This document shows, piece after piece, positions 1 to 64,000 of a stretch of 64,000 nucleotides of DNA. Every line of letters begins with the position of its first letter. Positions within the stretch are counted from its first letter, which is position 1. The notes under the pieces are model-generated. The model saw only the letters and a list, made by a program, of their open reading frames with translations. It was not told where the DNA came from and did not search any database. Position numbers and translations under genes: made by a program. Origin of the DNA: a virus (lineage: Duplodnaviria; Caudoviricetes); the IMG/VR virus record IMGVR_UViG_3300045391_005020, one strand, 5' to 3'.

Positions 1-572
1 AAGGCGTCCTGAACGTTCGTGGCGTTCCACTCTTCCGTGGTCCTCCAACCGATCTCGCCGGCCGCGTCAGTAGCCAAAAAGCGGTTGGCCGCGTCTTCGG
101 GCAGCTCCGGAGCTCCGACGTTGGTTATGCGATTCAGGTTGTGGAACGCGCCCGTTGTCCCGTCTATTCCGCCTATCTCCGCTATCCCGGCTATCGGCCT
201 GAGGTCGAGATCGCCCTCTACCACGAGATTACGCGGCACCGGGAATTGTTGTCCCGGTGCAGGGTTGAAGTACCTGACGTCCAGCGGTTCACCGTGCCGC
301 AGGATGTACGTTCCTCCTGGCTGTACTTCGACGCCGTCGAGCCTCATGGGCCTGGTCTGTCGGGGAAGCTCCGGACGATGCCGGCCAGGTCCCTGGTTGC
401 TCCGGGACGAATCAACGGTCGGCGGGATCGCCCTGATCCAGCTCCACGTCTCGCCATCATGCCCGAAGTAATGGCCGTCCATCCGGACGACCTGGTTGGA
501 CTCGGTCATGGTCGCGGGCAAGTGCATGACCAACGGGGCGGTCACGAATTGGGCTTCAGAGAACTCAGGCAT
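1..572 (-). CDS. hypothetical protein, runs off the left edge (MPEFSEAQFVTAPLVMHLP...)
   Basis: Read manually: ATG at 572 overlaps the end of 565..765; open to window edge; not in ORF track. Confidence 0.6.
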   Translation of the reverse strand, partial: MPEFSEAQFVTAPLVMHLPATMTESNQVVRMDGHYFGHDGETWSWIRAIPPTVDSSRSNQGPGRHRPELPRQTRPMRLDGVEVQPGGTYILRHGEPLDVRYFNPAPGQQFPVPRNLVVEGDLDLRPIAGIAEIGGIDGTTGAFHNLNRITNVGAPELPEDAANRFLATDAAGEIGWRTTEEWNATNVQDA

Positions 573-765
573 CTTCCGGAATTGCTTTCGTGCGGGCTTC
601 GAAGCCGCAGTTGGGACAGAAGTTCACTTGGGACCCGAACTCGCCATTCTGGACCCACAGGGTTCCATTCGGCTCTTCCTCGCAGTGGGTCACGGCCTGG
701 CCCCAGTAACCTGGGTGCGCGGGGAAGTTGAGTCGGCAGTAGTGCTGCTCCGCGGGCCAGTTCAC
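565..765 (-). CDS. small hypothetical protein with CPNC motif
   Basis: GTGA overlap with stop of 762..992; C-terminal part of track ORF 565..1014. Confidence 0.6.
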   Translation of the reverse strand: MNWPAEQHYCRLNFPAHPGYWGQAVTHCEEEPNGTLWVQNGEFGSQVNFCPNCGFEARTKAIPEDA

Positions 766-992
766 TTGTCCGACACCCGCGGACCTTTCTCTTCGTCGTA
801 GAACTGAGCGGTGTTGGTCGTGGTGACTCGCATCGGCGGCGCCGGCTTCATGTCGATCACGGGGCCATGCGTGGACGGAACGGCGCCACAGCCTTGGCAG
901 ATTGGGGTCGGTGGGATGACGCCATGCCACACCGACGGGACCGCAACGGCTCCTCCGCAGATGGAGCACGTGCCGATTACGCGGTCGTACAT
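762..992 (-). CDS. small Zn-ribbon protein
   Basis: CSIC...CQGC pairs; fits gene tiling. Confidence 0.65.
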   Translation of the reverse strand: MYDRVIGTCSICGGAVAVPSVWHGVIPPTPICQGCGAVPSTHGPVIDMKPAPPMRVTTTNTAQFYDEEKGPRVSDK

Positions 993-1195
993 TGCTCTGC
1001 TTTCGCGCGCTCACGATTCCGCGCCACGAGCTCTCTGGTGATTTCCAGGTTGGCTCCGGCGAGCCTCATGTGGTGAAGTAAGACGTCCGATGAACCGGCA
1101 GAGAAGTGCCGGGCCATCCTGAGTGCTTCGATCGCAGCTTCGAGGAAGTGGTCAGCGAGCCTGAGCTCGCCGTCCGTAGGGTAGGATTGGGGCAT
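977..1195 (-). CDS. hypothetical protein, probably leaderless
   Basis: ATG 6 nt downstream of TACAGT box at 1202-1207. Confidence 0.65.
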   Translation of the reverse strand: MPQSYPTDGELRLADHFLEAAIEALRMARHFSAGSSDVLLHHMRLAGANLEITRELVARNRERAKAEQCTTA

Positions 1196-1201
1196 CCCAA
1201 G

Positions 1202-1243
1202 ACTGTAACAGGCAAGTCACACAGTCAAGGCCATTGTTACGAT
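1202..1243 (-). promoter_or_regulatory. conserved phage promoter element
   Basis: ATCGTAACAATGGCC-TTGACT-N15-TACAGT. Confidence 0.8.
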
Positions 1244-1267
1244 CCAGCCACGCGGCCAACCACACGC

Positions 1268-1468
1268 TCAATCGTCGAGCGGCTTGTCCCTAGGCTCCCA
1301 AGTGACCGTGCCCTCGACCAGGATCTTGTCGCGCTCGACATCGATGTTGAAGTGAGCGACGTGGGGTCGGTGATTCGGCGGCCCCTCGTACCACTGATCG
1401 CAGATCCGGAGCCGCATCCCGCCCTTGAAGCTCAAGAGCGAGAAGCACTCTTCCCAGTGGTCGCTCAT
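1268..1468 (-). CDS. hypothetical protein (MSDHWEEC...)
   Basis: ATGA overlap with 1465..1710. Confidence 0.55.
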   Translation of the reverse strand: MSDHWEECFSLLSFKGGMRLRICDQWYEGPPNHRPHVAHFNIDVERDKILVEGTVTWEPRDKPLDD

Positions 1469-1710
1469 CCGTTCCAGGGCCTTCCGGGATCGCTCGGGCC
1501 TTTCCGGATCCAGTGGGGCAGCGGAGCGCGAGCGAGTCTGATCAGACTGAGCCGGGTATTCCGGGCGTGCCAGTCCATGCACTGGTACATGTCGCCGTCC
1601 CGGTCGGCATCCGGGTACTGCTTGTGCAGGTAGTCCAGGATCCTGAACGCTTCGGTCCACAAGGCCCGTTCACGGAACTGTTGGCGGATTCGTCTTATCA
1701 GGTTGAACAT
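1465..1710 (-). CDS. hypothetical protein
   Basis: Fits minus-strand tiling. Confidence 0.55.
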   Translation of the reverse strand: MFNLIRRIRQQFRERALWTEAFRILDYLHKQYPDADRDGDMYQCMDWHARNTRLSLIRLARAPLPHWIRKGPSDPGRPWNG

Positions 1711-1810
1711 AGGGTTTGGGCGGCTGGGTTCGCAGGATGAACTTCCACCAGGACCGGAGCTTCCGGATGTCGCTCAGCGCGACTCCCTTGGGGATTTTGA
1801 TACGCCGCAC
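1670..1810 (-). CDS. 46-aa basic peptide, leaderless GTG start (VRRIKIPKG...)
   Basis: GTG 7 nt after TACAGT box at 1818-1823; below ORF-track cutoff. Confidence 0.5.
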   Translation of the reverse strand: MRRIKIPKGVALSDIRKLRSWWKFILRTQPPKPYVQPDKTNPPTVP

Positions 1811-1817
1811 AGCCAGA

Positions 1818-1859
1818 ACTGTATCACAACCTCGGCGTAGGCAAGTCTATTGTAACGAT
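1818..1859 (-). promoter_or_regulatory. conserved phage promoter element
   Basis: ATCGTTACAATAGAC-TTGCCT-N15-TACAGT. Confidence 0.8.
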
Positions 1860-2005
1860 CTGAACTTACGTAAAAACCAATTGAGGAAGCGGGGTCGCCG
1901 GCGCTCGCGATTGAGCCGGTCCAGCTCGGCGAACTCGGCCTCGAGTCTGGCCCGAGCCAGCTCGAGCTCACGGGCGTCTTCCGGGGAGAGGGGGCGGTAC
2001 TTCAT
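1847..2005 (-). CDS. small coiled-coil protein (MKYRPLSPED...)
   Basis: ATGA overlap with 2002..2361; stop lies inside promoter motif. Confidence 0.55.
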   Translation of the reverse strand: MKYRPLSPEDARELELARARLEAEFAELDRLNRERRRPRFLNWFLRKFRSLQ

Positions 2006-2361
2006 GCGATCAGGTATTTCTGACCGGTCGCTACGACGACCCATTGGGTCACCGGGTCGAAGCCGCCGTACCGAACCACATAGACGTAGTCGTCTGGCAT
2101 GATGAGCGTGAACGAGGACTCGCCGGTCACAGGATCTCGGCGGCAAACCCAGCCGTCCATGTCGGGGAATTCGCGTTTGAGTTCGGCCAGGATCTTCTGC
2201 GCGACCTTGGCGTCACGCGTGTCCATATCCTGGTTCTCGCACTGTTTGACCATCGCGTGGAGGCGATCCAGGATGTCGCACGGCGGCGCGTTATGCTGGC
2301 CTTCGGCGGCACCGGCGATCGCGCAGCAGAACACCAGCAGGAAACTAACCAGAGTACGCAT
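2002..2361 (-). CDS. exported hypothetical protein
   Basis: Signal-peptide-like N-terminus MRTLVSFLLVFCCAIAGA. Confidence 0.65.
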   Translation of the reverse strand: MRTLVSFLLVFCCAIAGAAEGQHNAPPCDILDRLHAMVKQCENQDMDTRDAKVAQKILAELKREFPDMDGWVCRRDPVTGESSFTLIMPDDYVYVVRYGGFDPVTQWVVVATGQKYLIA

Positions 2362-2807
2362 CAGGTGTCGAAGATGCGCGCGGTGACGTCGGCGAGATCT
2401 ACTTTGACGCCCAGCTTGGTCTTCTCATCGCGGCCAGCGGCGCCGCAACCGGTGCAGTGAGTTTCGAAGTAGAAAAGTGACGGTGCGTAGACGTTGCCAA
2501 CCCAGTGGTCGTAGTGGCGTCTGTAGTCATTGATCTCGATAGAGCGGTAGGTGGATCTTTGGGTACGCTTGAACGCGGTGCAGCCGCAGAACTGACACTC
2601 CTGCGGGGCGTCGAAATCTATGAGTCGACTTTCCCAGGCAACCAAGTCGCGGTGCATTGCTTGCCGGTAGTTCTCGATTTTCTGTTCGACTGTCTTGGAG
2701 GGCTCGGCGTCTTCGGTCACGGCCTCGATCTTCTGATCGAGTTCGGCCACGAGGGCTTCGCGGAGCTCTGATTCCACCTGTTTCTCGGACTTACTGAATG
2801 GCCACAT
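2361..2807 (-). CDS. hypothetical Zn-ribbon protein (MWPFSK...)
   Basis: CQFC...CTGC; start re-assigned within track ORF. Confidence 0.6.
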   Translation of the reverse strand: MWPFSKSEKQVESELREALVAELDQKIEAVTEDAEPSKTVEQKIENYRQAMHRDLVAWESRLIDFDAPQECQFCGCTAFKRTQRSTYRSIEINDYRRHYDHWVGNVYAPSLFYFETHCTGCGAAGRDEKTKLGVKVDLADVTARIFDT

Positions 2808-2809
2808 GG

Positions 2810-2974
2810 TTAACCTTTCTGGACCGGGTGCCGCTTGCAGCGCTTGCGAGTGCACTGGTACTCGACGCGCGAGGGACCGTAGGCGCCGCCTCGTCCGCCG
2901 AGGTACATGACGGTCTCGCACGGATGCGGTTCACGAATCTTGGTCCACCAGTATTTGGGACGCTTCGGTTTCAT
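2810..2974 (-). CDS. small basic Cys-containing protein
   Basis: Read manually; ATGA overlap with 2971..3153; fills gap. Confidence 0.45.
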   Translation of the reverse strand: MKPKRPKYWWTKIREPHPCETVMYLGGRGGAYGPSRVEYQCTRKRCKRHPVQKG

Positions 2975-3153
2975 GGCTTCTCGTACGTCATGGTGACGCG
3001 CGCCACGGTCACGTCGTCATCGGTGGTGAAATCGGTCTCAAGGGCGCACTGTGCTGATTCTTCGTCATCGTAGAGCACCGTGCTCGGCTCACCGCCGAAC
3101 AGGACAACCCAGCGCTCGACTGTGACCATAACCGGTTTGCGTTTCTTCGGCAT
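2971..3153 (-). CDS. hypothetical protein
   Basis: Starts 1 nt after rtcB stop. Confidence 0.6.
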   Translation of the reverse strand: MPKKRKPVMVTVERWVVLFGGEPSTVLYDDEESAQCALETDFTTDDDVTVARVTMTYEKP

Positions 3154-3154
3154 C

Positions 3155-4387
3155 TTATCCCTTCACGCACACGACCTGTTTGAGGGTGTGGACGACATCG
3201 ACCAGGTCAGCCTGGGCGGCCATCACGGCGTCGATGTCCTTGTAGGCCGCCGGCGTCTCGTCGATCACGTCGTCATCCTTCCGGCATTCCACACCGGCCG
3301 TAGCGGCAGCGTGGTCAGCTGCGGTGAAGCGACGCTTCGCTTCCGTTCTGCTCATGCGGCGACCGGCGCCGTGGCTGCAGCTGCAGAGCGATTCCTTGTT
3401 ACCCTTGCCGCGCACGATGTAGGAGCGCGCACCCATCGAGCCCGGGATGATTCCGAGATCTCCTTCTCTGGCTCGGACCGCACCCTTGCGGGTGACGAAC
3501 ACGTTCTTGCCGTAGTGGGCCTCGCGGGCGACGTAGTTGTGGTGACAGTTCACGGCTTCTTCGCGGATCTCGAAGAACGGCAGGATGCCCTCGAGGGCGT
3601 AGTGGACGTTCTCGAGCATCAGCTCGCGATTGAGCCGTGCATAGTCCTGGGCCCACATGACCGCGGCCCAGTAGTCGGCGAAGTGCTCCGTCTCCTCCGG
3701 AAAATAAGCGAGGTCCTGGTCCGGGAGATTGATGAAGAAGCGCCGCATGTCCTCTTTGGCCAGTTCGATGAAGTACTGACCGAATCGGTTCCCGACTCCG
3801 CGCGAGCCCGAGTGGAGCATGATCCACACGCGCTGCTCTTCATCGAGGCAGATCTCGATGAAGTGGTTGCCGGTCCCGAGCGTGCCCAGGTGGTTCAGCG
3901 AGTTCCCGCGATCGAGCTTCGGGTGGCGCTCGCACAGCGTCTTGTACCCGGAGGCAAGGTGGTTGTCCCACAAGTACTGGGCACGACCAGATGGATTCCC
4001 GAATGCGCCGCGATCGTTGGGACCGCCGTTGTCGGTGCGGCCGTGCGGGACCGCCTTCTCGATCGCTTCTCTGATGTACCGCAGGTTATCAGGGAGATCC
4101 TTGGCGGTCAGGGTAGTCCGGTTCGCAATCATGCCGCACCCGATGTCGACACCGACTGCGGCCGGGATAATGGCGCCGAGCGTCGGGATCACGGACCCGA
4201 CGGTCGCGCCCATGCCCATGTGGACGTCAGGCATGACGGCCACATGGTTGTGGATGAACGGCATCTTGGCGATGTTCAGCAACTGCTGGCGCGCCGCGTC
4301 CTCGAGCTCGACCCCTTTGGTCCAGCAATAGATCGGAGACCCGTCGGCTTTGATGACGTTGTAGTTCTGTTCGGCTGGCTTGTTCAT
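3155..4387 (-). CDS. rtcB: RtcB RNA ligase (2',3'-cyclic phosphate/5'-OH)
   Basis: MPDVH, VGVDIGCG, GTLGTGNHFIE, HSGSRG, HNY, RKGA, PGSMG, SHGAGR, ETPAAYKDI motifs. Confidence 0.97.
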   Translation of the reverse strand: MNKPAEQNYNVIKADGSPIYCWTKGVELEDAARQQLLNIAKMPFIHNHVAVMPDVHMGMGATVGSVIPTLGAIIPAAVGVDIGCGMIANRTTLTAKDLPDNLRYIREAIEKAVPHGRTDNGGPNDRGAFGNPSGRAQYLWDNHLASGYKTLCERHPKLDRGNSLNHLGTLGTGNHFIEICLDEEQRVWIMLHSGSRGVGNRFGQYFIELAKEDMRRFFINLPDQDLAYFPEETEHFADYWAAVMWAQDYARLNRELMLENVHYALEGILPFFEIREEAVNCHHNYVAREAHYGKNVFVTRKGAVRAREGDLGIIPGSMGARSYIVRGKGNKESLCSCSHGAGRRMSRTEAKRRFTAADHAAATAGVECRKDDDVIDETPAAYKDIDAVMAAQADLVDVVHTLKQVVCVKG

Positions 4388-4830
4388 TTCAGAATGTTCT
4401 CCGGCAGGAGGGATTGGATCTGTTCGATCGCGCCTTCGGCGTACGTGACAGAACTGTCTTCGATATGGTGGACCGCGGTCTCGATCACGAGCTTGATCAC
4501 TTGGCGCGCGGTCTTATCTGGGTCCAGCTCGCCGCCCTCGATCAGGAACTCGACCTGGGCCAACAAGTTCGCGGCGTGGCCATTGAATACTGGCTTGGCC
4601 GTGTCGGTGATGCCGGGCGGAATCCAACCCGGGTCCGGGTTGTAGTGGGCAACATCGTAAGCATGGGTGGCCTTGCACATATCGCACTTGCTGCCATCCG
4701 GCAGCGTCCCGGATCCGCCCGAGCACGAGTTCATCCCGCACTTCGGGCAGCGGACCATGTAGCACTCGCACGTCGGGCACCAGGCCCAGCGGAATTCAGC
4801 GTCGGCCACGGCGGTCCTTCGCCTCACCAA
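4384..4830 (-). CDS. Cys-rich hypothetical protein
   Basis: CPTC, CPKC, CDMC; ATGA overlap with rtcB start. Confidence 0.6.
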   Translation of the reverse strand: MVRRRTAVADAEFRWAWCPTCECYMVRCPKCGMNSCSGGSGTLPDGSKCDMCKATHAYDVAHYNPDPGWIPPGITDTAKPVFNGHAANLLAQVEFLIEGGELDPDKTARQVIKLVIETAVHHIEDSSVTYAEGAIEQIQSLLPENILK

Positions 4831-4939
4831 TGATGGCGATCACGAACCCCAGCACGAACAGTCCGCCCACGATGCAGCCCCAGGTGGGCGAGTGGCGCAT
4901 CAAGACCGCGATCCCGATGGCCGCGAACAGAAGGGGCAT
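4796..4939 (-). CDS. small 2-TM membrane peptide (MPLLFAAIG...)
   Basis: TAATG overlap; hydrophobic. Confidence 0.5.
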   Translation of the reverse strand: MPLLFAAIGIAVLMRHSPTWGCIVGGLFVLGFVIAIIGEAKDRRGRR

Positions 4940-5136
4940 TATTTGAGTCCCATCTCGGCGCGGACCCGATCGAACATCTGCTGCATCGATTCCGGCGAGA
5001 GCGGAGGCGGCTCGGAGGTGTCGACCGGCTGGCCCGTCTCGATCTCGACCACACGGGCACCATGCACGTGCTGCCCACAGCGAGGACAGCGACATCCGTG
5101 GTCTCGATCCCACGCGTCGGAATAGTCGCGCTTCAC
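4939..5136 (-). CDS. small protein with CPRC
   Basis: GTGA overlap tiling. Confidence 0.55.
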   Translation of the reverse strand: MKRDYSDAWDRDHGCRCPRCGQHVHGARVVEIETGQPVDTSEPPPLSPESMQQMFDRVRAEMGLK

Positions 5137-5312
5137 GCCTTCTCCGTCGGCGGCTTCTTGCCGGTCGCCTTAGTCCACATCTCGATCGCGTTCTCTTCGA
5201 ACACGCCCGGCCCATAGAGCTTTCCGTCATCCGGGTCCTCGAGGTACCAACCGGCTTCGTTCGGAAACTTCCAGGTGCCTTTGAGGGCTTCGGTGCAGTA
5301 GTAGAGGTTCAT
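5133..5312 (-). CDS. hypothetical 59-aa protein (MNLYYCTEAL...)
   Basis: Read manually; ATGA/GTGA overlaps on both sides. Confidence 0.55.
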   Translation of the reverse strand: MNLYYCTEALKGTWKFPNEAGWYLEDPDDGKLYGPGVFEENAIEMWTKATGKKPPTEKA

Positions 5313-5518
5313 TGTTCAGTCATCCAGGTGACTTGGGAGATGATGCGGCGGAGTCGCTCCATCACGTCTTCGATGGAGTCCTGTGTCCCGTGCTTGTAGA
5401 TGAGTCGCATCTCTTGGTCGAGTTCATGGAGGGCCGCGAACGCGGCGCCGGCGTGAACAGCCTGGAGATGCTCGATGGAGTCGTCTGGAAGGTTGAAGGT
5501 CAGGGTCGCCTGCGGCAT
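5309..5518 (-). CDS. hypothetical protein
   Basis: TGATG overlap. Confidence 0.65.
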   Translation of the reverse strand: MPQATLTFNLPDDSIEHLQAVHAGAAFAALHELDQEMRLIYKHGTQDSIEDVMERLRRIISQVTWMTEQ

Positions 5519-5784
5519 CAGACCTCCAGGGTCTTGGGAACGTTGAATTTCGCGCGCTCGTCTGCGCTGTCGAAGATCAGGATACGGCCGCGGATCTTCT
5601 GGACGTAATCCGCAAGCGCGGCTTGCGGATTCGCTCCGGTCCCGAACTCACCCCGGAGGAACGGGTCCTGCGCGTCGTTTTTGAGTGAGCTGTCTTCGAA
5701 CCGCGCCTGCCAGGTTTGGCAAGACGGGCTGAACGTAATGAGCAAGGTCTCGTCGATAACTTCCGCGAACTCGGTTAACTTCAT
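5518..5784 (-). CDS. hypothetical protein
   Basis: Coupled overlaps. Confidence 0.65.
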   Translation of the reverse strand: MKLTEFAEVIDETLLITFSPSCQTWQARFEDSSLKNDAQDPFLRGEFGTGANPQAALADYVQKIRGRILIFDSADERAKFNVPKTLEV

Positions 5785-5942
5785 TTCGGGTCCTTCGGCT
5801 CAGTCCAGTCGGCCACGCACGCCATCACGAGCACACCGGCGCAGAAGCCCGCGGCGACCGCGTACCCGCCCGCGTTGGGGAGACATTGGACCGCGTAGTA
5901 ACACAAGAGCCCGGCGAGGCCGAGCCGGAACAGTGAGGTCAT
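5781..5942 (-). CDS. small membrane peptide (MTSLFRLG...)
   Basis: ATGA overlaps; two hydrophobic segments. Confidence 0.55.
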   Translation of the reverse strand: MTSLFRLGLAGLLCYYAVQCLPNAGGYAVAAGFCAGVLVMACVADWTEPKDPK

Positions 5943-6094
5943 CGGTCCTCGCCTTCCATGAGCCGCACGGTCACGACGCACGCGAGGGCGCCGAACACCA
6001 ACCCGAACAGGCTCACACCAGTCAGACGGGTCGCGATGGTTCCAACGGCGGTTCCGACCACGAACGGGATCAGGACGAACCAGATCCGGTTCAT
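5939..6094 (-). CDS. small membrane peptide (MNRIWFVLIP...)
   Basis: ATGA overlaps; two hydrophobic segments. Confidence 0.6.
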   Translation of the reverse strand: MNRIWFVLIPFVVGTAVGTIATRLTGVSLFGLVFGALACVVTVRLMEGEDR

Positions 6095-6261
6095 CGTTCC
6101 CCGCGTAGGTAAGCGAGGGTGTCGACCAGGAGGGCCACACCGAGACCGGTCAGGATCGCGGCGACCATGGTGGTCCCGTACGTGACGCCGCGGGACAGTG
6201 CCAGGAAGGTAACGCCCGCGCTGGTGACCAGGCCGAGCAAAACAGTCAGGTAGGTGCGCAT
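6091..6261 (-). CDS. small membrane peptide, leaderless (MRTYLTVLLG...)
   Basis: ATG 7 nt after TACAGT at 6269-6274; not in ORF track. Confidence 0.6.
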   Translation of the reverse strand: MRTYLTVLLGLVTSAGVTFLALSRGVTYGTTMVAAILTGLGVALLVDTLAYLRGER

Positions 6262-6268
6262 CCGCACC

Positions 6269-6310
6269 ACTGTACAAATGGCCTTACTGAGTCAACCGGA
6301 TTGTTACGAT
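6269..6310 (-). promoter_or_regulatory. conserved phage promoter element
   Basis: ATCGTAACAATCCGG-TTGACT-N15-TACAGT. Confidence 0.85.
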
Positions 6311-6633
6311 TCGTCCGGTGGCGTCGGAGTCTTGCGGCGCCTCGAGGTGGTCGGTCTCTTCCACGAGCTGGCGTCGCCGGGCTGGTACCCGCCGGGGTCC
6401 TTCAGGTACCGCTTCGACTCCGGTTCACGCTCGTCGCAGGGCTGAAACCTCGGCGATTTCATGAGCCGATCCGCCGCGGCCTCGATGGTGAGGCCAGACC
6501 GGTAGTAACCAAAGACGTCGATGGGGCTTAGCATGGCTTCGATCTCGACTCGGTCCCGAACGACCCGCCTGGCGACCAGTTCGCCCTTCAGGAAATCGAA
6601 CCACTCAGCGAAGCCGACCTTCTCAGGAACCAT
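6304..6633 (-). CDS. hypothetical protein
   Basis: AAGGA upstream; TAA stop within promoter motif. Confidence 0.6.
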   Translation of the reverse strand: MVPEKVGFAEWFDFLKGELVARRVVRDRVEIEAMLSPIDVFGYYRSGLTIEAAADRLMKSPRFQPCDEREPESKRYLKDPGGYQPGDASSWKRPTTSRRRKTPTPPDES

Positions 6634-6729
6634 AGCGAGCTCATCCTTTGCCGTAAAACGAGGCCCAAACTTATTACGGCTCTGATCGGCGCTAGTTGAT
6701 TCTATGCCCTGTCGAGCTCGCTTGAGTCA

Positions 6730-7185
6730 CTAACCAAAAAGCCGGTCGATAAATACAGCTCCGTCCAGGTGATCGATCTCATGCTGCAAAATGATCGCGG
6801 TGAAGGTTTGGGACGCCGCGAGTGACTCGCCTTTATGGTTCCCGAGGTGATCCTGGTACTCCACTACGATCGCGGCCGACCGCGGGACCTCGAGCTCCAC
6901 GCCGGGGAAACTCAGGCATCCCTCTGGGCCTGAGTGCTTGCCGTCGCGCTTGGTGATCCGTGGGTTCACCCAGATGCAGCTGAGACCTGAGCGAAAACTT
7001 TTGTGTCGCGTCACACAAACGCGGCGCGGATCGCCGACCTGGTTGGCGGCGAGCCCGATGGCCCCATAGGCGTCCATCGTGTGAATCATGTCGTCTATGA
7101 GTGTACGGAGATCGTCGTCGAACGCCGTGACTTCGGCGGTCGGTTTTAACAGGAGGGGATCAGGATACTGGAGAACCCGAAGCAT
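6730..7185 (-). CDS. def: peptide deformylase
   Basis: GLAANQVG, EGCLSFP, QHEIDHLDG; start at TAATG overlap. Confidence 0.95.
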   Translation of the reverse strand: MLRVLQYPDPLLLKPTAEVTAFDDDLRTLIDDMIHTMDAYGAIGLAANQVGDPRRVCVTRHKSFRSGLSCIWVNPRITKRDGKHSGPEGCLSFPGVELEVPRSAAIVVEYQDHLGNHKGESLAASQTFTAIILQHEIDHLDGAVFIDRLFG

Positions 7186-7667
7186 TACTCGTTTGGGTTC
7201 GTTGGCTCGGAATACGAGCCGCCGCAGTAGGGGTTCCAATCGGTCTTGGTCGGCTCAATACTGGTCGGTTTGTCTGTGTAGAAACCGGAAGTCTTGGTCT
7301 TATTGACCAAACCGGTCCCGTCGCAGTCCCGGCATGCACGCATGTCGTACGGCATCCACCTGCTCCGAACCTCGCCGCTTCCGGAGCACTCATTGCAGTA
7401 CTCGACCTTCGGCTCAGTGCCGTCGCACGATCCGCAGTGTCCTAGCTTGATCTCGTATTGACCGCACGCCGGACAAACGTCGTGGTTGTATACTTCGGTC
7501 TCGTATGTCTCGCGCACGACCGCGGACAACGTGTCCATCGCGCCGGCGCCATTGCTGAGCAACCGGTGCGCCGCGCACAGCGCGAACGCCATGTCGCCCC
7601 AGTCTTGGGACTTCAGCGCACGAACCAGCATGGTTCTGAGCGCGTCGGCATCTTGCTGCTCAGTCAT
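7185..7667 (-). CDS. protein with DnaJ-type CxxCxGxG Zn-finger repeats
   Basis: CGSCDGT, CNECSGSG, CRDCDGTG. Confidence 0.65.
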   Translation of the reverse strand: MTEQQDADALRTMLVRALKSQDWGDMAFALCAAHRLLSNGAGAMDTLSAVVRETYETEVYNHDVCPACGQYEIKLGHCGSCDGTEPKVEYCNECSGSGEVRSRWMPYDMRACRDCDGTGLVNKTKTSGFYTDKPTSIEPTKTDWNPYCGGSYSEPTNPNE

Positions 7668-7947
7668 CCATCATCCCTTTGAGGCGCTGCTGGTAGTCGC
7701 CGTAGTGATCCTTCATGAACTTCGCCCACCACGGATCCGGGGTCCACACCCAGCGGCATTCACCGTTCTCGTCGAGGGGGCCGAAAATGTCGCGGTGTCC
7801 AGCACCGACCATCGCGGCCTCGACTCGGACTCTCGAGTCACCAACGTAGATCCCGGTGTCGCGCGCGTACCAGGTGAGCTTCCACACCGAGATCCCGATG
7901 ATGCCGATCAGAAACCAGCGAATGTTGCGGTACGTTGTGGGCTTCAT
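7660..7947 (-). CDS. membrane-anchored hypothetical protein
   Basis: N-terminal hydrophobic helix. Confidence 0.6.
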   Translation of the reverse strand: MKPTTYRNIRWFLIGIIGISVWKLTWYARDTGIYVGDSRVRVEAAMVGAGHRDIFGPLDENGECRWVWTPDPWWAKFMKDHYGDYQQRLKGMMDD

Positions 7948-7951
7948 GGAA

Positions 7952-8116
7952 TCACGCCTTGCTTGTCATGTGCCAGCCCTTGCAGAACCGACACTCATAA
8001 ACGCGAAGCTTCGAGACGTCGCGGCTAGGTTTGGAAAGAATTTGTCGGCACGCATCCACGGCTGCCGCGGAGTCGGCGAAGCGTTTCTTGCGCATGCACT
8101 CGACCAGTCTGGCCAC
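7952..8116 (-). CDS. small Zn-binding phage protein (…RVYECRFCKGWHMTS)
   Basis: Read manually; GGAGG RBS before GTG; C..YxCxxCxGWH pattern. Confidence 0.6.
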   Translation of the reverse strand: MARLVECMRKKRFADSAAAVDACRQILSKPSRDVSKLRVYECRFCKGWHMTSKA

Positions 8117-8128
8117 AGAACCTCCGGA

Positions 8129-8174
8129 AATAAGACCGGGGCCCAGGCGGCAATCCGCGCAGGGCCCCGGGTCT
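8129..8174 (-). terminator. GC-rich hairpin followed by UAUUU
   Basis: AGACCCGGGGCCC...GGGCCCCGGTCT-TATTT after 8180..8587. Confidence 0.5.
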
Positions 8175-8179
8175 CCTGA

Positions 8180-8587
8180 TTAGCGCTTGATGGTTTTGAT
8201 CGCGTCCTTGGCGGCCGAAACCGACAAGAGCGTGAGCACACCAATCGCTAGATCACGGACGAACGGGCTGGCTGCGTAGCCAGTCACGTTCGCGGCCACG
8301 CCAACGACCAACGTCGCGATGGCAGCCGCGCCCACCATGGGCGCCAAATCGTTCACGAGACCAACGGTCCAGCCGATGACGCCCTTGGGCGACAGGTCGG
8401 TGACGGAGCCGATGAGCTCACGAACCTTCTTGGCCGCCCACATGGTCAGCGGGGCAGCCGTCAGCGCGAACGCCAGGATTGCCACGCTGGCGATCAACGG
8501 ATGACAGGCGATGTAGCACTGATTGTGCAGCACGCCCAAACCGATGAACACAGCGGTCAAGATACTTGTGATGAGACGACTATTCAT
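8180..8587 (-). CDS. multi-pass membrane protein
   Basis: About 4 hydrophobic helices; AAGGAG RBS; own promoter. Confidence 0.75.
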   Translation of the reverse strand: MNSRLITSILTAVFIGLGVLHNQCYIACHPLIASVAILAFALTAAPLTMWAAKKVRELIGSVTDLSPKGVIGWTVGLVNDLAPMVGAAAIATLVVGVAANVTGYAASPFVRDLAIGVLTLLSVSAAKDAIKTIKR

Positions 8588-8614
8588 AGTCGGAACACTC
8601 CTTTGTGAGCCCTG

Positions 8615-8656
8615 ACTGTACCAGATTTAACTGCCAGTCAACCGTATTGTCTCGAT
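8615..8656 (-). promoter_or_regulatory. conserved phage promoter element
   Basis: ATCGAGACAATACGG-TTGACT-N15-TACAGT. Confidence 0.85.
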
Positions 8657-8701
8657 CGAGTGGATTTCCACTTGACGGCACAGGGCTTATGGACGCGGCG
8701 C

Positions 8702-8938
8702 TCAGTAGGCGACCCACGCGTTATCGGGATCTCGGAATTCGATCATCCGATACGTGTGCCAGTTCGGGCCCACGACCTTCACTGACATCTGGTGTCCGTC
8801 TGGACGGACGATCTCGAGCATCAGGCCGGCCGGCAACGGGACCGTCGCGCCGTCCGCGGGCGTGGTCACGTACGTATTTTGGACCGACCACACGATGCCG
8901 TGGTCTGGCGGTACTTGCGAGAGGGTGCAGACGATCAT
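8702..8938 (-). CDS. hypothetical protein
   Basis: ATGA overlap. Confidence 0.55.
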   Translation of the reverse strand: MIVCTLSQVPPDHGIVWSVQNTYVTTPADGATVPLPAGLMLEIVRPDGHQMSVKVVGPNWHTYRMIEFRDPDNAWVAY

Positions 8939-9165
8939 GTTCGGAACTTCGGGATGTTCTTGGTGGGATGCACGATGTGCACGTTGAGACCAGTGAACAC
9001 TCGGACCTCCATGGCCTCGTAGTAATCCCGGAGCGCCAGGATGTCGCGGCTCGTCAGGTAGGACTCAGCAGTGTCGATCGCGAAGCAGTCGGGGCTTATC
9101 TCCGACATTTCGCGACCGAGCCGATCGCCCAGCGGCGGACAGGCGAAGTATTGAGCTTCGCTCAT
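8935..9165 (-). CDS. hypothetical protein (MSEAQYFACP...)
   Basis: ATGA overlaps. Confidence 0.55.
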   Translation of the reverse strand: MSEAQYFACPPLGDRLGREMSEISPDCFAIDTAESYLTSRDILALRDYYEAMEVRVFTGLNVHIVHPTKNIPKFRT

Positions 9166-9356
9166 TCGCGATCCGGCCGGCGCGGGTATACCTGGCCCGC
9201 GATGATCGCCATGTGGTTGTCCTTGATGGCCCGGATCTCCTGAGGCGACATGATCCGATATCCGGCGTTCTCGAGGGCGTCCACGATATGCTGCGCCATA
9301 TCGCCGGCGATGTAGTTGGTCATGACCTGGTGGATGATCAGTTTGGGGCTGTCCAT
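9162..9356 (-). CDS. hypothetical protein, paralogue of 9356..9583
   Basis: Shared ALxxAGY motif. Confidence 0.6.
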   Translation of the reverse strand: MDSPKLIIHQVMTNYIAGDMAQHIVDALENAGYRIMSPQEIRAIKDNHMAIIAGQVYPRRPDRE

Positions 9357-9583
9357 TAGTCGTCCTCTCGGGTTGATTCGACGCCATCGTAGTAACCGGC
9401 TTCACGTGCATCGGCGCACATGTCGGTCACCATGGCCTCCGAGTAGACCGAGTATCCGGCCTCGTCGAGGGCCTGCAGGATCTGGTTCGCGCGATCGCCG
9501 CACTTCTCTTCGTCCAGCAGCTTCCGGTCCCCGCAGGTCCAACTCGCGAGCGTCTTGGTGATAATGTCTTTCGATGTCAGCAT
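9356..9583 (-). CDS. hypothetical protein, paralogue of 9162..9356
   Basis: Shared ALxxAGY motif; TAATG overlap. Confidence 0.6.
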   Translation of the reverse strand: MLTSKDIITKTLASWTCGDRKLLDEEKCGDRANQILQALDEAGYSVYSEAMVTDMCADAREAGYYDGVESTREDD

Positions 9584-10215
9584 TGGTTCTCGAACGAGTC
9601 GCACACGATCACGTAGATCGCTTCGAGTTCGGCTCGCTTCATCTGGGTGATAGGGGGATTCAGGACAACGTGGCGGCCGTACTTGGGCCAGTAATCCACG
9701 TAGTGATCGGCGAGGCCCTGGACGTCATCCTTGCCCATCCAGTGCACACCTGGGTTGTGCTTGAAGCGTTTCCGGCTCTCGGCGTTCGAGCGTTTGGCGT
9801 CCGCGAGCGCTGTCTTCTTCCAGGGCTTCGGAATCTTCTCGGGATCCTGCCACATGGACCAGCCTGAGTGGATCAGGTGCCACATCGAGAACGCCTCGAT
9901 CGCCTGGTGCTCGAATCCCTGCTCTGGATGGTAGATCGTCGGGTAATACATCGCCTGCCCGACCTCGCTGAAGATTGCGGCGATCAACTGATCGCGCGAC
10001 AGCCGGCTACTCTTCAGACGACGCGGGATCTTCTTGAGATCCACGGTCCCGTAGAGTCCACCCTCGTAGATGGTCTTGTCCGAGTACGGCCAGTGCAGGT
10101 GCAGCGGGCTCAGGAAGATGCTCTGGTGATCCCACTTCTTCTTGGGGTACGGCGAGGCCGCTTCGCGCAGCCGCGCAAAATCCAGCGGGGCCTCGAACGT
10201 GTCCCGCTTCTTCAC
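9577..10215 (-). CDS. hypothetical protein
   Basis: 212-aa ORF, GTGA overlap. Confidence 0.7.
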   Translation of the reverse strand: MKKRDTFEAPLDFARLREAASPYPKKKWDHQSIFLSPLHLHWPYSDKTIYEGGLYGTVDLKKIPRRLKSSRLSRDQLIAAIFSEVGQAMYYPTIYHPEQGFEHQAIEAFSMWHLIHSGWSMWQDPEKIPKPWKKTALADAKRSNAESRKRFKHNPGVHWMGKDDVQGLADHYVDYWPKYGRHVVLNPPITQMKRAELEAIYVIVCDSFENQC

Positions 10216-10460
10216 TTCCGCTTCCTCGGAAGCTTGCGGATCCGGCCGACGCAGAAGTCGAGCAACAGCTCCTTCTCGCCAGAGCCGTCGAAGTTCACCG
10301 CGACGCGGGATCCCATGAAGTCGCCAGTGACGGCGCCGACTACGGTTCCGTCCCCGAGGGTCTTGTGGCGAACTCGGTCACCTTTGCGGTACCGGAGGTG
10401 GCCGCGGCTCACGGTCCCGACTTTCACGAACAGCTTGTTACCGATGCGATGAACTTTCAT
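10212..10460 (-). CDS. stand-alone UvrD/PcrA C-terminal Tudor-like domain protein
   Basis: GDRVRHKTLGDGTVV...VAVNFDGSGEKELL resembles PcrA/UvrD CTD consensus. Confidence 0.6.
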   Translation of the reverse strand: MKVHRIGNKLFVKVGTVSRGHLRYRKGDRVRHKTLGDGTVVGAVTGDFMGSRVAVNFDGSGEKELLLDFCVGRIRKLPRKRK

Positions 10461-10461
10461 G

Positions 10462-10722
10462 TCAGATCCTTGGCCCATACTTGAGCGTGAGGCGGAACGG
10501 GGCCGGCTTGCCGCGCACCGTGAAGGGAGCGATGTATTCGAGGCCGGCGTGCACGTCGAACATCGTGCTGAGGTCGACGTATCCGAGCTCTTCCTCGTGG
10601 TACCGGTAGGTGAGCTCATAACCCGGCGCCCACTCGACCAACACCGCGTGCTCGGTCTCGTCAGGCCAGATCGGTTTCCAGCCGGACGCCAAGAGCGCTT
10701 CCCAATACGCCATCGGGATCAC
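10462..10722 (-). CDS. hypothetical protein
   Basis: GTGA overlap with Nudix stop. Confidence 0.55.
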   Translation of the reverse strand: MIPMAYWEALLASGWKPIWPDETEHAVLVEWAPGYELTYRYHEEELGYVDLSTMFDVHAGLEYIAPFTVRGKPAPFRLTLKYGPRI

Positions 10723-11156
10723 GGGTCTTCCCAATACTCGGTCGTGAGCCAGTCGAGCGTTTCCTTCATGCCGTCCATCAGGTCAGGCTGGTACACGAGC
10801 CACAGCCAGTCGGCCCAATACCAGTCCGAGCACTTCTCGGGTTCCGGATTCGGGTACGGCCACACCAGCGTCGGAACCAGGAGCACGAAACTGTGGAGCA
10901 CGTACGGCTCGCGGCCGGGCGGATTGAACGTGTTGCTGAACAGATCGATCCAGGGCCCGAATGTGTGGATGTTTAGGATCCCGAGCTCTTCGTCGAGCTC
11001 ACGCCGTGCCCCGTCGTACTTGGATTCACCGGCTTCGAGTCGGCCGCCCGGAAACTGGACGTACCCGGGAAACTCCCGAAGGGTCGACGCGCGCCGGCTC
11101 ACCAGGAGCTGACGGCGCGGATTCACCAGACAGATCTGGGTGCCTTCGTTACGCAC
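10719..11156 (-). CDS. Nudix hydrolase
   Basis: Nudix box GGRLEAGESKYDGARRELDEELGI. Confidence 0.9.
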   Translation of the reverse strand: MRNEGTQICLVNPRRQLLVSRRASTLREFPGYVQFPGGRLEAGESKYDGARRELDEELGILNIHTFGPWIDLFSNTFNPPGREPYVLHSFVLLVPTLVWPYPNPEPEKCSDWYWADWLWLVYQPDLMDGMKETLDWLTTEYWEDP

Positions 11157-11160
11157 GGGA

Positions 11161-11715
11161 TTACGGGTACTCGAACGGCACCAGCGATGCGTTCGCCTTC
11201 ACGTACAGTGGGTGCTTGGGCGAGCCGTTCTTGGTCGTCCCCAAGCACAATAGGTTGTGCTGTCGCGATACGACACGGCCACGGTACTGAGCAATCTCCT
11301 GAGCGCCCCACGCGGCGACCCGGATACCGTTCACGTGCTCGATGCACTGGGTCTTGATGAAGTGATCGTTTTCGGGACCGATCGGATCGAAGAGGGTGCC
11401 GTACAGATTCTTGGGATTCGTCGCCCGCTTGGCAAACAGGTTCACGACGGTCAGGCGATTGCAGCCCCAATCGGTCGCGAACCGGATGCACCGGCGGATC
11501 GTGGGATCATTCGTGGCCGCGTCCGCGGTGCTCGGGTTGAGCATGATGAACAAGCACGGGAAGTCGGCCTTCTTGGGCGCCTTCGGGTTGTCCCGGAGAT
11601 CGCGCGTCAGCAGGTACCGATACAGACGGTCCTCGCTGAACTCGGCAGTGTCGATCACGGGCTCGCCGTCGGCAGCGATTCGGTTGAGTCGGAAGACCCC
11701 GACGTGATTGGTCAC
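11161..11715 (-). CDS. DUF1643 family protein
   Basis: YRYLLTR, FIMLNPSTADA..DPTIRRC, NLFA.RAT.P, AAWG, PKHPLY. Confidence 0.9.
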   Translation of the reverse strand: MTNHVGVFRLNRIAADGEPVIDTAEFSEDRLYRYLLTRDLRDNPKAPKKADFPCLFIMLNPSTADAATNDPTIRRCIRFATDWGCNRLTVVNLFAKRATNPKNLYGTLFDPIGPENDHFIKTQCIEHVNGIRVAAWGAQEIAQYRGRVVSRQHNLLCLGTTKNGSPKHPLYVKANASLVPFEYP

Positions 11716-12116
11716 TTGGTCTTCTTGGCTACGCCACGAGACGGAGTCACGTACACATCCGGATTCTGGTGTGCGCCAGCGGCTCCTGCTTGTTTGCGGG
11801 CGCGGGCGACGCGCTCCTTGCGGACTCGCTTCGAAGTCACGGCAGCGTCGGGCACATCGGCCTCGGCCTTCTCGGCTGCGGTTCCGTGCGTTGCAATCGG
11901 GTAGCAGCCTTCGCGCTTATCGTCGAACACCTGGATCTCTTGGGCCGGGTGGCCGCCGTTACCGTCCTCGGGGATCATGTAGAACTTGGCGCGCTCGTAT
12001 TGGAGCTTGGCCGACCGAGTCTGCCGACGGATCAATTCCTGGCCCTCGTGGTAGGTCATGAAATTGCGGTAGCCGCGGGCCATGTAGGCAAACAGATCGG
12101 TCACGATGCTGAACAT
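11712..12116 (-). CDS. hypothetical protein
   Basis: AAGGAG RBS, own promoter. Confidence 0.65.
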   Translation of the reverse strand: MFSIVTDLFAYMARGYRNFMTYHEGQELIRRQTRSAKLQYERAKFYMIPEDGNGGHPAQEIQVFDDKREGCYPIATHGTAAEKAEADVPDAAVTSKRVRKERVARARKQAGAAGAHQNPDVYVTPSRGVAKKTK

Positions 12117-12138
12117 CAGGGAGCTCCTTCGGACCCCT

Positions 12139-12180
12139 GTTATGACAATATAACAGGTATAGTCAAGCCTATTGTGTAAT
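12139..12180 (-). promoter_or_regulatory. conserved promoter element with internal palindrome
   Basis: ACAATAGGC-TTGACT-N16-CATAAC; CCTGTTAT-N6-ATAACAGG inverted repeat spans spacer and -10. Confidence 0.65.
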
Positions 12181-12324
12181 TGGCCTAGCGGTCGTCCCGG
12201 TCCCGCTGGGCATGCCGATTCTTCCGCTTCAGTCGGTTCTTCGCGGTCCAGGTGCGATCACAGGATCGCGCACGTTTGCGGGCGCCACCGAAGTCTCCGT
12301 AGCCGCGCTGGCACGGAGGCTTCT

Positions 12325-12642
12325 TCACCGGCTCTGCTCTTTGAGAGCTCGAGCCAACATGGCCAGGTGGGTCGGGGATTCGATGTGGGCGACGTGCATC
12401 ATGGCCTGAACCGGCTCATGGGTGTCGACCACGCTCATCAGCAGGATGTCCTGCAGGTACTCGTCTTGGCTGAACCGGATGCCGTCCAGAACGGTCGCAT
12501 GGAGCTTGTTCTGCTGGGCAGAACGCAAGATGGCGCCGTAGGTAGGCACCGGCTCTGGTTGTTTGGCGAATCCGAGCGCGACGTTCACGTCAACCTCAGC
12601 GCCGGCTTTTGGTCCGGTACTGGCGACCACCCCACACATCAA
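12325..12642 (-). CDS. hypothetical protein
   Basis: Tiling; start uncertain. Confidence 0.5.
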   Translation of the reverse strand: MMCGVVASTGPKAGAEVDVNVALGFAKQPEPVPTYGAILRSAQQNKLHATVLDGIRFSQDEYLQDILLMSVVDTHEPVQAMMHVAHIESPTHLAMLARALKEQSR

Positions 12643-12811
12643 TGGCGGTCTTGACCACGCGCGTCATGCCTTCGACGAGCGACACAGCGAATTCGTAGAC
12701 CGCGATCAACGGCACAATCACGAGCCCGGCGATCGGCAGCAAGTACAGGAGCTTCAAGGAGGCGACCAGACGCGAATCCGTTCTGGCGATCCGGAACGAA
12801 GGGAACTTCAT
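12596..12811 (-). CDS. small membrane protein
   Basis: LKLLYLLPI TM; similar to C-terminal half of 12984..13391 (LKLLYLVPV). Confidence 0.6.
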   Translation of the reverse strand: MKFPSFRIARTDSRLVASLKLLYLLPIAGLVIVPLIAVYEFAVSLVEGMTRVVKTAIDVWGGRQYRTKSRR

Positions 12812-12987
12812 GGCATCCCTTGGTCGACCCAGTGGACCAAACGGCGCGGGTCAACCTTGGTGGTGGTTCCATCCGCGTTCTTGACCTCGATCTCGGCGCG
12901 GCCGGAGACCGAATTAGTGGAGATGATGATGCGTTCGACAGCGACCTGGTAGTCGTCCTGTCCGGGTGGTTTTTCGCCCCAGCTCAT
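12808..12987 (-). CDS. hypothetical protein (MSWGEKPP...)
   Basis: ATGA overlaps. Confidence 0.55.
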   Translation of the reverse strand: MSWGEKPPGQDDYQVAVERIIISTNSVSGRAEIEVKNADGTTTKVDPRRLVHWVDQGMP

Positions 12988-13391
12988 AGTTTGCCTTTCA
13001 GGAGGACGGTCCAGGTGTCCTGAACCGTCGCGGATAAGTACACGTACGCCTCGCGGCAGCAGATCAGGACCAGCCAGACCGGTAGAAACGCCAGCGTGAC
13101 CGGCACCAAGTACAGGAGCTTCAACCGTGCTCTGGTCGGAGTGTCGTGCGCTTGGATATCCCACTCGGCCTCCGCGGTCCAATCCAGGAACCGCCGGATC
13201 TGTTCCCACAGGTCGATCTTGCAGCAGTCGAGAATCAGGTACGTGACCGTGTAGATCAGGACCGTGATGACGGCCCACAGGATGACCGTTCTGGTATACG
13301 GCCACACCTCGGTGGTGCCGAGCCAGCTGATCAGCCAGATTGCGCCCACGACCGAACCGATCACGCCGAGCCACGCAAGGAGTTGTCTCAT
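12984..13391 (-). CDS. 3-TM membrane protein (MRQLLAWLG...)
   Basis: Hydrophobic helices; ATGA overlaps. Confidence 0.65.
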   Translation of the reverse strand: MRQLLAWLGVIGSVVGAIWLISWLGTTEVWPYTRTVILWAVITVLIYTVTYLILDCCKIDLWEQIRRFLDWTAEAEWDIQAHDTPTRARLKLLYLVPVTLAFLPVWLVLICCREAYVYLSATVQDTWTVLLKGKL

Positions 13392-13624
13392 CGCTTGGTT
13401 TCCCTGACCGCGGCCTTGAGAGCGTCGATGAGTGCCGGGATCGCGAACGCGTCGATGTTGATTTCGCGGCCGTTGTACCGGATGTCGAGCGAACCAATCC
13501 AGGGCACGACCTGGAAGGTCGCGAATCCCTCGTCCGAGGAGACATGGACGGTCCTGGTGTGGACCGACGAATCGTCCGACCACTTGACCGAATCCTTGAA
13601 TACCGTGACTTCCGGTTTGCTCAT
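13388..13624 (-). CDS. hypothetical protein (MSKPEV...)
   Basis: ATGA overlaps. Confidence 0.6.
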   Translation of the reverse strand: MSKPEVTVFKDSVKWSDDSSVHTRTVHVSSDEGFATFQVVPWIGSLDIRYNGREINIDAFAIPALIDALKAAVRETKR

Positions 13625-13734
13625 TTGCTCTTTCTGAACCACCACATCTCAAAGAACGCGCGTCCGAAGCTGATCGCCAAGAACGTCAGGATCAGGGTCG
13701 CGATGTAGTAATTGATCAGGTCGACGGTGCTCAT
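13621..13734 (-). CDS. 37-aa single-TM peptide
   Basis: Read manually; ATGA overlaps both ends. Confidence 0.5.
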   Translation of the reverse strand: MSTVDLINYYIATLILTFLAISFGRAFFEMWWFRKSK

Positions 13735-13949
13735 GCGCGCCATGCCTTCCAGGCTTCACTCAGGTGGTGCACGACCCAGTAGAGCCCGAAGCACCCCAGG
13801 CCTGCCATCGTGACCGCGCCGCCCCAGAAGCCGTCGGCCTGATAGCCGGTCAGGCGCGTGTGGACCATCAGATAGAGCAGGATCAACGGGACTGCGGCCC
13901 CGACCGATGCCATGAGGGCGAAACCGAGCCGATCGGTCACTTTCTGCAC
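13731..13949 (-). CDS. small 2-TM protein
   Basis: Hydrophobic segments. Confidence 0.6.
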   Translation of the reverse strand: MQKVTDRLGFALMASVGAAVPLILLYLMVHTRLTGYQADGFWGGAVTMAGLGCFGLYWVVHHLSEAWKAWRA

Positions 13950-14137
13950 TTGTGGTCTCCGAACAGGAACTCGAGGGTGCGACGCATGATCTCGACCGAG
14001 ATGCTGGATCGATCGACCTCGTAAGATTTGGCCGCGTCGTTCAGGGCCTGCCCGATCGAGATCGGGATCAAGAGGAGCGCGGTCACGCCGGCGAGCGGGA
14101 GTAGCACCAGGGCGGCCAGGAAACGACTGACCGTCAT
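13937..14137 (-). CDS. small TM protein (MTVSRFLAAL...)
   Basis: ATGA overlap. Confidence 0.55.
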   Translation of the reverse strand: MTVSRFLAALVLLPLAGVTALLLIPISIGQALNDAAKSYEVDRSSISVEIMRRTLEFLFGDHKCRK

Positions 14138-14364
14138 CGGCGCCTCTTGGGCTTCGTGGTTCGGAGTGCGTCTCGGGTCGCGTCGATCGCGACCATTCCG
14201 GTCACGCCCAGTAGCCCGGTGCACAGAATAGCCCCGGCCCAGTACATGAGCTGGCAGCCAGCGTACTGGCACTTGAGTGCCGAGCTGACGAACAAGACCG
14301 TCCAGTAGATGTTCCAGGACGTGCACAGCCAAAACAGGAAAGCACGACCGATGACGGGCATCAT
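14134..14364 (-). CDS. small 2-TM protein
   Basis: TGATG overlap; hydrophobic. Confidence 0.6.
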   Translation of the reverse strand: MMPVIGRAFLFWLCTSWNIYWTVLFVSSALKCQYAGCQLMYWAGAILCTGLLGVTGMVAIDATRDALRTTKPKRRR

Positions 14365-14699
14365 CAGTAGGACCGCTTGATCTTCCGGGCGCCGTACCGG
14401 TCGTGAGCGTGGGTGATGCTGGTCAGGGACATGCCGGTCTTGGCCGCAATCTCCTGATTCGAGTAGCCTTCGCGCTTCATCTGGGTGACCATCCGACCCA
14501 GCTCCGGATCGGCCTTCTGGTTCGGGCCTTGGCGGCCGGAACGGACGTAGCGCAGGTGCAGCTCTGACGCCTTGCGAATCACAGTGCTGCGCTTGCGGCC
14601 CGTCTTCTTGGCGATCTGGCTGTAGCTCAGCGACTCGTCCCTGAAGAGGGCTTCCCAGTCGATCTGATCATTGGTGGATGGTTGCGGTTTGGCGCTCAT
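14364..14699 (-). CDS. two-HTH DNA-binding protein
   Basis: SYSQIAKKTGRKRSTVIR and YSNQEIAAKTGMSLTSI. Confidence 0.75.
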   Translation of the reverse strand: MSAKPQPSTNDQIDWEALFRDESLSYSQIAKKTGRKRSTVIRKASELHLRYVRSGRQGPNQKADPELGRMVTQMKREGYSNQEIAAKTGMSLTSITHAHDRYGARKIKRSY

Positions 14700-15121
14700 T
14701 TAGCCTCTGCTTGCGTGGGGAGTTGCGGCACCACAGCCGTCTTGGCCTTCTGGGGCTGTTCGGTCGACACGCGGTCGACGTAGTCAGGGCCCCAGATCGG
14801 ATCGCCGGTCAGGTGCTGGATTGCGGGTAAGCAATCGGGGTTCTGGTAGGAAAAGCGGATATGTTGGGGACCGACTTCGATGTCGAAGATCTGGAAGCCT
14901 GTGGGGTTCAGGATCTCGCCCACTACGTCCTGCTCGGAGCAGTAGATCCGGAGGGCGGCCGGCACGCACCGGCACTTGTAGGTGTACGAATCCTGGTCTT
15001 CCCCGTAGGCCTGCATGGTCGGCCAGACCTCTTGGAGCCGGTAGAGCAGGTACCGAACGGTCGTCGGGATCTCGGGGCTGGCGACGGCCAGGTACCGATT
15101 CTCCACGCGGAGAGGGCTCAC
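14696..15121 (-). CDS. hypothetical protein
   Basis: Coupled overlaps. Confidence 0.6.
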   Translation of the reverse strand: MSPLRVENRYLAVASPEIPTTVRYLLYRLQEVWPTMQAYGEDQDSYTYKCRCVPAALRIYCSEQDVVGEILNPTGFQIFDIEVGPQHIRFSYQNPDCLPAIQHLTGDPIWGPDYVDRVSTEQPQKAKTAVVPQLPTQAEAK

Positions 15122-15246
15122 TTGGGGCCCTTACGGTCACGCCCGAAGGCGTACTTGGCCACCCCGACCGCGGCCTCGCAGACAGCCCAGACCATCAGGA
15201 GCGCGATGAAGTAGTGCTCGGAAGCGAAGTGCCAGAAGGAGTCCAT
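15118..15246 (-). CDS. 42-aa single-TM peptide
   Basis: Read manually; GTGA overlap. Confidence 0.45.
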   Translation of the reverse strand: MDSFWHFASEHYFIALLMVWAVCEAAVGVAKYAFGRDRKGPK

Positions 15247-15251
15247 TCTGG

Positions 15252-15455
15252 TTAGTCGTCGAGGGCCAGCAGGTGGGCCGTCATGGCGGTCTCGAAAGTC
15301 GTCCGCGCGATCTCGACTTGGGCCGCGTCCTGACCGACCATCGCGATCCGGACGGTGGCGCCGCTGGTACCGGCCGGGTACGACCAGTGCGAGACGTTGA
15401 AAAGGTTGTAACTCACGTCGCCGACGTTGAGTACGTGGACATTGGTGACGGCCAT
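15252..15455 (-). CDS. hypothetical protein
   Basis: First gene after promoter 15552 with ~90-nt leader. Confidence 0.6.
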   Translation of the reverse strand: MAVTNVHVLNVGDVSYNLFNVSHWSYPAGTSGATVRIAMVGQDAAQVEIARTTFETAMTAHLLALDD

Positions 15456-15551
15456 CTTGGGGAGCCTTTCAGTCGGACCCGAGCAAGGACGGGCCTACGT
15501 GCATGAGCGAAGATCTGGAAGTAGAGGGGGCCTTGCTGGTACGGTCTCGTA

Positions 15552-15593
15552 ACCGTACAGATATTATCCAGTAGTCAAATGTATTGTAATGAT
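15552..15593 (-). promoter_or_regulatory. conserved phage promoter element
   Basis: ATCATTACAATACAT-TTGACT-N15-TACGGT. Confidence 0.8.
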
Positions 15594-15633
15594 AATGGCC
15601 GCCAAATGGCCCAGGCCAAGATCATGTGATACC

Positions 15634-15678
15634 TAAAAAGAAGCTACGCCGGCCCCGCAAGGGACCGGCGGCTTCTTC
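15634..15678 (-). terminator. intrinsic terminator
   Basis: GCCGGTCCC-TTGC-GGGGCCGGC stem followed by TCTTTTT on minus strand. Confidence 0.65.
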
Positions 15679-15687
15679 GCGGTTCCT

Positions 15688-15888
15688 TCATGGCTGCCAG
15701 AGCAGGAATCCGACCCACGAGTTCCACAACAGGCTATACCCGTCATGGAAGAACGCGGTGCCGCGGTGCCACTCGACCAATGTCTTGGTGCCAAAACCGT
15801 CCCGGAAGTACGCGGTGATTTCCTGACCGACCGCTGGTCTTACCAGCCGGCCTGAGCGGTCGCGTCTCCCCAGCTTCTTCCCCGGCAT
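15688..15888 (-). CDS. hypothetical protein (MPGKKLG...)
   Basis: Tiling. Confidence 0.45.
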   Translation of the reverse strand: MPGKKLGRRDRSGRLVRPAVGQEITAYFRDGFGTKTLVEWHRGTAFFHDGYSLLWNSWVGFLLWQP

Positions 15889-15889
15889 G

Positions 15890-16246
15890 TCAAGACTCCG
15901 CGGGCGGATTGAACGCCAGCTCGTATTTGGTAGCGGTCTGCTGGAGGCTGTGTCGCCACTCTGACGGCTCGTCACGATCGTGGATCATCTGAAGCCTGAG
16001 CCCGAGGCATTCGTGCTTCCTCGTCGGGAATAGCTCCTTGATAGCCGGGCGCTCGAGCAGGTCTTCGAATCCGACTTCCATCTCCGGATTGTAGATCTCG
16101 TCCGGGATCAGGCACCCGATCGCACACATGCGCCCTTCGGGGCCGCGGTACAGGCACTGTTCTCCGGTTTTGAGAAAATGACTCGATCGCGCATTCTGGG
16201 TTAACAAGTGGGTAACGACGCGGTCGAACATTTCTTGGAGGTCCAT
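15890..16246 (-). CDS. conserved phage hypothetical protein
   Basis: CLYRGPEGRMCAIGCLIPDE...LQMIHD pattern recalled from phage proteins; TGATG start. Confidence 0.7.
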   Translation of the reverse strand: MDLQEMFDRVVTHLLTQNARSSHFLKTGEQCLYRGPEGRMCAIGCLIPDEIYNPEMEVGFEDLLERPAIKELFPTRKHECLGLRLQMIHDRDEPSEWRHSLQQTATKYELAFNPPAES

Positions 16247-16479
16247 CAGGGGCTCCTCTGCCACAAAACTTTGCCTTTTGGGGTCCGGACTTCGTCGATG
16301 ATGACCCGGCAAGCATAGCAGTCCTGCCAGTACTCGCCGTCTTGATCGGTGGCCCTCAATTCGGCCTCACGGATGTTGTGCGCTTTAACGACACGCGTCT
16401 CCGCGTGCGTGACCCGCACGTCTACCGAGAATTCCTTGAGCCGATTCCGGTTCCGCTTTGTCTTACTCTTCGTCCTCAT
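16246..16479 (-). CDS. small VxAxxxxEA-type (DpnD/PcfM-like) protein
   Basis: VVKAHNIREAE; start uncertain. Confidence 0.5.
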   Translation of the reverse strand: MRTKSKTKRNRNRLKEFSVDVRVTHAETRVVKAHNIREAELRATDQDGEYWQDCYACRVIIDEVRTPKGKVLWQRSP

Positions 16480-16699
16480 CCTCGCCCTCCTCCTCGAAGT
16501 CATCGAGGTCCGGCCAGACTTCCTCGCCGGTCTTCTGATTGGTCACGCAGGTGACATGACCTTCATTTGATTCGGAGCAGTGTTCGGCTTCCACCATCTC
16601 GGCGGCAGCCTTGGCACTCGGGGCCATGACGGTCACGTCCCGGTACGTGACTTCCTCGACGGTCACCACGTACTTCTGTTTCTTCAGCTTCTTGGCCAT
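16463..16699 (-). CDS. small DpnD/PcfM-like protein with acidic tail
   Basis: YVVTVEEVTYRDVTVMAPSAKAA. Confidence 0.6.
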   Translation of the reverse strand: MAKKLKKQKYVVTVEEVTYRDVTVMAPSAKAAAEMVEAEHCSESNEGHVTCVTNQKTGEEVWPDLDDFEEEGEDEDEE

Positions 16700-17127
16700 T
16701 TGGCCTGTCTTTCTTTCCGCTCTTTGCGGCATGCCTTGATCTCGTCCTCGATGATCTCGGCTTCGGTTTTGCCCGGCTTCCATTTCCTCGGTTTCCATGC
16801 CTTGTGGGAATCGAGTCCGACCAAGATCGAGCACGTGTATTTGGAGACCTTGGCGCTCAAGATGCTCCAGCCTTTCGGGAGTCGGAACGCAATCCACGTC
16901 GGCTCGCCCGCCTTGGATTTATCCGGGTAGAGAGTGCCGCGGCCGGCGCCAAGGTAGACCTCGTGGGATCCGGCACCGGATCCGTACCCGTCAATCTCAG
17001 GCCATTTGGCCACCAGGTCGAACGTCCACTCTTGGACTTTCGTGCCGATGTTTCGGCAGTAGCAACCGGGGTTGACCCTGATCTCGCCTTGCACGACCGT
17101 TGGATTTAGGCGCGGCTGTAGGGTCAT
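16684..17127 (-). CDS. hypothetical protein
   Basis: ATGA overlap. Confidence 0.55.
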   Translation of the reverse strand: MTLQPRLNPTVVQGEIRVNPGCYCRNIGTKVQEWTFDLVAKWPEIDGYGSGAGSHEVYLGAGRGTLYPDKSKAGEPTWIAFRLPKGWSILSAKVSKYTCSILVGLDSHKAWKPRKWKPGKTEAEIIEDEIKACRKERKERQAKWPRS

Positions 17128-17537
17128 GACGCTTCCTGGGGCTCGCGGATTTGGCAATCCACCAGTTCGTTCGACTTGACGCTGTAGAACACCTCATGGT
17201 CGCAACCGGATAACAGCCACAGCTGCTGCCTGACGTCGTCGTTGAGGGTGTCCCAGATCCCTTCCAGGGTAGCGATGTCATCAACGTCTTCGCATCCCTC
17301 GTGGGCCTGAATCGTCTCTATCGAGACGCCATCGAAGGGATCACAGTCGCCGTAATCCCACGGGTTGAAGGTAGCGTCGCTGCAGTCCTGCATGTTCAGA
17401 ACCTCGCGCTTCGCCGTGGCTGCCGCTTCGGACCGATACGATTCGACGATCCTGAGCACATCACCAGTCGGAAGATGGTGGTTCTCGTTGTCCTCGTCGG
17501 TCTCGAATCCCATCTCGCACACCGAGTAGATCTTCAT
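17124..17537 (-). CDS. acidic YRS/DCxxREP family paralogue 1
   Basis: Ends DCQIREP; shared motifs with three other ORFs. Confidence 0.75.
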   Translation of the reverse strand: MKIYSVCEMGFETDEDNENHHLPTGDVLRIVESYRSEAAATAKREVLNMQDCSDATFNPWDYGDCDPFDGVSIETIQAHEGCEDVDDIATLEGIWDTLNDDVRQQLWLLSGCDHEVFYSVKSNELVDCQIREPQEAS

Positions 17538-17941
17538 CGTGCCACCGCCGGCTCGCGGACTTGGCAATCCGGAACTTCGATCTCTTCGACCTCGAAGAAC
17601 TTGTTCTCGTTTGCTTCCGAGAGCTCCCACAGGCGCTGACGTGTCTCGCTGGACAGCTCGCCCCAGTGGTCCTTCAGCTCATTGCGGTCATCCAGGTCAT
17701 TGATCCCGGATGCTTGCCGCAACTCGTCGAGCTCCATGGATTCGAACGGATCGTCGGGCCCGTAGGACCACGGATCGTTGTCCGAGTCGGCGCAGGCAGA
17801 CCGATTGAGCTGTCGGCAAGCCTCGCGAGCGGCCTGCTCGGATCGGTACCCGTTGCGCAGGCACTGGATGCCGCAGGAATTGTAGTGATCGGAGTCTTCG
17901 TCGTATTCGAACCGAACTTCGTAGATCACGAAAATATTCAT
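17534..17941 (-). CDS. acidic YRS/DCxxREP family paralogue 2
   Basis: Ends DCQVREP. Confidence 0.75.
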   Translation of the reverse strand: MNIFVIYEVRFEYDEDSDHYNSCGIQCLRNGYRSEQAAREACRQLNRSACADSDNDPWSYGPDDPFESMELDELRQASGINDLDDRNELKDHWGELSSETRQRLWELSEANENKFFEVEEIEVPDCQVREPAVAR

Positions 17942-18270
17942 TGTTGGACCCTTCGTCCCTCGAGTAATGCGAGTGCGTCCCTGACGCACCCCAGAAGCCC
18001 TTCCGTTGTCCCGTAATGATGTCCATCACGGTGAAGGGCGTGCAGGTGTGCAGACAAGAACGGCCTCGCAGCCTGAAGCGCCTGGATGGCGGCCGTAATG
18101 CCGTCGACCGGATTCGGGATGTCGTCGCAGGCTTCGAAACAATCGCAGATCCGCTCGAACAACGCGCGGTCCAGCTCGGAGTCCGGCATCGCAATGATCC
18201 GGAAGCTGCCGTCAGTCCCGTATGCGAGATGTCCATCCTCGGTCACGAACAGTTCGTTGTGGGTAAACAT
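17938..18270 (-). CDS. hypothetical protein
   Basis: Tiling. Confidence 0.6.
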   Translation of the reverse strand: MFTHNELFVTEDGHLAYGTDGSFRIIAMPDSELDRALFERICDCFEACDDIPNPVDGITAAIQALQAARPFLSAHLHALHRDGHHYGTTEGLLGCVRDALALLEGRRVQQ

Positions 18271-18272
18271 GA

Positions 18273-18587
18273 TCAGTCCGGAAAGAGGCCGAACGTGATG
18301 GCGCGAAAGAATCGTCCGAGCATCCCTCGGGCCTCGTCCTTATCGACCTCCATCAAATGCTGCTTGGCGATCAGGACCGCTTCTTTCATGGCGCAGTCCT
18401 CGGCGTGCCCGATGCGACCATCGCCGGCTTTTTCCATAGCACGGGTCTCGGCGGTCGGGCGGCGCCCACCACAAACTGGACACTGCTTGATATAGTCAGC
18501 TTCGTTGATTGCCCATTGGACGGCCTTGAGCGTCTCGAAAAATCTGACCGACTGTTCACGGGTCAGGGGTCCTTGGCGGTTAGCCAT
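18273..18587 (-). CDS. hypothetical Zn-binding protein
   Basis: CPVC...HAEDC. Confidence 0.65.
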   Translation of the reverse strand: MANRQGPLTREQSVRFFETLKAVQWAINEADYIKQCPVCGGRRPTAETRAMEKAGDGRIGHAEDCAMKEAVLIAKQHLMEVDKDEARGMLGRFFRAITFGLFPD

Positions 18588-18799
18588 TATTCCTCCTCGG
18601 AGTACGGGTCTATCTCGGCCCTGAAGTGACTCTGGGCGCTAGCGAGACAGCGGTTGAAGTCGATCTTCTCTCGGTTGCAGTAGTGCATCAGGTCGGAGAG
18701 AAGGTCGGTCGTGCACGTGTCGTAGCCCTCATTGACGTCATAGTTCGTCCTGAGGGTTTCGAGCGCACGCTCGACTCGTTGTAGATTTCTAATGGTCAT
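18587..18799 (-). CDS. hypothetical phage protein
   Basis: DLLSDLMH...HF.AE pattern; GAGGA RBS. Confidence 0.7.
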   Translation of the reverse strand: MTIRNLQRVERALETLRTNYDVNEGYDTCTTDLLSDLMHYCNREKIDFNRCLASAQSHFRAEIDPYSEEE

Positions 18800-18806
18800 G
18801 TTTTCC

Positions 18807-19595
18807 TCAGTACCAGGGCCACATGGAGAAACCGCGCTCAGCCCAGAATCTGAGCCAATGCACCGCTTCGTGGACCGTCAGGTTCTCGCCGAATTTGCTC
18901 TGCTTGTCCCAGAGCAACTGGTTCAGCAGTTCGAATTCATCTTCGTGGCCAGGCTTGGCCGCAGATTCAAGGAAGTGATCTTCGCTGATCTCGAGGTACC
19001 GCTGGTACTTCGGCATCATGCGATTGATCAGTTCTTTGTCGATCAGGCAGTCGAGCCGCTTGGCGTAGTCCAACATCTGCTCTGGATCGTGCTCCAGGAA
19101 GGCCTCGTCGACCAAGTCCTTCGGGACGATCTCGCAGTACTGGATACGCTTGCCGCGGAAACTTTCGAAACCGGAAGACGTCGCGAATGGATTGCACAGG
19201 TTGTGCCGAATCAGATCCAGATTCTCCTTCGGGACCGTATCGACCATGATCGACCCGTCGGCATCCTTGACCACTTCCTCGAATGGACGGTTCCAGTAGC
19301 CCGCGTAGTTGCCGTGCAGGCCCCGCACCTCCGGTGACATCTCGTCGATCATCTTCCGGTGGTTCTCGTAGATCTTCCGAAACGCGTCCATGGCGGCGTC
19401 GTCATTATTGGCGTCGAGCCTGAGGGCGCCGAGCGCCTCCATCGGACTCTGGGCCATGCCTTGCAACTTCTTGCGCAGCTGTTTGAACTCCGGGCTATCC
19501 CGGTCAGTCGCCTGCAATTGTCTGGTCAGGCTATTCACTTCGTCTCGGTCGGCTCCGTCGAGGAACCGCTCCCGCAAACACCAATCTAATCCCAT
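18807..19595 (-). CDS. hypothetical protein
   Basis: 262 aa, MGLD N-terminus, GAGGAG RBS. Confidence 0.75.
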   Translation of the reverse strand: MGLDWCLRERFLDGADRDEVNSLTRQLQATDRDSPEFKQLRKKLQGMAQSPMEALGALRLDANNDDAAMDAFRKIYENHRKMIDEMSPEVRGLHGNYAGYWNRPFEEVVKDADGSIMVDTVPKENLDLIRHNLCNPFATSSGFESFRGKRIQYCEIVPKDLVDEAFLEHDPEQMLDYAKRLDCLIDKELINRMMPKYQRYLEISEDHFLESAAKPGHEDEFELLNQLLWDKQSKFGENLTVHEAVHWLRFWAERGFSMWPWY

Positions 19596-19609
19596 GGTGG
19601 GCTCCTCTT

Positions 19610-20041
19610 TTATCCGCAGTCCTGATGGACGCTCAGGGTCAGCGTCGTTTTGTATTTCTTTTCAAATGCGATCGCGGCCTTGGTCTTGGTCATGACGTCG
19701 TCGAGACCCCAAAACACTTCGTCGTGCAGATCCGATCCACGCAGGCCCTCGCCGACGTATCCGGCGTAGAGGCCCATGCCGGTCTTGGCCTTGAACTCGT
19801 CGGTCAGCTCTTTGTAGAGTGACTCGAGCAAGTCGAGTTGGTTCTCCGAAAGCTCGCCCATGTCGTATCCGCTATCGTGAACCTGGACAAAATTGGCAAG
19901 GACGCCGTCCGGAGACGATCCGATGTCCTTCGCGATGTTTGCGACCTCACCCATGAACAGCTTCCAGGGTGTAGACGCTTCTTTCTCGACCGTATCCGGG
20001 TCGATCACGTAGTGGCTCTGGCTGAAATAATCAGTTCCCAC
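19610..20041 (-). CDS. hypothetical protein
   Basis: GGAGG RBS, GTG start. Confidence 0.65.
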   Translation of the reverse strand: MGTDYFSQSHYVIDPDTVEKEASTPWKLFMGEVANIAKDIGSSPDGVLANFVQVHDSGYDMGELSENQLDLLESLYKELTDEFKAKTGMGLYAGYVGEGLRGSDLHDEVFWGLDDVMTKTKAAIAFEKKYKTTLTLSVHQDCG

Positions 20042-20234
20042 TGGGAACCTCCTTCGGTGGTGTCCATCCGGCTTTCCGGAAGGCCTTGACGATGTTGAAT
20101 GCCTGAACGGTCCAGATCCATCCGTTCCGCTCGTTGATCAGGTTTTGGACGATCTCGCACATCGCGTCGTCGATCTGTTTGTCGAGCACGACCTGCGCCC
20201 GAATCGCCTGAATCTGTTCTTCAGTGAGGGACAT
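20031..20234 (-). CDS. hypothetical protein
   Basis: Tiling. Confidence 0.6.
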   Translation of the reverse strand: MSLTEEQIQAIRAQVVLDKQIDDAMCEIVQNLINERNGWIWTVQAFNIVKAFRKAGWTPPKEVPSGN

Positions 20235-20466
20235 GATCGTTCTCGGTGACCACGATACGGTTCACCAGGTACTTCGCGCGATCGTGGAAGACCTCGAGGG
20301 CACGTTCGATCGACAGTGTATAGACGCCGTCGTGGAACTCTTCCTCGCCGTTCCGGTTTTTGAGCCAATGGACGGCGTACTCGATCCTGCCGTCCCGCTC
20401 TGACCACTCGCGGACGGTGGCGCCATGCCAGTCGTCGGGCAGGAGCGCCGGAGAATCGAATCTCAT
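20221..20466 (-). CDS. hypothetical protein
   Basis: Tiling; start at MRFDS. Confidence 0.55.
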   Translation of the reverse strand: MRFDSPALLPDDWHGATVREWSERDGRIEYAVHWLKNRNGEEEFHDGVYTLSIERALEVFHDRAKYLVNRIVVTENDHVPH

Positions 20467-20575
20467 GATGGTTTTCACAGCAGATTCTTCCAGATGTAGA
20501 CCGCGCACGGATACACGATGACAACGCCCAGCAGTCCGAGCACCGTCAGATCGAACAGATAGCCAGTTACTTTCT

Positions 20576-20767
20576 TCATCGATGCCCCATCACGGCCTCG
20601 AGCTTTTCAGCGCGCGGCGTCAGGGCGTCCGTGATGGCATGGGCCAGGCTCGATTCGATCCGGGACGCAGCCCACAGGATCGCAATCGCAGTCAGCGTGA
20701 ATACGATGATCTTGAAATTGGTAGTTTGGGCGAGGTACATGAGCCCTCTGGGGTGTTTGTTTTTCAT
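20576..20767 (-). CDS. single-TM small protein
   Basis: IIVFTLTAIAILWAA. Confidence 0.5.
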   Translation of the reverse strand: MKNKHPRGLMYLAQTTNFKIIVFTLTAIAILWAASRIESSLAHAITDALTPRAEKLEAVMGHR

Positions 20768-20806
20768 AAGGCGGTCCCAAAGAGGGAACCGCCAGATCAA
20801 GCGCCC

Positions 20807-21631
20807 TCAGGTGGGCCGCTTGTAGAGCGTGCGCTGGAGCACCAGCTCCTTCAGATCCGCGATGGATTTGTTGTTCGACTTCGCGACCAGGTCCTCGACC
20901 GCAGCGTCGGGCGCGTTCGGGATCAAACCCTTGATGTAATTCCGGCGAGCTTCCGCATCCGGCGGCTTGATCTCGACCGGGCAATCGAACCTGCTGGGAC
21001 GGATGAGCCGCTCCGACAGATCTTCCTTCTTGTTGGTCGACGCCACGAACAAGACGTGCTCGATCGCGAACGATCCATCCAACACGTTCAGGATCGCTTC
21101 CTCGTACCCGCCATCCATATAGCGATCGAGGTCCTCGACCATGACGACCACCGGTGTCGTCGGACACGCGGCCCGGAAGACATCCATGGCGGCCGGAAAG
21201 GTCCCGAAGTGACCCAGCTCGAGACAGATGCCGCCGCGCGACATCACGTCCTGGATGATGAGTCGGATCAGGGTGGTCTTGCCCATGCCGGGCAGCCCGT
21301 ACAGAAGGACGCCGCGCTTGTGCGGGAACCCGAGCTGCTGGTAGAGCTCGGAACCGTTCCAGAACTTGTCGAGCTCAGCCAGGACGCCCTGCTGGGTCTT
21401 GTCCCCGACGATCTTGCACGTCGGGATGTCTTGCTTGACGAAATACATGGTGCCGTGGTTCATTTGGTACTGATAGACCCCGGGCGGCAGAGCCTTGACC
21501 GTATTGGTCGCCTCGCGGGCCATGTAGGACTTGCCATCCGTGGTCGCGAAGCACTCGATGTTGTATTTCTCTTTGGTGTCGTCCTTTTCGGACTCCGCGA
21601 TGATCTTGCCAATTTCGAATAGAAGGCTCAT
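20807..21631 (-). CDS. AAA+ ATPase (classic AAA clade)
   Basis: RGVLLYGLPGMGKT Walker A, MVEDLD Walker B, RPSRFD SRH; start at MSLLFE with AAGGA RBS. Confidence 0.9.
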   Translation of the reverse strand: MSLLFEIGKIIAESEKDDTKEKYNIECFATTDGKSYMAREATNTVKALPPGVYQYQMNHGTMYFVKQDIPTCKIVGDKTQQGVLAELDKFWNGSELYQQLGFPHKRGVLLYGLPGMGKTTLIRLIIQDVMSRGGICLELGHFGTFPAAMDVFRAACPTTPVVVMVEDLDRYMDGGYEEAILNVLDGSFAIEHVLFVASTNKKEDLSERLIRPSRFDCPVEIKPPDAEARRNYIKGLIPNAPDAAVEDLVAKSNNKSIADLKELVLQRTLYKRPT

Positions 21632-21668
21632 AAGAGCTGTCCTTTCAAGGGTCTGACGACCCTTCTGG

Positions 21669-21711
21669 ATCGTAACAATAGGTTTGCTGCCAGAAACAAT
21701 AGTGTTATGGT
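21669..21711 (+). promoter_or_regulatory. conserved promoter element, plus-strand copy
   Basis: ATCGTAACAATAGGT-TTGCTG-N16-TATGGT, ATG 7 nt downstream. Confidence 0.75.
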
Positions 21712-21718
21712 AATGGGT

Positions 21719-22774
21719 ATGCTGATCCCGAATCACACAGGTGGTTTGCCGCGTTGGGTCAATTATGTCGTCAGTTTCGTGTTCAGCTGGCTTGCTCTGG
21801 CCAGTGTCATCAACGTCACGGTTCACCGTGTCGACGGCACTGTCTTTGAGTCACACCACGTCAATGCGTGGTTCCAGCACTGGTACGATGCGGTCGACGC
21901 CGGCAAATTCCGGTTCGACCCTGTCTGCGAGCCCATGATTTCCATCTCGGGCGTCTTCACGCTCGGGGCCCAGAAGGCCGAGATCCTGTACCGGTTGGCC
22001 AGCTATCCCAGCTTCGACGACGACACCATCATCTTCTGCAACCGGGTCATGACGCGGGAGCAGGCGAAGGTCCTGATCCGGTCCCAGTACGGTCTCGATG
22101 ACGACATGCTGGAACACTGGTGCCTGATGATGTGGGATCACAACGGCGCCTTCCGGGACTGCCTTGACGACATCTTGCCGAGCTTCCTGGACGCCAAGAT
22201 CGCCCCGTCAATCCACTGGGGCTATGACCTCTCGGGTCACGGCGGCTACTCGGACAAGTCCTACACGGCGGGAATGATTCGGATCCACATGCTGGCCGAA
22301 TGGCTCTACCGAGCCGGCCACGACACTCCGGACATCCTGATCATCGAATCCTGCAATGGCGACGGCACGACCCCGGTGGCCGAGCTCCTGGCCCAAGACG
22401 GCGTCTTCCCGAAGCGCTTGGTATTCACGCCGGGCGGATACCCGACCTGCGCGTACCTGGCCTCGATGGCCCGTAAGCTCGGCCTCGAATCCGAACAGAA
22501 CCTGTTCGCCCCGGTCTATTACCAATGGGGCATCGGCGAGCCCGGCTGGGGCTGGGCCCTGCAGCGGCTCAACATCGAACCGGTCTATTCGGCGATCGAC
22601 ACCAAGGAATTCATGAACGCGATCCCTGGACTCCTCCAGGACTATGGCAGCGCGGTCGGGCTCAACGGCCAGATCGATACGCCGGAGCTCCGGCACGCCT
22701 GCCACGAGATCGCGAATGAACTCACCGCACCCGTGATTCACAACAACTCTGATCACGAGTTCGTCGTCGACTGA
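21719..22774 (+). CDS. membrane-anchored/exported putative caspase-hemoglobinase (clan CD) fold cysteine protease
   Basis: N-terminal hydrophobic segment; LSGHGG and IIESCNG His/Cys motifs 38 aa apart; only plus-strand gene, has own promoter. Confidence 0.6.
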   Translation: MLIPNHTGGLPRWVNYVVSFVFSWLALASVINVTVHRVDGTVFESHHVNAWFQHWYDAVDAGKFRFDPVCEPMISISGVFTLGAQKAEILYRLASYPSFDDDTIIFCNRVMTREQAKVLIRSQYGLDDDMLEHWCLMMWDHNGAFRDCLDDILPSFLDAKIAPSIHWGYDLSGHGGYSDKSYTAGMIRIHMLAEWLYRAGHDTPDILIIESCNGDGTTPVAELLAQDGVFPKRLVFTPGGYPTCAYLASMARKLGLESEQNLFAPVYYQWGIGEPGWGWALQRLNIEPVYSAIDTKEFMNAIPGLLQDYGSAVGLNGQIDTPELRHACHEIANELTAPVIHNNSDHEFVVD

Positions 22775-22996
22775 TCAGAGTTCGCGCTCGACCATAAATT
22801 TGGTCACCCGGGTGAACCGCAGCTGTGCGGCCGGGACCTCTTGGTGGTAGACGTTCCCCATGACCCGAGTCGAGATGAACACGCGCTCGACATCATTTTC
22901 ATGCAGCCGCGATGGCTCGGCGATGGATCTGACCCGGCTGTAATACCCATCGGCCCCGAGGTACGCGAAGCAGTGGTTCTTGAGCTTCTCGCGCAT
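22775..22996 (-). CDS. MRxKL tandem family copy 6
   Basis: MREKLKNHCFAY; TGATG overlap. Confidence 0.7.
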   Translation of the reverse strand: MREKLKNHCFAYLGADGYYSRVRSIAEPSRLHENDVERVFISTRVMGNVYHQEVPAAQLRFTRVTKFMVEREL

Positions 22997-23205
22997 CAGC
23001 GCCCCTCGGGGTCGGCCTGGCCCAGCGAATAGTCGCTCGCCGGCCCACTGACGTGGTGCCCGCCGCGGACCTCGGCTGCCACGGCTTCGCTGCGGTAGGA
23101 ATGCAGCTCGTCCGTGGAAGGCTCCGCCATCTTGACCACCGGATACTTGCCGCGCCAAGACGATTTCTTGAATAACCAAACCAAATCCTTCAGTTTCTGT
23201 CGCAT
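22996..23205 (-). CDS. MRxKL tandem family copy 5
   Basis: MRQKLKDLVWLF...YPVVKM. Confidence 0.75.
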   Translation of the reverse strand: MRQKLKDLVWLFKKSSWRGKYPVVKMAEPSTDELHSYRSEAVAAEVRGGHHVSGPASDYSLGQADPEGR

Positions 23206-23405
23206 TATTCTCTCGGTGGAGTTGGGATATCGATCGTGAGCTCGGACGCTCTCGCATTCAGCGCGTAGCCTCCGCGCACGTTGACCAGCACCATCTCGGT
23301 AGGGCAGCCTGCGATGGGCGCGGACTCGATGGTGATGACCGGATAGTTCCGGCCATGCGAGCGCTGGTCGTAAATGAAGCGTCGCTCTTTGAGTTTCTCG
23401 CGCAT
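23205..23405 (-). CDS. MRxKL tandem family copy 4
   Basis: MREKLKERRFIY...YPVITI. Confidence 0.8.
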   Translation of the reverse strand: MREKLKERRFIYDQRSHGRNYPVITIESAPIAGCPTEMVLVNVRGGYALNARASELTIDIPTPPRE

Positions 23406-23407
23406 GG

Positions 23408-23602
23408 TTACTCCCGGCTAGGGACGTCGACAGTCAGTTCCGACTGATCAACGTCGAACAGATGGTCGCCACGTAGACGGACGCAAACACGCTCGCGGTC
23501 GTATCCGCGCGACGTGGCCGCTTCGATCTTGATGACCGGATAATCCCGGCCGTGACGGTCTTGTCTGTACAGGAATCGTTTCTCTTTGAGCTTCTGTCGC
23601 AT
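23408..23602 (-). CDS. MRxKL tandem family copy 3
   Basis: MRQKLKEKRFLY...YPVIKI. Confidence 0.8.
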   Translation of the reverse strand: MRQKLKEKRFLYRQDRHGRDYPVIKIEAATSRGYDRERVCVRLRGDHLFDVDQSELTVDVPSRE

Positions 23603-23604
23603 GG

Positions 23605-23799
23605 TTAGCTCTGGACCTCAGGAAGCCCGAGGACGAGGTCGGATGACCTTACGTTCAAGCCGCCCGCGTGGGGCACTTGGATCTGAACCTGTTCCTTTTC
23701 GTATCCTTGCGACCCATCCTGGATGGCCTTCACGTAGTAACGGTGACCGTACGAGCCGGGGCGATAGATGAACCGACGTCCATAGAGTTTCTGTCTCAT
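23605..23799 (-). CDS. MRxKL tandem family copy 2
   Basis: MRQKLYGRRFIY. Confidence 0.8.
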   Translation of the reverse strand: MRQKLYGRRFIYRPGSYGHRYYVKAIQDGSQGYEKEQVQIQVPHAGGLNVRSSDLVLGLPEVQS

Positions 23800-23802
23800 G
23801 GA

Positions 23803-24009
23803 CTATCGACCACTCTGATCGGGGATCCCGAGCTGCAGATCACACTGGGCCACGTCGACGCTGTTAGCGCCACGCAGGTCCAACATAACGCGCTCCCGGT
23901 CAGTGGCGCCGTTGTCGAGATGGGTCTGAGACATCTTGACGACAGGATAGCGACCGCCGTGGTTCTCCGGACGATACAGGAACCTGAGTTCTTTGAGTTT
24001 CTGACGCAT
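23803..24009 (-). CDS. MRxKL tandem family copy 1
   Basis: MRQKLKELRFLY...YPVVKM. Confidence 0.8.
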   Translation of the reverse strand: MRQKLKELRFLYRPENHGGRYPVVKMSQTHLDNGATDRERVMLDLRGANSVDVAQCDLQLGIPDQSGR

Positions 24010-24015
24010 GGATCC

Positions 24016-24228
24016 TCACTCGATATAAGGGTTGGTGTCGACGCACTTGTGATTGCCTTCAATGACGCCGCAAATCACGGCGCACGGGTACTCTTCGGCC
24101 ATCATCCGTTCGGCCTCGTTAGGATTTTTCGCTTCGCAAAAGCTTGCCCAACGTTGCTTGGTATCCGGATAGAACCCGATCAACGTATAGGTCTTCTGCT
24201 TAGCCCTGGTCTTCTTCGTCTTGGTCAT
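24016..24228 (-). CDS. hypothetical protein
   Basis: GGAG RBS; EAKNPNEA motif. Confidence 0.6.
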   Translation of the reverse strand: MTKTKKTRAKQKTYTLIGFYPDTKQRWASFCEAKNPNEAERMMAEEYPCAVICGVIEGNHKCVDTNPYIE

Positions 24229-24574
24229 GGGTTCTCCGCTTCTGATCCGGACAATCGTCCGGTAGGGGGTTCTCGTACTGGGCCCAGAACCGGTCGGCGT
24301 TCTGGAGGGCGCGCCGCATGTTCTCGGCGCCGATCGGATTCATGCTGTGGACCGCCCATTCGAGGCGCTCGAGCACTCCTTCGTAGGCGGCTTTCTCGAT
24401 CCAGCACGCTACCATGTAGCCGTTGCCGGTCTTCTGAATGTCGCCGAGGTCATGATCGAGGCTGATATGGGTCACTCCACCAGCCTCGAGTTCAGCGATC
24501 GCTTCACTGGCCGTCTTGACGTGGACCGTGTAGGGCCACGGCATGGGGCGTTTATCGTCCAGCCACAGCTTCAT
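24200..24574 (-). CDS. cyclic-phosphate processing receiver-like domain protein
   Basis: MKLWLDDKRP, ISLDHDLG, HSMNPIGAENM. Confidence 0.85.
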   Translation of the reverse strand: MKLWLDDKRPMPWPYTVHVKTASEAIAELEAGGVTHISLDHDLGDIQKTGNGYMVACWIEKAAYEGVLERLEWAVHSMNPIGAENMRRALQNADRFWAQYENPLPDDCPDQKRRTHDQDEEDQG

Positions 24575-24819
24575 TGATGCACCGGTCGTTCTTCCAGTTC
24601 GTACCATTCTCCGTCGACGGTCTGGAAGTACCGGTCGACTGCCTGGTATGGGCTGGTGGGCTGCGTGCCGCCCACTTCGCTCCACCAGTCAGTCACGTAC
24701 TCCAACAAGGACTCGCGGGCGAGATCCTCGGTCGCGAATACGTCGATGTCGGTTCCGTGGCGATGGTTGATCACCAGGACCCAAACCATCGACTTGTTCT
24801 TTGGTTTGGCTCTCGCCAT
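24571..24819 (-). CDS. hypothetical phage protein
   Basis: VLVINHRHG pattern; ATGA overlap. Confidence 0.65.
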   Translation of the reverse strand: MARAKPKNKSMVWVLVINHRHGTDIDVFATEDLARESLLEYVTDWWSEVGGTQPTSPYQAVDRYFQTVDGEWYELEERPVHQ

Positions 24820-24840
24820 CGAATCTCTTTTCTTTAGCTA

Positions 24841-25257
24841 TCAGGTGGCCGCGGCCGGCTCCCGAACTTGGCAGTCCGACAGCGGAAGTTCCTGGATGCT
24901 GTAGAACAGCTGGTGATCAACATTCGATTGCTCCCAGAGCCACCGACGCTGATCAGAAGTCAGATCGTCCCACATGTTGTTCAGGTCGTCGAAGTCAGAC
25001 AGGTCGTCTTCGCTCATATCCAGATAGTCCCGGATATTCTCGAGCTTGTCTTCATCGAACGCATCGCCGTCGTCCGGATCATTGTATTCGAATACGTTCC
25101 GGGTTCCGCACCGCTCGGCGTTGAGACGATGGAGTTCATTCAGGGCCGCTTCGTGCGACCGGTACGAGTCTATGGCAGCGCTGTACCCGTCGGCATACCG
25201 GAAGCACCGGTCATCATGGTACTCGATGTTGTTCTGTAAGATCACAAAGATTTGCAT
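24841..25257 (-). CDS. acidic YRS/DCxxREP family paralogue 3
   Basis: Ends DCQVREP. Confidence 0.75.
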   Translation of the reverse strand: MQIFVILQNNIEYHDDRCFRYADGYSAAIDSYRSHEAALNELHRLNAERCGTRNVFEYNDPDDGDAFDEDKLENIRDYLDMSEDDLSDFDDLNNMWDDLTSDQRRWLWEQSNVDHQLFYSIQELPLSDCQVREPAAAT

Positions 25258-25291
25258 AATGCCCCTTTCTGGCGAGCTATTGATTTGATCT

Positions 25292-25687
25292 TCAGGCGGT
25301 CTCAGCCGGCTCGCGGACCTCGCAGTCGACCAACTGAATCTCGCGGACCGTGAAGAAGTAGTTGTCGGAGATATGGTCGCGCCAAACACTAATTCGGCTG
25401 TTATCAGAAAGATCGCCCCAGCGATCATTGACGTCGTCTTTGTCAGCTATGTCGGTGAGGCCTTCGATCTCGCTCAGGCGTCCAAGGTCGGCACCGTAGA
25501 GGGGATCTTCGTTCCAATCGAACGGGTTCTCGGTGATGTACTTGTCGTCGTTCAGCTCGTCACACTTCTGGCGCGCCTGTTCCCCAGATCGGTAAGCTTC
25601 GCGAGGGAAGCTGCCCTCTTCTTGGTAAGGATAGTCGCTGTCCCGGTTGAACGAATGCTTCTGGACCACAAAGATGGTCATGCTCAT
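25292..25687 (-). CDS. acidic YRS/DCxxREP family paralogue 4
   Basis: Ends DCEVREP. Confidence 0.75.
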   Translation of the reverse strand: MSMTIFVVQKHSFNRDSDYPYQEEGSFPREAYRSGEQARQKCDELNDDKYITENPFDWNEDPLYGADLGRLSEIEGLTDIADKDDVNDRWGDLSDNSRISVWRDHISDNYFFTVREIQLVDCEVREPAETA

Positions 25688-25695
25688 AGGGTTTC

Positions 25696-25992
25696 CTATT
25701 TCGCGTACGGGTAACAGAACACCGCGTATTCGCGGCCAGTGATCCGGATGGTCTCGAAAGGCCCGCCGGGTTCGATCGCGGTCACGAAGTCCTCGAAAGT
25801 TCCAAAGCACGATAGGTGTGCAGCGCCCTGAACTTCCTCGAAACCGACCTGGATGGCCTCGACATGAAACAGAGCGGGGCCGATCTGGAGAGACGCTTTC
25901 AGGTTACAGTTGGGAGCGTCGGCTGGACCGATCGATTCCCAAATCAAGTCTTCCAGCGGTATCCGCGGACGTTGTGTTACTTCAGCTCCCAC
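25696..25992 (-). CDS. hypothetical protein
   Basis: Tiling. Confidence 0.6.
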   Translation of the reverse strand: MGAEVTQRPRIPLEDLIWESIGPADAPNCNLKASLQIGPALFHVEAIQVGFEEVQGAAHLSCFGTFEDFVTAIEPGGPFETIRITGREYAVFCYPYAK

Positions 25993-26522
25993 GGTTGTCC
26001 TATTCCGAGGCTTTTAACCGCCTCGAGGTATTCTTCTTCAAGTTCTGGATCGGTGCCCACCAGGGCTTCCCGATAGAGCTGCATCGACTCGGTCCCGTAG
26101 AGGCGCTTGAAGTCCTCATCGGCGCCGGCCATGTCGAGCAAGTTGTCGATTCGATCCGCCAGCTTGATGCACTTGACGCCCGGAATCAGGCTCGCGATAT
26201 GCTTGCGATCGAGCGCCTTGCGCTCAGCGCGACTGAGTTCGGGGTGCTGCTTGGACGGATTCGTGAGGTCGTGGACGATATGGTGGATCGACGTGAAGCA
26301 GTTGAACTCACGCCAGATGTCGTCCAGCTTGACCCCACAGTCCTCGACGACGTCGTGGAGCCACGCTGCGGCGATGAACTCGTCGTTGGTGAATCGGGGG
26401 TGCCTGCACAGTCGGGCCGCCACGCGACCCGGGTGCTCGATATAGGGTCGGTTCGTGTATTTCCTGAGCTGGCCACGATGCGCCTTCTCGGCGAACTTGG
26501 CAGCCTGAATGATCAGGTTCAT
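25977..26522 (-). CDS. HD-domain small alarmone hydrolase (SpoT/Mesh1-like)
   Basis: AH.GQ.RK..RPYIEHP, AAWLHDVVED, IKLADRIDNL. Confidence 0.9.
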   Translation of the reverse strand: MNLIIQAAKFAEKAHRGQLRKYTNRPYIEHPGRVAARLCRHPRFTNDEFIAAAWLHDVVEDCGVKLDDIWREFNCFTSIHHIVHDLTNPSKQHPELSRAERKALDRKHIASLIPGVKCIKLADRIDNLLDMAGADEDFKRLYGTESMQLYREALVGTDPELEEEYLEAVKSLGIGQPWELK

Positions 26523-26538
26523 GAATTACCTAATGTAG

Positions 26539-26772
26539 TTACTCGAGTTCGAGTATTTCGAATTGGTTCTGGGCGTGCTCGTGGTCGAGAGACCCGACCA
26601 TGTAGAAGCACAATTCGCGCAGGAGGGCGGTGTCCGAGCCGTCAGCGGCTGGGCCTTCCTCGGCGATCCTGATGAGTCGTTCGTATTGTTCTTCCATCTT
26701 GGCACGCGCCTGGTCCTCCAGGGCGGCCATACGGATCAGCTCGCGTTTTATCTGAGCCTTCACGTCCTGCAT
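26539..26772 (-). CDS. hypothetical protein
   Basis: AGGAGG RBS inside hairpin; promoter upstream. Confidence 0.7.
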   Translation of the reverse strand: MQDVKAQIKRELIRMAALEDQARAKMEEQYERLIRIAEEGPAADGSDTALLRELCFYMVGSLDHEHAQNQFEILELE

Positions 26773-26774
26773 GG

Positions 26775-26830
26775 TAATCCTCCTGTATGGGAGGATTATT
26801 ACACCGTCCCATCACAAACAAATGTATTGT
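26775..26830 (-). promoter_or_regulatory. promoter variant overlapping RBS-sequestering hairpin
   Basis: ACAATACAT-TTGTTT-N15-AATAAT; perfect 9-bp IR TAATCCTCC/GGAGGATTA at 26775-26798. Confidence 0.6.
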
Positions 26831-26871
26831 TTAATGGTAGAGTGAGACGTGTGAGTCGCCCCGTGAGACGC

Positions 26872-26901
26872 GAAGAGCTAGGCGATGTCACCTAGCTCTT
26901 C
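26872..26901. terminator. hairpin downstream of multi-HTH gene
   Basis: GAAGAGCTAGG-N8-CCTAGCTCTTC; weak U-tract. Confidence 0.45.
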
Positions 26902-26947
26902 TGTACCCTATTAAGATTTGGTTAGCAATGCGTCGAAAACTAACGCC

Positions 26948-27790
26948 TCATTCGCTCACTTTTTGCGCATAACGCCGCGGAAACAGCTTCGGGTGGCGTC
27001 CGCGCCAGCGCGAGATGTGGACCCCCATCGAATTCGGGGAAATCTTCAGTGTCTTCGCGATGATATGCACGGTCTTGCCCTGGGCCCACATGGCCGCGGC
27101 TTTCTCCATCACCGGCGTGATGGTCATGACCTGTTCGCGACGTTCGACGTAGCGTTTGATCTTCTCGCTCTCATCGGTGATCGCTTGCTGCTCACGCTGC
27201 ACACGCTGCACCTGACGACGGCTAGGATGACCGGCCTTTAGGCAGATTTGACGCACCCGTTCCTTCGAGATCCCGAGCTTCTCGGCCAAGACGGTGTGCT
27301 CGGTGCCCTTGAGGTCTTCCTCAAGGATCCAGTCGCGCTGCTTAGGGGTCACCTTGATGAGCTGATCGTAGGCAGCGCTGGGCTTGCCGGAAATACGACC
27401 AACAGGGCGCATTGGGATCTTATGTTTCACCAGGACGCGTCGAATCATGACAACCGTGGTGTCGTAGCGGGCCGCAAGATCGCGCAGCGTCGCATTCTCA
27501 TTATAAGCCTTACAGATCGCCTCTTCGTACGGAGCAAGTTTCTCCGGACGGGTGTGAGACGACTTGGCGGGGCGGGCCTGTTCCTTCGGGGTCAGGCTCG
27601 GCGTGGGGTCGGTGGCCTGGATCCACTTGGCCACCCGATTGGTGGTCTTCGCGACAGGTAGTGGTTTCGGTTTCGGCTGCTTCGGGGCTTTGACACCCAA
27701 CAGCGCCTGCTCGAGGAAGCTGAGGCCGTGTTGGACGGTGTTCTCCAACAGCTCTGGCCGTCGCTTCTGGGTTTTCTTGGTTCCGCTCAT
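26948..27790 (-). CDS. multi-HTH transcription regulator with sigma70 region-4-like HTH
   Basis: TLRDLAARYDTTVVMIRR; LAEKLGISKERVRQI; IIAKTLKISPNSMGVHISR. Confidence 0.7.
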   Translation of the reverse strand: MSGTKKTQKRRPELLENTVQHGLSFLEQALLGVKAPKQPKPKPLPVAKTTNRVAKWIQATDPTPSLTPKEQARPAKSSHTRPEKLAPYEEAICKAYNENATLRDLAARYDTTVVMIRRVLVKHKIPMRPVGRISGKPSAAYDQLIKVTPKQRDWILEEDLKGTEHTVLAEKLGISKERVRQICLKAGHPSRRQVQRVQREQQAITDESEKIKRYVERREQVMTITPVMEKAAAMWAQGKTVHIIAKTLKISPNSMGVHISRWRGRHPKLFPRRYAQKVSE

Positions 27791-27839
27791 AGTCGGTCTC
27801 CGTTGGATAAGGGGAGGACGATGCTGACCTTTTACATCC

Positions 27840-27860
27840 GGTCAAGTTGTTTGTCACGAT
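27840..27860 (-). promoter_or_regulatory. degenerate promoter element
   Basis: ATCGTGACAAACAAC-TTGACC; no clear -10 box. Confidence 0.4.
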
Positions 27861-27937
27861 GTGGACATCGTCCAAATGGTCCCGTATGAATCATGTACAA
27901 TAGGATTGCCTGAAAGGCAAATGGACCTCCGTGGAAA

Positions 27938-27970
27938 TGACAAAACCCTGCCGAGTGGCAGGGTTTTGTG
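27938..27970. terminator. bidirectional intrinsic terminator
   Basis: ACAAAACCCTGCC-GAGT-GGCAGGGTTTTGT. Confidence 0.8.
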
Positions 27971-27991
27971 TGTCTGTAGAGGCTACCGGCT

Positions 27992-29053
27992 TCAGCCCTT
28001 GACAAGTCGGGTCTTCTCCTGTCCCAGGAATTCCACTGCGGTTTTGGCGGCACCTAGCACGTCGGCAGTGCCGACATAGGGCTTCAGGACCTCGCCGAGC
28101 GGCGGATAGACCACGCCGGCGCCGTCCAGGATGGCCGCGATGGCCTTGTCGTCGAACTCCTTGCCCTCTTCCGGTATCAGCGGATTCAGTCGAGCCAACA
28201 GGGAGTCTATCAGGGTAACTTGGGTGACGTTCTGGCCGTCGGTTCCCGGCACCAGCTCGTTGGAGGCGAAGTGGCGACGCTGGTCGTCGTCGCACAGCTT
28301 CATCCGCATGTATTCGATGCATGCGCCGGCCAGCGACTTGATGTCGGCCTTGGCTAGGTCGATCTGGTTCTTGCCCGAGTTGAGCTCGGGGTTCTGGATC
28401 GCCAGCAGCTGCAACCGGTGGTCGAGCTTGGGACATTTGAGCGAGGCGAGCTGGATGGTGTCTTCGAGACGTTCGCGGTGCTCCTTGATCGCCTCGTCGG
28501 TCTCGGCCTTCAGGAAGGCCTCGAACTCTTCGGTAATATCCTGCATGGCCTCGATCATGTTGTCTCGCTCATGATCGGTCAGGCGGGCCGGGTTCTTCTC
28601 GTCGTCGACAATATCCTTGTCTGCCTTCTTCTGGACCTTGAAGGCGCCCACGAACGGGATGACCTTCACGATCGCAAATTCGTGCATCCAGATGAACTTC
28701 GAACCCTCACTGGGGTAGAAGCCCTGGCCGTCGTCGTCGCCGATCGGCTGGTATAGGCGGTTGCCGAACCGGCAGTAGAACTTGCCCTTCTCGGCCACGA
28801 AACCGGTCTGTTCCCAGAAGTACTGGCCTTCTTCCTTCTGGGGCGGACGTGACATCAGGATCGCGTTCCCCATGGACTTGAGCGCTTCGTTGAGCTTCTC
28901 GAGCCAGTTGATCAGTACCACGCGTCGCTCAGCTGCCGCTTTGATCTCGGCTTCCTTGGCCGCGTCGGCCGCGGAGGGTGCCTGGGCGATCTCGACCAAT
29001 GCCGGCGGAACCTCGACAGGGGTCACGGGCTGGGGCTGAGCTTCTTCAGTCAT
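27992..29053 (-). CDS. hypothetical protein (MTEEAQPQP...)
   Basis: Own promoter, AAGGA RBS and terminator: monocistronic unit. Confidence 0.8.
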   Translation of the reverse strand: MTEEAQPQPVTPVEVPPALVEIAQAPSAADAAKEAEIKAAAERRVVLINWLEKLNEALKSMGNAILMSRPPQKEEGQYFWEQTGFVAEKGKFYCRFGNRLYQPIGDDDGQGFYPSEGSKFIWMHEFAIVKVIPFVGAFKVQKKADKDIVDDEKNPARLTDHERDNMIEAMQDITEEFEAFLKAETDEAIKEHRERLEDTIQLASLKCPKLDHRLQLLAIQNPELNSGKNQIDLAKADIKSLAGACIEYMRMKLCDDDQRRHFASNELVPGTDGQNVTQVTLIDSLLARLNPLIPEEGKEFDDKAIAAILDGAGVVYPPLGEVLKPYVGTADVLGAAKTAVEFLGQEKTRLVKG

Positions 29054-29058
29054 AAGTG

Positions 29059-29124
29059 TCCTTGGGGGAAGTTGTGCCCCCAAGGATCACGATTTTTACC
29101 AGTAGTCAAGTCTATTGTCTTGAT
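29059..29124 (-). promoter_or_regulatory. promoter element overlapping RBS-sequestering hairpin
   Basis: ATCAAGACAATAGAC-TTGACT-N15-GATCCT; 10-bp IR TCCTTGGGGG/CCCCCAAGGA at 29059-29086. Confidence 0.75.
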
Positions 29125-29144
29125 CTTACCTACGTAGGGAACCC

Positions 29145-29465
29145 CTAGACGGGCGGGTTCGGGGCGATGTAGTTGGGGTCGAGGTTCGACGGGTCGGCCA
29201 GAAATACGTCCAGGTCCTCGATCGTGAAGTCCTCGAGGTGTCCTTCGTGGTCGCACTCGTAGCACCGAGCGTAGCTCCTATCGCCCCATTCGACGTCACC
29301 GTAGCTGTCGGTGCCGTCGTCGCTGACGTCCATTAGACAGGTGGACTCGATCAGGAGTCGGCGACGGTTCCCGCATTTTGGGCAGGCCTTGTCGGTCAGG
29401 CAGTTGTCGTTCCGCTTGATCTTCTCGACCGGCCCAAATTTCTGGACGAACTCTTCCGGGGTCAC
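29145..29465 (-). CDS. Zn-ribbon hypothetical protein
   Basis: CPKC...CYEC; GTGA overlap. Confidence 0.65.
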   Translation of the reverse strand: MTPEEFVQKFGPVEKIKRNDNCLTDKACPKCGNRRRLLIESTCLMDVSDDGTDSYGDVEWGDRSYARCYECDHEGHLEDFTIEDLDVFLADPSNLDPNYIAPNPPV

Positions 29466-29956
29466 GCCGCGCCAGCCGCGACCGGCGCCGACTCGGCGAT
29501 GCGGGTCAGCAGGTCCTTCGAGACGATCATGGACTCGACTTCGAGCCAGCCGCCCTGGTGGGACGCGTTGCACGAGAACGACACGCCCGTCTTGTAGACG
29601 CGCATGTACACGCTCACGCCCTGGAAGTCATGGTGGGCGCCGATGTGCGGATAATCCGCGGGCAACTCACGGATCCAGGTGTTTCCGTCCTGACCAAGCA
29701 GGTTCAGACGATCCACGCTGTACCCGAGCTTGTCCGCGACACTGCGCGGAGCGGCCCAGAACACGAACGGGCAATTGAGGGCGAGGTGATCGACCTCGGC
29801 CCCGAGAGCGCCCGAAGCACGCGCCATCGCTTCCACGCTGCCGAGCAGACGAAGGAAGTAACGGGCGCGATCCGGAGTCAGATCGATGGCCGCGCACTGG
29901 CGCGGTTCATCGGGGGCCTGGTCAGCGACCGAAGTCGCGCGGATGAGCAGTTTCAT
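29462..29956 (-). CDS. hypothetical protein
   Basis: AAGGAG RBS. Confidence 0.7.
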   Translation of the reverse strand: MKLLIRATSVADQAPDEPRQCAAIDLTPDRARYFLRLLGSVEAMARASGALGAEVDHLALNCPFVFWAAPRSVADKLGYSVDRLNLLGQDGNTWIRELPADYPHIGAHHDFQGVSVYMRVYKTGVSFSCNASHQGGWLEVESMIVSKDLLTRIAESAPVAAGAA

Positions 29957-29966
29957 GGGAACTCCT

Positions 29967-30533
29967 TTAAGCCGTTTTGTTACGAGCTAACTGAACAATG
30001 ACTTGTTGGGTCAGGGACGACACAGCGCTGGTCGGCTGCTGACTTGCGAGTGGGATCAGGATGGCCTCAGCGGCCTCGATGTCGTGGCCGAGAGAGCGCA
30101 ATGCCGCGAGCGCCTGGCCGATCCGTGGATCGACTGTGGCCGCGAGCTCTCCTGATTGCTTGAGATGGTTGATGATGTTGGTCATCTTGGTCGACCCGAC
30201 GCCCTTCACGACCCGTAGGCCCGAAGAGTCGCCGGTCACGACGGCGCGTGCGATCGCATCGTGCCCTAGTTCGGTCACGACCTTGTGGGCGATCTTGGGT
30301 CCGATCCCGTCAGTGCCCTCGACCATGCGGGCAAGCTGGCGTTCCTGGTAGGATTCGAACCCGTACAGGATCACGCCCTTGTCAGTCTGGTGTTGCCAGA
30401 TCCACAAGGTGGCAGGACCGTTCTTGAGCGGGAATCGGCTCCCGACCATGACTTCGTACCCGACCGCGCCGGCCAACAGGACGGCGCTACCAGGCGACGA
30501 AGCCACGATGGTGCCGGCGAGGTAGCTGATCAC
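29967..30533 (-). CDS. ruvA: Holliday junction DNA-binding protein RuvA
   Basis: MISYLAG, VGYEV, LYGF...ER, GIGPKIA and KGVG HhH motifs, C-terminal ALxSLG. Confidence 0.9.
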   Translation of the reverse strand: MISYLAGTIVASSPGSAVLLAGAVGYEVMVGSRFPLKNGPATLWIWQHQTDKGVILYGFESYQERQLARMVEGTDGIGPKIAHKVVTELGHDAIARAVVTGDSSGLRVVKGVGSTKMTNIINHLKQSGELAATVDPRIGQALAALRSLGHDIEAAEAILIPLASQQPTSAVSSLTQQVIVQLARNKTA

Positions 30534-31663
30534 AATGCACCCGCGGCCTCGAGGGCCACCACCAGGGCGCGATCCTTGATGTCGGCGCCGTTCCCGAACT
30601 GAGACGACTCGAAGCGAGCCATCTGGTCCGAGATAGCGCGACGCTGCTGAGTCGGACGCTCGTGGTCGATGTACTGGGTAATCGACTGAAGCGCGCTGAA
30701 GATCGTGTCCTTAGTGCCTTCCAGCTGGCAGGTCGGGCTCGCAAGAATCGCGGACAAGGTATCGTACCGCTTCTTCTCGTTCGCCTCGCGCATCGCCTTC
30801 GCACGTTCCGACTCGTCGCCCGGCTTAGCCTCTTCACCGGGTTCATCCCGGTCAGGCTCGGACTCGTCGACGCTCTCCCAAGTCTTCTTGATGATCTGAC
30901 GGAACAGTTCGTCGGTCAGGTCCTTGCGCGCCAAGATCTCGTAGGCTTCTTTGGTTCGTTCGACGGCCTTCAGGGTGCCGGCGTACGCCTTCTGGATATC
31001 CTCGAGAGCCTTGGTGATGCCCTTGGTGTGACGGATCATGAAGCCACCGGACAGACTCTTTTTCTTCTTACGGCGATTGCGCGCTCGCAGCATGGCTGCG
31101 TCGTGCAATGCCGCGCGCTGGGTATTCTGACACACCACGCGGGTGAGAGTCGGAACGACTCCCAGCATATGGTTGTAGATGTGTCCGTTGGTGAACAGCA
31201 TGTACGGGACGACGGTATCGTCCTTGCCGAGGCGGATCATCAGATCCGGCATCCGGACCAGAAACCACACGGTCTCGCCCTTACCGAGCGCGCCGGCGGT
31301 TTCCCAGATGAGATCATGATCGACGCCGGCGATGCCGCGTGCGACCTCAATAATCTGATAGTTTTGCACCGGTTCGTACGAATCGCGAACCGGACCCAGC
31401 ACAACGCCGTTGTCGGAGCGAGTCATCGAACACCAGCCGTCGACCTGGTGGTAGATCGATTGCGTTTCTCCGCCCCCGATATCGATCACTTCGGCGTGGT
31501 AGAGGGGTTTCTTCTCGACGATCCAATTCAGACCAGCGAGTTCCAGAACTTCGGTGTCCTGGATCGGCTTATCGATAATAGTGCCGAGACCGTGCCATGC
31601 GGGCTCCTTGAGGGAGAACATCGCGGCAGATCCATCGGCCTTACGAGCGAGATTGTGAGCCAT
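30530..31663 (-). CDS. DUF932 / phage-plasmid TIGR03299-like protein
   Basis: MAHNL, PAWHGLG, YEPVQN, ETAGALG.G, RVVCQNT, IRHT. Confidence 0.9.
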   Translation of the reverse strand: MAHNLARKADGSAAMFSLKEPAWHGLGTIIDKPIQDTEVLELAGLNWIVEKKPLYHAEVIDIGGGETQSIYHQVDGWCSMTRSDNGVVLGPVRDSYEPVQNYQIIEVARGIAGVDHDLIWETAGALGKGETVWFLVRMPDLMIRLGKDDTVVPYMLFTNGHIYNHMLGVVPTLTRVVCQNTQRAALHDAAMLRARNRRKKKKSLSGGFMIRHTKGITKALEDIQKAYAGTLKAVERTKEAYEILARKDLTDELFRQIIKKTWESVDESEPDRDEPGEEAKPGDESERAKAMREANEKKRYDTLSAILASPTCQLEGTKDTIFSALQSITQYIDHERPTQQRRAISDQMARFESSQFGNGADIKDRALVVALEAAGAL

Positions 31664-31681
31664 ATGATTCCTTGTGGTTCA

Positions 31682-31713
31682 TAAAACAAAATCCCAGTCG
31701 CGAGACTGGGATT
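31682..31713 (-). terminator. intrinsic terminator
   Basis: AATCCCAGTC-TCGC-GACTGGGATT-TTGTTTT. Confidence 0.7.
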
Positions 31714-31745
31714 GCTGAGATTCAAAGAGCCAGAGGCTCGTCTGA

Positions 31746-32009
31746 TTAGGCGTCGTTCAGGCGCACGTACACGTATTCGTCTTTGTTGCCCTTCTCGTCG
31801 CGCTGGCGCTTCAGCCGAAAGCCGGTGCGGGCCAGCGACGCGATGATCTCGCGCAGCGGATACGTCCGGTCCTGGTTGGCGAGGCGCCACTCGGGTTCTG
31901 CCTTGGCCGGAATCGCGCACTGTTGATTCACGGCGTCGATGATAACCGGAAGTGTGGTGCCGCCCGGAAGTGCATCCAGGATCGCGTCGAGTGCGGGCTT
32001 CGGGCTCAC
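31746..32009 (-). CDS. hypothetical protein (VSPKPALDA...)
   Basis: GTGA overlap, GGAG RBS. Confidence 0.6.
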   Translation of the reverse strand: MSPKPALDAILDALPGGTTLPVIIDAVNQQCAIPAKAEPEWRLANQDRTYPLREIIASLARTGFRLKRQRDEKGNKDEYVYVRLNDA

Positions 32010-32350
32010 ATGTTCTCCTTGACCGAATCCAGAGCGGCTCGGTCTTCTTCTGATAGCTGGCCGTCTTGGCTCAGCTGCTTGGCGATCTCTTTGCGGATAA
32101 GGCCGTCCATCACGATCGTGGCGACATCGGACGCGGTCCGGCACACCAAGAAGGCGATCGCGAGCGTCTCGATCATGCCCAACACGTTCCCGATCTGGCC
32201 GTGGAAGAACCACACCAGACCCAGGATGATCCCGAGGGTAACCAGGAGGCGCGATGATCCGAATCGCGGCGTCGCTTTGGCACCCAGCGCGTCGATCTTG
32301 CCCTTGAGATCGCTGGCAATCAGTTTCGTGATGTCGTCGAGCGTGGCCAT
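32006..32350 (-). CDS. 2-TM membrane protein
   Basis: Two hydrophobic helices; GAGGGG RBS. Confidence 0.7.
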   Translation of the reverse strand: MATLDDITKLIASDLKGKIDALGAKATPRFGSSRLLVTLGIILGLVWFFHGQIGNVLGMIETLAIAFLVCRTASDVATIVMDGLIRKEIAKQLSQDGQLSEEDRAALDSVKENM

Positions 32351-32359
32351 GTGGTCCCC

Positions 32360-32950
32360 TCAGAAGCGAGTCGTGAACGACCCATACAAAATATTGTCGG
32401 AGTCGCCGCCCTGGTAATCCCACAGGCGACCGAACCCGATCCCGAAATGACTCCAATTGTGCCCGAAGTAATCGGGCGGCGGATACAAGCTGAGTCCTAC
32501 GCCGGCGCCGTCCTGGCCGATCAACAGATCCGGCGCAGTGGTGCCGTACAGGAGTCGAACGGGACTGTACCGGATACCGACGGCCATGCCGTCGTGGTTC
32601 TCGGTGGAGCCGCCCATGTACGCGCCAGCGAAGGTTCCGATGTCGAAACCGGGGTCTATCAGGTAACGGTCCCGCAGGACGCGCGTCGACCACTTGTCGG
32701 AGTCGGCCTGATCAGGCGTCTGGTAGAACTGACCCGACGATACGTCGGCGGTGAACTTGTCCCCGGAGGCCACGTGGGTGACCTCAACGGTCCCGTCCAC
32801 CTGGTCGCCGTGGCGCACCACGTGGAACTGGGTCTTGGGATCGATCAGCTCTTTGCCGTTCAGGGTAGCGGCCGGGGTCAGGTTGAACCACATAGTGGCC
32901 GCAACCACGATCAGGATCGCGCCCCCGATAAGCTTTTCACTGAAGTCCAT
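32360..32950 (-). CDS. membrane-anchored beta-rich protein ending in Phe
   Basis: N-terminal TM; Gly/aromatic alternating strands; C-terminus YGSFTTRF. Confidence 0.7.
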   Translation of the reverse strand: MDFSEKLIGGAILIVVAATMWFNLTPAATLNGKELIDPKTQFHVVRHGDQVDGTVEVTHVASGDKFTADVSSGQFYQTPDQADSDKWSTRVLRDRYLIDPGFDIGTFAGAYMGGSTENHDGMAVGIRYSPVRLLYGTTAPDLLIGQDGAGVGLSLYPPPDYFGHNWSHFGIGFGRLWDYQGGDSDNILYGSFTTRF

Positions 32951-32958
32951 GGCCGGCC

Positions 32959-33000
32959 ATTGTGACGTCTAAAGCGTGAAAGCAAGTCTATTGTTTTGAT
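32959..33000 (-). promoter_or_regulatory. conserved promoter element
   Basis: ATCAAAACAATAGAC-TTGCTT-N15-CACAAT; ATG 8 nt downstream. Confidence 0.7.
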
Positions 33001-33578
33001 GTGTCATTACCGTGCGGTTGGCCTGTTTTCTTGGCTTCCCGGCGGGCTTTGGCGCGATCCTGGGCCAGTTTCTTGGTCTTGGCCTTATGACAGGGCTGGC
33101 ACAGGGTCATGTAGTTCTCGAGCCCGCACTCGCCCCCGCCGTTCACGACTTCCAGGACATGGTCCGCATCCCACAAGGACTTGCGGTGCTGGTCGAACCC
33201 GAGCTCCCTCAGGAACGCCGCGACTTCCTTGTGGCTCGGGTGCTGGCACATGTAGCTGTGATAAGATCCGCGACACCAGGTCGGGTGCGGATTCTGATCG
33301 TCCGGCGCATACAGCAGGATCTTGGCGATGCGGGCAATACGCGCGCAATCGGCCCCGCAGATTCCGCAGATCCCATGATCCCTGGTTTCGACCGCGGTCC
33401 GAACGTACCCGGCGTCGGTCCTGATGCGCCATTCGTGCACGCATGGGTCGCCGCAGAAGGTACGGCGAGGCGGTTTGACTTCGGTCCCGCACCAGCGGCA
33501 CAAACGGCGGCCGTTCGGACCCTTCTGACCGTGATAACGATTCCTGATTTCGCGAGACAGTTTCCTGGAAAGGCTCAC
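32988..33578 (-). CDS. HNH endonuclease with N-terminal Zn finger
   Basis: RDHGICGIC...WDADHVLEV.NGGG.CGLENYMTLCQPCHKAKT. Confidence 0.88.
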   Translation of the reverse strand: MSLSRKLSREIRNRYHGQKGPNGRRLCRWCGTEVKPPRRTFCGDPCVHEWRIRTDAGYVRTAVETRDHGICGICGADCARIARIAKILLYAPDDQNPHPTWCRGSYHSYMCQHPSHKEVAAFLRELGFDQHRKSLWDADHVLEVVNGGGECGLENYMTLCQPCHKAKTKKLAQDRAKARREAKKTGQPHGNDTSKQ

Positions 33579-33584
33579 CCTCCC

Positions 33585-33625
33585 AGGATCGTGACAATAG
33601 AGTTGATTTCAACCCTATTGTGGAT
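33585..33625 (-). promoter_or_regulatory. promoter element within a dyad of two motif copies
   Basis: Minus: ACAATAGGG-TTGAAA-N16-GATCCT, GTG 6 nt later; plus: ATCGTGACAATAGAG-TTGATT. Confidence 0.55.
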
Positions 33626-33806
33626 CGGTAGGCCAGAAGCCGGTCCACTTGACCAGCTTGGGGTCGTGGCCCTCGCACTCCTCGGTTCCTTCGCACATAA
33701 GACGCTGGCCGCCGCATACCGAGCACCGCTCGACATCGCAGCCCTGCTGGTGCTTTCGTCCCGGCTCGACGTAGCAGTCCGGGCACTTGGTCGGTTTATT
33801 TCCCAT
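33615..33806 (-). CDS. small Cys-rich Zn-binding phage protein
   Basis: [19 protein letters not shown]. Confidence 0.7.
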
Positions 33807-34095
33807 CTGGGCCTCCGTTGATCCGGATGAACCATTGAAAGTTGTCGCGGACCGTATCTCGAAATGGAACGAAGAGACTGGTGCGCGGCGCCGATCTGGC
33901 CTCGCAGCCCAGTTTATTCAGCATGCAGGCCACGTCTCCGAGCAGATCCACGCTGCAGTTCAGCGCGACCCACAATCCGTCGTTCAGGCGCTCCACTACT
34001 TGGATGGGCATGCCCTTCCCCGCCTTCGACAGTGCCATATTGGCAGCGATCACGGCCCGCATCTCGGGGTTCTGGGCTACTTCGTCTTGGTACAT
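33796..34095 (-). CDS. hypothetical protein
   Basis: TGATG overlap. Confidence 0.6.
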
Positions 34096-34253
34096 CAGTT
34101 CCTCTTCATTTCTCGAACCCACGTCGGTAGTGTGATCCGGTATTCTTTCATACAGGACAGCAACGAGATCAGATGCCGAACCTCGGCTCGTATTTTCTCT
34201 CGCTGCTGGATCCGGATAAGCCGGTTGATCACCGCTTCTTGTTCGGGGCTCAT
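34095..34253 (-). CDS. hypothetical protein (MSPEQE...)
   Basis: TGATG overlaps. Confidence 0.55.
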   Translation of the reverse strand: MSPEQEAVINRLIRIQQREKIRAEVRHLISLLSCMKEYRITLPTWVREMKRN

Positions 34254-34480
34254 CACGGCCAGAAACCCCACAGATTGGTGGTCTCGCGCTTCCGGACGAT
34301 CGCCGGATACTGCGCCATGATTTCCAGGAAGCACTTCTCGGTCAAACCGCGGCGTGCACAGAGCTCCCCGGTAGTCTTCCCGACAAACCGCGCGTCCCTC
34401 GTCTGGATCATCTGGATCAACTCGTCGATCGCGGCCTTGGTGTCTCGCCGCGGTGCACGATCCTTAGTTGGCTGGGTCAT
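34253..34480 (-). CDS. hypothetical protein
   Basis: Overlap tiling. Confidence 0.55.
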   Translation of the reverse strand: MTQPTKDRAPRRDTKAAIDELIQMIQTRDARFVGKTTGELCARRGLTEKCFLEIMAQYPAIVRKRETTNLWGFWP

Positions 34481-34722
34481 GGTTCTTCGTACTCGGCGTC
34501 ATCCAGCATCTGGGCCGCGATCTCTTCGTAGGTGCGGGATCGCGTTGCCACTACCTCGTCGCCTAGAAGGTGATGGCTCTTCGTCACGTCGAACACGACA
34601 CCCTCATGGGTGCAGTTCAGCAGAAGATCCATCCTGTTGTCACAGTCGATATTCCCGACCTGGATCCGGACGTTCTCTATGTCCTTCCAAGTCTGGCCGC
34701 CATCAAGACTGACGTAAGGCAT
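34477..34722 (-). CDS. hypothetical protein
   Basis: GAGGAGG RBS. Confidence 0.65.
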   Translation of the reverse strand: MPYVSLDGGQTWKDIENVRIQVGNIDCDNRMDLLLNCTHEGVVFDVTKSHHLLGDEVVATRSRTYEEIAAQMLDDAEYEEP

Positions 34723-34965
34723 CTATTCCTCCTCGCCGGCGTCAGCGCAATAGAGTCCGACCGCCACGGGGCCGCCTTTCTCCCAGCGCATATCACAAAC
34801 AGCATTGTTGATCTGTGTATTGAGATCCAGGTTGGAGTTCATGCCTGGAATTTTGATGAAATCAGTATCCCAGGTATGATCCGGCCAAAGCCGATAGTAC
34901 TCAACCGTCATGGTTCCGTCGCGATGCTTAGTCTCTCTCTTCTTAGCGCGTGTGCGCTCAGTCAT
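34723..34965 (-). CDS. hypothetical protein
   Basis: AAGGAG RBS at MTERT. Confidence 0.55.
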   Translation of the reverse strand: MTERTRAKKRETKHRDGTMTVEYYRLWPDHTWDTDFIKIPGMNSNLDLNTQINNAVCDMRWEKGGPVAVGLYCADAGEEE

Positions 34966-35266
34966 CCCAGGGCTCCTTCTTCTTAGGCCCGACCGTGAGT
35001 TCGATGCGACCGTTCCGGAGCAGCTCGCGGACGAAATGCAGGGCCGCCCTTCCACCGAAACACCCAGTCTCGTGGGCGAGCATCAGCCGGATGTCCGACG
35101 AATAGTAGTCGGGACCGTCGTCGCCGAGACGCGCGATCACAGACATTCCAAGACACGAAGGGCAGATGTAAACATCGGCGCGCTCGTCGCCTTCCTTATA
35201 CCCACCCAGGAACTCGCACTTGTCGCAGTCGTGATGGAACTTCGGCTCGTATAGCTCGAGATTCAT
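34958..35266 (-). CDS. hypothetical Cys/His protein
   Basis: HDCDKC...DVYIC. Confidence 0.65.
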   Translation of the reverse strand: MNLELYEPKFHHDCDKCEFLGGYKEGDERADVYICPSCLGMSVIARLGDDGPDYYSSDIRLMLAHETGCFGGRAALHFVRELLRNGRIELTVGPKKKEPWDD

Positions 35267-36372
35267 CCCAAGTCCTCCTCGGCTCTAATCAGTTTCGCGA
35301 CCGGGAAACGAGGAACCTGATCCTCTGTGCGGTCGAAGAATTTGACGGTCAGCTTCTTGCCGATGTAATTCTGCTTATACCGGAAGATCGCGGCGCGATC
35401 TTCCATGCTGCACGCCGGCGTGGCGTTGAAGACGGCGTCGGTGAGGTCGTTGCGGCATACGTAGATTCCGCAGCCCTTCATCTTGCCTTCGCCTTCGATC
35501 ACATCCAGGACCTCGAACTCAGCGTCCTGGAAAGTCTTAACCTTCAGGAGCGACTTCGATCTGTAGCCCCACTCGTAGAGAGATCCGGGGAGACGCAGCA
35601 TGGCGCCCTCGAATCCGTCCTGGATGAAGTCACCTTGGTATCCGTACACCTGGTCGAGCTTGTCGACCAGAACTGTCCGGACGCCACGAAGCGCGAACGG
35701 CAGCCCTTTGTCGGACAGGATCAGGCGATCCAATTCGGCAAATCGGCGTTCCCACGGTAGTGAATCATCGCCGTCTATCTGGGGAATGTCGTAGATGTGA
35801 TACTGAATCTCGAGCGACTCCGCCTGTTGACGCTTCACGTGGCTCGTGATGGTCTGGCACGAGAGACCGTGCCGATACAGCTCGCCGTCGAACACCCAGC
35901 CTTTTGGCAGGTGGTCGGCCAACGCCTGCTCGACGTGGGGTAAGCTGTAGGGCTTGCCCGCTCGGCTCATAAGCCTGATCTCGTTGCCGTCCCAGCTCGC
36001 GATGCACCGGACTCCGTCCAGCTTGGGCTGCACGTGTGCCGGGAACACCAAGTCCTTCGGCTTCACCTTCTCGATCGGATGTGCCAGCATCGGAAGAAAC
36101 AGCGGCTCGGCCGCCTCTTCCTTGGTCTCGCTGTATTTGCGCTCCAGCTTGAAGTGCCACATTGCGTTGGCTTCTTGGACAGCTTGTTGTTCCGCGGTGG
36201 TCGCGTTCTTCTTGCCTTGGTTCTTGCCCTGGCACTTCTTGCCGGGCGTGACCTGAAGCTGGCCGCCAACCTGACCGTGCTCGGTGAAGATGGTGTCGCC
36301 TTCGACGAACACGCGCCATTGATGGAGCGCGCCCGTCTTGGCCTTATGGAACAAAACAGGAAATTCACTCAT
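35263..36372 (-). CDS. ATP-dependent DNA ligase with WGR-like N-terminal domain
   Basis: QPKLDGVRC, FDGELY, YHIYD, FEGAMLR, LLKVK, PRFP. Confidence 0.93.
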   Translation of the reverse strand: MSEFPVLFHKAKTGALHQWRVFVEGDTIFTEHGQVGGQLQVTPGKKCQGKNQGKKNATTAEQQAVQEANAMWHFKLERKYSETKEEAAEPLFLPMLAHPIEKVKPKDLVFPAHVQPKLDGVRCIASWDGNEIRLMSRAGKPYSLPHVEQALADHLPKGWVFDGELYRHGLSCQTITSHVKRQQAESLEIQYHIYDIPQIDGDDSLPWERRFAELDRLILSDKGLPFALRGVRTVLVDKLDQVYGYQGDFIQDGFEGAMLRLPGSLYEWGYRSKSLLKVKTFQDAEFEVLDVIEGEGKMKGCGIYVCRNDLTDAVFNATPACSMEDRAAIFRYKQNYIGKKLTVKFFDRTEDQVPRFPVAKLIRAEEDLG

Positions 36373-36896
36373 AGACCAAACTTCTCTTTCAGCCACTTGA
36401 AGTGCCCGATATCGAGGCTGCCATGTGACTCGAACACCACTCCGTCGGCGCGACGGTCATAGGCTTTCCACCAGACCGATCCGCTTGCGTAGACGACGAC
36501 CTTGTCGCCATCGGTGTTCCACTCGGAGTCCTCGTCTTGGTTGCCGTCGCCCGGAGGGAATGAATCGTTCCACTCCTGCTCGAGTTCATCCTCAGAAAAC
36601 CAGGGCTCTGATCCAACATGCGGATATCCGCGAACAATCGGATATCCCCGACTGCGCCAACTCGGGCAGCTGTAGTCGGTGATCTGCGCAGCTCCAACAC
36701 TGACTACGGTCTCATGGAGCTGCAGGATGCGGCGGATCAGCCGTTCATCGACGGTGATGACGCAAAACGATGGCCTCTCGGCGTACTCGTTATTGCAGCT
36801 GACTTGGTCGATCATCGTAAACGGCAGCGACTTCGGCAACCAGGCGTCGGCCTCCGCGGCCGGCGCCTCGTCGCGCATTTTCTGTCGTGCGGACAT
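36369..36896 (-). CDS. hypothetical protein
   Basis: GGAGG RBS, TGATG overlap. Confidence 0.65.
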   Translation of the reverse strand: MSARQKMRDEAPAAEADAWLPKSLPFTMIDQVSCNNEYAERPSFCVITVDERLIRRILQLHETVVSVGAAQITDYSCPSWRSRGYPIVRGYPHVGSEPWFSEDELEQEWNDSFPPGDGNQDEDSEWNTDGDKVVVYASGSVWWKAYDRRADGVVFESHGSLDIGHFKWLKEKFGL

Positions 36897-37174
36897 CAGT
36901 AATCCTCCGGCAACAAGATGGTGGTGACCGAACGATCGGCCTCCGTGATGATCCATATCTCGACTCCGGTCGAGAGGTGATAGACCGACTGGATGCGCTC
37001 GCCGTCCTTGACGGCCGCGTCGTTGCTGGCGGCGTCGTCAGCCGGCACATCGCCCCAGTCGCCACTGCTGTGGCGCCGGATGTATTCGATGGCCGGCTCG
37101 TCGGCTGCCTGCAAGGCCTCGAGGGCAGCGGGCGTTGAAACCCACAAGCCCAATTGGAATTTCGCCGGGTTCAT
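36896..37174 (-). CDS. conserved plasmid/phage hypothetical protein
   Basis: RH..GDWG...WIITEADRSVTTILLPEDY signature. Confidence 0.85.
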   Translation of the reverse strand: MNPAKFQLGLWVSTPAALEALQAADEPAIEYIRRHSSGDWGDVPADDAASNDAAVKDGERIQSVYHLSTGVEIWIITEADRSVTTILLPEDY

Positions 37175-37178
37175 TGGG

Positions 37179-37388
37179 TTACTTCTTGGGTCTGGTCGGT
37201 AGCCAGGCGACAACCCGACAACCGCGCTGTTGGGACAAGACGTTTATGCGTCCTTCGGACTCGCCGGTAAGGGCCTTGAGTTTGTCCATGAAAGCCGAGG
37301 CCTCTTCTTCGGACGGGAAGTCGAACGTATCCTGGCAGCCATGACAGGTCACTAAGTAGTCATGGAGCGATGCGATGGTTGATACCAA
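37179..37388 (-). CDS. hypothetical protein
   Basis: Tiling; start uncertain. Confidence 0.45.
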   Translation of the reverse strand: MVSTIASLHDYLVTCHGCQDTFDFPSEEEASAFMDKLKALTGESEGRINVLSQQRGCRVVAWLPTRPKK

Positions 37389-37396
37389 TCAGCACC

Positions 37397-37594
37397 TCAA
37401 TTCATGGGTTCTTTGTTGAGGGCGACAGGGAGGTCGGCCATCGGGTCGATCACCTCCATATCGAGCGTCTCTCCCCCGATATCCAGTGATTCTGGATCCT
37501 CAGCATCAAGAAAATTATCGATCACGTCTTCCGGGGACTCGGCTTTCACCGCGTAGGTGGTGACCCGTGTTACATCGAGATGATAGGTCTTCAT
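37397..37594 (-). CDS. small VxAxS-type protein
   Basis: YAVKAESPED. Confidence 0.6.
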   Translation of the reverse strand: MKTYHLDVTRVTTYAVKAESPEDVIDNFLDAEDPESLDIGGETLDMEVIDPMADLPVALNKEPMN

Positions 37595-37845
37595 TGCGGT
37601 CCTTCGTACTTGGTGAACCGGTCGTCGCGCGACTGGAGGTGGGACTCGTTGAGGGCGCGGATGGCTTTGCCACCCGTGGTGTTTGGAAGCTCCACGGCCT
37701 CGGCGCTGAGCTCTTTGACATCCTTGGTCTCGTAGAAACCGCCGTGGTCGATAGCGGATCGGGCGAGCTGGACGGCGAGCTCTGGGCTAGGGGCGTCGAG
37801 AACAAACGCATAATCGCGCCTGATTTCGATCATGTAGCGCGCCAT
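37591..37845 (-). CDS. small VxAxS-type protein
   Basis: FVLDAPSPELA; AAGGAG RBS. Confidence 0.6.
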   Translation of the reverse strand: MARYMIEIRRDYAFVLDAPSPELAVQLARSAIDHGGFYETKDVKELSAEAVELPNTTGGKAIRALNESHLQSRDDRFTKYEGPQ

Positions 37846-38009
37846 TACCGCGGACGCTCCTTGACCGTCTCGAGAGCGACGCGGTCTGGCGTGGCGAGAT
37901 AGCGCCGGCGAGCTGAATCGATCAAGTGCAAGTGCGGGTTCAGCCGCTCGGGGTGTTTGACCGCGAGGTCACGGAACTTCGACCGGATGTGGTTGAGAGT
38001 GAGTCGCAT
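37845..38009 (-). CDS. 54-aa basic protein (MRLTLNHIRS...)
   Basis: Read manually; AAGGA RBS; TAATG overlap. Confidence 0.55.
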   Translation of the reverse strand: MRLTLNHIRSKFRDLAVKHPERLNPHLHLIDSARRRYLATPDRVALETVKERPR

Positions 38010-38017
38010 GGGATTCC

Positions 38018-38680
38018 TTAATGATTACGACCTGAACGAACCTGCTTCGCCCGACCTGGGCGACGACGAGGTGCTTTATGGGCGGTGCTCTTGGTCAAAC
38101 GGGTCTGCGATTCCACGCTGGGAAGCGACACCGTGATGACCAGGTGTCGCGGCGTCGTGACAGCAGTCTCGGTTTGTTCGTTGGTTTCGGGGTTGAAGTC
38201 GACGGCCGAAATATCGACGCGCTCGCGCTTCGCCGACACCTTGACGTTGCCTTCTGGAAACTCAGACCTGATCTCTTGCTTGAGCCGAGGGACCAGCTGG
38301 TTGTAGGTGTGACGAGTCAGCGAATCCTGATCCAGGAAATCCTGACGCTTCAGGTTTCCGATCATCTTGTCGTCGAGGTGGCAGCTGATCTTGGTGCCTT
38401 CGCGGCAGCCTTCCTGGCTGATGTCTCGGACGATCGCGAGGGAATCCAGATCGGTCTCGCCGATCGAATATTCCAGAACCAAGCACGTCGCCTTGCCGGC
38501 GTCGAGCGGGATCTCGATGGTCTTGATGTAATCCAGGATCTGCTCGACGGCGTTGTCGACGAACACGCCGAGAATCTGCTTCTGGCGCGCGTTCACGACT
38601 GCCCGGTGAGCCTTGTAGGACGCCATGACCGCCGGCAGTTCGTGCAGTCGGGCGAGCGAGATGGTGAAGTCGCCGCTCAT
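38018..38680 (-). CDS. hypothetical protein
   Basis: 220 aa; ATGA overlap. Confidence 0.7.
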   Translation of the reverse strand: MSGDFTISLARLHELPAVMASYKAHRAVVNARQKQILGVFVDNAVEQILDYIKTIEIPLDAGKATCLVLEYSIGETDLDSLAIVRDISQEGCREGTKISCHLDDKMIGNLKRQDFLDQDSLTRHTYNQLVPRLKQEIRSEFPEGNVKVSAKRERVDISAVDFNPETNEQTETAVTTPRHLVITVSLPSVESQTRLTKSTAHKAPRRRPGRAKQVRSGRNH

Positions 38681-38871
38681 ATGCCATCCGTCAGGGGGTC
38701 GTAGGGTTCTTCCTCGACGTCGATGATGTCGTACTTGTCGTACTCGAGTTCGAAATCTTCCTGCGACAGCTTCCGGTTCTGAAACTTCTCGAAGGCTTCA
38801 TCTTCGTTGCGGGCCACCACTGTCACGGTGGTCTCGGCCGGAACCGATATCCGATACGTGTAGGTGTTCAT
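38677..38871 (-). CDS. small acidic VxAxxxxEA-type protein
   Basis: TVVARNEDEAFEKF. Confidence 0.6.
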   Translation of the reverse strand: MNTYTYRISVPAETTVTVVARNEDEAFEKFQNRKLSQEDFELEYDKYDIIDVEEEPYDPLTDGI

Positions 38872-38873
38872 GG

Positions 38874-39167
38874 TTACCACTCGAAGGTTGGGAGTTCCTC
38901 GATCTCGGGGCCGTCCTGATCGAAGTTGATCAAGCTGCAGCCGTGACCGATTGCGTATCTCACGATGTTGACGAAGTGTTGGCTCATGCCGGCCTGGTCG
39001 GCGTCCTCGCCGAACTGACCGTCTTCGCCCAGGTAGCAGATCCATCCGTACTCGTGCACCGCGAGACGCGGGCCGTAGTCGCCAAACGGATAAGGACCTT
39101 CGAGAATCTTCCGATCCTCGTCGGTCAAATGTGCGGTCGACAGGTCTAGGTACTTCTCGATTGCCAT
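38874..39167 (-). CDS. DUF5983-like protein
   Basis: LDLSTAHLT...GC.LINFD.DG...LPTFEW. Confidence 0.75.
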   Translation of the reverse strand: MAIEKYLDLSTAHLTDEDRKILEGPYPFGDYGPRLAVHEYGWICYLGEDGQFGEDADQAGMSQHFVNIVRYAIGHGCSLINFDQDGPEIEELPTFEW

Positions 39168-39235
39168 GGAATCTCCAGAGGATGGATCGCTCCGGATCCC
39201 CGGGCCCTTGCGGACCCGGGGTTTCCTTGGCGCGA

Positions 39236-40246
39236 TCAGTAGTTGAGCGACAGCGACAGAGCGCCGATGGTTTCACCGGTTTCCGTGCTGTGGTAGACAT
39301 CGAAGCCTACGCACGACATCGAGATACCGGCTTCAGCCCAAAGGCCGCGTTCAGCGCGAGCAGCCTGTTCGGCCAGGTCGCTACGATACTCGCCATCGCG
39401 GATCTGCTGACGCAGGCCGCCATGAAGCGAGAGGTTGTGATCGATGGCCAGATTCTCACGAGCGCCCAAATCAACCGCGGCATTGACCTGCGTATTCAGC
39501 ACGCCGGTGGCGTACAGTTCGCTGGTCAGGGCGCTGTTGTGATGGAAGCGGCGCGAGGCGGTAAGGTACAGCAGGCCGTCCAGACACGCGGAATCATCGT
39601 CCTGACGGAGCACCGAGTTGGTCGTGGTGGTGCTGGTCGTCGTGGTCGAGCTGCCCGGAGTTCCCGGAGTTCCCGCAGTACCAGGAGTTCCCGAAGTACC
39701 CGGGGTGCCGCCGGTGAACGGAGGAGGATTCGCATGACCGGGGAAGCCGTAGTGATGGCCATTGCCAGGGAACGGACGCGGACCAGTGCCCGGAGTACCC
39801 GGAGTTCCCGAAGTGCCCGGAGTTCCCGAAGTGCCCGGAGTCGTAACCGTGTGGCTGGTGGTCCTGGTCGAGCTGATCGTACGAACCGAGGACGAATCAT
39901 CCTGGCTGTAGGTGCCGCCAAGGCCGAAGATCACGGTCGCGTCGCTATCGTTGCGGAAGATGCGGCCGAGCGTGATCGTGTAGGCGTCCAGACTGTCGTC
40001 GTCATTGACGCGATCGAGCTGATGGAGATTCGCGGTCAGGACATACTTCCCGAAGATATGCGAACCGTTGATGCTATTGGTGCGAACTTCACTGTTGTCC
40101 CGGTCAAGACCGAGATCGCTACTCGTCCAGGAAACCACCACAACCGGTAAGGGTGCGGGCTTGGGTGATTCAGGTACGCCGGGTTCCGCCGCGAAAGCGG
40201 CGCCAAACAAGATGGCCAGCGTGGCGAGGAGGGTGACATTACGCAT
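39236..40246 (-). CDS. exported, probable outer-membrane beta-barrel protein with Thr/Pro/Gly-rich insert
   Basis: Signal peptide MRNVTLLATLAILFGAAFA; amphipathic strands; C-terminal LSLSLNY. Confidence 0.65.
   Translation of the reverse strand: MRNVTLLATLAILFGAAFAAEPGVPESPKPAPLPVVVVSWTSSDLGLDRDNSEVRTNSINGSHIFGKYVLTANLHQLDRVNDDDSLDAYTITLGRIFRNDSDATVIFGLGGTYSQDDSSSVRTISSTRTTSHTVTTPGTSGTPGTSGTPGTPGTGPRPFPGNGHHYGFPGHANPPPFTGGTPGTSGTPGTAGTPGTPGSSTTTTSTTTTNSVLRQDDDSACLDGLLYLTASRRFHHNSALTSELYATGVLNTQVNAAVDLGARENLAIDHNLSLHGGLRQQIRDGEYRSDLAEQAARAERGLWAEAGISMSCVGFDVYHSTETGETIGALSLSLNY
39652..39841 (-). repeat. two blocks of 9-nt-period repeats encoding (PGT/SGT)n
   Basis: TPGTSGTPGTSGTPGTPGT ... GTPGTSGTPGTAGTPGTPG. 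Confidence 0.85.
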
Positions 40247-40297
40247 ACGAGATCCTTTACAAAAGGCATTGTTACGAACCAAGGATGGCACGAGCGA

Positions 40298-40340
40298 TTT
40301 ATCACTCGGACGTCGTTCGAGTCAAAGCTATTGTCTCGAT
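40298..40340 (-). promoter_or_regulatory. conserved promoter element
   Basis: ATCGAGACAATAGCT-TTGACT; AT-rich GATAAAT at 16 nt. Confidence 0.6.
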
Positions 40341-40415
40341 TGCGGAGGCATCCCGCGGAAGCGGGTGAGACGCTCGTTGTGAGGGTCTCAAGCCAAAGGG
40401 TTTAGGCTGTTCGCC

Positions 40416-40437
40416 AGTCAACCCTATTGTATTGAAT
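40416..40437 (-). promoter_or_regulatory. second tandem copy of promoter element
   Basis: ATTCAATACAATAGGG-TTGACT; -10 unclear. Confidence 0.5.
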
Positions 40438-40443
40438 GGAAAC

Positions 40444-41025
40444 TTATGGTTCCCAGTAGGTGTACCCGACCCAGATCTTCTGGCTGTCGGTCACCTGTGA
40501 TTCGGCCACGCCGGATTCGACGCGGTTTCCGCTCAGGTCGGAACGCCAATCGACGTTCTGGCGGCACCACTCCCGGAAGGAGTCGGTCATCTCGCCGTTG
40601 AGGCTACAGTCGCGCGTCGACTCGACCTCAAGGCCGGTGGTGTCGCGCAGCCACGATGGAACCCAGGTGGACTCGTCGTCCATCATGTGCTCGACAGCCT
40701 GATCCTCGAATTCGCTTTCCATATCCTGGACAGCGCTGGCAGAGGCACGGCTGGTGTATCCTCTCGCGATGATGAACTCGTCACCATCTGGATTGGTCAG
40801 CTCGACAGTGTCGAACCCAGCCTGGCCATAGCCCTCGCTGATGCCCGTCACTTCGGAAGGTTCCCACCCGATGTCGCGAATAATCGCGCGCAGGTGTTCC
40901 CACTCGGGGTTGTCTTCGATGAACTGGGCGACCTCGTCAGGCTCCGGGGCCTCGAGGCCGTCGTCCTCATCATCCTCGATCAATTCAACGTCGTTGTTGT
41001 CGTCTTGAACTTCAGATTCGCTCAT
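40444..41025 (-). CDS. highly acidic hypothetical protein
   Basis: MSESEVQDDNNDVELIEDDEDD; GGAG RBS. Confidence 0.7.
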   Translation of the reverse strand: MSESEVQDDNNDVELIEDDEDDGLEAPEPDEVAQFIEDNPEWEHLRAIIRDIGWEPSEVTGISEGYGQAGFDTVELTNPDGDEFIIARGYTSRASASAVQDMESEFEDQAVEHMMDDESTWVPSWLRDTTGLEVESTRDCSLNGEMTDSFREWCRQNVDWRSDLSGNRVESGVAESQVTDSQKIWVGYTYWEP

Positions 41026-41239
41026 TCTGGTCTCTCCGCTGCAGCGCGGTCTTGAGTGCTTCGATGGATCTGGTGATGCGGGCCCGCTCACAGCGGACGG
41101 CCCACCAGCGTGACAATTCGACGACGACGATCAGCACGCCCGCGATCGCGAAGCCTCGTCCCGTTGGGACCGGGGCCGGGATCAGCAGGTCCATGAGACC
41201 GAAGAGCGCCAGGTAGAGAAGGTAGTTAAGCACCGTCAT
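41012..41239 (-). CDS. small 2-TM protein
   Basis: MTVLNYLLYLALFG. Confidence 0.55.
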   Translation of the reverse strand: MTVLNYLLYLALFGLMDLLIPAPVPTGRGFAIAGVLIVVVELSRWWAVRCERARITRSIEALKTALQRRDQNERI

Positions 41240-41627
41240 GGTTCGGTTCCTCGTGGATTTGGGTGACGTCGACGTCAGGTTCGACATGAAAGCGGATCCG
41301 GAACCCAGGCGGGCTCTGGATTTGAAGTCCTTCCGGATACGGCCGCGGCTGATCGCGCAAACGCGCGAGCAACATTTGGTCGCCGGCTTCGATGGAGGGA
41401 ACCCCGATGGAACCCTCGGGCCACACCAGGCACAGATAGCTCCCGCCGTTGGCATCATGGAATCGCGTTATGGATGCGATCTGGAGTCCGCCAACGTAGT
41501 AGAGCCGCAAGGTATTGGGCCGCGGTGGACGCTTCGGCTTCTCGGGCGCCTTGGGCTTCGGAGCCTCGGGGACCGGCGCCGGCGGAGTCGCAGCCACGCT
41601 CGGGATCAGGTTGGCGGACACTTCCAT
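41226..41627 (-). CDS. hypothetical protein with Pro-rich N-terminus
   Basis: Tiling. Confidence 0.6.
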   Translation of the reverse strand: MEVSANLIPSVAATPPAPVPEAPKPKAPEKPKRPPRPNTLRLYYVGGLQIASITRFHDANGGSYLCLVWPEGSIGVPSIEAGDQMLLARLRDQPRPYPEGLQIQSPPGFRIRFHVEPDVDVTQIHEEPNHDGA

Positions 41628-41628
41628 G

Positions 41629-41892
41629 TCACGCCTGCTGGTTCTTGATGAGCAGCTTCAGTTTCTTGGCATCGCGGTGGAAGGCGTTGATGTCCGTCTG
41701 ATTGCCGGTGTGCGGGATGTGCTTCAGGACCAGTTCGTCCTCGTGGTTCGTCACGAACATCTTCGAGCCGGCGGGTAAGGTGGCCCACTCTTGGCCACAG
41801 TCCTTGTCGGTCGGCATCGGACGCGGGCGATCGCCAATCAATCGGTTCACCGCGCTCACCAAATCTTGTGAGACGACATAGAATTCGCGCAT
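41629..41892 (-). CDS. hypothetical protein
   Basis: GAGGAG RBS. Confidence 0.65.
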   Translation of the reverse strand: MREFYVVSQDLVSAVNRLIGDRPRPMPTDKDCGQEWATLPAGSKMFVTNHEDELVLKHIPHTGNQTDINAFHRDAKKLKLLIKNQQA

Positions 41893-41901
41893 GGCTTCTC
41901 C

Positions 41902-42729
41902 TCAGAATGGGGCTTCGTAGAACTGAACGAACTTCTGAAGCTCAGAGCCGCGGCCCTGGGCAACGCGCCTCATGGTGTCCTCGAACACGGGACCCGTGAA
42001 GCTCGTGGGCGTGTGGCCCATGCAGTGCAAGATGTGGAACAGCAATCCGTACGTATTCAGGACGTCGCACATGCAGTAGTCAGCAACACGCTGATGACCG
42101 TCGGCGGTCTTGAGCATGTCCTGGACCATCGCCCCATCGGTGTCGAGCTTGCCCGGCAATCCGATCAAGCGACTCCAGTAGCTGAGCCCACCACCCACCT
42201 GGGCGCGGGTACTCAGGAACGCGAACAGGTCGATGTGACGCTGATGCGCGAACGCGCCGCGGGGATCTTCCCACGACTTGTTCCCGAACGCGTACCACCG
42301 GCTCAGATCGCAGCCGTTCTCGAGGCCAGCGACTTCCATGAGGGGACAGTCGAAGTGCAGACCGTTGAAATCGACCAGCACCAGATTCTGGTTGGATTCG
42401 TCGTAGGCCGAATTGTAGCAGTTCCAAAACTGCCGCGCATTGGCGGCGTAGTCGGGCTTGTTGTCGATGGTGCGATTCGCGATCACAAGGTGACGCTGGT
42501 ACCGCAACTGTTCATCGACTTGCAGGAGCCCGATCGTATTCGGGACATGGAACCGCGCCGGCGTGAAACACGGCCGATCGTACGACTGGTTCTTCTGATC
42601 GCACAATTCCTTCAGGACGCGATCGACCGCCTGCACCGTACTTTCGCCAGCGCCCAAGACCGGGCGCTCGGTCCGCATGATGCGGTCGTACGCGGTGTCA
42701 GTCTCGGTGTCCCAGATGAGATAGCTCAT
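41902..42729 (-). CDS. stand-alone 3'-5' exonuclease, PolB-exo-related (DEDDy)
   Basis: WDTET, FNGLHFD, HIDL, GLPGK, YCMCDV. Confidence 0.85.
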   Translation of the reverse strand: MSYLIWDTETDTAYDRIMRTERPVLGAGESTVQAVDRVLKELCDQKNQSYDRPCFTPARFHVPNTIGLLQVDEQLRYQRHLVIANRTIDNKPDYAANARQFWNCYNSAYDESNQNLVLVDFNGLHFDCPLMEVAGLENGCDLSRWYAFGNKSWEDPRGAFAHQRHIDLFAFLSTRAQVGGGLSYWSRLIGLPGKLDTDGAMVQDMLKTADGHQRVADYCMCDVLNTYGLLFHILHCMGHTPTSFTGPVFEDTMRRVAQGRGSELQKFVQFYEAPF

Positions 42730-43109
42730 TGGCTTTCCTCGGCGGGTTCCAGACGAGCCATGACTTCCACCAACGCGGCGGACCAGATCTCGTCGACGGT
42801 GATGGCTTGGCCTTGTTTCTGGATCGCGGTGCCAGAGCTGACCAGCGCATCGACCCAGCCCTCAGCGATCTGGTTGTGGCCAGTGCCCGTGTCGGTGATG
42901 CGATAGATCCCGGAGTCCCTGATGGGGCGGCCAGCCGGGTCGTCGCGGTGTCCAACGAGATTCGCCGGCAAACGGTTCAGGAGGCGCTGCGTGGTGAACG
43001 GTGCCGCGCGATCGGGCACGACCACCAGGTATTGGGCTTCAGGGTCGATGGATCTGAATAGCACGGCCGCAATCTCGGCCGTGACGGCTTCGAGTTGGGT
43101 CGGGTTCAT
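42726..43109 (-). CDS. hypothetical protein (MNPTQLEA...)
   Basis: ATGA overlaps. Confidence 0.65.
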   Translation of the reverse strand: MNPTQLEAVTAEIAAVLFRSIDPEAQYLVVVPDRAAPFTTQRLLNRLPANLVGHRDDPAGRPIRDSGIYRITDTGTGHNQIAEGWVDALVSSGTAIQKQGQAITVDEIWSAALVEVMARLEPAEESQ

Positions 43110-44068
43110 GTCCACTCCGTACAATCTAGGGAACACTGTCCGAACGTGGTGAGCTGTCGTCCCTGCGGGGTCCGGATGATGTATCCGGCTCGCAGCAGGA
43201 AGGGCTCGTACACGTCCTCGACGGTTTCGGTTTCTTCGTCCAGACAGGCCGCCAGGGTTGAAAGCCCAGCAGTCTTGTTGGGGGACTTGTCGAGGCGTTC
43301 GAGCAACTGGACTTCCGGTTTCGTCAAACCGTTCATCCCGTACCCGAGGCGTTTCATGGTCGCCTTTACGACATCCTTGGTCACGATGGTTTCGCCGTTG
43401 AAGTTGTCGTCGCCGGCGAGCGTCTCGACGCAGGCGTCGATGAGTCGCACAGCGTGACGGGCGGTGCCGTGGCAGGCGATGACCAGCCACTCGGCCGCGC
43501 CCTCACCCATGCCGCTAACCCCGACCGCCTTCGCGATCCAGACCAGGACTTCCGCCATCTCCGCATCGGTATAGAGGTCGAGCCGCACGGTGTGCTTGAA
43601 GCGATCGCGCATCGGCTCCGGAATCAGACCCTCGCGGGTCGTCGCCCCGATGATGGTGAACTTCGGCAGATCGATCTTCATGACCTGCCGGTTGGCGTCG
43701 TCGCCGATCACCACATTCAGGAACGAATCTTCCATGATGGTGTACAGGTTTTCGCACAACTGCTTGGGCATCGAGTGGATCTCGTCCAAGAACAGCACCG
43801 AGCCTTCCGGCATGGTGGTGATCGTTGGCAGGAGGTCCTGCGGCGTTTCGAGCGAACTACAGTTCACTTGCTTGACGACGGTCGTTCCGAGTTCATTCGG
43901 GATCACACCGGCGCCCAACGTGGTCTTGCCCACTCCCGGAGGACCGACGAGCAAGATGTGACCGAGCGGACGCTTCAGATTCTTGGCTGCCCGTACCGCT
44001 ACCCCGAGCTGCTGCACCGCCGCCTTCTGGCCGTGGAAGCTCTCGAATGACAGGGGTCTGACAGTCAT
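43106..44068 (-). CDS. ruvB: Holliday junction branch-migration ATPase RuvB
   Basis: RP..F..GQ, GPPGVGKTT, LFLDEIH, MED, FTIIGATTR.G, RDRF, VYEPFL...RTPQGR. Confidence 0.95.
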   Translation of the reverse strand: MTVRPLSFESFHGQKAAVQQLGVAVRAAKNLKRPLGHILLVGPPGVGKTTLGAGVIPNELGTTVVKQVNCSSLETPQDLLPTITTMPEGSVLFLDEIHSMPKQLCENLYTIMEDSFLNVVIGDDANRQVMKIDLPKFTIIGATTREGLIPEPMRDRFKHTVRLDLYTDAEMAEVLVWIAKAVGVSGMGEGAAEWLVIACHGTARHAVRLIDACVETLAGDDNFNGETIVTKDVVKATMKRLGYGMNGLTKPEVQLLERLDKSPNKTAGLSTLAACLDEETETVEDVYEPFLLRAGYIIRTPQGRQLTTFGQCSLDCTEWT

Positions 44069-44337
44069 GTTTGCTCACCAGGCCGACGGTTCCACAGCTT
44101 GAGAAGCTCGCCGTACAGTTCGTTTGGCGCTGACTCTGAAAATGAAGATGCTGTGACTGAAGCTACAGTTGAGCCGCGGTGGTACCGCACAAAGGGCTCC
44201 GCGCCGCAGTCGCGACACATCACCGAAAGCTTGTATCCGGTGTCGTCAGCGTCGTCGTAAAATTCTACGTCGTCGCTTTCGCAAAATGGGCAGGGAAGTA
44301 ATTCGGCCTCCAGCGGATGCCGATCGAAAATAGACAT
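44065..44337 (-). CDS. Lar-like restriction-alleviation Zn-ribbon protein
   Basis: LLPCPFC...CRDCGA...WNRR. Confidence 0.7.
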   Translation of the reverse strand: MSIFDRHPLEAELLPCPFCESDDVEFYDDADDTGYKLSVMCRDCGAEPFVRYHRGSTVASVTASSFSESAPNELYGELLKLWNRRPGEQT

Positions 44338-44338
44338 C

Positions 44339-44863
44339 TCAAGGCCTCGCTTCCAAAAGGGTGATGATCGTTCCGGCTTCTCCGTCCGGAACTTTGGACT
44401 GACGGTACTCGACCGTCAGGTACTTGGGGGCGTCATCATAAATGACTCCGAGGTTGACCAGGGCATCGATCAGGTGCTTGCAGCCACCGACCAAATTTCC
44501 GTAGTCGAACTCGCGGCGTCGGCCGGCGAACTTCCGTTCGATCAACCAGCTAGACCACTCCAGCTTTCGACTATTGAGCCCGGCGGCGCCGACGAGCGGC
44601 GTCAACAGGCAGGTCCACTCCTTGACCTCACGATTCTTGATCGCCCAGTGGCGACCGAGGTTTCCGTTCTGGGATGTGAGTTCGCGTTTCAGGTCAAAGC
44701 TGATCGGTAAGACCGGCATGGCCCGAATGTCGGACCCGGTTTCTTCGGCTTCCGGTTTTGGCTTCTTAACCTTGCCCCGCGAGCACTTGCTCACGTGCTG
44801 GGTCAACTTCTGAAAATCGCCCTCGAGCAGTCGAGAGCAGATCGGACAGATGGCACGACCCAT
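44339..44863 (-). CDS. RusA-like Holliday junction resolvase with N-terminal Zn finger
   Basis: SQN..HW, RREFDYGNL...K.LIDAL...GVIYDD; CPIC..H..C. Confidence 0.75.
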   Translation of the reverse strand: MGRAICPICSRLLEGDFQKLTQHVSKCSRGKVKKPKPEAEETGSDIRAMPVLPISFDLKRELTSQNGNLGRHWAIKNREVKEWTCLLTPLVGAAGLNSRKLEWSSWLIERKFAGRRREFDYGNLVGGCKHLIDALVNLGVIYDDAPKYLTVEYRQSKVPDGEAGTIITLLEARP

Positions 44864-44865
44864 CG

Positions 44866-45285
44866 TTAACCTCGGGTGATCGCGAGCGCCTGATCCAAAC
44901 TGAAGACAGTGGAAACGAGCGGAGGCGGGGATCGCCAATCCGGATCGAGCGGTTGCAAGTCACCGACTTGGCAGACCAGGAGGGGGCCGGCGCCGTTCAT
45001 AACCGCCATGTCACGGCCGTCGAAGATGACCACTTGCCCGCCGGCGATCGGCGACGCCTTGAACGTCCTGAGTGCCTTGGTGACCGCGTGACGCGGCACA
45101 TCGCACTTAATCATCATGACACCCAAGAACGCCAGTGCGAGACTGGCAGGATCCTTGGGGTCTGCTTCCAAGACGAGCAGCCAGGAGCGCAACTCGTCGA
45201 CTTGATCGAGCAGTCCAGTCCTGGCCAACAGGCTCAGGACTGGGTCGTCGTTACAGGGTGCGGGTGAACTTGAAGTCGCGTTCAT
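44866..45285 (-). CDS. hypothetical protein
   Basis: Fills gap; start uncertain. Confidence 0.5.
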   Translation of the reverse strand: MNATSSSPAPCNDDPVLSLLARTGLLDQVDELRSWLLVLEADPKDPASLALAFLGVMMIKCDVPRHAVTKALRTFKASPIAGGQVVIFDGRDMAVMNGAGPLLVCQVGDLQPLDPDWRSPPPLVSTVFSLDQALAITRG

Positions 45286-45553
45286 ACGCCACCGCGACGC
45301 GGTCATCGCCTTCACCCTTGGTGACGGCGCGGTAACCGCTGACTTCGCTGATGCCGTAGCCGGACAGGCCAAACTCGCCGGCGCGCTTGTAGATCTCGTC
45401 CTTCATCGAACGACGCATGATGGTGCTGATGGCCTTGTCGGCCGGAACAGCTTCCGTGACGTCGACCTTGACGGTCACGACGGCCGGGTTCCCATCGCGG
45501 GTAACTTCAGCGTCGTAGTCGTACTTGGGCGCGGGCTTGCTGGACTTGGTCAT
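45251..45553 (-). CDS. hypothetical protein (MTKSSKPAPKY...)
   Basis: AAGGA RBS; promoter upstream. Confidence 0.7.
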   Translation of the reverse strand: MTKSSKPAPKYDYDAEVTRDGNPAVVTVKVDVTEAVPADKAISTIMRRSMKDEIYKRAGEFGLSGYGISEVSGYRAVTKGEGDDRVAVAYERDFKFTRTL

Positions 45554-45589
45554 AGACACGATTCCTTGACTGGTGGTGAAGCAGGCCAA

Positions 45590-45633
45590 TTTGTAACACC
45601 ACCGGCCAAGTAAACAAGTCAATTGTCTTGAAT
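45590..45633 (-). promoter_or_regulatory. promoter element variant
   Basis: TCAAGACAATTGAC-TTGTTT-N16-TACAAA. Confidence 0.55.
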
Positions 45634-46197
45634 CGGGATCCCGGCCCCCACCAGGAAGCGGGATACCCCAGCAGTCGAGAAGCAGTCCTCGAGGGCACCG
45701 TGGCGGTCCACCTGGCGGTAACCTGCCGTCTTGCAGGCGCTTTCGAGCTTCAGGGTGCCCTGGACGATCTCGATATGGTTGGCCACGCAGTAACGCTTGT
45801 ACCATTCCATAACGCAGCGCCATTCCTTCACCTTGGCCGCCAGCTCGGGGAAGTGGACTTCGGTCCACTTCTTATCGAATTTGACGTTGTACCCGTACAT
45901 GGTCAGGCCCTGGTAGGGCTCGAAGACCTGATAGACCTGCCGCTGTGCTTCGGCGAGCTCGATGGCCCCGCGTTCCGCCCAGCGCTCCTCGGTATAGCCG
46001 TTGATCATGGCCGCCATCTGTTCAATCACCATGCCCGGCTGAGGCAGGATGCAGATCGAGTCGCCGGCGATGATCTCGAATGCGGGATTCAAGAACCCCC
46101 ATCCGAACTCCAAAATCGGGTTCTTCTTGGTACTGAAGCCCCCCGACTCGATGTCGAGCATGACATCGAGTGTGTCGTGGATGACTGATTGGATCAT
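45619..46197 (-). CDS. DEDDh 3'-5' exonuclease (DnaQ-like)
   Basis: LDIESGG, GYNVKFD, HGALEDC. Confidence 0.9.
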   Translation of the reverse strand: MIQSVIHDTLDVMLDIESGGFSTKKNPILEFGWGFLNPAFEIIAGDSICILPQPGMVIEQMAAMINGYTEERWAERGAIELAEAQRQVYQVFEPYQGLTMYGYNVKFDKKWTEVHFPELAAKVKEWRCVMEWYKRYCVANHIEIVQGTLKLESACKTAGYRQVDRHGALEDCFSTAGVSRFLVGAGIPIQDN

Positions 46198-46847
46198 TGG
46201 GTATCTGGTTCCGTGGTAGCCATGAAGGTTTCGCCTTCACGGAATTGCCATTCCTTGACCGGCACGTCCGCTGGGCCGCGCCGCTTCTCGATGATCATGC
46301 GGCCGTCCTGGAGGGCGAGTTGGACCTCGACCCATACCATGTCGCCGTTCAGGACCTTGAGGACGCGATCGCAGCAGATCTTGCGCTGATTCAGGTAGTC
46401 GTCGAGGTGCGCCTCGAACGTGATATTCCACATCGCCTCGAACTCCGGCAAAGTCTTGACCCCGCGGATCGTGGTGACGTACCAGACGCCCGCCTCGGTC
46501 AGCATGATCTCATCGACCAGGTAGCTGTTGATGCGGGACCGGAAGCAGATCTTGGCGTTCGTGAGATCCCAGGTGCCGGTCAAAGTTCCAACCGAGGCCC
46601 ACGCGATGCAGGCCTTGGCCCACAGGGTGGAATACGGTTCGCCCGCAGTCGTGCAGGCCTGTTCGAATCGATCTTTGTCTGCTTGGCTGAGGCGCTCGTG
46701 GATGCTCGATATATGGGTCGGGCTCAGGGGCTCGTCGTCATAGAACATCGCCGCCAGGAATTCTGGCGACATGGTCTGTGGTAGGGTCAGCGGGCCGTCC
46801 TCAGAGTCGAGAACCAGCCGGCCGTCCTGCAGTCTGATCATTGTCAT
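46194..46847 (-). CDS. hypothetical protein
   Basis: 217 aa; ATGA overlap. Confidence 0.7.
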   Translation of the reverse strand: MTMIRLQDGRLVLDSEDGPLTLPQTMSPEFLAAMFYDDEPLSPTHISSIHERLSQADKDRFEQACTTAGEPYSTLWAKACIAWASVGTLTGTWDLTNAKICFRSRINSYLVDEIMLTEAGVWYVTTIRGVKTLPEFEAMWNITFEAHLDDYLNQRKICCDRVLKVLNGDMVWVEVQLALQDGRMIIEKRRGPADVPVKEWQFREGETFMATTEPDTQ

Positions 46848-46857
46848 GAAAACCTTT

Positions 46858-47349
46858 TTAGTCGTCGTCGTAATCGGGGAAGTCCTCAGATGAGGCTTCC
46901 GGATCGCCCATGTACTCGGTCTCCCGGTCGCGCTTGAACGAGTTCCACCCGGCTTCCCTCTTCTTGGAGGTCTGGCCGTACCGGAGGCAGAAGCGCACCG
47001 CTTCCAGCTCCTCGAGGGTGGACCGCATGCGGTCGAGAACCGTCAGCGCCTCGTTCAAAACGAGGTTCAGACGGCCGATCTCTTGGACTTGCAGTTCGGT
47101 TGTTTCAGGGGTCTGTGCTGAGAGGCGCAGGCGATCAAGCTTGTACTTGGCCTGCAAAAGCAACGGATGTGACGGCAGACGCTTCAGGAGGCGCAGCGCA
47201 TCGACGGCAACGCCCGTCAGGCGCGCGATCTCTCCTGGAAGCCGGTCCACCGCCATGTCGACGTGCCGCACGGAAACCCCGTGAGCCTCGTACAAGATGG
47301 GAACCATCTTCTTTTTCTTCTTGGATTCGGAGCGGCGTCGTCGTGCCAT
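46858..47349 (-). CDS. hypothetical coiled-coil protein
   Basis: Basic N-terminus, acidic C-terminus; TAATG overlap. Confidence 0.65.
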   Translation of the reverse strand: MARRRRSESKKKKKMVPILYEAHGVSVRHVDMAVDRLPGEIARLTGVAVDALRLLKRLPSHPLLLQAKYKLDRLRLSAQTPETTELQVQEIGRLNLVLNEALTVLDRMRSTLEELEAVRFCLRYGQTSKKREAGWNSFKRDRETEYMGDPEASSEDFPDYDDD

Positions 47350-47687
47350 TAACGATCCAGCACAATCCGGTCAGCGACCGGCTTGCCCTTGATGTTCAGC
47401 TCAACCACGTTGGTCGCTTCGACCTGAACTCGGTGTCCTACGAAAACAGCCAAGACGTTCTCTCCTCGCACCAAATTGGCGAGCTCGTGGAGACCGTCTT
47501 CGTTGTTCTCGTATTGCGAGATCAGCGGAAGGCCGCCGCGGCGCGGGACCGACACTGCGTACAGCATCGCCGGCGCTTCGGGGGCTTTTGGAGTTTCGAT
47601 TTCGATCGGGCCTTCGTCCGTGGTGCCAACGCGCAGCGTTGGTTCGCGCACGACGGCGTGATGGAAACCGAACAGTTTCTTAGTCAT
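47349..47687 (-). CDS. hypothetical protein (MTKKLFG...)
   Basis: GGGAG RBS. Confidence 0.6.
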   Translation of the reverse strand: MTKKLFGFHHAVVREPTLRVGTTDEGPIEIETPKAPEAPAMLYAVSVPRRGGLPLISQYENNEDGLHELANLVRGENVLAVFVGHRVQVEATNVVELNIKGKPVADRIVLDR

Positions 47688-48288
47688 CGGAAACGACTCC
47701 CAAGATCGGATCCGCCAGCATGAGTCCAGGTTCACGCAGAAGCGCGATCCGTCGCTTGGTGGTCAAGTTGTGAGGGAGCGCGTACCAGATGTTCACGCCG
47801 CGTCGCTCGCCCGACACCATCGGGTCGCCCGAGCGGATGTCCTGGAACGTGCAGCACCACTGGTCGCCAGTATCGATGCGGTTGAACTGGTAACTCGAGA
47901 CGAACTCCCGGAACGCGGCCCCGTGCCGTGGCGGTATGCCTTGCACGATGCCGGACCACGGATTGCCAACCAGGTTCACGCCCGGGATCTGCATGATCGG
48001 ATGATCCGCCTGATGGGTCTGGATCGGCATCGACAGATTGCCCGCGGCCTGGAAGACCTCGAACAAGCTGCGGTCGATCTTGATCAGGCAGTAGGCCAGA
48101 CCCAGGCAGTACCACTGGAGATCTGGATCGAGTCCGGTCGCGGGCGTGATGGATTCGAAGCGTTTTTCCGCGTCGATCGTGGTGTGGTGGACGGGTTCGC
48201 CTGCCGGCGCCGACGTGACCTGCTTGGCGCGTTCAAGCGCTCCGGCTTCGATCGTGTGCGGTATGGTCTCGGGGAACCCGTCTGGCAT
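47680..48288 (-). CDS. hypothetical protein, probably leaderless
   Basis: ATG 8 nt after CATAAC box. Confidence 0.7.
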   Translation of the reverse strand: MPDGFPETIPHTIEAGALERAKQVTSAPAGEPVHHTTIDAEKRFESITPATGLDPDLQWYCLGLAYCLIKIDRSLFEVFQAAGNLSMPIQTHQADHPIMQIPGVNLVGNPWSGIVQGIPPRHGAAFREFVSSYQFNRIDTGDQWCCTFQDIRSGDPMVSGERRGVNIWYALPHNLTTKRRIALLREPGLMLADPILGVVSDD

Positions 48289-48296
48289 GCCCCCTG

Positions 48297-48339
48297 GTTA
48301 TGGCACGTGATGTGCTATAAGCAAGTCTATTGTTACGAT
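48297..48339 (-). promoter_or_regulatory. conserved promoter element
   Basis: ATCGTAACAATAGAC-TTGCTT-N16-CATAAC. Confidence 0.7.
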
Positions 48340-49145
48340 CTAGGCCGGCATGAAGCCGGGCACTCGGTCGAGCGCTTGGGGCAATCCCAGCAGTAATGGG
48401 TGAACCCGTACGGGCATTCGACTCTTCCGGTCTCGGAATTATTGTCCCGATGTTCGTAGTCCAACCGGGTCCTGAGCTTGATTACCGAGAGGTTGTGTTT
48501 CCGGAAAGCGGGACTGATCTCCCAGCGCTCGAACGAAATCTCCGGTGAGGTTTCGTCGGGCTGGAGGTAACCCCAGATCCGGAGTCCGATGAAATGCTTG
48601 GGCTCTTCGTCGTACTGGATCCGGCGGCTGAACCCGATCTGGTACGCGAACCCGCGCAGCCAAGATTCCGGGAAGTTGCGGGTAACGGTGTGGCCAGCCG
48701 GATGTCCGGACAGCACGAAGAACGTCATGAGACAACCGCGCTTCTCGCCGCGCCACACGGATGGTTGAACGTCCACGATCTCGACCGCGATCCACTCCTG
48801 CCGGAGCGGCCTGGTGTACTGGACCAACATGCCGCGGTGCAGTTCGTCCAAGCGGGCGCTGATCTGCCACGACAAGATCTTGTTCAGGTAGGGACTGAAC
48901 TCCTGACCGTTGTACTGCTCGAAGGTCTTGGCGAGCGAACTGGTAACCGATTCCTGATCGACCAGGTTCTGGTCACCCAACACGGTCGCTGCCCTCACGG
49001 ACAACGCCTTCGCGAGTTCGCTCGTCATGACCGAGCCGATGTAGCGGCGCAGCTCGCGCTGGAGTTCTTGCGCCAGGTCAGTCACCTTGGTGAGCTTGCC
49101 GCGCGGCAGCGCCGGCAGCTCAACCTCGGTGCCCTGTTCAGACAT
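48333..49145 (-). CDS. hypothetical protein with C-terminal Cys cluster
   Basis: CPYGFTHYCWDC...CPASC. Confidence 0.75.
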   Translation of the reverse strand: MSEQGTEVELPALPRGKLTKVTDLAQELQRELRRYIGSVMTSELAKALSVRAATVLGDQNLVDQESVTSSLAKTFEQYNGQEFSPYLNKILSWQISARLDELHRGMLVQYTRPLRQEWIAVEIVDVQPSVWRGEKRGCLMTFFVLSGHPAGHTVTRNFPESWLRGFAYQIGFSRRIQYDEEPKHFIGLRIWGYLQPDETSPEISFERWEISPAFRKHNLSVIKLRTRLDYEHRDNNSETGRVECPYGFTHYCWDCPKRSTECPASCRPRS

Positions 49146-50010
49146 CTTTGCGGGCTTTGGACATTTCCTTGATCAGCTTCTGGAGCGGTTCCAGCAGCTG
49201 TTCGGCGGTCCCGAGCGCGCCCTCGAACGCTTCCTTGTAGTTCTTCTGTGCCCGGTCGGAATCGAACCCGACCTTGGTGCCTTCGTAGGCCGCGATGATC
49301 GCGTCCCCGATCGCGCTGATGGTGGCGATCGCATGTTTGTCGAACTTCTTGAAAGCTTGGAGGGGACTGACCGAGAACTCCTTGGCCTTGGCCGAGCGGT
49401 GCTCGCCTTTCGACGGAGTCTTGAGCGCTTCGGTGTCGTCTTCGGACTGGTAGACGGTTTCGCCCTTGGTCTTGGCTTTGTCGACGTCCTGGATGGTCTT
49501 CTTGGCGCCAGCGACCGCCGCGTCCTTCTGGACTTCGTCGATCACTTCCTTGAGTTCACGCACCGGAATCACGGTGCCGTCGCCGCGGACCAGCTGGCGC
49601 GAGACCTTGGCCTCGACCGCCGCATCCTTGAGGGGCAGCATCAGCTTCAGGTGGTTCACCTTGACGCCGCGCTCGATCAGGGTGCCGATCGATTCGAACT
49701 GGTACTTCTCGCGGATCTGCTTCGCCGTGTAGAGCGTCGAAACCGCGATGTCGATGGGGATCGGTTGATTCGACAGATCGGCGATGAAGTGCTGGATGGT
49801 ACGGTTGCCCATCTCGTTGTTCTGCTGGCTCTGGACGAACTTCAGGTACAGATCGCCCATCTGCCAGTACCAGCTCATGGTCGACTTCTCGTACTCCTGG
49901 GTCAGCTTGGTGGCTTCCTCGAGGTAGTTCTGATAAATCGTGTCGTCGACCGCGTCTTTGACCACGACGGTCTTGCTGATCGCGCGAGTGCTGGGCTTGG
50001 ACTTAGTCAT
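49138..50010 (-). CDS. protein with YhcG/DUF1016-N-like helical N-terminal domain
   Basis: WYWQMG...IQHFIADLS...STLY..KQ..EKY resembles DUF1016_N. Confidence 0.5.
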   Translation of the reverse strand: MTKSKPSTRAISKTVVVKDAVDDTIYQNYLEEATKLTQEYEKSTMSWYWQMGDLYLKFVQSQQNNEMGNRTIQHFIADLSNQPIPIDIAVSTLYTAKQIREKYQFESIGTLIERGVKVNHLKLMLPLKDAAVEAKVSRQLVRGDGTVIPVRELKEVIDEVQKDAAVAGAKKTIQDVDKAKTKGETVYQSEDDTEALKTPSKGEHRSAKAKEFSVSPLQAFKKFDKHAIATISAIGDAIIAAYEGTKVGFDSDRAQKNYKEAFEGALGTAEQLLEPLQKLIKEMSKARKDV

Positions 50011-50479
50011 CGGATGGTCTCCATCGTTTTTGAAAGAAGGCAGTGAAGGGGAGGACGCTATAGGTCAGGTCGTCGGTGACGACGCGTATGCAGGTGTCGT
50101 AGTCGACCGGACACGTGGTCGCGACCCACCGGCCGCGGTCCGCGACCCGGAACACCAGACAGCACGGCACTCCGGCCGATGCTGAGAACTCGCTGAACGC
50201 TTTGGTGATCGGATGCGAGGCGGGCTTGGTCAACAACTCGTCGAAGTTAAATCGGAAGATGCGGGTGCTCCCTACGCGGGTAACGCCGGTGAGGTTCAGA
50301 TCGTTGAACCAGTCCCAACCAAAGTTCGGTCCGATCTCCTCGCGGGTGCGCGCGACCTGGCCGGATGTCCAGCCGATCTGCAGCAGCACGAGCCGTAGAG
50401 TCGACTCCTCGAAGCACTCGATCTTCTCATCCTCGGACTTGGGTCCGAAGATGAGCTCATCGTAATCGGGTTCAGACAC
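50003..50479 (-). CDS. hypothetical protein
   Basis: GTG right after recA-like stop. Confidence 0.65.
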   Translation of the reverse strand: MSEPDYDELIFGPKSEDEKIECFEESTLRLVLLQIGWTSGQVARTREEIGPNFGWDWFNDLNLTGVTRVGSTRIFRFNFDELLTKPASHPITKAFSEFSASAGVPCCLVFRVADRGRWVATTCPVDYDTCIRVVTDDLTYSVLPFTAFFQKRWRPSDD

Positions 50480-50480
50480 G

Positions 50481-51740
50481 TTACTTCTTGGCCTTGGCGG
50501 GCTCAATGTCCACATCTTGGACGTTGTTATATTTGCGAATGTTCAGAAAGCGAGCAACCTTCTCCCGGACCTCCGGGTTGGCCTCGATGGCGTTCCCGAA
50601 TTCGCTGAAAGTGGCATCTACGAGCCCCAGGGCCTCGCATTTGATGCGTTTGCTGCCCTTGCCTTCGACGAAATACAGGATCGAGTCCAGACGTTCCTTG
50701 TCGCCGGCGTAGAGCTTGTTGGCGCCCTTGTCGTCGTACTTCATGCCCCACAGCAGTTCCCCGAGGGCGCCGCCCCAGTCGTATTTCATCAGCTGACGAG
50801 TGGAGCCGTCTTCCTGGGGCACATACTGCCACAGGACGTCGACCTTGATCTTGCGCTTGTCGGGACCGAGGCAGCTCATGTTGGATTCCATGTAGAGCGT
50901 ATTGCCTTCGGTGGTGAGGTTCGGGTATGGCATCGACGGATGCGATGCGAACTGGACTCCTTGGCCCTTCGAAATCCGGATGCTGAGGCTGGCTTTGAAG
51001 CCTGCCGCGGCGCCGCCGGTTTCCTTCATCTGCGGAGCCATGCCGGGCTTCGCCGCGCCGTCGATCGATTGCTTGAGGTGACGCACGTATCCGACCGACA
51101 TCAGAGTGCCGGTCAGCTGCATGGTCTCGAGGTAGCGCGTAATCTGCGCAGCGCGAGTCGGGAAGCCGCGAGCCTCCGCGTGACCTTCGTCCGCGACTGC
51201 TTCCTGTTCCGAAGCGCTGGCTTTGCCCGTGAGTGAGTCGATCGTCAAAAACACCGGAACGCGCTTGCCTTTCTGGCCGGTCCCGAGTTTGTCTTTCGCG
51301 TACGATATCGCCGCGGTCGTGACATCCTGCCACTCCTCGGTCGATTCGGTTTCCTTGAACAGGATCATCTTCTGCTGTTCGGGAGTCAGACGCCACTGCG
51401 TCATGGCGTCGAGCATCGACGCAGACGTCTTCGATTCATTGTCGATCGGGATGAACAAACCGCCCTGCTGGGCGAACCAGGTTCCGATCTCGATGATCAG
51501 GGTCGACTTCATCGACTTGGGCAATCCGCTGACGCTCAGGTAGCGCTGACACGGGAACACGCTCGATCCGCCGATCATCCACTGGAAGGCCAAGCTCGGG
51601 ATCTCGATCCCCCAGGTATGCTCGGCGTGGTCGCCGAGCTGGTACGCCTTAGTCGAGGTGCAGGCTTCGTTGAGCGCTGCGAGGGCCTCGGCCGCGATTC
51701 CTGATGGACCTTCTTGATCGGTGGATTGCTTCTTGGCCAT
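50481..51740 (-). CDS. RecA/UvsX-like recombinase
   Basis: SLAFQW.IGG, GLPKSMKST, IDNE, TIDSL, ETGG.A..F.ASL.IRI. Confidence 0.85.
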   Translation of the reverse strand: MAKKQSTDQEGPSGIAAEALAALNEACTSTKAYQLGDHAEHTWGIEIPSLAFQWMIGGSSVFPCQRYLSVSGLPKSMKSTLIIEIGTWFAQQGGLFIPIDNESKTSASMLDAMTQWRLTPEQQKMILFKETESTEEWQDVTTAAISYAKDKLGTGQKGKRVPVFLTIDSLTGKASASEQEAVADEGHAEARGFPTRAAQITRYLETMQLTGTLMSVGYVRHLKQSIDGAAKPGMAPQMKETGGAAAGFKASLSIRISKGQGVQFASHPSMPYPNLTTEGNTLYMESNMSCLGPDKRKIKVDVLWQYVPQEDGSTRQLMKYDWGGALGELLWGMKYDDKGANKLYAGDKERLDSILYFVEGKGSKRIKCEALGLVDATFSEFGNAIEANPEVREKVARFLNIRKYNNVQDVDIEPAKAKK

Positions 51741-51759
51741 GCGGGCTCCTGGGCGCTCA

Positions 51760-51801
51760 ATCATGCAGAAAATACTGTCTAGTCAAACGTATTGTCATGA
51801 T
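51760..51801 (-). promoter_or_regulatory. conserved promoter element
   Basis: ATCATGACAATACGT-TTGACT-N15-CATGAT. Confidence 0.8.
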
Positions 51802-51815
51802 CTTGGCCGACATCA

Positions 51816-51857
51816 TAAACAAATGGGGCACCCCTATTTTTCTTCGGGGTGCCCCAT
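51816..51857 (-). terminator. intrinsic terminator
   Basis: ATGGGGCACCCC-N11-GGGGTGCCCCAT-TTGTTT. Confidence 0.8.
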
Positions 51858-51884
51858 CCAGATCACCTATCTGGTCCTATCCAG

Positions 51885-53087
51885 TTACGGATTCGGCTTG
51901 AGCAGCTTCTCGTACTCGGCCCTGATCGCGTCCTTGGAGGCCGCGGTCGGGAGAGTCGGGCTCGCCGGCGGGGTAGCTTCCGCGACCGCCGGAGCGGTAG
52001 CAGGTTGCGCCCACGCTTGAGGAGCCGGAGCAGCCGCAGGTGCGGTACCCCAGCCGCTGGTAGCCACCGGAGCCGCGGCGGGAGCCGCAACCGGAGTGAC
52101 GCCCCAGCTACTCGACGGAGCGGCCTGCGGAGCAGGCTGAGCCGTCGGCTGCGACACCGTCTGGGCACTCATCGGAATACCGAGGCGTGCCATCGCGTCG
52201 GCGAACGCCGGCACCTTGGCCACCACACGCGCGCCGAACGCTTTCACCATCAGGTGAATGTGCTCGTCGTACGTATACTCGCGGACCTGGCCTTCATACG
52301 GGATGAAGTAGTCCTGAGCCGGAATCGGCATCGCGCCGAGGACGTTAACCTCGAACTCACGCGGTTTGCTGCCATTGGGTCTCTGGGCACCGACTCCAAA
52401 TTGAGTATCGGTATTCTTGCCCTCACCCTTGATCTCGAGCTGCACGCCATTCTGGAAATCGTACAGATCTTGACCGCGGCGAGCGGCGTCCGACAGGGTC
52501 TTGAGCAAGGCTTCGAAGCCCGTTTTGGTGAGAAGGACCGCGCAACCCAGCTTGGGCTGAGCGAGCGTTTCGCCATTGAGAACAATCACGCCACACTGAA
52601 CCAGGACGTTATCCTGGATCTGACTCAGCGGGGCGCCGCTATTCTGCGGCTTGGTGGTCAGCTGCTGGAAGAGCGCCAGTTCGTCGCCGGCGAGTTCGTG
52701 CTTGTTGAACTTGCCTTTCCAAACCGGGTAAAGAGCGCGCCACGGCATCGTGAAGTCGTTGAGGGCCGCCAAGTCCACGGGATCGGTGCGGGGATCTTCG
52801 TTGTGCTTCGGATCCGCGAAACCGGTGAACTTCTGGAGCGAGCCCGCCATCACGACGGTCGGGCGAATGTAGAGATTGCTGAACTGGTAGTCGACAGAAC
52901 CATCGGCGTTCTGCATCTGGCCGATCACCATCGGGAGCGGTTTGCCGTCTTTGAATTCCGGATAGATCCGGATTACGGTGCGCTTGTTGGTGGACGGCTT
53001 GACGATCGTCAGCTTGGAATTCGGAACCAGCAAGTCTTGAAAGAAATCTCGCTTGGGCTGGTTGTTTGCATTCGGGTTATAGACCAT
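51885..53087 (-). CDS. probable single-stranded DNA-binding protein
   Basis: Between pol and RecA; IRIYP resembles gp32 IRFLP; long Ala/Pro/Gln linker plus short terminal helix; own promoter and terminator. Confidence 0.5.
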   Translation of the reverse strand: MVYNPNANNQPKRDFFQDLLVPNSKLTIVKPSTNKRTVIRIYPEFKDGKPLPMVIGQMQNADGSVDYQFSNLYIRPTVVMAGSLQKFTGFADPKHNEDPRTDPVDLAALNDFTMPWRALYPVWKGKFNKHELAGDELALFQQLTTKPQNSGAPLSQIQDNVLVQCGVIVLNGETLAQPKLGCAVLLTKTGFEALLKTLSDAARRGQDLYDFQNGVQLEIKGEGKNTDTQFGVGAQRPNGSKPREFEVNVLGAMPIPAQDYFIPYEGQVREYTYDEHIHLMVKAFGARVVAKVPAFADAMARLGIPMSAQTVSQPTAQPAPQAAPSSSWGVTPVAAPAAAPVATSGWGTAPAAAPAPQAWAQPATAPAVAEATPPASPTLPTAASKDAIRAEYEKLLKPNP

Positions 53088-53212
53088 TGTGGTCCTTTCT
53101 TCTATGTCACGTGGTTTGGCAATTTTGTCCTAGTGTCTGATACGACCTGTTTGACCTATGTGCCGTCGTGACGGATAAGCGGAGGGGACACAGTCCACTC
53201 CGCGGGATTACA

Positions 53213-53250
53213 TTTGTACACTACTTGACTCAGAGTCAAGCCGCTTTGTT
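53213..53250 (-). promoter_or_regulatory. promoter variant for putative SSB
   Basis: TTGACT-N15-TACAAA; CTTGACT-N3-AGTCAAG palindrome; includes pol stop codon. Confidence 0.6.
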
Positions 53251-56200
53251 CATCTCGCTCGGGAGTTCCTGATCGAGCTCGCCCAACCGTTTCCTGAACA
53301 CCTCGACGTCGATCTTGATCGACTTGTCGGTGCCCGGGATCTTGTTGAGGTCGACCATGCAGAGCTGCAGGATTTGCTTCATCTCGCGGACGAACTCGGC
53401 CTTCACCTCGATGATGAAAGCGTCGTGGACCGGGATGCAGACCTTGAATCCGATCTGACGGCCGATGTCGGTGCCGTAGCGGAATCGGTACAGGTTGATG
53501 CCTGCGACGGCCAGCATGTCGGCGACGCAGCCCTGAATCGGGCTATTGGCCGCTTCGCGCCGGACCGCGGCCTTGCCGCGATCGTCCATGTCTTCCACGC
53601 CCGGGAACCAGCGACGGCGCCCGAACGGAGTTTCGACGTAGCCGTTGTTCTCGGCCGACTCCATGTTGGCCTGGATCCAAGCCCAGGCTTTACGGTACGA
53701 GCCAGCGAACGAATCGATGATCTCTTGGCAGTCTTCCTTGGTGACGCCCGGAACTTCCTTGCCGATCTCACGTGCCAACGCGGCGGCGCCGCGGCCATAC
53801 ATGAGTCCAAACACCACGGTCTTGGCCGCGGTGCGCAGAGCCGTGTACAGCTTCTTGACGCGTTCGACCCAGTCTTTGTAGGACTTGTGCCGTTCCTTCG
53901 GATCCTGGATGCCCAGGACTCGCTCCAGTTCGGTGACAAATTCCTCTTTCTTGAAGGCGCGCATTGCCACTTCGGAGTGGAGGTCGCGACCCTCTTCGAT
54001 GATCTCAGTCAGGATCTTGTCGCCAGACGCGAACGCCAACACGCACAACTCGGCGGTCTTGAAGTCGACCTCGATGAAGACGTTGCCGGCGTCAGGGACG
54101 TAGCACGACTTGAACATCGGGATGTCGAGTCGCTTCTCCTTCGGGATCTTGAGTTCCGGCGGACACTTCGACTTCGGTGAGTCGTCGGTGCGGTCGCGGT
54201 ACTCCTTCACCGTCATGGGGCGCTTGGTTGGCAGTCCCTTGGCGTCCTTCTCCTCGATCCAATCCATGTTGCGGGCCAGGAAGATCGCGAGAGCCGCGTC
54301 TTCCTGTTTCTTCGGATTGGTCTGCAGGTTTGCCTTGGACATGCGGTACCGACCGGTCGTGCTGGTCTGGTGCAGGTGTCCGCGAACACGCCCATCTCGA
54401 ACCGAGATGTTGTGGCAAATACTCTTACCGTCCTCGCGTACCCCGAACTCGTTCTGGGGCACGTCGACCAAGTAGGTCTTGAGGAACTGGCCCAGGATCG
54501 ACAGCTGCTTGAGCATGGTCAGGGTCCGGATTTCCGGATACCGGTGACTCAACATCTCGAGCGTCGCGACCTTGGTGGATGGCGAGTTCATCATCTGGGC
54601 CCGTATGCACAGCGGCTTTCCGGGTCCGTTCTGTTTCTCGTCTTCCTCCATGATCCTGGTCCACTCGACCGGATACTTATCCGAGTTGTAGAGCGGCGTC
54701 AGATCCAGGACGATGGCGTTTTCAGGCGCCTTCATCTTGTCCTTGTAGATCGCGTTACTGAATAGGAAGGCCGCGCGCTGACGGGGCGAACTCGGGTTGA
54801 AGTCCGGCCAGTTGGCTTCCTCGCGGAATTCCTTCAGGATCGCGTCATACGTGGGCTGGTAGATCGAACGCAGCTTGGCGACCCGTTCGAGATCGACCTT
54901 CAGACCCTGCCGCTCGACATCGAGTAAGTGCAGGCTGGTCGGCATCACGATGTTCTCGAACAGATGCTTGAGACGTGCGTTCGCCGGCTTGTCCATTTCA
55001 GCCATGAGCTTCATGGCCGCACGGAAGTTGGCGTCGGCGTCGTAGCAGGCGTACAAGAGCAGGATCGAATGCGGGACATTTCGGTAACCGAATCGCAGAT
55101 GCTGATTGCGGCCCGAGATGAACTTCGGTTTCGTCGGCGCCAGCGGACGGCCGCCGTCTGACTCATCGTCAGAGTCGTCCTCGGCGTCTTCCCAGGTGTC
55201 CCCGGTAAAGAGGCCGGTGTCGCGCTCATCGCTCACGACCGTGACCTTGGTAGTCCGGTAGTGCTCGAGTGCATCCTGATACTTCGCCATCTCGGCGTGG
55301 TATTGGTTGACCAGCTGGACGTCGGCGTCGTTCACCGGATTCATCTCGTCCGACAACCAGTCCTCGAGCGGCTTCCAATAAGGCCCGAACTCCGGGCAGT
55401 ATTTACGGACCAAGTGGTCCAAGCCTTCTGACTCGTCGCCTTCGGAGCCGAACAGCAGATGGTTCGCCAACATGGTATCGAAACCAGTCGCCAGCGTCTC
55501 GTCGATGTTGATACCTTCTCGCGAGGGCATCTCGATATCGACGCGAAGATGTTGTCCGATCAGCTTCACGCCTGCACGCGATTGGATACGCTGCAAGCAG
55601 GCGGCGATTCGGGCACGCTCCTCGGGCGAGTGGATGACAGCGCCGCGCTCTCCGCGCAGCTTCATCACCACCGCCTGACCCTCAGCCCAGCAGCACTGCC
55701 AGGTCAGCAGGTAATTGAATTCCTCACGGGCGCAGTCGTTGCCGAATTCTGTGTCGACACACAGATGCGTGACGTTCTTCTCAGCAAGTTCGCGTTCGAA
55801 GGCTTCCAGCTGATCGGCGTTCTCGAGCACCCGGTAACCGGGCAACCAGCCGCTGATCGGGTGCCAAGCGTTCATCAGAACCTGCTGGGCCCTGAACAAC
55901 TCGGACTTGAAGACCTCGATGCCGCCGGTCGTGCCGGTGAACACCGCCGGCGAGATCGTCGGGACCACGGGAATTCCTTCCCACGTATGGACGGTGCCGC
56001 GGAAATTGTCGAGCTTCGCGTCGTGGCCGAAGAACGCCTTGAGGGCGTCGGCGCCGAACGTGATAATCACCTTCGGTTTGCACGCATACGCATCCGCCCG
56101 CACATAGGGGGCATTGGCGCGCTTGTGCTGTTCCTTGAAGGTCTTTTCGCCGTCCGGGAGCGCGAACCTGATCGCGTGGGTTACCAAGCAGCGAGTCGGT

Positions 56201-56544
56201 TCGAAACCGGCTTCCTTGAGTTCGCGCCGCAATACCTCACCGCCGCGCGACATCAGACAGGTGCCGTACAGGATGTCTTCCTGGGACGGTGCCGGCAGAA
56301 CCAGCAGGTAGTCGCACGCAGCCCAGCCGAATCCGTGGCCTTCGAGCGTGTCGGGGCGGCAGACCGGGTGGTGGGTGGGGTTGCCCTGACACTTCACCTC
56401 AGGCGGAGTGGTCTGGAAATTTCCAACTTCGAACGCCCACATCTCAGGCGAGACGCCCGGGTAATTGTGGATCCGGTATTCGTCATGGGTCGGATGCAGC
56501 TCCACGAAACCATCGGGAAGCGCACGTAGTTCAGCAACAGTCAT
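53236..56544 (-). CDS. polA: family A DNA polymerase with N-terminal UDG-fold domain and 3'-5' exonuclease
   Basis: Exo VDTE, FDTML, YACYD; pol motifs DFKTAEL, RTAAKTVVFGLMYG, NSPIQG, VHDA; UDG-like KPKVIITFG...RG...VVPT.SPA. Confidence 0.93.
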   Translation of the reverse strand: MTVAELRALPDGFVELHPTHDEYRIHNYPGVSPEMWAFEVGNFQTTPPEVKCQGNPTHHPVCRPDTLEGHGFGWAACDYLLVLPAPSQEDILYGTCLMSRGGEVLRRELKEAGFEPTRCLVTHAIRFALPDGEKTFKEQHKRANAPYVRADAYACKPKVIITFGADALKAFFGHDAKLDNFRGTVHTWEGIPVVPTISPAVFTGTTGGIEVFKSELFRAQQVLMNAWHPISGWLPGYRVLENADQLEAFERELAEKNVTHLCVDTEFGNDCAREEFNYLLTWQCCWAEGQAVVMKLRGERGAVIHSPEERARIAACLQRIQSRAGVKLIGQHLRVDIEMPSREGINIDETLATGFDTMLANHLLFGSEGDESEGLDHLVRKYCPEFGPYWKPLEDWLSDEMNPVNDADVQLVNQYHAEMAKYQDALEHYRTTKVTVVSDERDTGLFTGDTWEDAEDDSDDESDGGRPLAPTKPKFISGRNQHLRFGYRNVPHSILLLYACYDADANFRAAMKLMAEMDKPANARLKHLFENIVMPTSLHLLDVERQGLKVDLERVAKLRSIYQPTYDAILKEFREEANWPDFNPSSPRQRAAFLFSNAIYKDKMKAPENAIVLDLTPLYNSDKYPVEWTRIMEEDEKQNGPGKPLCIRAQMMNSPSTKVATLEMLSHRYPEIRTLTMLKQLSILGQFLKTYLVDVPQNEFGVREDGKSICHNISVRDGRVRGHLHQTSTTGRYRMSKANLQTNPKKQEDAALAIFLARNMDWIEEKDAKGLPTKRPMTVKEYRDRTDDSPKSKCPPELKIPKEKRLDIPMFKSCYVPDAGNVFIEVDFKTAELCVLAFASGDKILTEIIEEGRDLHSEVAMRAFKKEEFVTELERVLGIQDPKERHKSYKDWVERVKKLYTALRTAAKTVVFGLMYGRGAAALAREIGKEVPGVTKEDCQEIIDSFAGSYRKAWAWIQANMESAENNGYVETPFGRRRWFPGVEDMDDRGKAAVRREAANSPIQGCVADMLAVAGINLYRFRYGTDIGRQIGFKVCIPVHDAFIIEVKAEFVREMKQILQLCMVDLNKIPGTDKSIKIDVEVFRKRLGELDQELPSEMNKAA

Positions 56545-57638
56545 GCTATTCCTCGATGGGTAAACGGAACCTGGTCCAACAACGCACGCATCCTGATCAT
56601 GCCCAGGTCGGCGGCGTCCGGGACCGAGATCTTCTTGTTCTTGGGATCGGCGAACTTCTGGCGCGCGATCGCCAGCACTTCCTCGGGCCACTGCAAGATG
56701 TGGGCCGGGACCTTGAGGTATTGGTCGAGCTTCTTTTTCATCTCGAGCGCGAAGACGCGTTTCCGCTCATCGCGCGGATCTGGGATAGTGGTCTCGGGAT
56801 CGATCGCGATGATGGCGGTGCGCCATTTCTTCGCGAAGGCAACGCAGCGCTCGTCGTCCAGGTCCTTGCCGAAAATCGCGATCCCGTTGGGTCCGCACGC
56901 GATCGCGTTGGTGATGCCTTCGCAGATAATCGGGATCTGGGATTCGTGGACGTTGTCGCCGTTGTAAAAGCACTTCCTGAAATGCGGATTGAACATCCAC
57001 TTCGGCTCGGAGCCGTCGATCGCGCGTCCCTGCCAACCGGCCAACTGGCCGTCGACCAGGATTGGGAAGATGACGCGGTTCCGGGCCTTCGGGTAGAGTT
57101 CGTCGTGCTGTTCGGTAAACAGGGCGCCGTAGACTTTTCCCAGGTACTCCGGCGTCAGGCCGTTGTACTTGACGTTCAGGAACTGGCAGGCCTTGTGGTC
57201 CGCCTGCAACGACTGCAAGGGCACGCAGCCCAGCGGCAACCGCAACGGCGGAATCTCGACCTGCGGAGCCAGCTGCGCGAACATCTCTGCGGCTCCGCTC
57301 GGAGTCCCGATGTCGTCCAGGAACTGGCGATAGAACTCCTCCCTGTAGACCTGACAACCTCTTCCGGTTTCACACCGAATGTTGTGGGTCAGGCGCGGGA
57401 ACTCTTTCGACGGGATCGTGAGCCACGAGTGGCCGATCCACAGCCGATACTTGGTATCACCGCAGAGCGGGCAGCACACGCTGTATTGCTCGCCGCCCTG
57501 GTACACATCCAGGTGCCGGCGTCCGAAAGTATCGTACTCGACGCGCCACTTCATGGGCACGCCGACACTAGAAATCTTGACCGTCCCGAACCGGCGCTTG
57601 AGCGCCGCATAGAGGATCGGATTGAGCGGTTGCGTCAT
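56541..57638 (-). CDS. DNA primase (Zn-binding + TOPRIM)
   Basis: CPLCGD, RVIFPI..GWQGR, ICEGITNA, AIDPE, DAAD. Confidence 0.88.
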   Translation of the reverse strand: MTQPLNPILYAALKRRFGTVKISSVGVPMKWRVEYDTFGRRHLDVYQGGEQYSVCCPLCGDTKYRLWIGHSWLTIPSKEFPRLTHNIRCETGRGCQVYREEFYRQFLDDIGTPSGAAEMFAQLAPQVEIPPLRLPLGCVPLQSLQADHKACQFLNVKYNGLTPEYLGKVYGALFTEQHDELYPKARNRVIFPILVDGQLAGWQGRAIDGSEPKWMFNPHFRKCFYNGDNVHESQIPIICEGITNAIACGPNGIAIFGKDLDDERCVAFAKKWRTAIIAIDPETTIPDPRDERKRVFALEMKKKLDQYLKVPAHILQWPEEVLAIARQKFADPKNKKISVPDAADLGMIRMRALLDQVPFTHRGIA

Positions 57639-59113
57639 TGTCCTTCCCCTTGCTGGCGTTTCTTGTCTTCGGTCGGAAGCGTCTTGCGGTCGTGGTCGAC
57701 TTTGGTGCTGCAGAAGCGCTTGCCGCGTTTCTCGAAGCCGGTTGCCTCGTCGAAGCGCACGATGGCGCCGTTCAGACGAACGATGACGGGTGGCTGCAGG
57801 GCGTCGTTACGCGACTTGGCGATCTTGAAGAGCTGCAGGCCCGTGTTCTGGTCGATCTCGTTCAGGACGAACACGTACGAACACGACACCGTAAATTGGC
57901 GGCAGTCCTTGGCGCAGTACTCGTTGTTGTCCGCAAACGCGCCTTTCTGGACTGCGTCCGTGGCCATCTGGTGCGCCACTACCGTGAGCGTGTTGTAACG
58001 ACCGGCCCATTGAGCACAGGCTAGTCCGACATCCGACAAAGCTTCCTCGAGACGCTGATAGCGCTTGTCGTTGTCCTTCATGAATTTCGCGAGGGGACCT
58101 GCCCAGTCGAGGTAGACCAGCGTCGGCGCGTCGCCGGCGGTCACGGACTCGCTGATGAAGTTCTCGATCTTGTCGAGGCCGCCGGGATGCTTGAAAAGAT
58201 CCAAGCCCAGCAAGTTCTGGTCGACCAAATCCATCTTCTTCCGGGCCAACTCGGGATCGATTCCGAATTGACGAGCGGCTTCCTCGATGTTTCCGGCGCA
58301 GCGCTCGATCACCTTGTAGTCGATGCCGGTCGCACAGGCCGCGAGTTTCGCCGCGTAGGTATTGTCGTCGAAACCGATCTCGGTAAGGATCAGAATGACC
58401 TTCTTGCCCTTCAGGCACTGCTCGACGCACATCTGCATGCCGAGGGTCGACTTGCCGCCGCCCTGTTTGGAGATGATCGCGATCGAGCAGCGGTTCGTCG
58501 GTCCGAGGTCGCGACCGTTACCGCACAGTTTATCGATGAAACTGACGCCGGTCTGGACGCGCGGTAGGTCGGTGGCAGGGGCGCGCTTTGAAAGAATATT
58601 GCGGCGTCCGATTCCGGAGCCGGCTTGCGCCTTCGCCTGAATCTCCGCCAGGCGGCGCTGCAGGTCAGCCATGTCGCCGGTCGTCTGGGCGACCGCGATG
58701 GCGTCCTGGTGTTCCTTGTCGATGTAGCAGATCTTATAGAGCTGTTCGATCGCAAGCTTGGCTACCGGAAGGCTGCCGGCGCCGATCTGGTCAAGCGTAC
58801 ACGCGAAGAAGAACCCCGCGACCGCGTCGAGCTCTTGCGCGGTCAAGTAGGCGCTGCCGCCGAATTGGCTCAGCAACTCCTGCGTCTTGGTCTTGATCGT
58901 GTACTCGTCCGGCGCGGTTTTGAACTGGCCGTAGTGGGTCTTGATCACGTCAAACATCAGTCCGATGGCGGCGTGGATCCTGGGATTGTTGAGATCGCGA
59001 ACCTTGTCATGACCGAAATAACTCGTCTCAAGCTTGGCAGTCGCCTCAGCGAGGATCGACTGCGTCTTCAGCATGTGACCAATCAGCGTATACAGGGAAT
59101 CAGTTGGGATCAT
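57635..59113 (-). CDS. DnaB-like (SF4) replicative helicase
   Basis: QTG.SFID, QGGGKST, YLDW, AHQ, IAKSRN. Confidence 0.85.
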   Translation of the reverse strand: MIPTDSLYTLIGHMLKTQSILAEATAKLETSYFGHDKVRDLNNPRIHAAIGLMFDVIKTHYGQFKTAPDEYTIKTKTQELLSQFGGSAYLTAQELDAVAGFFFACTLDQIGAGSLPVAKLAIEQLYKICYIDKEHQDAIAVAQTTGDMADLQRRLAEIQAKAQAGSGIGRRNILSKRAPATDLPRVQTGVSFIDKLCGNGRDLGPTNRCSIAIISKQGGGKSTLGMQMCVEQCLKGKKVILILTEIGFDDNTYAAKLAACATGIDYKVIERCAGNIEEAARQFGIDPELARKKMDLVDQNLLGLDLFKHPGGLDKIENFISESVTAGDAPTLVYLDWAGPLAKFMKDNDKRYQRLEEALSDVGLACAQWAGRYNTLTVVAHQMATDAVQKGAFADNNEYCAKDCRQFTVSCSYVFVLNEIDQNTGLQLFKIAKSRNDALQPPVIVRLNGAIVRFDEATGFEKRGKRFCSTKVDHDRKTLPTEDKKRQQGEGQ

Positions 59114-59694
59114 AAGAGTCCGATATGGTCAGCGAAGATCTCGCGGGCGAGCGGATGGGATGCCAGCTCACGACGAGCACTGTCACGATGACGGTCGAGC
59201 ACGTCGGGAACCTGGTGCTTGATCGCGATATAGCAGCGGAAGAGAGGGGTGAACGGCGCCTGTTCATCACGGGCCAGCTCGGCCGGCGTGAAAGCGGCGC
59301 AGCGCTCTTGGAAATACTGGATCTGCCATTGGTACCTGTCGAACACGCTGGCCTCGATCGAGTCGGAACGTTCCTGAACGGACTCCTCGACCTTGGTGGA
59401 GACCAATCCCTGTGGGTACAGTGGTGCGCCGATCCGGACCATCTCCTCGAGGCGCGCGTGCACGAACGCCTCGGGAGACTCGCCAGAATCGCGGCACATG
59501 AATGCGGCGGACAGGTAGTACCGGTCCGCGGACTTGCCTGTGCCGCCGACACGAGCGCCGGGAGCGCAATAACTTTGGCGTGACTGAATGAACGCAGTCC
59601 GGATCGCCGCTGCGAGCTGTTCGACCTCAGGGGTGACAGCGCGGTAACGTCCTTGTGCGTCCTGCTCAGGAGATTTTTTGGATCTGCCAGCCAT
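59110..59694 (-). CDS. hypothetical protein in replication operon
   Basis: Coupled between the two helicases. Confidence 0.7.
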   Translation of the reverse strand: MAGRSKKSPEQDAQGRYRAVTPEVEQLAAAIRTAFIQSRQSYCAPGARVGGTGKSADRYYLSAAFMCRDSGESPEAFVHARLEEMVRIGAPLYPQGLVSTKVEESVQERSDSIEASVFDRYQWQIQYFQERCAAFTPAELARDEQAPFTPLFRCYIAIKHQVPDVLDRHRDSARRELASHPLAREIFADHIGLL

Positions 59695-61120
59695 GCTTCC
59701 GGTACACTCTGAGACGATTCTGCGATCTGGACTCCAGGTCGCTCGAGAATCGGTCGATGAAATCGATCAGGAGTCCATGCGTCTTCTGCTTCTCGGAACC
59801 GAGACGGCTCAGACGCCCAGGAACCTGGGTCGAATGGATTTCCGAGCCCAAGCCGTCGGCCCGGACCAGGATGTTGAGGTCTTGAAAATTGACGCCCTTC
59901 GACCACACGAAGGTGGCTATCACGCGCCTGAGTTTCCCCGACGCGAAGTCCGCCTTGTACCGTTTCCGGTCTTTGGTGGTGCACAGCAACTGGCCCGGCA
60001 GCAGCGCTCCGTCCTTCTGGAGCTCCTGCGCTCGGTCCGCGTCGATCTCGCCGGTCACGACCGTAAACTCCGGCATGAGCTGCTGGAGCCGGTACGCGTG
60101 CTCGGCTTTATCGACCATGATCAGGACCTGGGCATCCTCGCCGTACTCGGCCAGGGCCCGGTGGGTCGCGATCGTGATGAGCTGATTGCGCGCCAGGTTG
60201 TTCCAGATGCCGGCCCGATCCTTCAGATCTTTGCGGTCGAGGCCGGTGACGTCCGGGCCCTTTCGGCACTCGAACGCCCACACCTTGAGGGGAACCACGT
60301 TGCCGCTTTGGACCGCTTCATCGTATTCGATTTCCGCGATCTTGGGTCCGAACAGGGCCTCAATAAAACCATCGCCGTTGTCGGAGCGGCCTTCCGGCGA
60401 TGCGGTCATGCCCAGGAACTTCGCGCGCCGGAATTGCACCAGCACGTTCCGGAACATCTCGCTCACCAGGGAATGGCACTCGTCGCCGATCAGGAGCGCG
60501 GCGTTCTTGTCGCAGTGCTTGAGCGAGTGGCTGATTGCGACCGTGACCCGTTGCGGGTTCACTTCGCCGTCACCCACGAACCCGATCTCGGGATCGTACC
60601 TGCGCAGGGAATCATAAATCTCGCGGGCCACGTCCTTGGACGGGACCGTGAAGATGATCTTGGAATCCGGGTACAGCCGCATGATCTGGTAGAGCAGGAA
60701 GGACTTTCCCCATCCGGTCGGGCAATGGATGACCCCGTTCCGGCTTGCCAGCATGTTGGCCAATACCCCGGCTTGGTTGCCGCGCCATTCGACGTTCTGG
60801 ACCAGATCGAACCTGGGCTCGGGCAATCCCGATGGCATCAGATCTTCCTCGGTGACATCGATGCCGGCGCCCTTGAGCGTATCGGTGATGCGCTGGCCGT
60901 AGCCAGACAGGCAGTAGAACACGCGGCGCCCAGTCTTGGGGTGCGTGTCGTACCAATAGTTCCGCATCTCGTTCGGGACCTGGCGGCGCTGCCACCCGTT
61001 GGAGTGGCAGGGCTGCTCGTGTTCCACCAGCGTGACTGTACACGCCTGGTGGAACCGGGCCCCGAGCTCAGCGGGCTCCAGGGCCATGATGCGTCCAATA
61101 TAGGACACTACAGCACCCAT
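59666..61120 (-). CDS. SF2 DExH helicase (UvsW-like)
   Basis: PTGWGKS, DECH, MTASP, QVPGRLSR. Confidence 0.92.
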   Translation of the reverse strand: MGAVVSYIGRIMALEPAELGARFHQACTVTLVEHEQPCHSNGWQRRQVPNEMRNYWYDTHPKTGRRVFYCLSGYGQRITDTLKGAGIDVTEEDLMPSGLPEPRFDLVQNVEWRGNQAGVLANMLASRNGVIHCPTGWGKSFLLYQIMRLYPDSKIIFTVPSKDVAREIYDSLRRYDPEIGFVGDGEVNPQRVTVAISHSLKHCDKNAALLIGDECHSLVSEMFRNVLVQFRRAKFLGMTASPEGRSDNGDGFIEALFGPKIAEIEYDEAVQSGNVVPLKVWAFECRKGPDVTGLDRKDLKDRAGIWNNLARNQLITIATHRALAEYGEDAQVLIMVDKAEHAYRLQQLMPEFTVVTGEIDADRAQELQKDGALLPGQLLCTTKDRKRYKADFASGKLRRVIATFVWSKGVNFQDLNILVRADGLGSEIHSTQVPGRLSRLGSEKQKTHGLLIDFIDRFSSDLESRSQNRLRVYRKHGWQIQKIS

Positions 61121-61160
61121 ATGAGCCTCGTGATTTTGGCCGGTAGCATTGCGAGCTAAA

Positions 61161-61202
61161 TAATTACAGCAATTAACGCTCAGTCAATACCATTGTTTTG
61201 AG
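61161..61202 (-). promoter_or_regulatory. conserved promoter element heading the replication operon
   Basis: CTCAAAACAATGGTA-TTGACT-N15-TAATTA. Confidence 0.7.
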
Positions 61203-61268
61203 TCAATTCGGACCCATCAATCCGTGGTGGGTCGGCCATGTGCATCCACAAGGCCAGTTAGGTTATAA

Positions 61269-61323
61269 GCGGGCCAGGAGTCGCCTCCTGGCCCGCAGAC
61301 ACGTTCAGCGGCAAACGCCGCTG
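61269..61323 (-). terminator. two hairpins after the Ubl gene
   Basis: CAGCGGC/GCCGCTG and GCGGGCCAGGAG-N4-CTCCTGGCCCGC-TTAT. Confidence 0.55.
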
Positions 61324-61327
61324 TCAG

Positions 61328-61846
61328 TTAGTTACCCTTGATCTTGCGGACCAAGTGGACGCTGTCGTTGTTCGACAGGATGTGGTCGAGACCGACCACG
61401 CGACCGCCGGAGCGGATCTCGAGGCCCGAGATGTCGCCCAAGCCGGCGGTGTCGATGGCGCAGCGCACGCTGCGGTCGCCGTTCAGGGTGATCTCGGTGA
61501 TGACGCCCGGGAGCTTGCCGATGCGAACGCGAATGAAGTCGTCGTTCTCTTCGTCGCCCGCGTCGTCGTCGAGGTCATCGTCGCCGTAGGTGTCGTCGTC
61601 GCCGTCGACATCGTCGCTGTAGTCGGGGGCGTTGCCCTTGATCTTGCGGAGCAGGAGCACGGTCTGGCCGTCGCTCAAGGTGGTGTCGAGAGTGGCGTCG
61701 GCGCCGCTGACGCGGATCTGGTAGCCGTCGGCCACGAGGCCCGCGAGCTCCAGCGCCTTGCGGACGCTGCGATCGTTAACGAGTCCGACGTCCTGCATCG
61801 CGCCGCCGGGAGCAATGCCAACCTTAACAGTGATGGTGACTTCCAT
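61328..61846 (-). CDS. tandem di-ubiquitin-like (beta-grasp) precursor
   Basis: Two ~70-aa repeats (DRSVR.A...AGL....IR..G...LD..L....V.L.RKIKGN) joined by a ~30-aa Asp-rich linker; next to E1 and JAB. Confidence 0.85.
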   Translation of the reverse strand: MEVTITVKVGIAPGGAMQDVGLVNDRSVRKALELAGLVADGYQIRVSGADATLDTTLSDGQTVLLLRKIKGNAPDYSDDVDGDDDTYGDDDLDDDAGDEENDDFIRVRIGKLPGVITEITLNGDRSVRCAIDTAGLGDISGLEIRSGGRVVGLDHILSNNDSVHLVRKIKGN

Positions 61847-61929
61847 GGTATATACCTTTCAGGGGTAGTGAGAATTCAAGTGGTGAAACGAATCAGTGAT
61901 GAACACAGGGAAACTGGGAAACAGAGAAA

Positions 61930-62622
61930 CTAGATTTCGCCGGCAACCAAATTGAGCGGTTGCAGGCCGACGATCGTGGAGAGCTCCGGAAGAATCGACC
62001 CAGGAGCGGCGTTCTGGTAGCTGAACCAACGGATGAGATGCCAGACCGCGATGCTCGAGATACAGGCCGCGGTGGCCCCGACCGTAGTAGCGGCGCCACA
62101 AGCTGACGTCTCCGCTTCTGCGTCGGTGTAGGTCATGGTGCCTTCCCAATACTGGATCTGGGAGGGCTCGCAGGGATTGATCGCGTAGATGCGCCCGGAG
62201 TCGGCGCCCATCCTGGTTTCCACCATGAGGGCGACGTGGGCCTTGTACTTCAGCGACTTTTCCCAGATCGCCTTGCGCGATTCCATGGTGTCGGTCAGCA
62301 GGAAAACGATGGAGCCGAGCTGTTCGCCACCCAGGACCTTGACCGGGTGCATCGTGATGGCGGTACCGGTTTGGCGCTGCACGAATTCCGCAAGCGCCTC
62401 GACTTTCAATTTACCGATATCGTCATTGCCGAAGACCTGGTTGGCGATGTTGTGTTCGGCCACAACATCGTCGTCCCAGACGTGGATGTTCTGGATCCCG
62501 AGCTTCGCGAGCTCGAGAACGACTCGACTCCCGGTCGCGCCGGCGCCGATCACATCGACGCGACGGTTAGCGAATTGACCGGGATCGAATACTTTCAAGT
62601 GTCTGAGTGCGTCAACAGCCAT
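61930..62622 (-). CDS. ThiF/E1-like Ubl-activating enzyme
   Basis: VIGAGATGS, WDDDVV..HNIANQ, KV.AL, LTD, candidate catalytic Cys in ETSACG. Confidence 0.92.
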   Translation of the reverse strand: MAVDALRHLKVFDPGQFANRRVDVIGAGATGSRVVLELAKLGIQNIHVWDDDVVAEHNIANQVFGNDDIGKLKVEALAEFVQRQTGTAITMHPVKVLGGEQLGSIVFLLTDTMESRKAIWEKSLKYKAHVALMVETRMGADSGRIYAINPCEPSQIQYWEGTMTYTDAEAETSACGAATTVGATAACISSIAVWHLIRWFSYQNAAPGSILPELSTIVGLQPLNLVAGEI

Positions 62623-62630
62623 GGGAAACC

Positions 62631-63701
62631 TCAGATGTTGGGGAATTCAATGTGTTGTTCGTCCACAAGAATCGGGGCCGGAACCTCCGGCTGGGTTGCT
62701 GGAACTTCTTGAGGGGCGGGCAAGCTCGGGGCCCTGCCGGCCTTTACTTCGTCGATGTGACGGATGATCTCGGTGGCTTCATTGGCCGCGTTCTGTTTGC
62801 GGGCCAAAGCTTCGGCGCGGAACAATTTGCGCAGACGCTTGGCCTCGCGACGTTCCTCGCGGGTCTTGTACTTGAAGCCATTGGTGCGCGCGAGATGTCC
62901 GAAGAACTCGTCTTCGGGAGTCTCGCGCCTGCTGGATCGCATGACTTCATTCGCGAACTCGCGATCGGCGGCCGTATCGAAGTCGTCGTCGCGGAAGTCC
63001 ATGTAGCCGTAGCCGTCTTCGTCCCAGGTGCGGCCAGAGTATGCACCCTGAGCCGGAGTCTGGTTGTTGTACGGATGCTGATACCCGGAGTGACGTCCCG
63101 CGTAGTAGCCGTGACCGTACGGATTCGACGGCGCGGCGTAGGTGATCTTCTTGACCTTGTCGGCGATCTCCTTCTCCCAATAGGCGCGGCGTCCCGCGTC
63201 CAACGGAAGATCGATCGACCACTCGACGTCCCTGATCACCAGCTTGGCGGCAAATAGGAAGACGTCGAACTTGGCCTCGCGCTTCTTGTTGAAGATGCCG
63301 CGGATGAAGAACTCAGCACCGTTCTGCTGAAAGTCCTTCATCTGCGACTCGTCTTGGCCCGACGGACTCACGCCCATGTTGACGTGGCTGTGGCCCCAGA
63401 AGCGGATCCGATTGATGATCTCGTCCGCGTCGGTGCGCTGGCTCAGCTCGTTGTACAGGACTTCTTGTCCTTCCGGAGTCAGCTCGGTCGTGGTGGAGTG
63501 CACCTGCTGGCCCGGCATGAAGATCTCGTCGATCACATAGTCGTTTCCGCGTTGGTACACGGAACCGAGCCAACCGACCTCGTCGCCGACGATGTCGACC
63601 AGATGCCACATATCCTCGTAGGCATCCGGGTGGATGAAGATCTTTGGGGTCTCGATCTTGGGCATCTCGACCACGGTGTTGAATACGTGTGGACTAAACA
63701 T
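62631..63701 (-). CDS. JAB/MPN+ (JAMM) Ubl protease with long low-complexity C-terminal tail
   Basis: EVGWLG and WGHSHVNMGVSPSGQD (HxH-x7-S-x2-D). Confidence 0.9.
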   Translation of the reverse strand: MFSPHVFNTVVEMPKIETPKIFIHPDAYEDMWHLVDIVGDEVGWLGSVYQRGNDYVIDEIFMPGQQVHSTTTELTPEGQEVLYNELSQRTDADEIINRIRFWGHSHVNMGVSPSGQDESQMKDFQQNGAEFFIRGIFNKKREAKFDVFLFAAKLVIRDVEWSIDLPLDAGRRAYWEKEIADKVKKITYAAPSNPYGHGYYAGRHSGYQHPYNNQTPAQGAYSGRTWDEDGYGYMDFRDDDFDTAADREFANEVMRSSRRETPEDEFFGHLARTNGFKYKTREERREAKRLRKLFRAEALARKQNAANEATEIIRHIDEVKAGRAPSLPAPQEVPATQPEVPAPILVDEQHIEFPNI

Positions 63702-63715
63702 GGTACCTTTCACCC

Positions 63716-64000
63716 TCAAACGAGGGGACGTCCATTCGCATCGCATTCGCGACCGTCAGGAGTGAAGTAAGTCACCGTCGGGATGCCGTTCACGTCGTTC
63801 GGCGCCTGTGCAGGAGCCGCCGCAGGGCGCAGCTTGATCTTCTCCGCGATCGCTTTCATGCGATCACGGTCGGCTTGGATGCGGGCCGCTTCGGCCGCGT
63901 CGATCTTGACGTATTCCTCGTCGGTCTTGGCGAGCGGCCAGCGGTCGCACTTGGCGCCGGCTGGGTCGTCGACATTCACGCTCTGGAGATACCCGATCAG
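63716..64000 (-). CDS. C-terminus of probable E2-like protein (partial)
   Basis: Frame open to edge: LIGYLQSVNVDDPAG resembles the E2 post-catalytic helix/loop (I..LL..PN.DDP); operon context. Confidence 0.45.
   Translation of the reverse strand: MIGYLQSVNVDDPAGAKCDRWPLAKTDEEYVKIDAAEAARIQADRDRMKAIAEKIKLRPAAAPAQAPNDVNGIPTVTYFTPDGRECDANGRPLV

What the first reader, a model, noticed from the sequence alone, without database searches (positions are those of the whole stretch)
61328..61846. Polyubiquitin-like precursor: two divergent Ubl domains, both ending RKIKG-N
Seen: residues 1-72 end LLRKIKGN and residues ~104-172 end LVRKIKGN. The RKIKGN tail is identical while the domain cores have diverged. 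The linker (PDYSDDVDGDDDTYGDDDLDDDAGDEENDD) is almost pure acid. Inference: the neighbouring JAB cuts after each Gly (G71, G171), releasing two distinct modifiers with single-Gly termini. The second would carry a polyanionic N-terminal tail, so conjugating it would graft a DNA-mimic-like acidic segment onto its target. The terminal Asn cap makes activation JAB-dependent. A conserved internal cleavage site is the eukaryotic polyubiquitin logic.
Basis: partly seen in the sequence, partly recalled or inferred. Interest (0 to 1): 0.85.

Follow-up and report, generated by a model that had tools for sequence, protein, structure and literature searches.

The report
Phage polyubiquitin-like tag precursor
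A large uncultured phage encodes two ubiquitin-like tags joined head to tail, beside its own activating, conjugating and trimming enzymes; the layout resembles the eukaryotic polyubiquitin gene, but each tag most likely ends in asparagine, not glycine.

Summary
Window 61328-61846 (minus strand) encodes a 172-aa protein with two confidently predicted beta-grasp domains. Both end in RKIKGN, and a 30-residue disordered acidic linker joins them.

The protein belongs to a large uncultured-phage and metagenome family (320 representative clusters). Members have 1, 2, 3 or 4 head-to-tail repeats. All 284 scored repeats end x-Gly-(Asn 87% / Ala / Gly). The gene is the last of a conserved cassette: E2-like, JAB/JAMM, minimal ThiF-type E1, (poly)Ubl. 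All four parts are present in 44 of 47 loci with enough flank. The polyubiquitin-style precursor reading is therefore well supported.

The proposed cut site is probably one residue off. The Asn aligns with the terminal Gly of SAMP2, MoaD, ThiS and SUMO. Deeper relatives have Gly-Gly at the same place. No terminal repeat ends at the bare Gly (0 of 123), while 65 end exactly at the Asn. The Asn is therefore more likely the last residue of the mature tag than a cap.

The acidic linker is lineage-specific, and the DNA-mimic idea is untested.

I found no paper describing this phage family. Unchecked notes from this scan report similar phage cassettes in other genomes. I rate it a new variant of a known kind.

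The parts
61328..61846 (-). Di-Ubl precursor gene, 172 aa (P0002)
   Evidence: ORF and translation. 320 representative clusters hit at E<=1e-3. Two beta-grasp domains are predicted.
61631..61846 (-). Ubl unit 1, residues 1-72, tail RKIKGN (G71, N72)
   Evidence: pLDDT >90 for residues 4-67. The repeat HMM covers residues 1-72.
61541..61630 (-). Acidic disordered linker, residues 73-102 (17 D/E, 0 K/R). The DNA holds about 3 copies of an 18-nt unit.
   Evidence: A comparable long acidic linker was seen in only one other representative, P0024.
61331..61540 (-). Ubl unit 2, residues 103-172, tail RKIKGN. The protein ends at N172.
   Evidence: pLDDT >90 for residues 104-167. VIA Z 9-10 to RnfH, MoaD and SAMP1. 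The profile aligns the final G-N onto the terminal GG of SAMP2.
61269..61323 (-). Two GC-rich hairpins just after the stop codon (61306-61323, 7-bp stem; 61269-61296, 12-bp stem). They are a possible end of the operon.
   Evidence: Read directly. There is no U-tract, and the terminator scan did not flag them.
61930..62622 (-). Minimal ThiF-type E1, 230 aa (P0003), with GxGxxG, D111, R116 and an invariant Cys175
   Evidence: PF00899 at 5.4e-18. Invariant columns in 5 relatives. The profile against PDB hits MccB, ThiF, UBA5 and UBA1.
62631..63746 (-). JAB/JAMM metallopeptidase (P0004), with E56, H119-S-H121, S129 and D132, plus a low-complexity C-terminal half. The true start is probably Met16 at 63701.
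   Evidence: Motif invariant in 32 relatives. Profile hits Rpn11/PSMD14 at 1.3e-4, plus BRCC36, CSN5 and JAMM1. Predicted complex with the Ubl.
63716..64000 (-). Last 94 codons of the upstream E2-like gene. The rest lies beyond the window end.
   Evidence: Its ..YLQSVNVDDPAG segment matches ..YLESVNTSDPAG of the L001 E2-like protein (E 9e-6). Relatives carry P-H-(V/I)-x3-G-x-(P/A)-C-x-G about 25 residues upstream of that segment.

Best explanation
The gene encodes a polyubiquitin-style precursor of two different ubiquitin-like modifiers. It is the last gene of a phage-borne E2-like / JAB / E1 / Ubl conjugation cassette.

Proposed steps:
1. The JAB peptidase cuts the precursor at the internal junction, most likely after Asn72 rather than after Gly71. 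This frees unit 1 (residues 1-72) and unit 2 (residues 73-172). Unit 2 keeps the acidic linker as an N-terminal tail and already ends at the functional Asn172.
2. The 230-aa ThiF-type E1, which is probably a homodimer, adenylates the C-terminal carboxylate and takes the tag onto its invariant Cys175.
3. The tag passes to the Cys of the upstream E2-like protein (motif P-H-V-x3-G-x-P/A-C-x-G-N). That protein's long, variable N-terminal part would choose the targets, which could be host or phage proteins.
4. The JAB could also remove the tags again.

Shown here: the folds, the repeat architecture across the family, conservation of the tail, conservation of the cassette and the catalytic motifs.

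Inferred: the cleavage itself, its register, the thioester relay, the targets and the biological role.
For: - Two beta-grasp domains with a disordered linker. The best fold matches are linear di-ubiquitin, polyubiquitin and ISG15. Single-domain Z is 9-10 to RnfH, MoaD and SAMP1.
- Family size: 320 representative clusters. The 152 examined comprise 38 single, 81 double, 27 triple and 6 quadruple forms, mostly with 1-4-residue junctions.
- Gly is invariant in 284/284 repeats. The next residue is N/A/G in all 161 inner and 123 terminal repeats. Adjacent repeats have diverged to a median 70% identity and as low as 28%, so the inner tails are under selection.
- Register. The profile's final G-N aligns onto the terminal GG of SAMP2 (3.3e-7), MoaD and TtuB at the very chain ends. 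GG-type relatives match ThiS and SAMP2 models through their second Gly. Tail length is the same in the GG and GN clades. 0/123 terminal repeats end at Gly, 65 end at the N/A/G position, and the residues after it are variable. A sub-clade has ..KIKSN.
- Cassette: all four components occur in 44 of 47 loci with enough flank, out of 102 distinct loci.
- JAMM motif invariant in 32 relatives, and the profile hits Rpn11.
- E1 invariants, including Cys175.
- E2-like motif, with UBC-like spacing, in 81 of 93 proteins. A low-confidence model (pLDDT 64) retrieves almost only UBC E2 enzymes, with E 0.01-0.1 and probability up to 0.99.
- JAB-Ubl complex prediction:
  - Score 0.90 against a best control of 0.64. 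That mark was reached by 58 of 80 solved complexes and 2 of 110 mismatched pairs.
  - The runs agree in at least 98% of contacts, and partner pLDDT is at least 93.
  - The Ubl tail (residues 166-172) contacts E56, W117, H119 and S129-D132.
  - A like complex, JAMM1-SAMP2 (PDB 5lda), is solved, so the pass may reflect likeness rather than this pair.
Against: - No experiment exists on any member of the family.
- An E1 acting on a C-terminal Asn of a Ubl has no precedent among protein modifiers. The known case is MccB acting on a heptapeptide.
- JAMM peptidases normally take Gly at P1.
- In this copy the E2-like gene is only partly inside the window. Its active-site region was seen only in relatives.
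- The E2 fold match is weak (E >= 0.01, from a 4-sequence model).
- The complex model cannot tell a cut after Gly from a cut after Asn.
Confidence: 0.52

Rival explanations
1. It has the same precursor and the same cassette, but the JAB cuts after each Gly (G71, G171). The mature tags then end in a single Gly, as in UFM1 or ATG8. The Asn is an obligatory one-residue cap and the P1' determinant of the peptidase.
For: - Gly is the only fully invariant tail residue in the main data set (284/284).
- BubCD and other JAB peptidases cut right after a conserved Gly (PMC11601596).
- Single-Gly Ubl termini exist in eukaryotes (established knowledge).
- Small residues (N/A/G) after the Gly would fit a tight S1' site.
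- GG-clade relatives nearly always carry a 1-3-residue cap, whereas GN-clade proteins often carry nothing after Asn. The Asn could therefore have become the cap.
Against: - Asn aligns with the terminal Gly of SAMP2, MoaD, ThiS and SUMO, and with the second Gly of GG-clade relatives. There is no indel, so the mature tail would be one residue shorter than in its own relatives.
- No family member has lost the supposed cap (0/123).
- Caps of known Ubl precursors vary in identity. Here variability begins only after the Asn.
- The Ser-Asn sub-clade keeps the Asn but not the Gly.
Confidence: 0.25
2. The protein is not cut internally. It acts as one two-domain modifier, like ISG15, BilA or the 2-3-domain Bub Ubls. 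The inner RKIKGN would then be a relic of the duplication or a binding element, and only the C-terminal end is used.
For: - ISG15 is among the best fold matches.
- Bacterial Bil and Bub Ubls with 2-3 beta-grasp domains are studied as single units (PMC11601603; PMC11601596).
- The 30-aa linker differs from the tight junctions of true polyubiquitin.
Against: - The inner tails are as conserved as the terminal ones in 161/161 inner repeats, despite strong divergence of the cores.
- Copy number changes from 1 to 4 between close relatives. One locus, L025, has a single and a double gene side by side.
- Most junctions leave only 1-4 residues between a complete tail and the next first strand, which is the polyubiquitin layout.
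Confidence: 0.1
3. The E1, Ubl and JAB form a sulfur-carrier system of the ThiS/MoaD/CysO/QbsE type. It would make a thiocarboxylate for a phage-specified thio-modification, with the JAB only exposing the C-terminus.
For: - The closest sequence and fold relatives include MoaD, ThiS, TtuB and SAMP proteins.
- The E1 is a minimal ThiF/MoeB-type enzyme.
- JAB trimming of sulfur carriers is established knowledge for Mec+/CysO and QbsD/QbsE.
Against: - The E1 has no rhodanese domain (230 aa).
- No ThiG, MoaE, CysM or TtuA-like partner appears among the genes read around the cassette.
- An E2-like gene with a conserved Cys accompanies the triad in 44 of 47 loci.
- Known sulfur carriers end in Gly-Gly, not Gly-Asn.
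- No sulfur carrier is known as a multi-copy precursor.
Confidence: 0.05

Closest known systems
Archaeal SAMP2 / UbaA / JAMM1 (sampylation)
   Same: - It is the best sequence relative with a solved structure (5lda_B at 3.3e-7, 4hrs_A at 8e-6).
- It has the same small beta-grasp.
- The tail is nearly the same: ..LIKGG against ..KIKGN.
- It uses a MoeB/ThiF-type E1 and a JAMM peptidase that binds the tail.
   Different: - SAMP2 ends in Gly-Gly, is a single-copy gene and needs no E2.
- Here the end is Gly-Asn, the gene is a tandem precursor and an E2-like protein is part of the cassette.
- The carrier is a phage rather than an archaeal cell.
Eukaryotic polyubiquitin genes (UBI4, UBB, UBC)
   Same: - Head-to-tail Ubl units, each with the full C-terminal tail.
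- Variable copy number.
- Often one or a few extra residues after the last unit.
- Release by a dedicated peptidase.
   Different: - The units are not identical (46% here, median 70% in the family).
- This copy has a 30-residue acidic spacer.
- The processing enzyme is a JAMM metallopeptidase encoded next door, not USP or UCH cysteine proteases.
- The terminal residue is Asn.
Bil systems (BilA Ubl, BilB E2, BilC JAB, BilD E1), bacterial anti-phage defence
   Same: - The four activities are the same.
- The E2 is presumed to pick targets without an E3 (PMC11601596).
   Different: [quoted passage not shown] Here there is a single 230-aa domain.
- Bil is a bacterial defence operon, whereas this cassette sits in a phage replication region.
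- Neither the Ubl nor the E1 profile retrieved an entry titled Bil from PDB.
Bub / '6e' polyUbl operons (Iyer, Burroughs, Aravind 2006, PMC1779556; Ye et al. 2024, PMC11601596)
   Same: - Prokaryotic proteins with 1-3 tandem Ubl domains, already called reminiscent of polyubiquitin.
- A JAB cleaves a Ubl fusion right after a conserved Gly.
   Different: - Bub has JAB-E1 or E2-E1 fusions, a DUF6527 serine protease and oxyester chemistry without catalytic Cys.
- Its multi-domain Ubls are treated as one unit.
- Here the genes are separate, Cys is conserved in E1 and E2, and every repeat carries a complete tail.
MccB / MccA (microcin C)
   Same: - MccB is a ThiF/E1-family enzyme that activates a C-terminal Asn (PMC4010828, PMC11118369).
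- It is the top PDB hit of the E1 (2.3e-5 with the single sequence, 1.5e-12 with the profile).
   Different: - The match covers only the Rossmann half and is barely better than ThiF or UBA5.
- The E1 here lacks MccB's N-terminal peptide-clamp domain.
- The substrate here is a folded Ubl, and an E2 and a JAB are present.

Membership tests
Ubiquitin-like beta-grasp modifiers of the ThiS/MoaD/SAMP superfamily | Beta-grasp fold | tested here: met
   AF2 pLDDT >90 for both domains. Z 9-10 to RnfH, MoaD and SAMP1. SAMP2 hit at 3.3e-7 by profile.
Ubiquitin-like beta-grasp modifiers of the ThiS/MoaD/SAMP superfamily | C-terminal Gly-Gly exposed for activation | tested here: not met
   Both units end Gly-Asn. 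GG is present only in the deeper clade of the same cassette.
Ubiquitin-like beta-grasp modifiers of the ThiS/MoaD/SAMP superfamily | Pfam ThiS (PF02597) at gathering score | tested here: not met
   P0002 has only a sub-threshold TGS hit (16.4 against 22.2). The GG-type relative P0157 does pass (34.0 against 22.5).
Polyubiquitin-type precursor | Head-to-tail units, each with the complete C-terminal tail, with variable copy number among relatives | tested here: met
   1-4 repeats, with the tail kept in 284/284.
Polyubiquitin-type precursor | Units joined without a spacer | tested here: not met
   This copy has a 30-residue linker. Most relatives have 1-4 residues.
Polyubiquitin-type precursor | Proteolytic release of the single units | not testable with these tools
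   Only a predicted JAB-tail complex is available.
JAMM/MPN+ metallopeptidases | E ... HxH-x7-S-x2-D zinc site | tested here: met
   E56, H119, H121, S129 and D132 are invariant in 32 relatives. Rpn11 hit at 1.3e-4. No Pfam hit for this copy.
E1 / ThiF adenylyltransferases | Rossmann GxGxxG, Mg-binding Asp, Arg and Lys of the adenylation site | tested here: met
   PF00899 at 65.5 bits against a cutoff of 28.1. Invariant columns.
E1 / ThiF adenylyltransferases | Catalytic Cys for a thioester | tested here: inconclusive
   Cys175 is invariant in 5 relatives. Its position relative to the crossover loop was not modelled.
UBC-fold E2 | HPN-type loop followed by the catalytic Cys at fixed spacing | tested here: met
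   P-H-(V/I)-x3-G-x-(P/A)-C-x-G is present in 81 of 93 cassette proteins, with the same spacing as HPN-x4-G-x2-C of UBC enzymes. The comparison with UBC rests on established knowledge. The motif of the window's own copy lies beyond the window.
UBC-fold E2 | UBC fold | tested here: inconclusive
   The model has pLDDT 64 from 4 sequences. Nearly all of the top 50 Foldseek matches are E2 enzymes, but E is 0.01-0.1.
Bil (BilABCD) | [quoted passage not shown] | tested here: not met
   The E1 is 230 aa with one adenylation domain. The Bil architecture is as described in PMC11601596.
Bub / 6e | JAB-E1 or E2-E1 fusion | tested here: not met
   The genes are separate here and in 102 related loci. The Bub layout is described.
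Bub / 6e | DUF6527 protease present in the operon | not tested
   No DUF6527 hit appeared among the proteins scanned with Pfam, but I did not search for it specifically.
PRTRC cassettes (NCBIfam TIGR03735-03738) | PRTRC_ThiF model at its curated cutoff | tested here: not met
   42.1 bits against a cutoff of 144.75. There was no NCBIfam hit for the Ubl, the JAB or the E2-like proteins.
MccB-type peptide nucleotidyltransferases | N-terminal peptide-clamp domain before the adenylation domain | tested here: not met
   The E1 starts directly with the Rossmann domain. MccB residues 109-197 align to residues 20-106.
MccB-type peptide nucleotidyltransferases | Substrate with a C-terminal Asn | tested here: met
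   N172 is the last residue. 87% of family repeats have Asn there.

The most novel reading that the evidence does not exclude
The mature tags end in Asn, and this changes the chemistry. Activating a C-terminal Asn, as MccB does with MccA, gives an acyl-adenylate that readily closes to a succinimide. The phage system might therefore attach its tags through an Asn/isoAsn-type linkage. It might instead make a nucleotidylated Ubl end, or even use Asn cyclisation to help split the precursor. Any of these would be a conjugation mechanism distinct from all Gly-terminated ubiquitin-like systems.
Probability: 0.12. Interest if true: 0.92.

Novelty: new variant of a known kind. Interest (0 to 1): 0.74.

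Why it matters
Ubiquitin-like conjugation in bacteria has so far been studied as a defence against phages (CBASS Cap2/Cap3, Bil, Bub). Here the phage itself carries a complete E1/E2/peptidase/tag kit. The kit recurs in about a hundred uncultured large-phage contigs, so protein tagging may be a common phage tool for host take-over or counter-defence.

The tag gene also reproduces the polyubiquitin gene layout outside eukaryotes. In this case every unit keeps its own tail, which gives a simple system for asking why modifiers are made as polyproteins.

Finally, an Asn in place of the terminal Gly would widen what E1, E2 and JAMM enzymes are thought to accept. All of this can be tested with four small recombinant proteins.

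Tried and rejected
- tblastn of the protein against 50,697 deposited phage genomes gave no match.
- No whole genome is held for the window.
- Exact look-ups of P0002 and P0004 found no contig, so I could not read beyond the window end.
- A single-sequence E1 scan of viral contigs found nothing. The 59-sequence alignment was too diverse to seed a scan. Smaller alignments worked.
- Pfam, PHROGs, NCBIfam and PADLOC give no family for the Ubl or the E2-like protein. For the E1 and the JAB they give only generic or sub-threshold hits.
- The word-based homologue search for the E2-like domain found one protein only.
- The C-terminal domains fused after two Ubl repeats in some relatives have no Pfam family.
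- The terminator scan did not flag the hairpins after the gene.
- The complex prediction cannot decide between a cut after Gly and a cut after Asn, because the modelled chain simply ends at Asn.
- I considered covariation of E1 and JAB pocket residues with GG versus GN tails. I dropped it because the two tail types fall in separate clades, so any column would separate them.
- Five literature searches found no paper on a phage E2-JAB-E1-polyUbl cassette or on Asn-terminated Ubls.
- The DNA-mimic role of the acidic linker has nothing for or against it beyond composition.

Full report
**1. What is there.** The ORF lies on the minus strand (61846->61328; ATG start, TAA stop; 172 aa).
- Residues 1-72 end ..LLRKIKGN and residues 103-172 end ..LVRKIKGN.
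- Residues 73-102 are 30 aa with 17 Asp/Glu and no basic residue. They are encoded by DNA holding about 3 copies of an 18-nt unit.
- The two domains share 46% of residues and 62% of bases. The 18 nt for RKIKGN differ at one base.
- AlphaFold2 with a 59-sequence alignment gives mean pLDDT 86.9. It predicts two beta-grasp units (strands and helix at 4-67 and 104-167, pLDDT >90) and a linker at pLDDT 55-60.
- The best Foldseek matches are linear di-ubiquitin (2.7e-7), a Naegleria polyubiquitin and ISG15.
- As single domains, the best structural matches are RnfH, MoaD, SAMP1, SUMO and Urm1, at Z 8-10.

**2. The family.**
- An exhaustive HMMER search of 1.84 billion representatives finds 320 clusters at E<=1e-3 and 80 at 1e-10.
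- I segmented the best 152 with a repeat HMM. They comprise 38 single, 81 double, 27 triple and 6 quadruple forms with a period of about 70 residues. Most junctions leave only 1-4 residues between one tail and the next first strand.
- In 284 complete repeats the Gly is invariant. The residue before it is mostly Lys (222) or Arg (33).
- The residue after the Gly is Asn (87%), Ala (8%) or Gly (5%), equally in 161 inner and 123 terminal repeats. Beyond it the sequence is variable.
- Adjacent repeats have a median identity of 70% and go as low as 28%. The inner tails are therefore kept by selection, not only by recent duplication.

**3. The neighbourhood.**
- On the same strand, upstream of the Ubl gene, lies a 230-aa ThiF-family E1 at 61930-62622 (PF00899, 5.4e-18).
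- Upstream of that is a JAB/JAMM peptidase at 62631-63746. It has no Pfam hit, but E56, H119-S-H121, S129 and D132 are invariant in 32 relatives. A profile of it hits Rpn11/PSMD14 (1.3e-4), BRCC36, CSN5 and archaeal JAMM1.
- The last 94 codons of a further gene run off the window at 63716-64000. They match the C-terminal end of large proteins that precede the JAB gene in related contigs (E 9e-6).
- Those large proteins share a C-terminal domain with the motif P-H-(V/I)-x3-G-x-(P/A)-C-x-G, present in 81 of 93 copies. The spacing equals that of the HPN...Cys active-site loop of UBC enzymes; this comparison rests on established knowledge.
- A low-confidence model of the domain (pLDDT 64, 4 sequences) retrieves almost only E2 enzymes among its top 50 matches, at weak E-values of 0.01-0.1.
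- Scans with an E1 alignment returned 80 metagenome, 31 viral and 80 MAG loci. Among 102 distinct loci, 47 had enough flank, and 44 of these carry all four components.
- Many of the contigs are 60-220 kb viral contigs, and some are several hundred kb. The window itself continues downstream with a helicase, a DnaB-like protein, a primase and a UDG-PolA fusion.

So this is a phage-borne E2 / JAB / E1 / Ubl cassette. The constant presence of an E2-like protein with a conserved Cys argues for protein conjugation rather than sulfur transfer. So do the absence of a rhodanese domain and of any ThiG, MoaE, CysM or TtuA-type partner.

**4. Five results point one residue further.
1. A profile of 40 single repeats finds SAMP2 as the closest solved relative (3.3e-7). 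Its last two positions, G-N, align onto the terminal Gly-Gly at the very end of the SAMP2, MoaD and TtuB chains. Haloferax SAMP2 ends ..LIKGG, against ..KIKGN here.
2. In the deeper clade of the same cassette (E1 30-39% identical to the window's), the Ubls end ..KGG followed by a 1-3-residue cap, and inner junctions read ..KGG|SD... Tail length is the same as in the GN clade. Pfam ThiS and NCBIfam SAMP2 models align through the second Gly.
3. Structural alignments of unit 2 run to N172 against MoaD, Smt3 and SUMO chains that end at their terminal Gly. The tail itself is modelled with low confidence.
4. None of 123 terminal repeats ends at the Gly. 65 end exactly one residue later and 58 carry further, variable residues. 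This is the pattern of classical caps placed after the Asn.
5. A sub-clade reads ..KIKSN, keeping the Asn but not the Gly.

I therefore consider it more likely (about 2:1) that the mature tags end ..Lys-Gly-Asn. On that reading the JAB cuts N72|A73, and unit 2 needs no C-terminal trimming. The alternative, Asn as an obligatory P1' residue and cap, is not excluded.

**5. JAB-Ubl contact.** I ran a complex prediction of the JAB core with unit 2.
- It scored 0.90 against a best control of 0.64. That mark was reached by 58 of 80 solved complexes and 2 of 110 mismatched pairs.
- The runs agree in at least 98% of contacts, and partner pLDDT is at least 93.
- The interface places tail residues 166-172 against E56, W117, H119 and S129-D132.
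- A like complex, JAMM1-SAMP2 (PDB 5lda), is solved, so the pass may be from memory.
- The prediction does not resolve the register.

**6. The linker.**
- It is predicted disordered and is not conserved. Only one other representative (P0024) has a long, strongly acidic linker, and a few have short acidic ones.
- Single-domain members often carry strongly basic N-terminal tails (net +6 to +10) or acidic ones (net -4 to -9). Charged N-terminal tails therefore look like a recurrent accessory of these tags.
- If the precursor is cut at the junction, unit 2 keeps the acidic tail.
- Nothing here supports or contradicts a DNA-mimic role.

**7. Comparison with known systems.**
- Iyer, Burroughs and Aravind (2006, PMC1779556) already described bacterial polyUbl proteins with 1-3 repeats and called them reminiscent of polyubiquitin. 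Those operons are now called Bub. They have JAB-E1 or E2-E1 fusions, a DUF6527 protease and oxyester chemistry, and their multi-domain Ubls are handled as single units.
- Bil systems have the same four activities but a much larger E1, and they are bacterial defence operons.
- The E1 fails the PRTRC_ThiF cutoff (42 against 145 bits).
- MccB is the top PDB hit of the E1 and is the known E1-family enzyme that activates a C-terminal Asn. However, the match covers only the Rossmann half, is barely better than ThiF or UBA5, and the clamp domain is absent.
- Five literature searches found no description of a phage cassette of this kind or of an Asn-terminated Ubl.
- Unchecked notes of this scan report similar phage poly-Ubl cassettes in other genomes, including one with a Lys-Gly-Asn tail and one ending Lys-Ala. 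They are consistent with what I measured but are not independent evidence.

**8. Verdict.**
- The finding is real. I read the gene as a polyubiquitin-style precursor inside a widespread phage E1/E2/JAB conjugation cassette. This reading is inferred from comparison and has not been tested by experiment.
- The cut-site register and the cap idea are probably wrong by one residue.
- The function of the linker is open.
- I rate it a new variant of a known kind, with interest 0.74.

Noticed in passing
L023, L006, L025, L029, L017, L012 (related loci): Related cassettes carry 2-6 paralogous E2-like genes beside one JAB-E1-Ubl set. 12 of 93 E2-like proteins lack the P-H..C motif and may be inactive UEV-like copies.
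   Followed up: partly
P0068, P0069, P0090, P0110, P0123, P0124, P0130, P0035, P0080, P0117; L040 3642-4691: Some family members have one or two Ubl repeats followed directly after ..KGN by an unknown 100-240-residue domain with no Pfam family. The layout recalls ubiquitin-ribosomal-protein fusions.
   Followed up: partly
L049 10234-10899, L089 10416-11153, L097 10230-10895 and large JAB-containing ORFs further downstream: In several phage contigs, a second, weaker Ubl-like two-repeat ORF (ending ..QGA or ..KGA) and a large ORF with a JAB-like segment lie 3-6 kb downstream of the cassette.
   Followed up: no
L110 1061-4573 and 6301-8601: One viral contig carries two cassettes side by side. One has a GN-type Ubl and the other a GG-type Ubl, each with its own JAB and E1.
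   Followed up: no
window 53236-56691 (-): The family A DNA polymerase has an N-terminal uracil-DNA-glycosylase-superfamily domain (PF03167, 1.2e-8, residues 134-250).
   Followed up: no
window 63701-63746 (-): The JAB ORF as listed overlaps the end of the E2-like ORF. Relatives align from Met16 (MFSPHVF..), 14 nt after the upstream stop, so Met16 at 63701 is the likelier start.
   Followed up: partly
L127, L135, L137, L146 and other genome-contig loci: All close E1 relatives in the species-genome collection are MAG contigs labelled Patescibacteria/CPR, Obscuribacterales and the like. Several are single contigs of 250-740 kb, possibly huge phages binned as bacteria.
   Followed up: no
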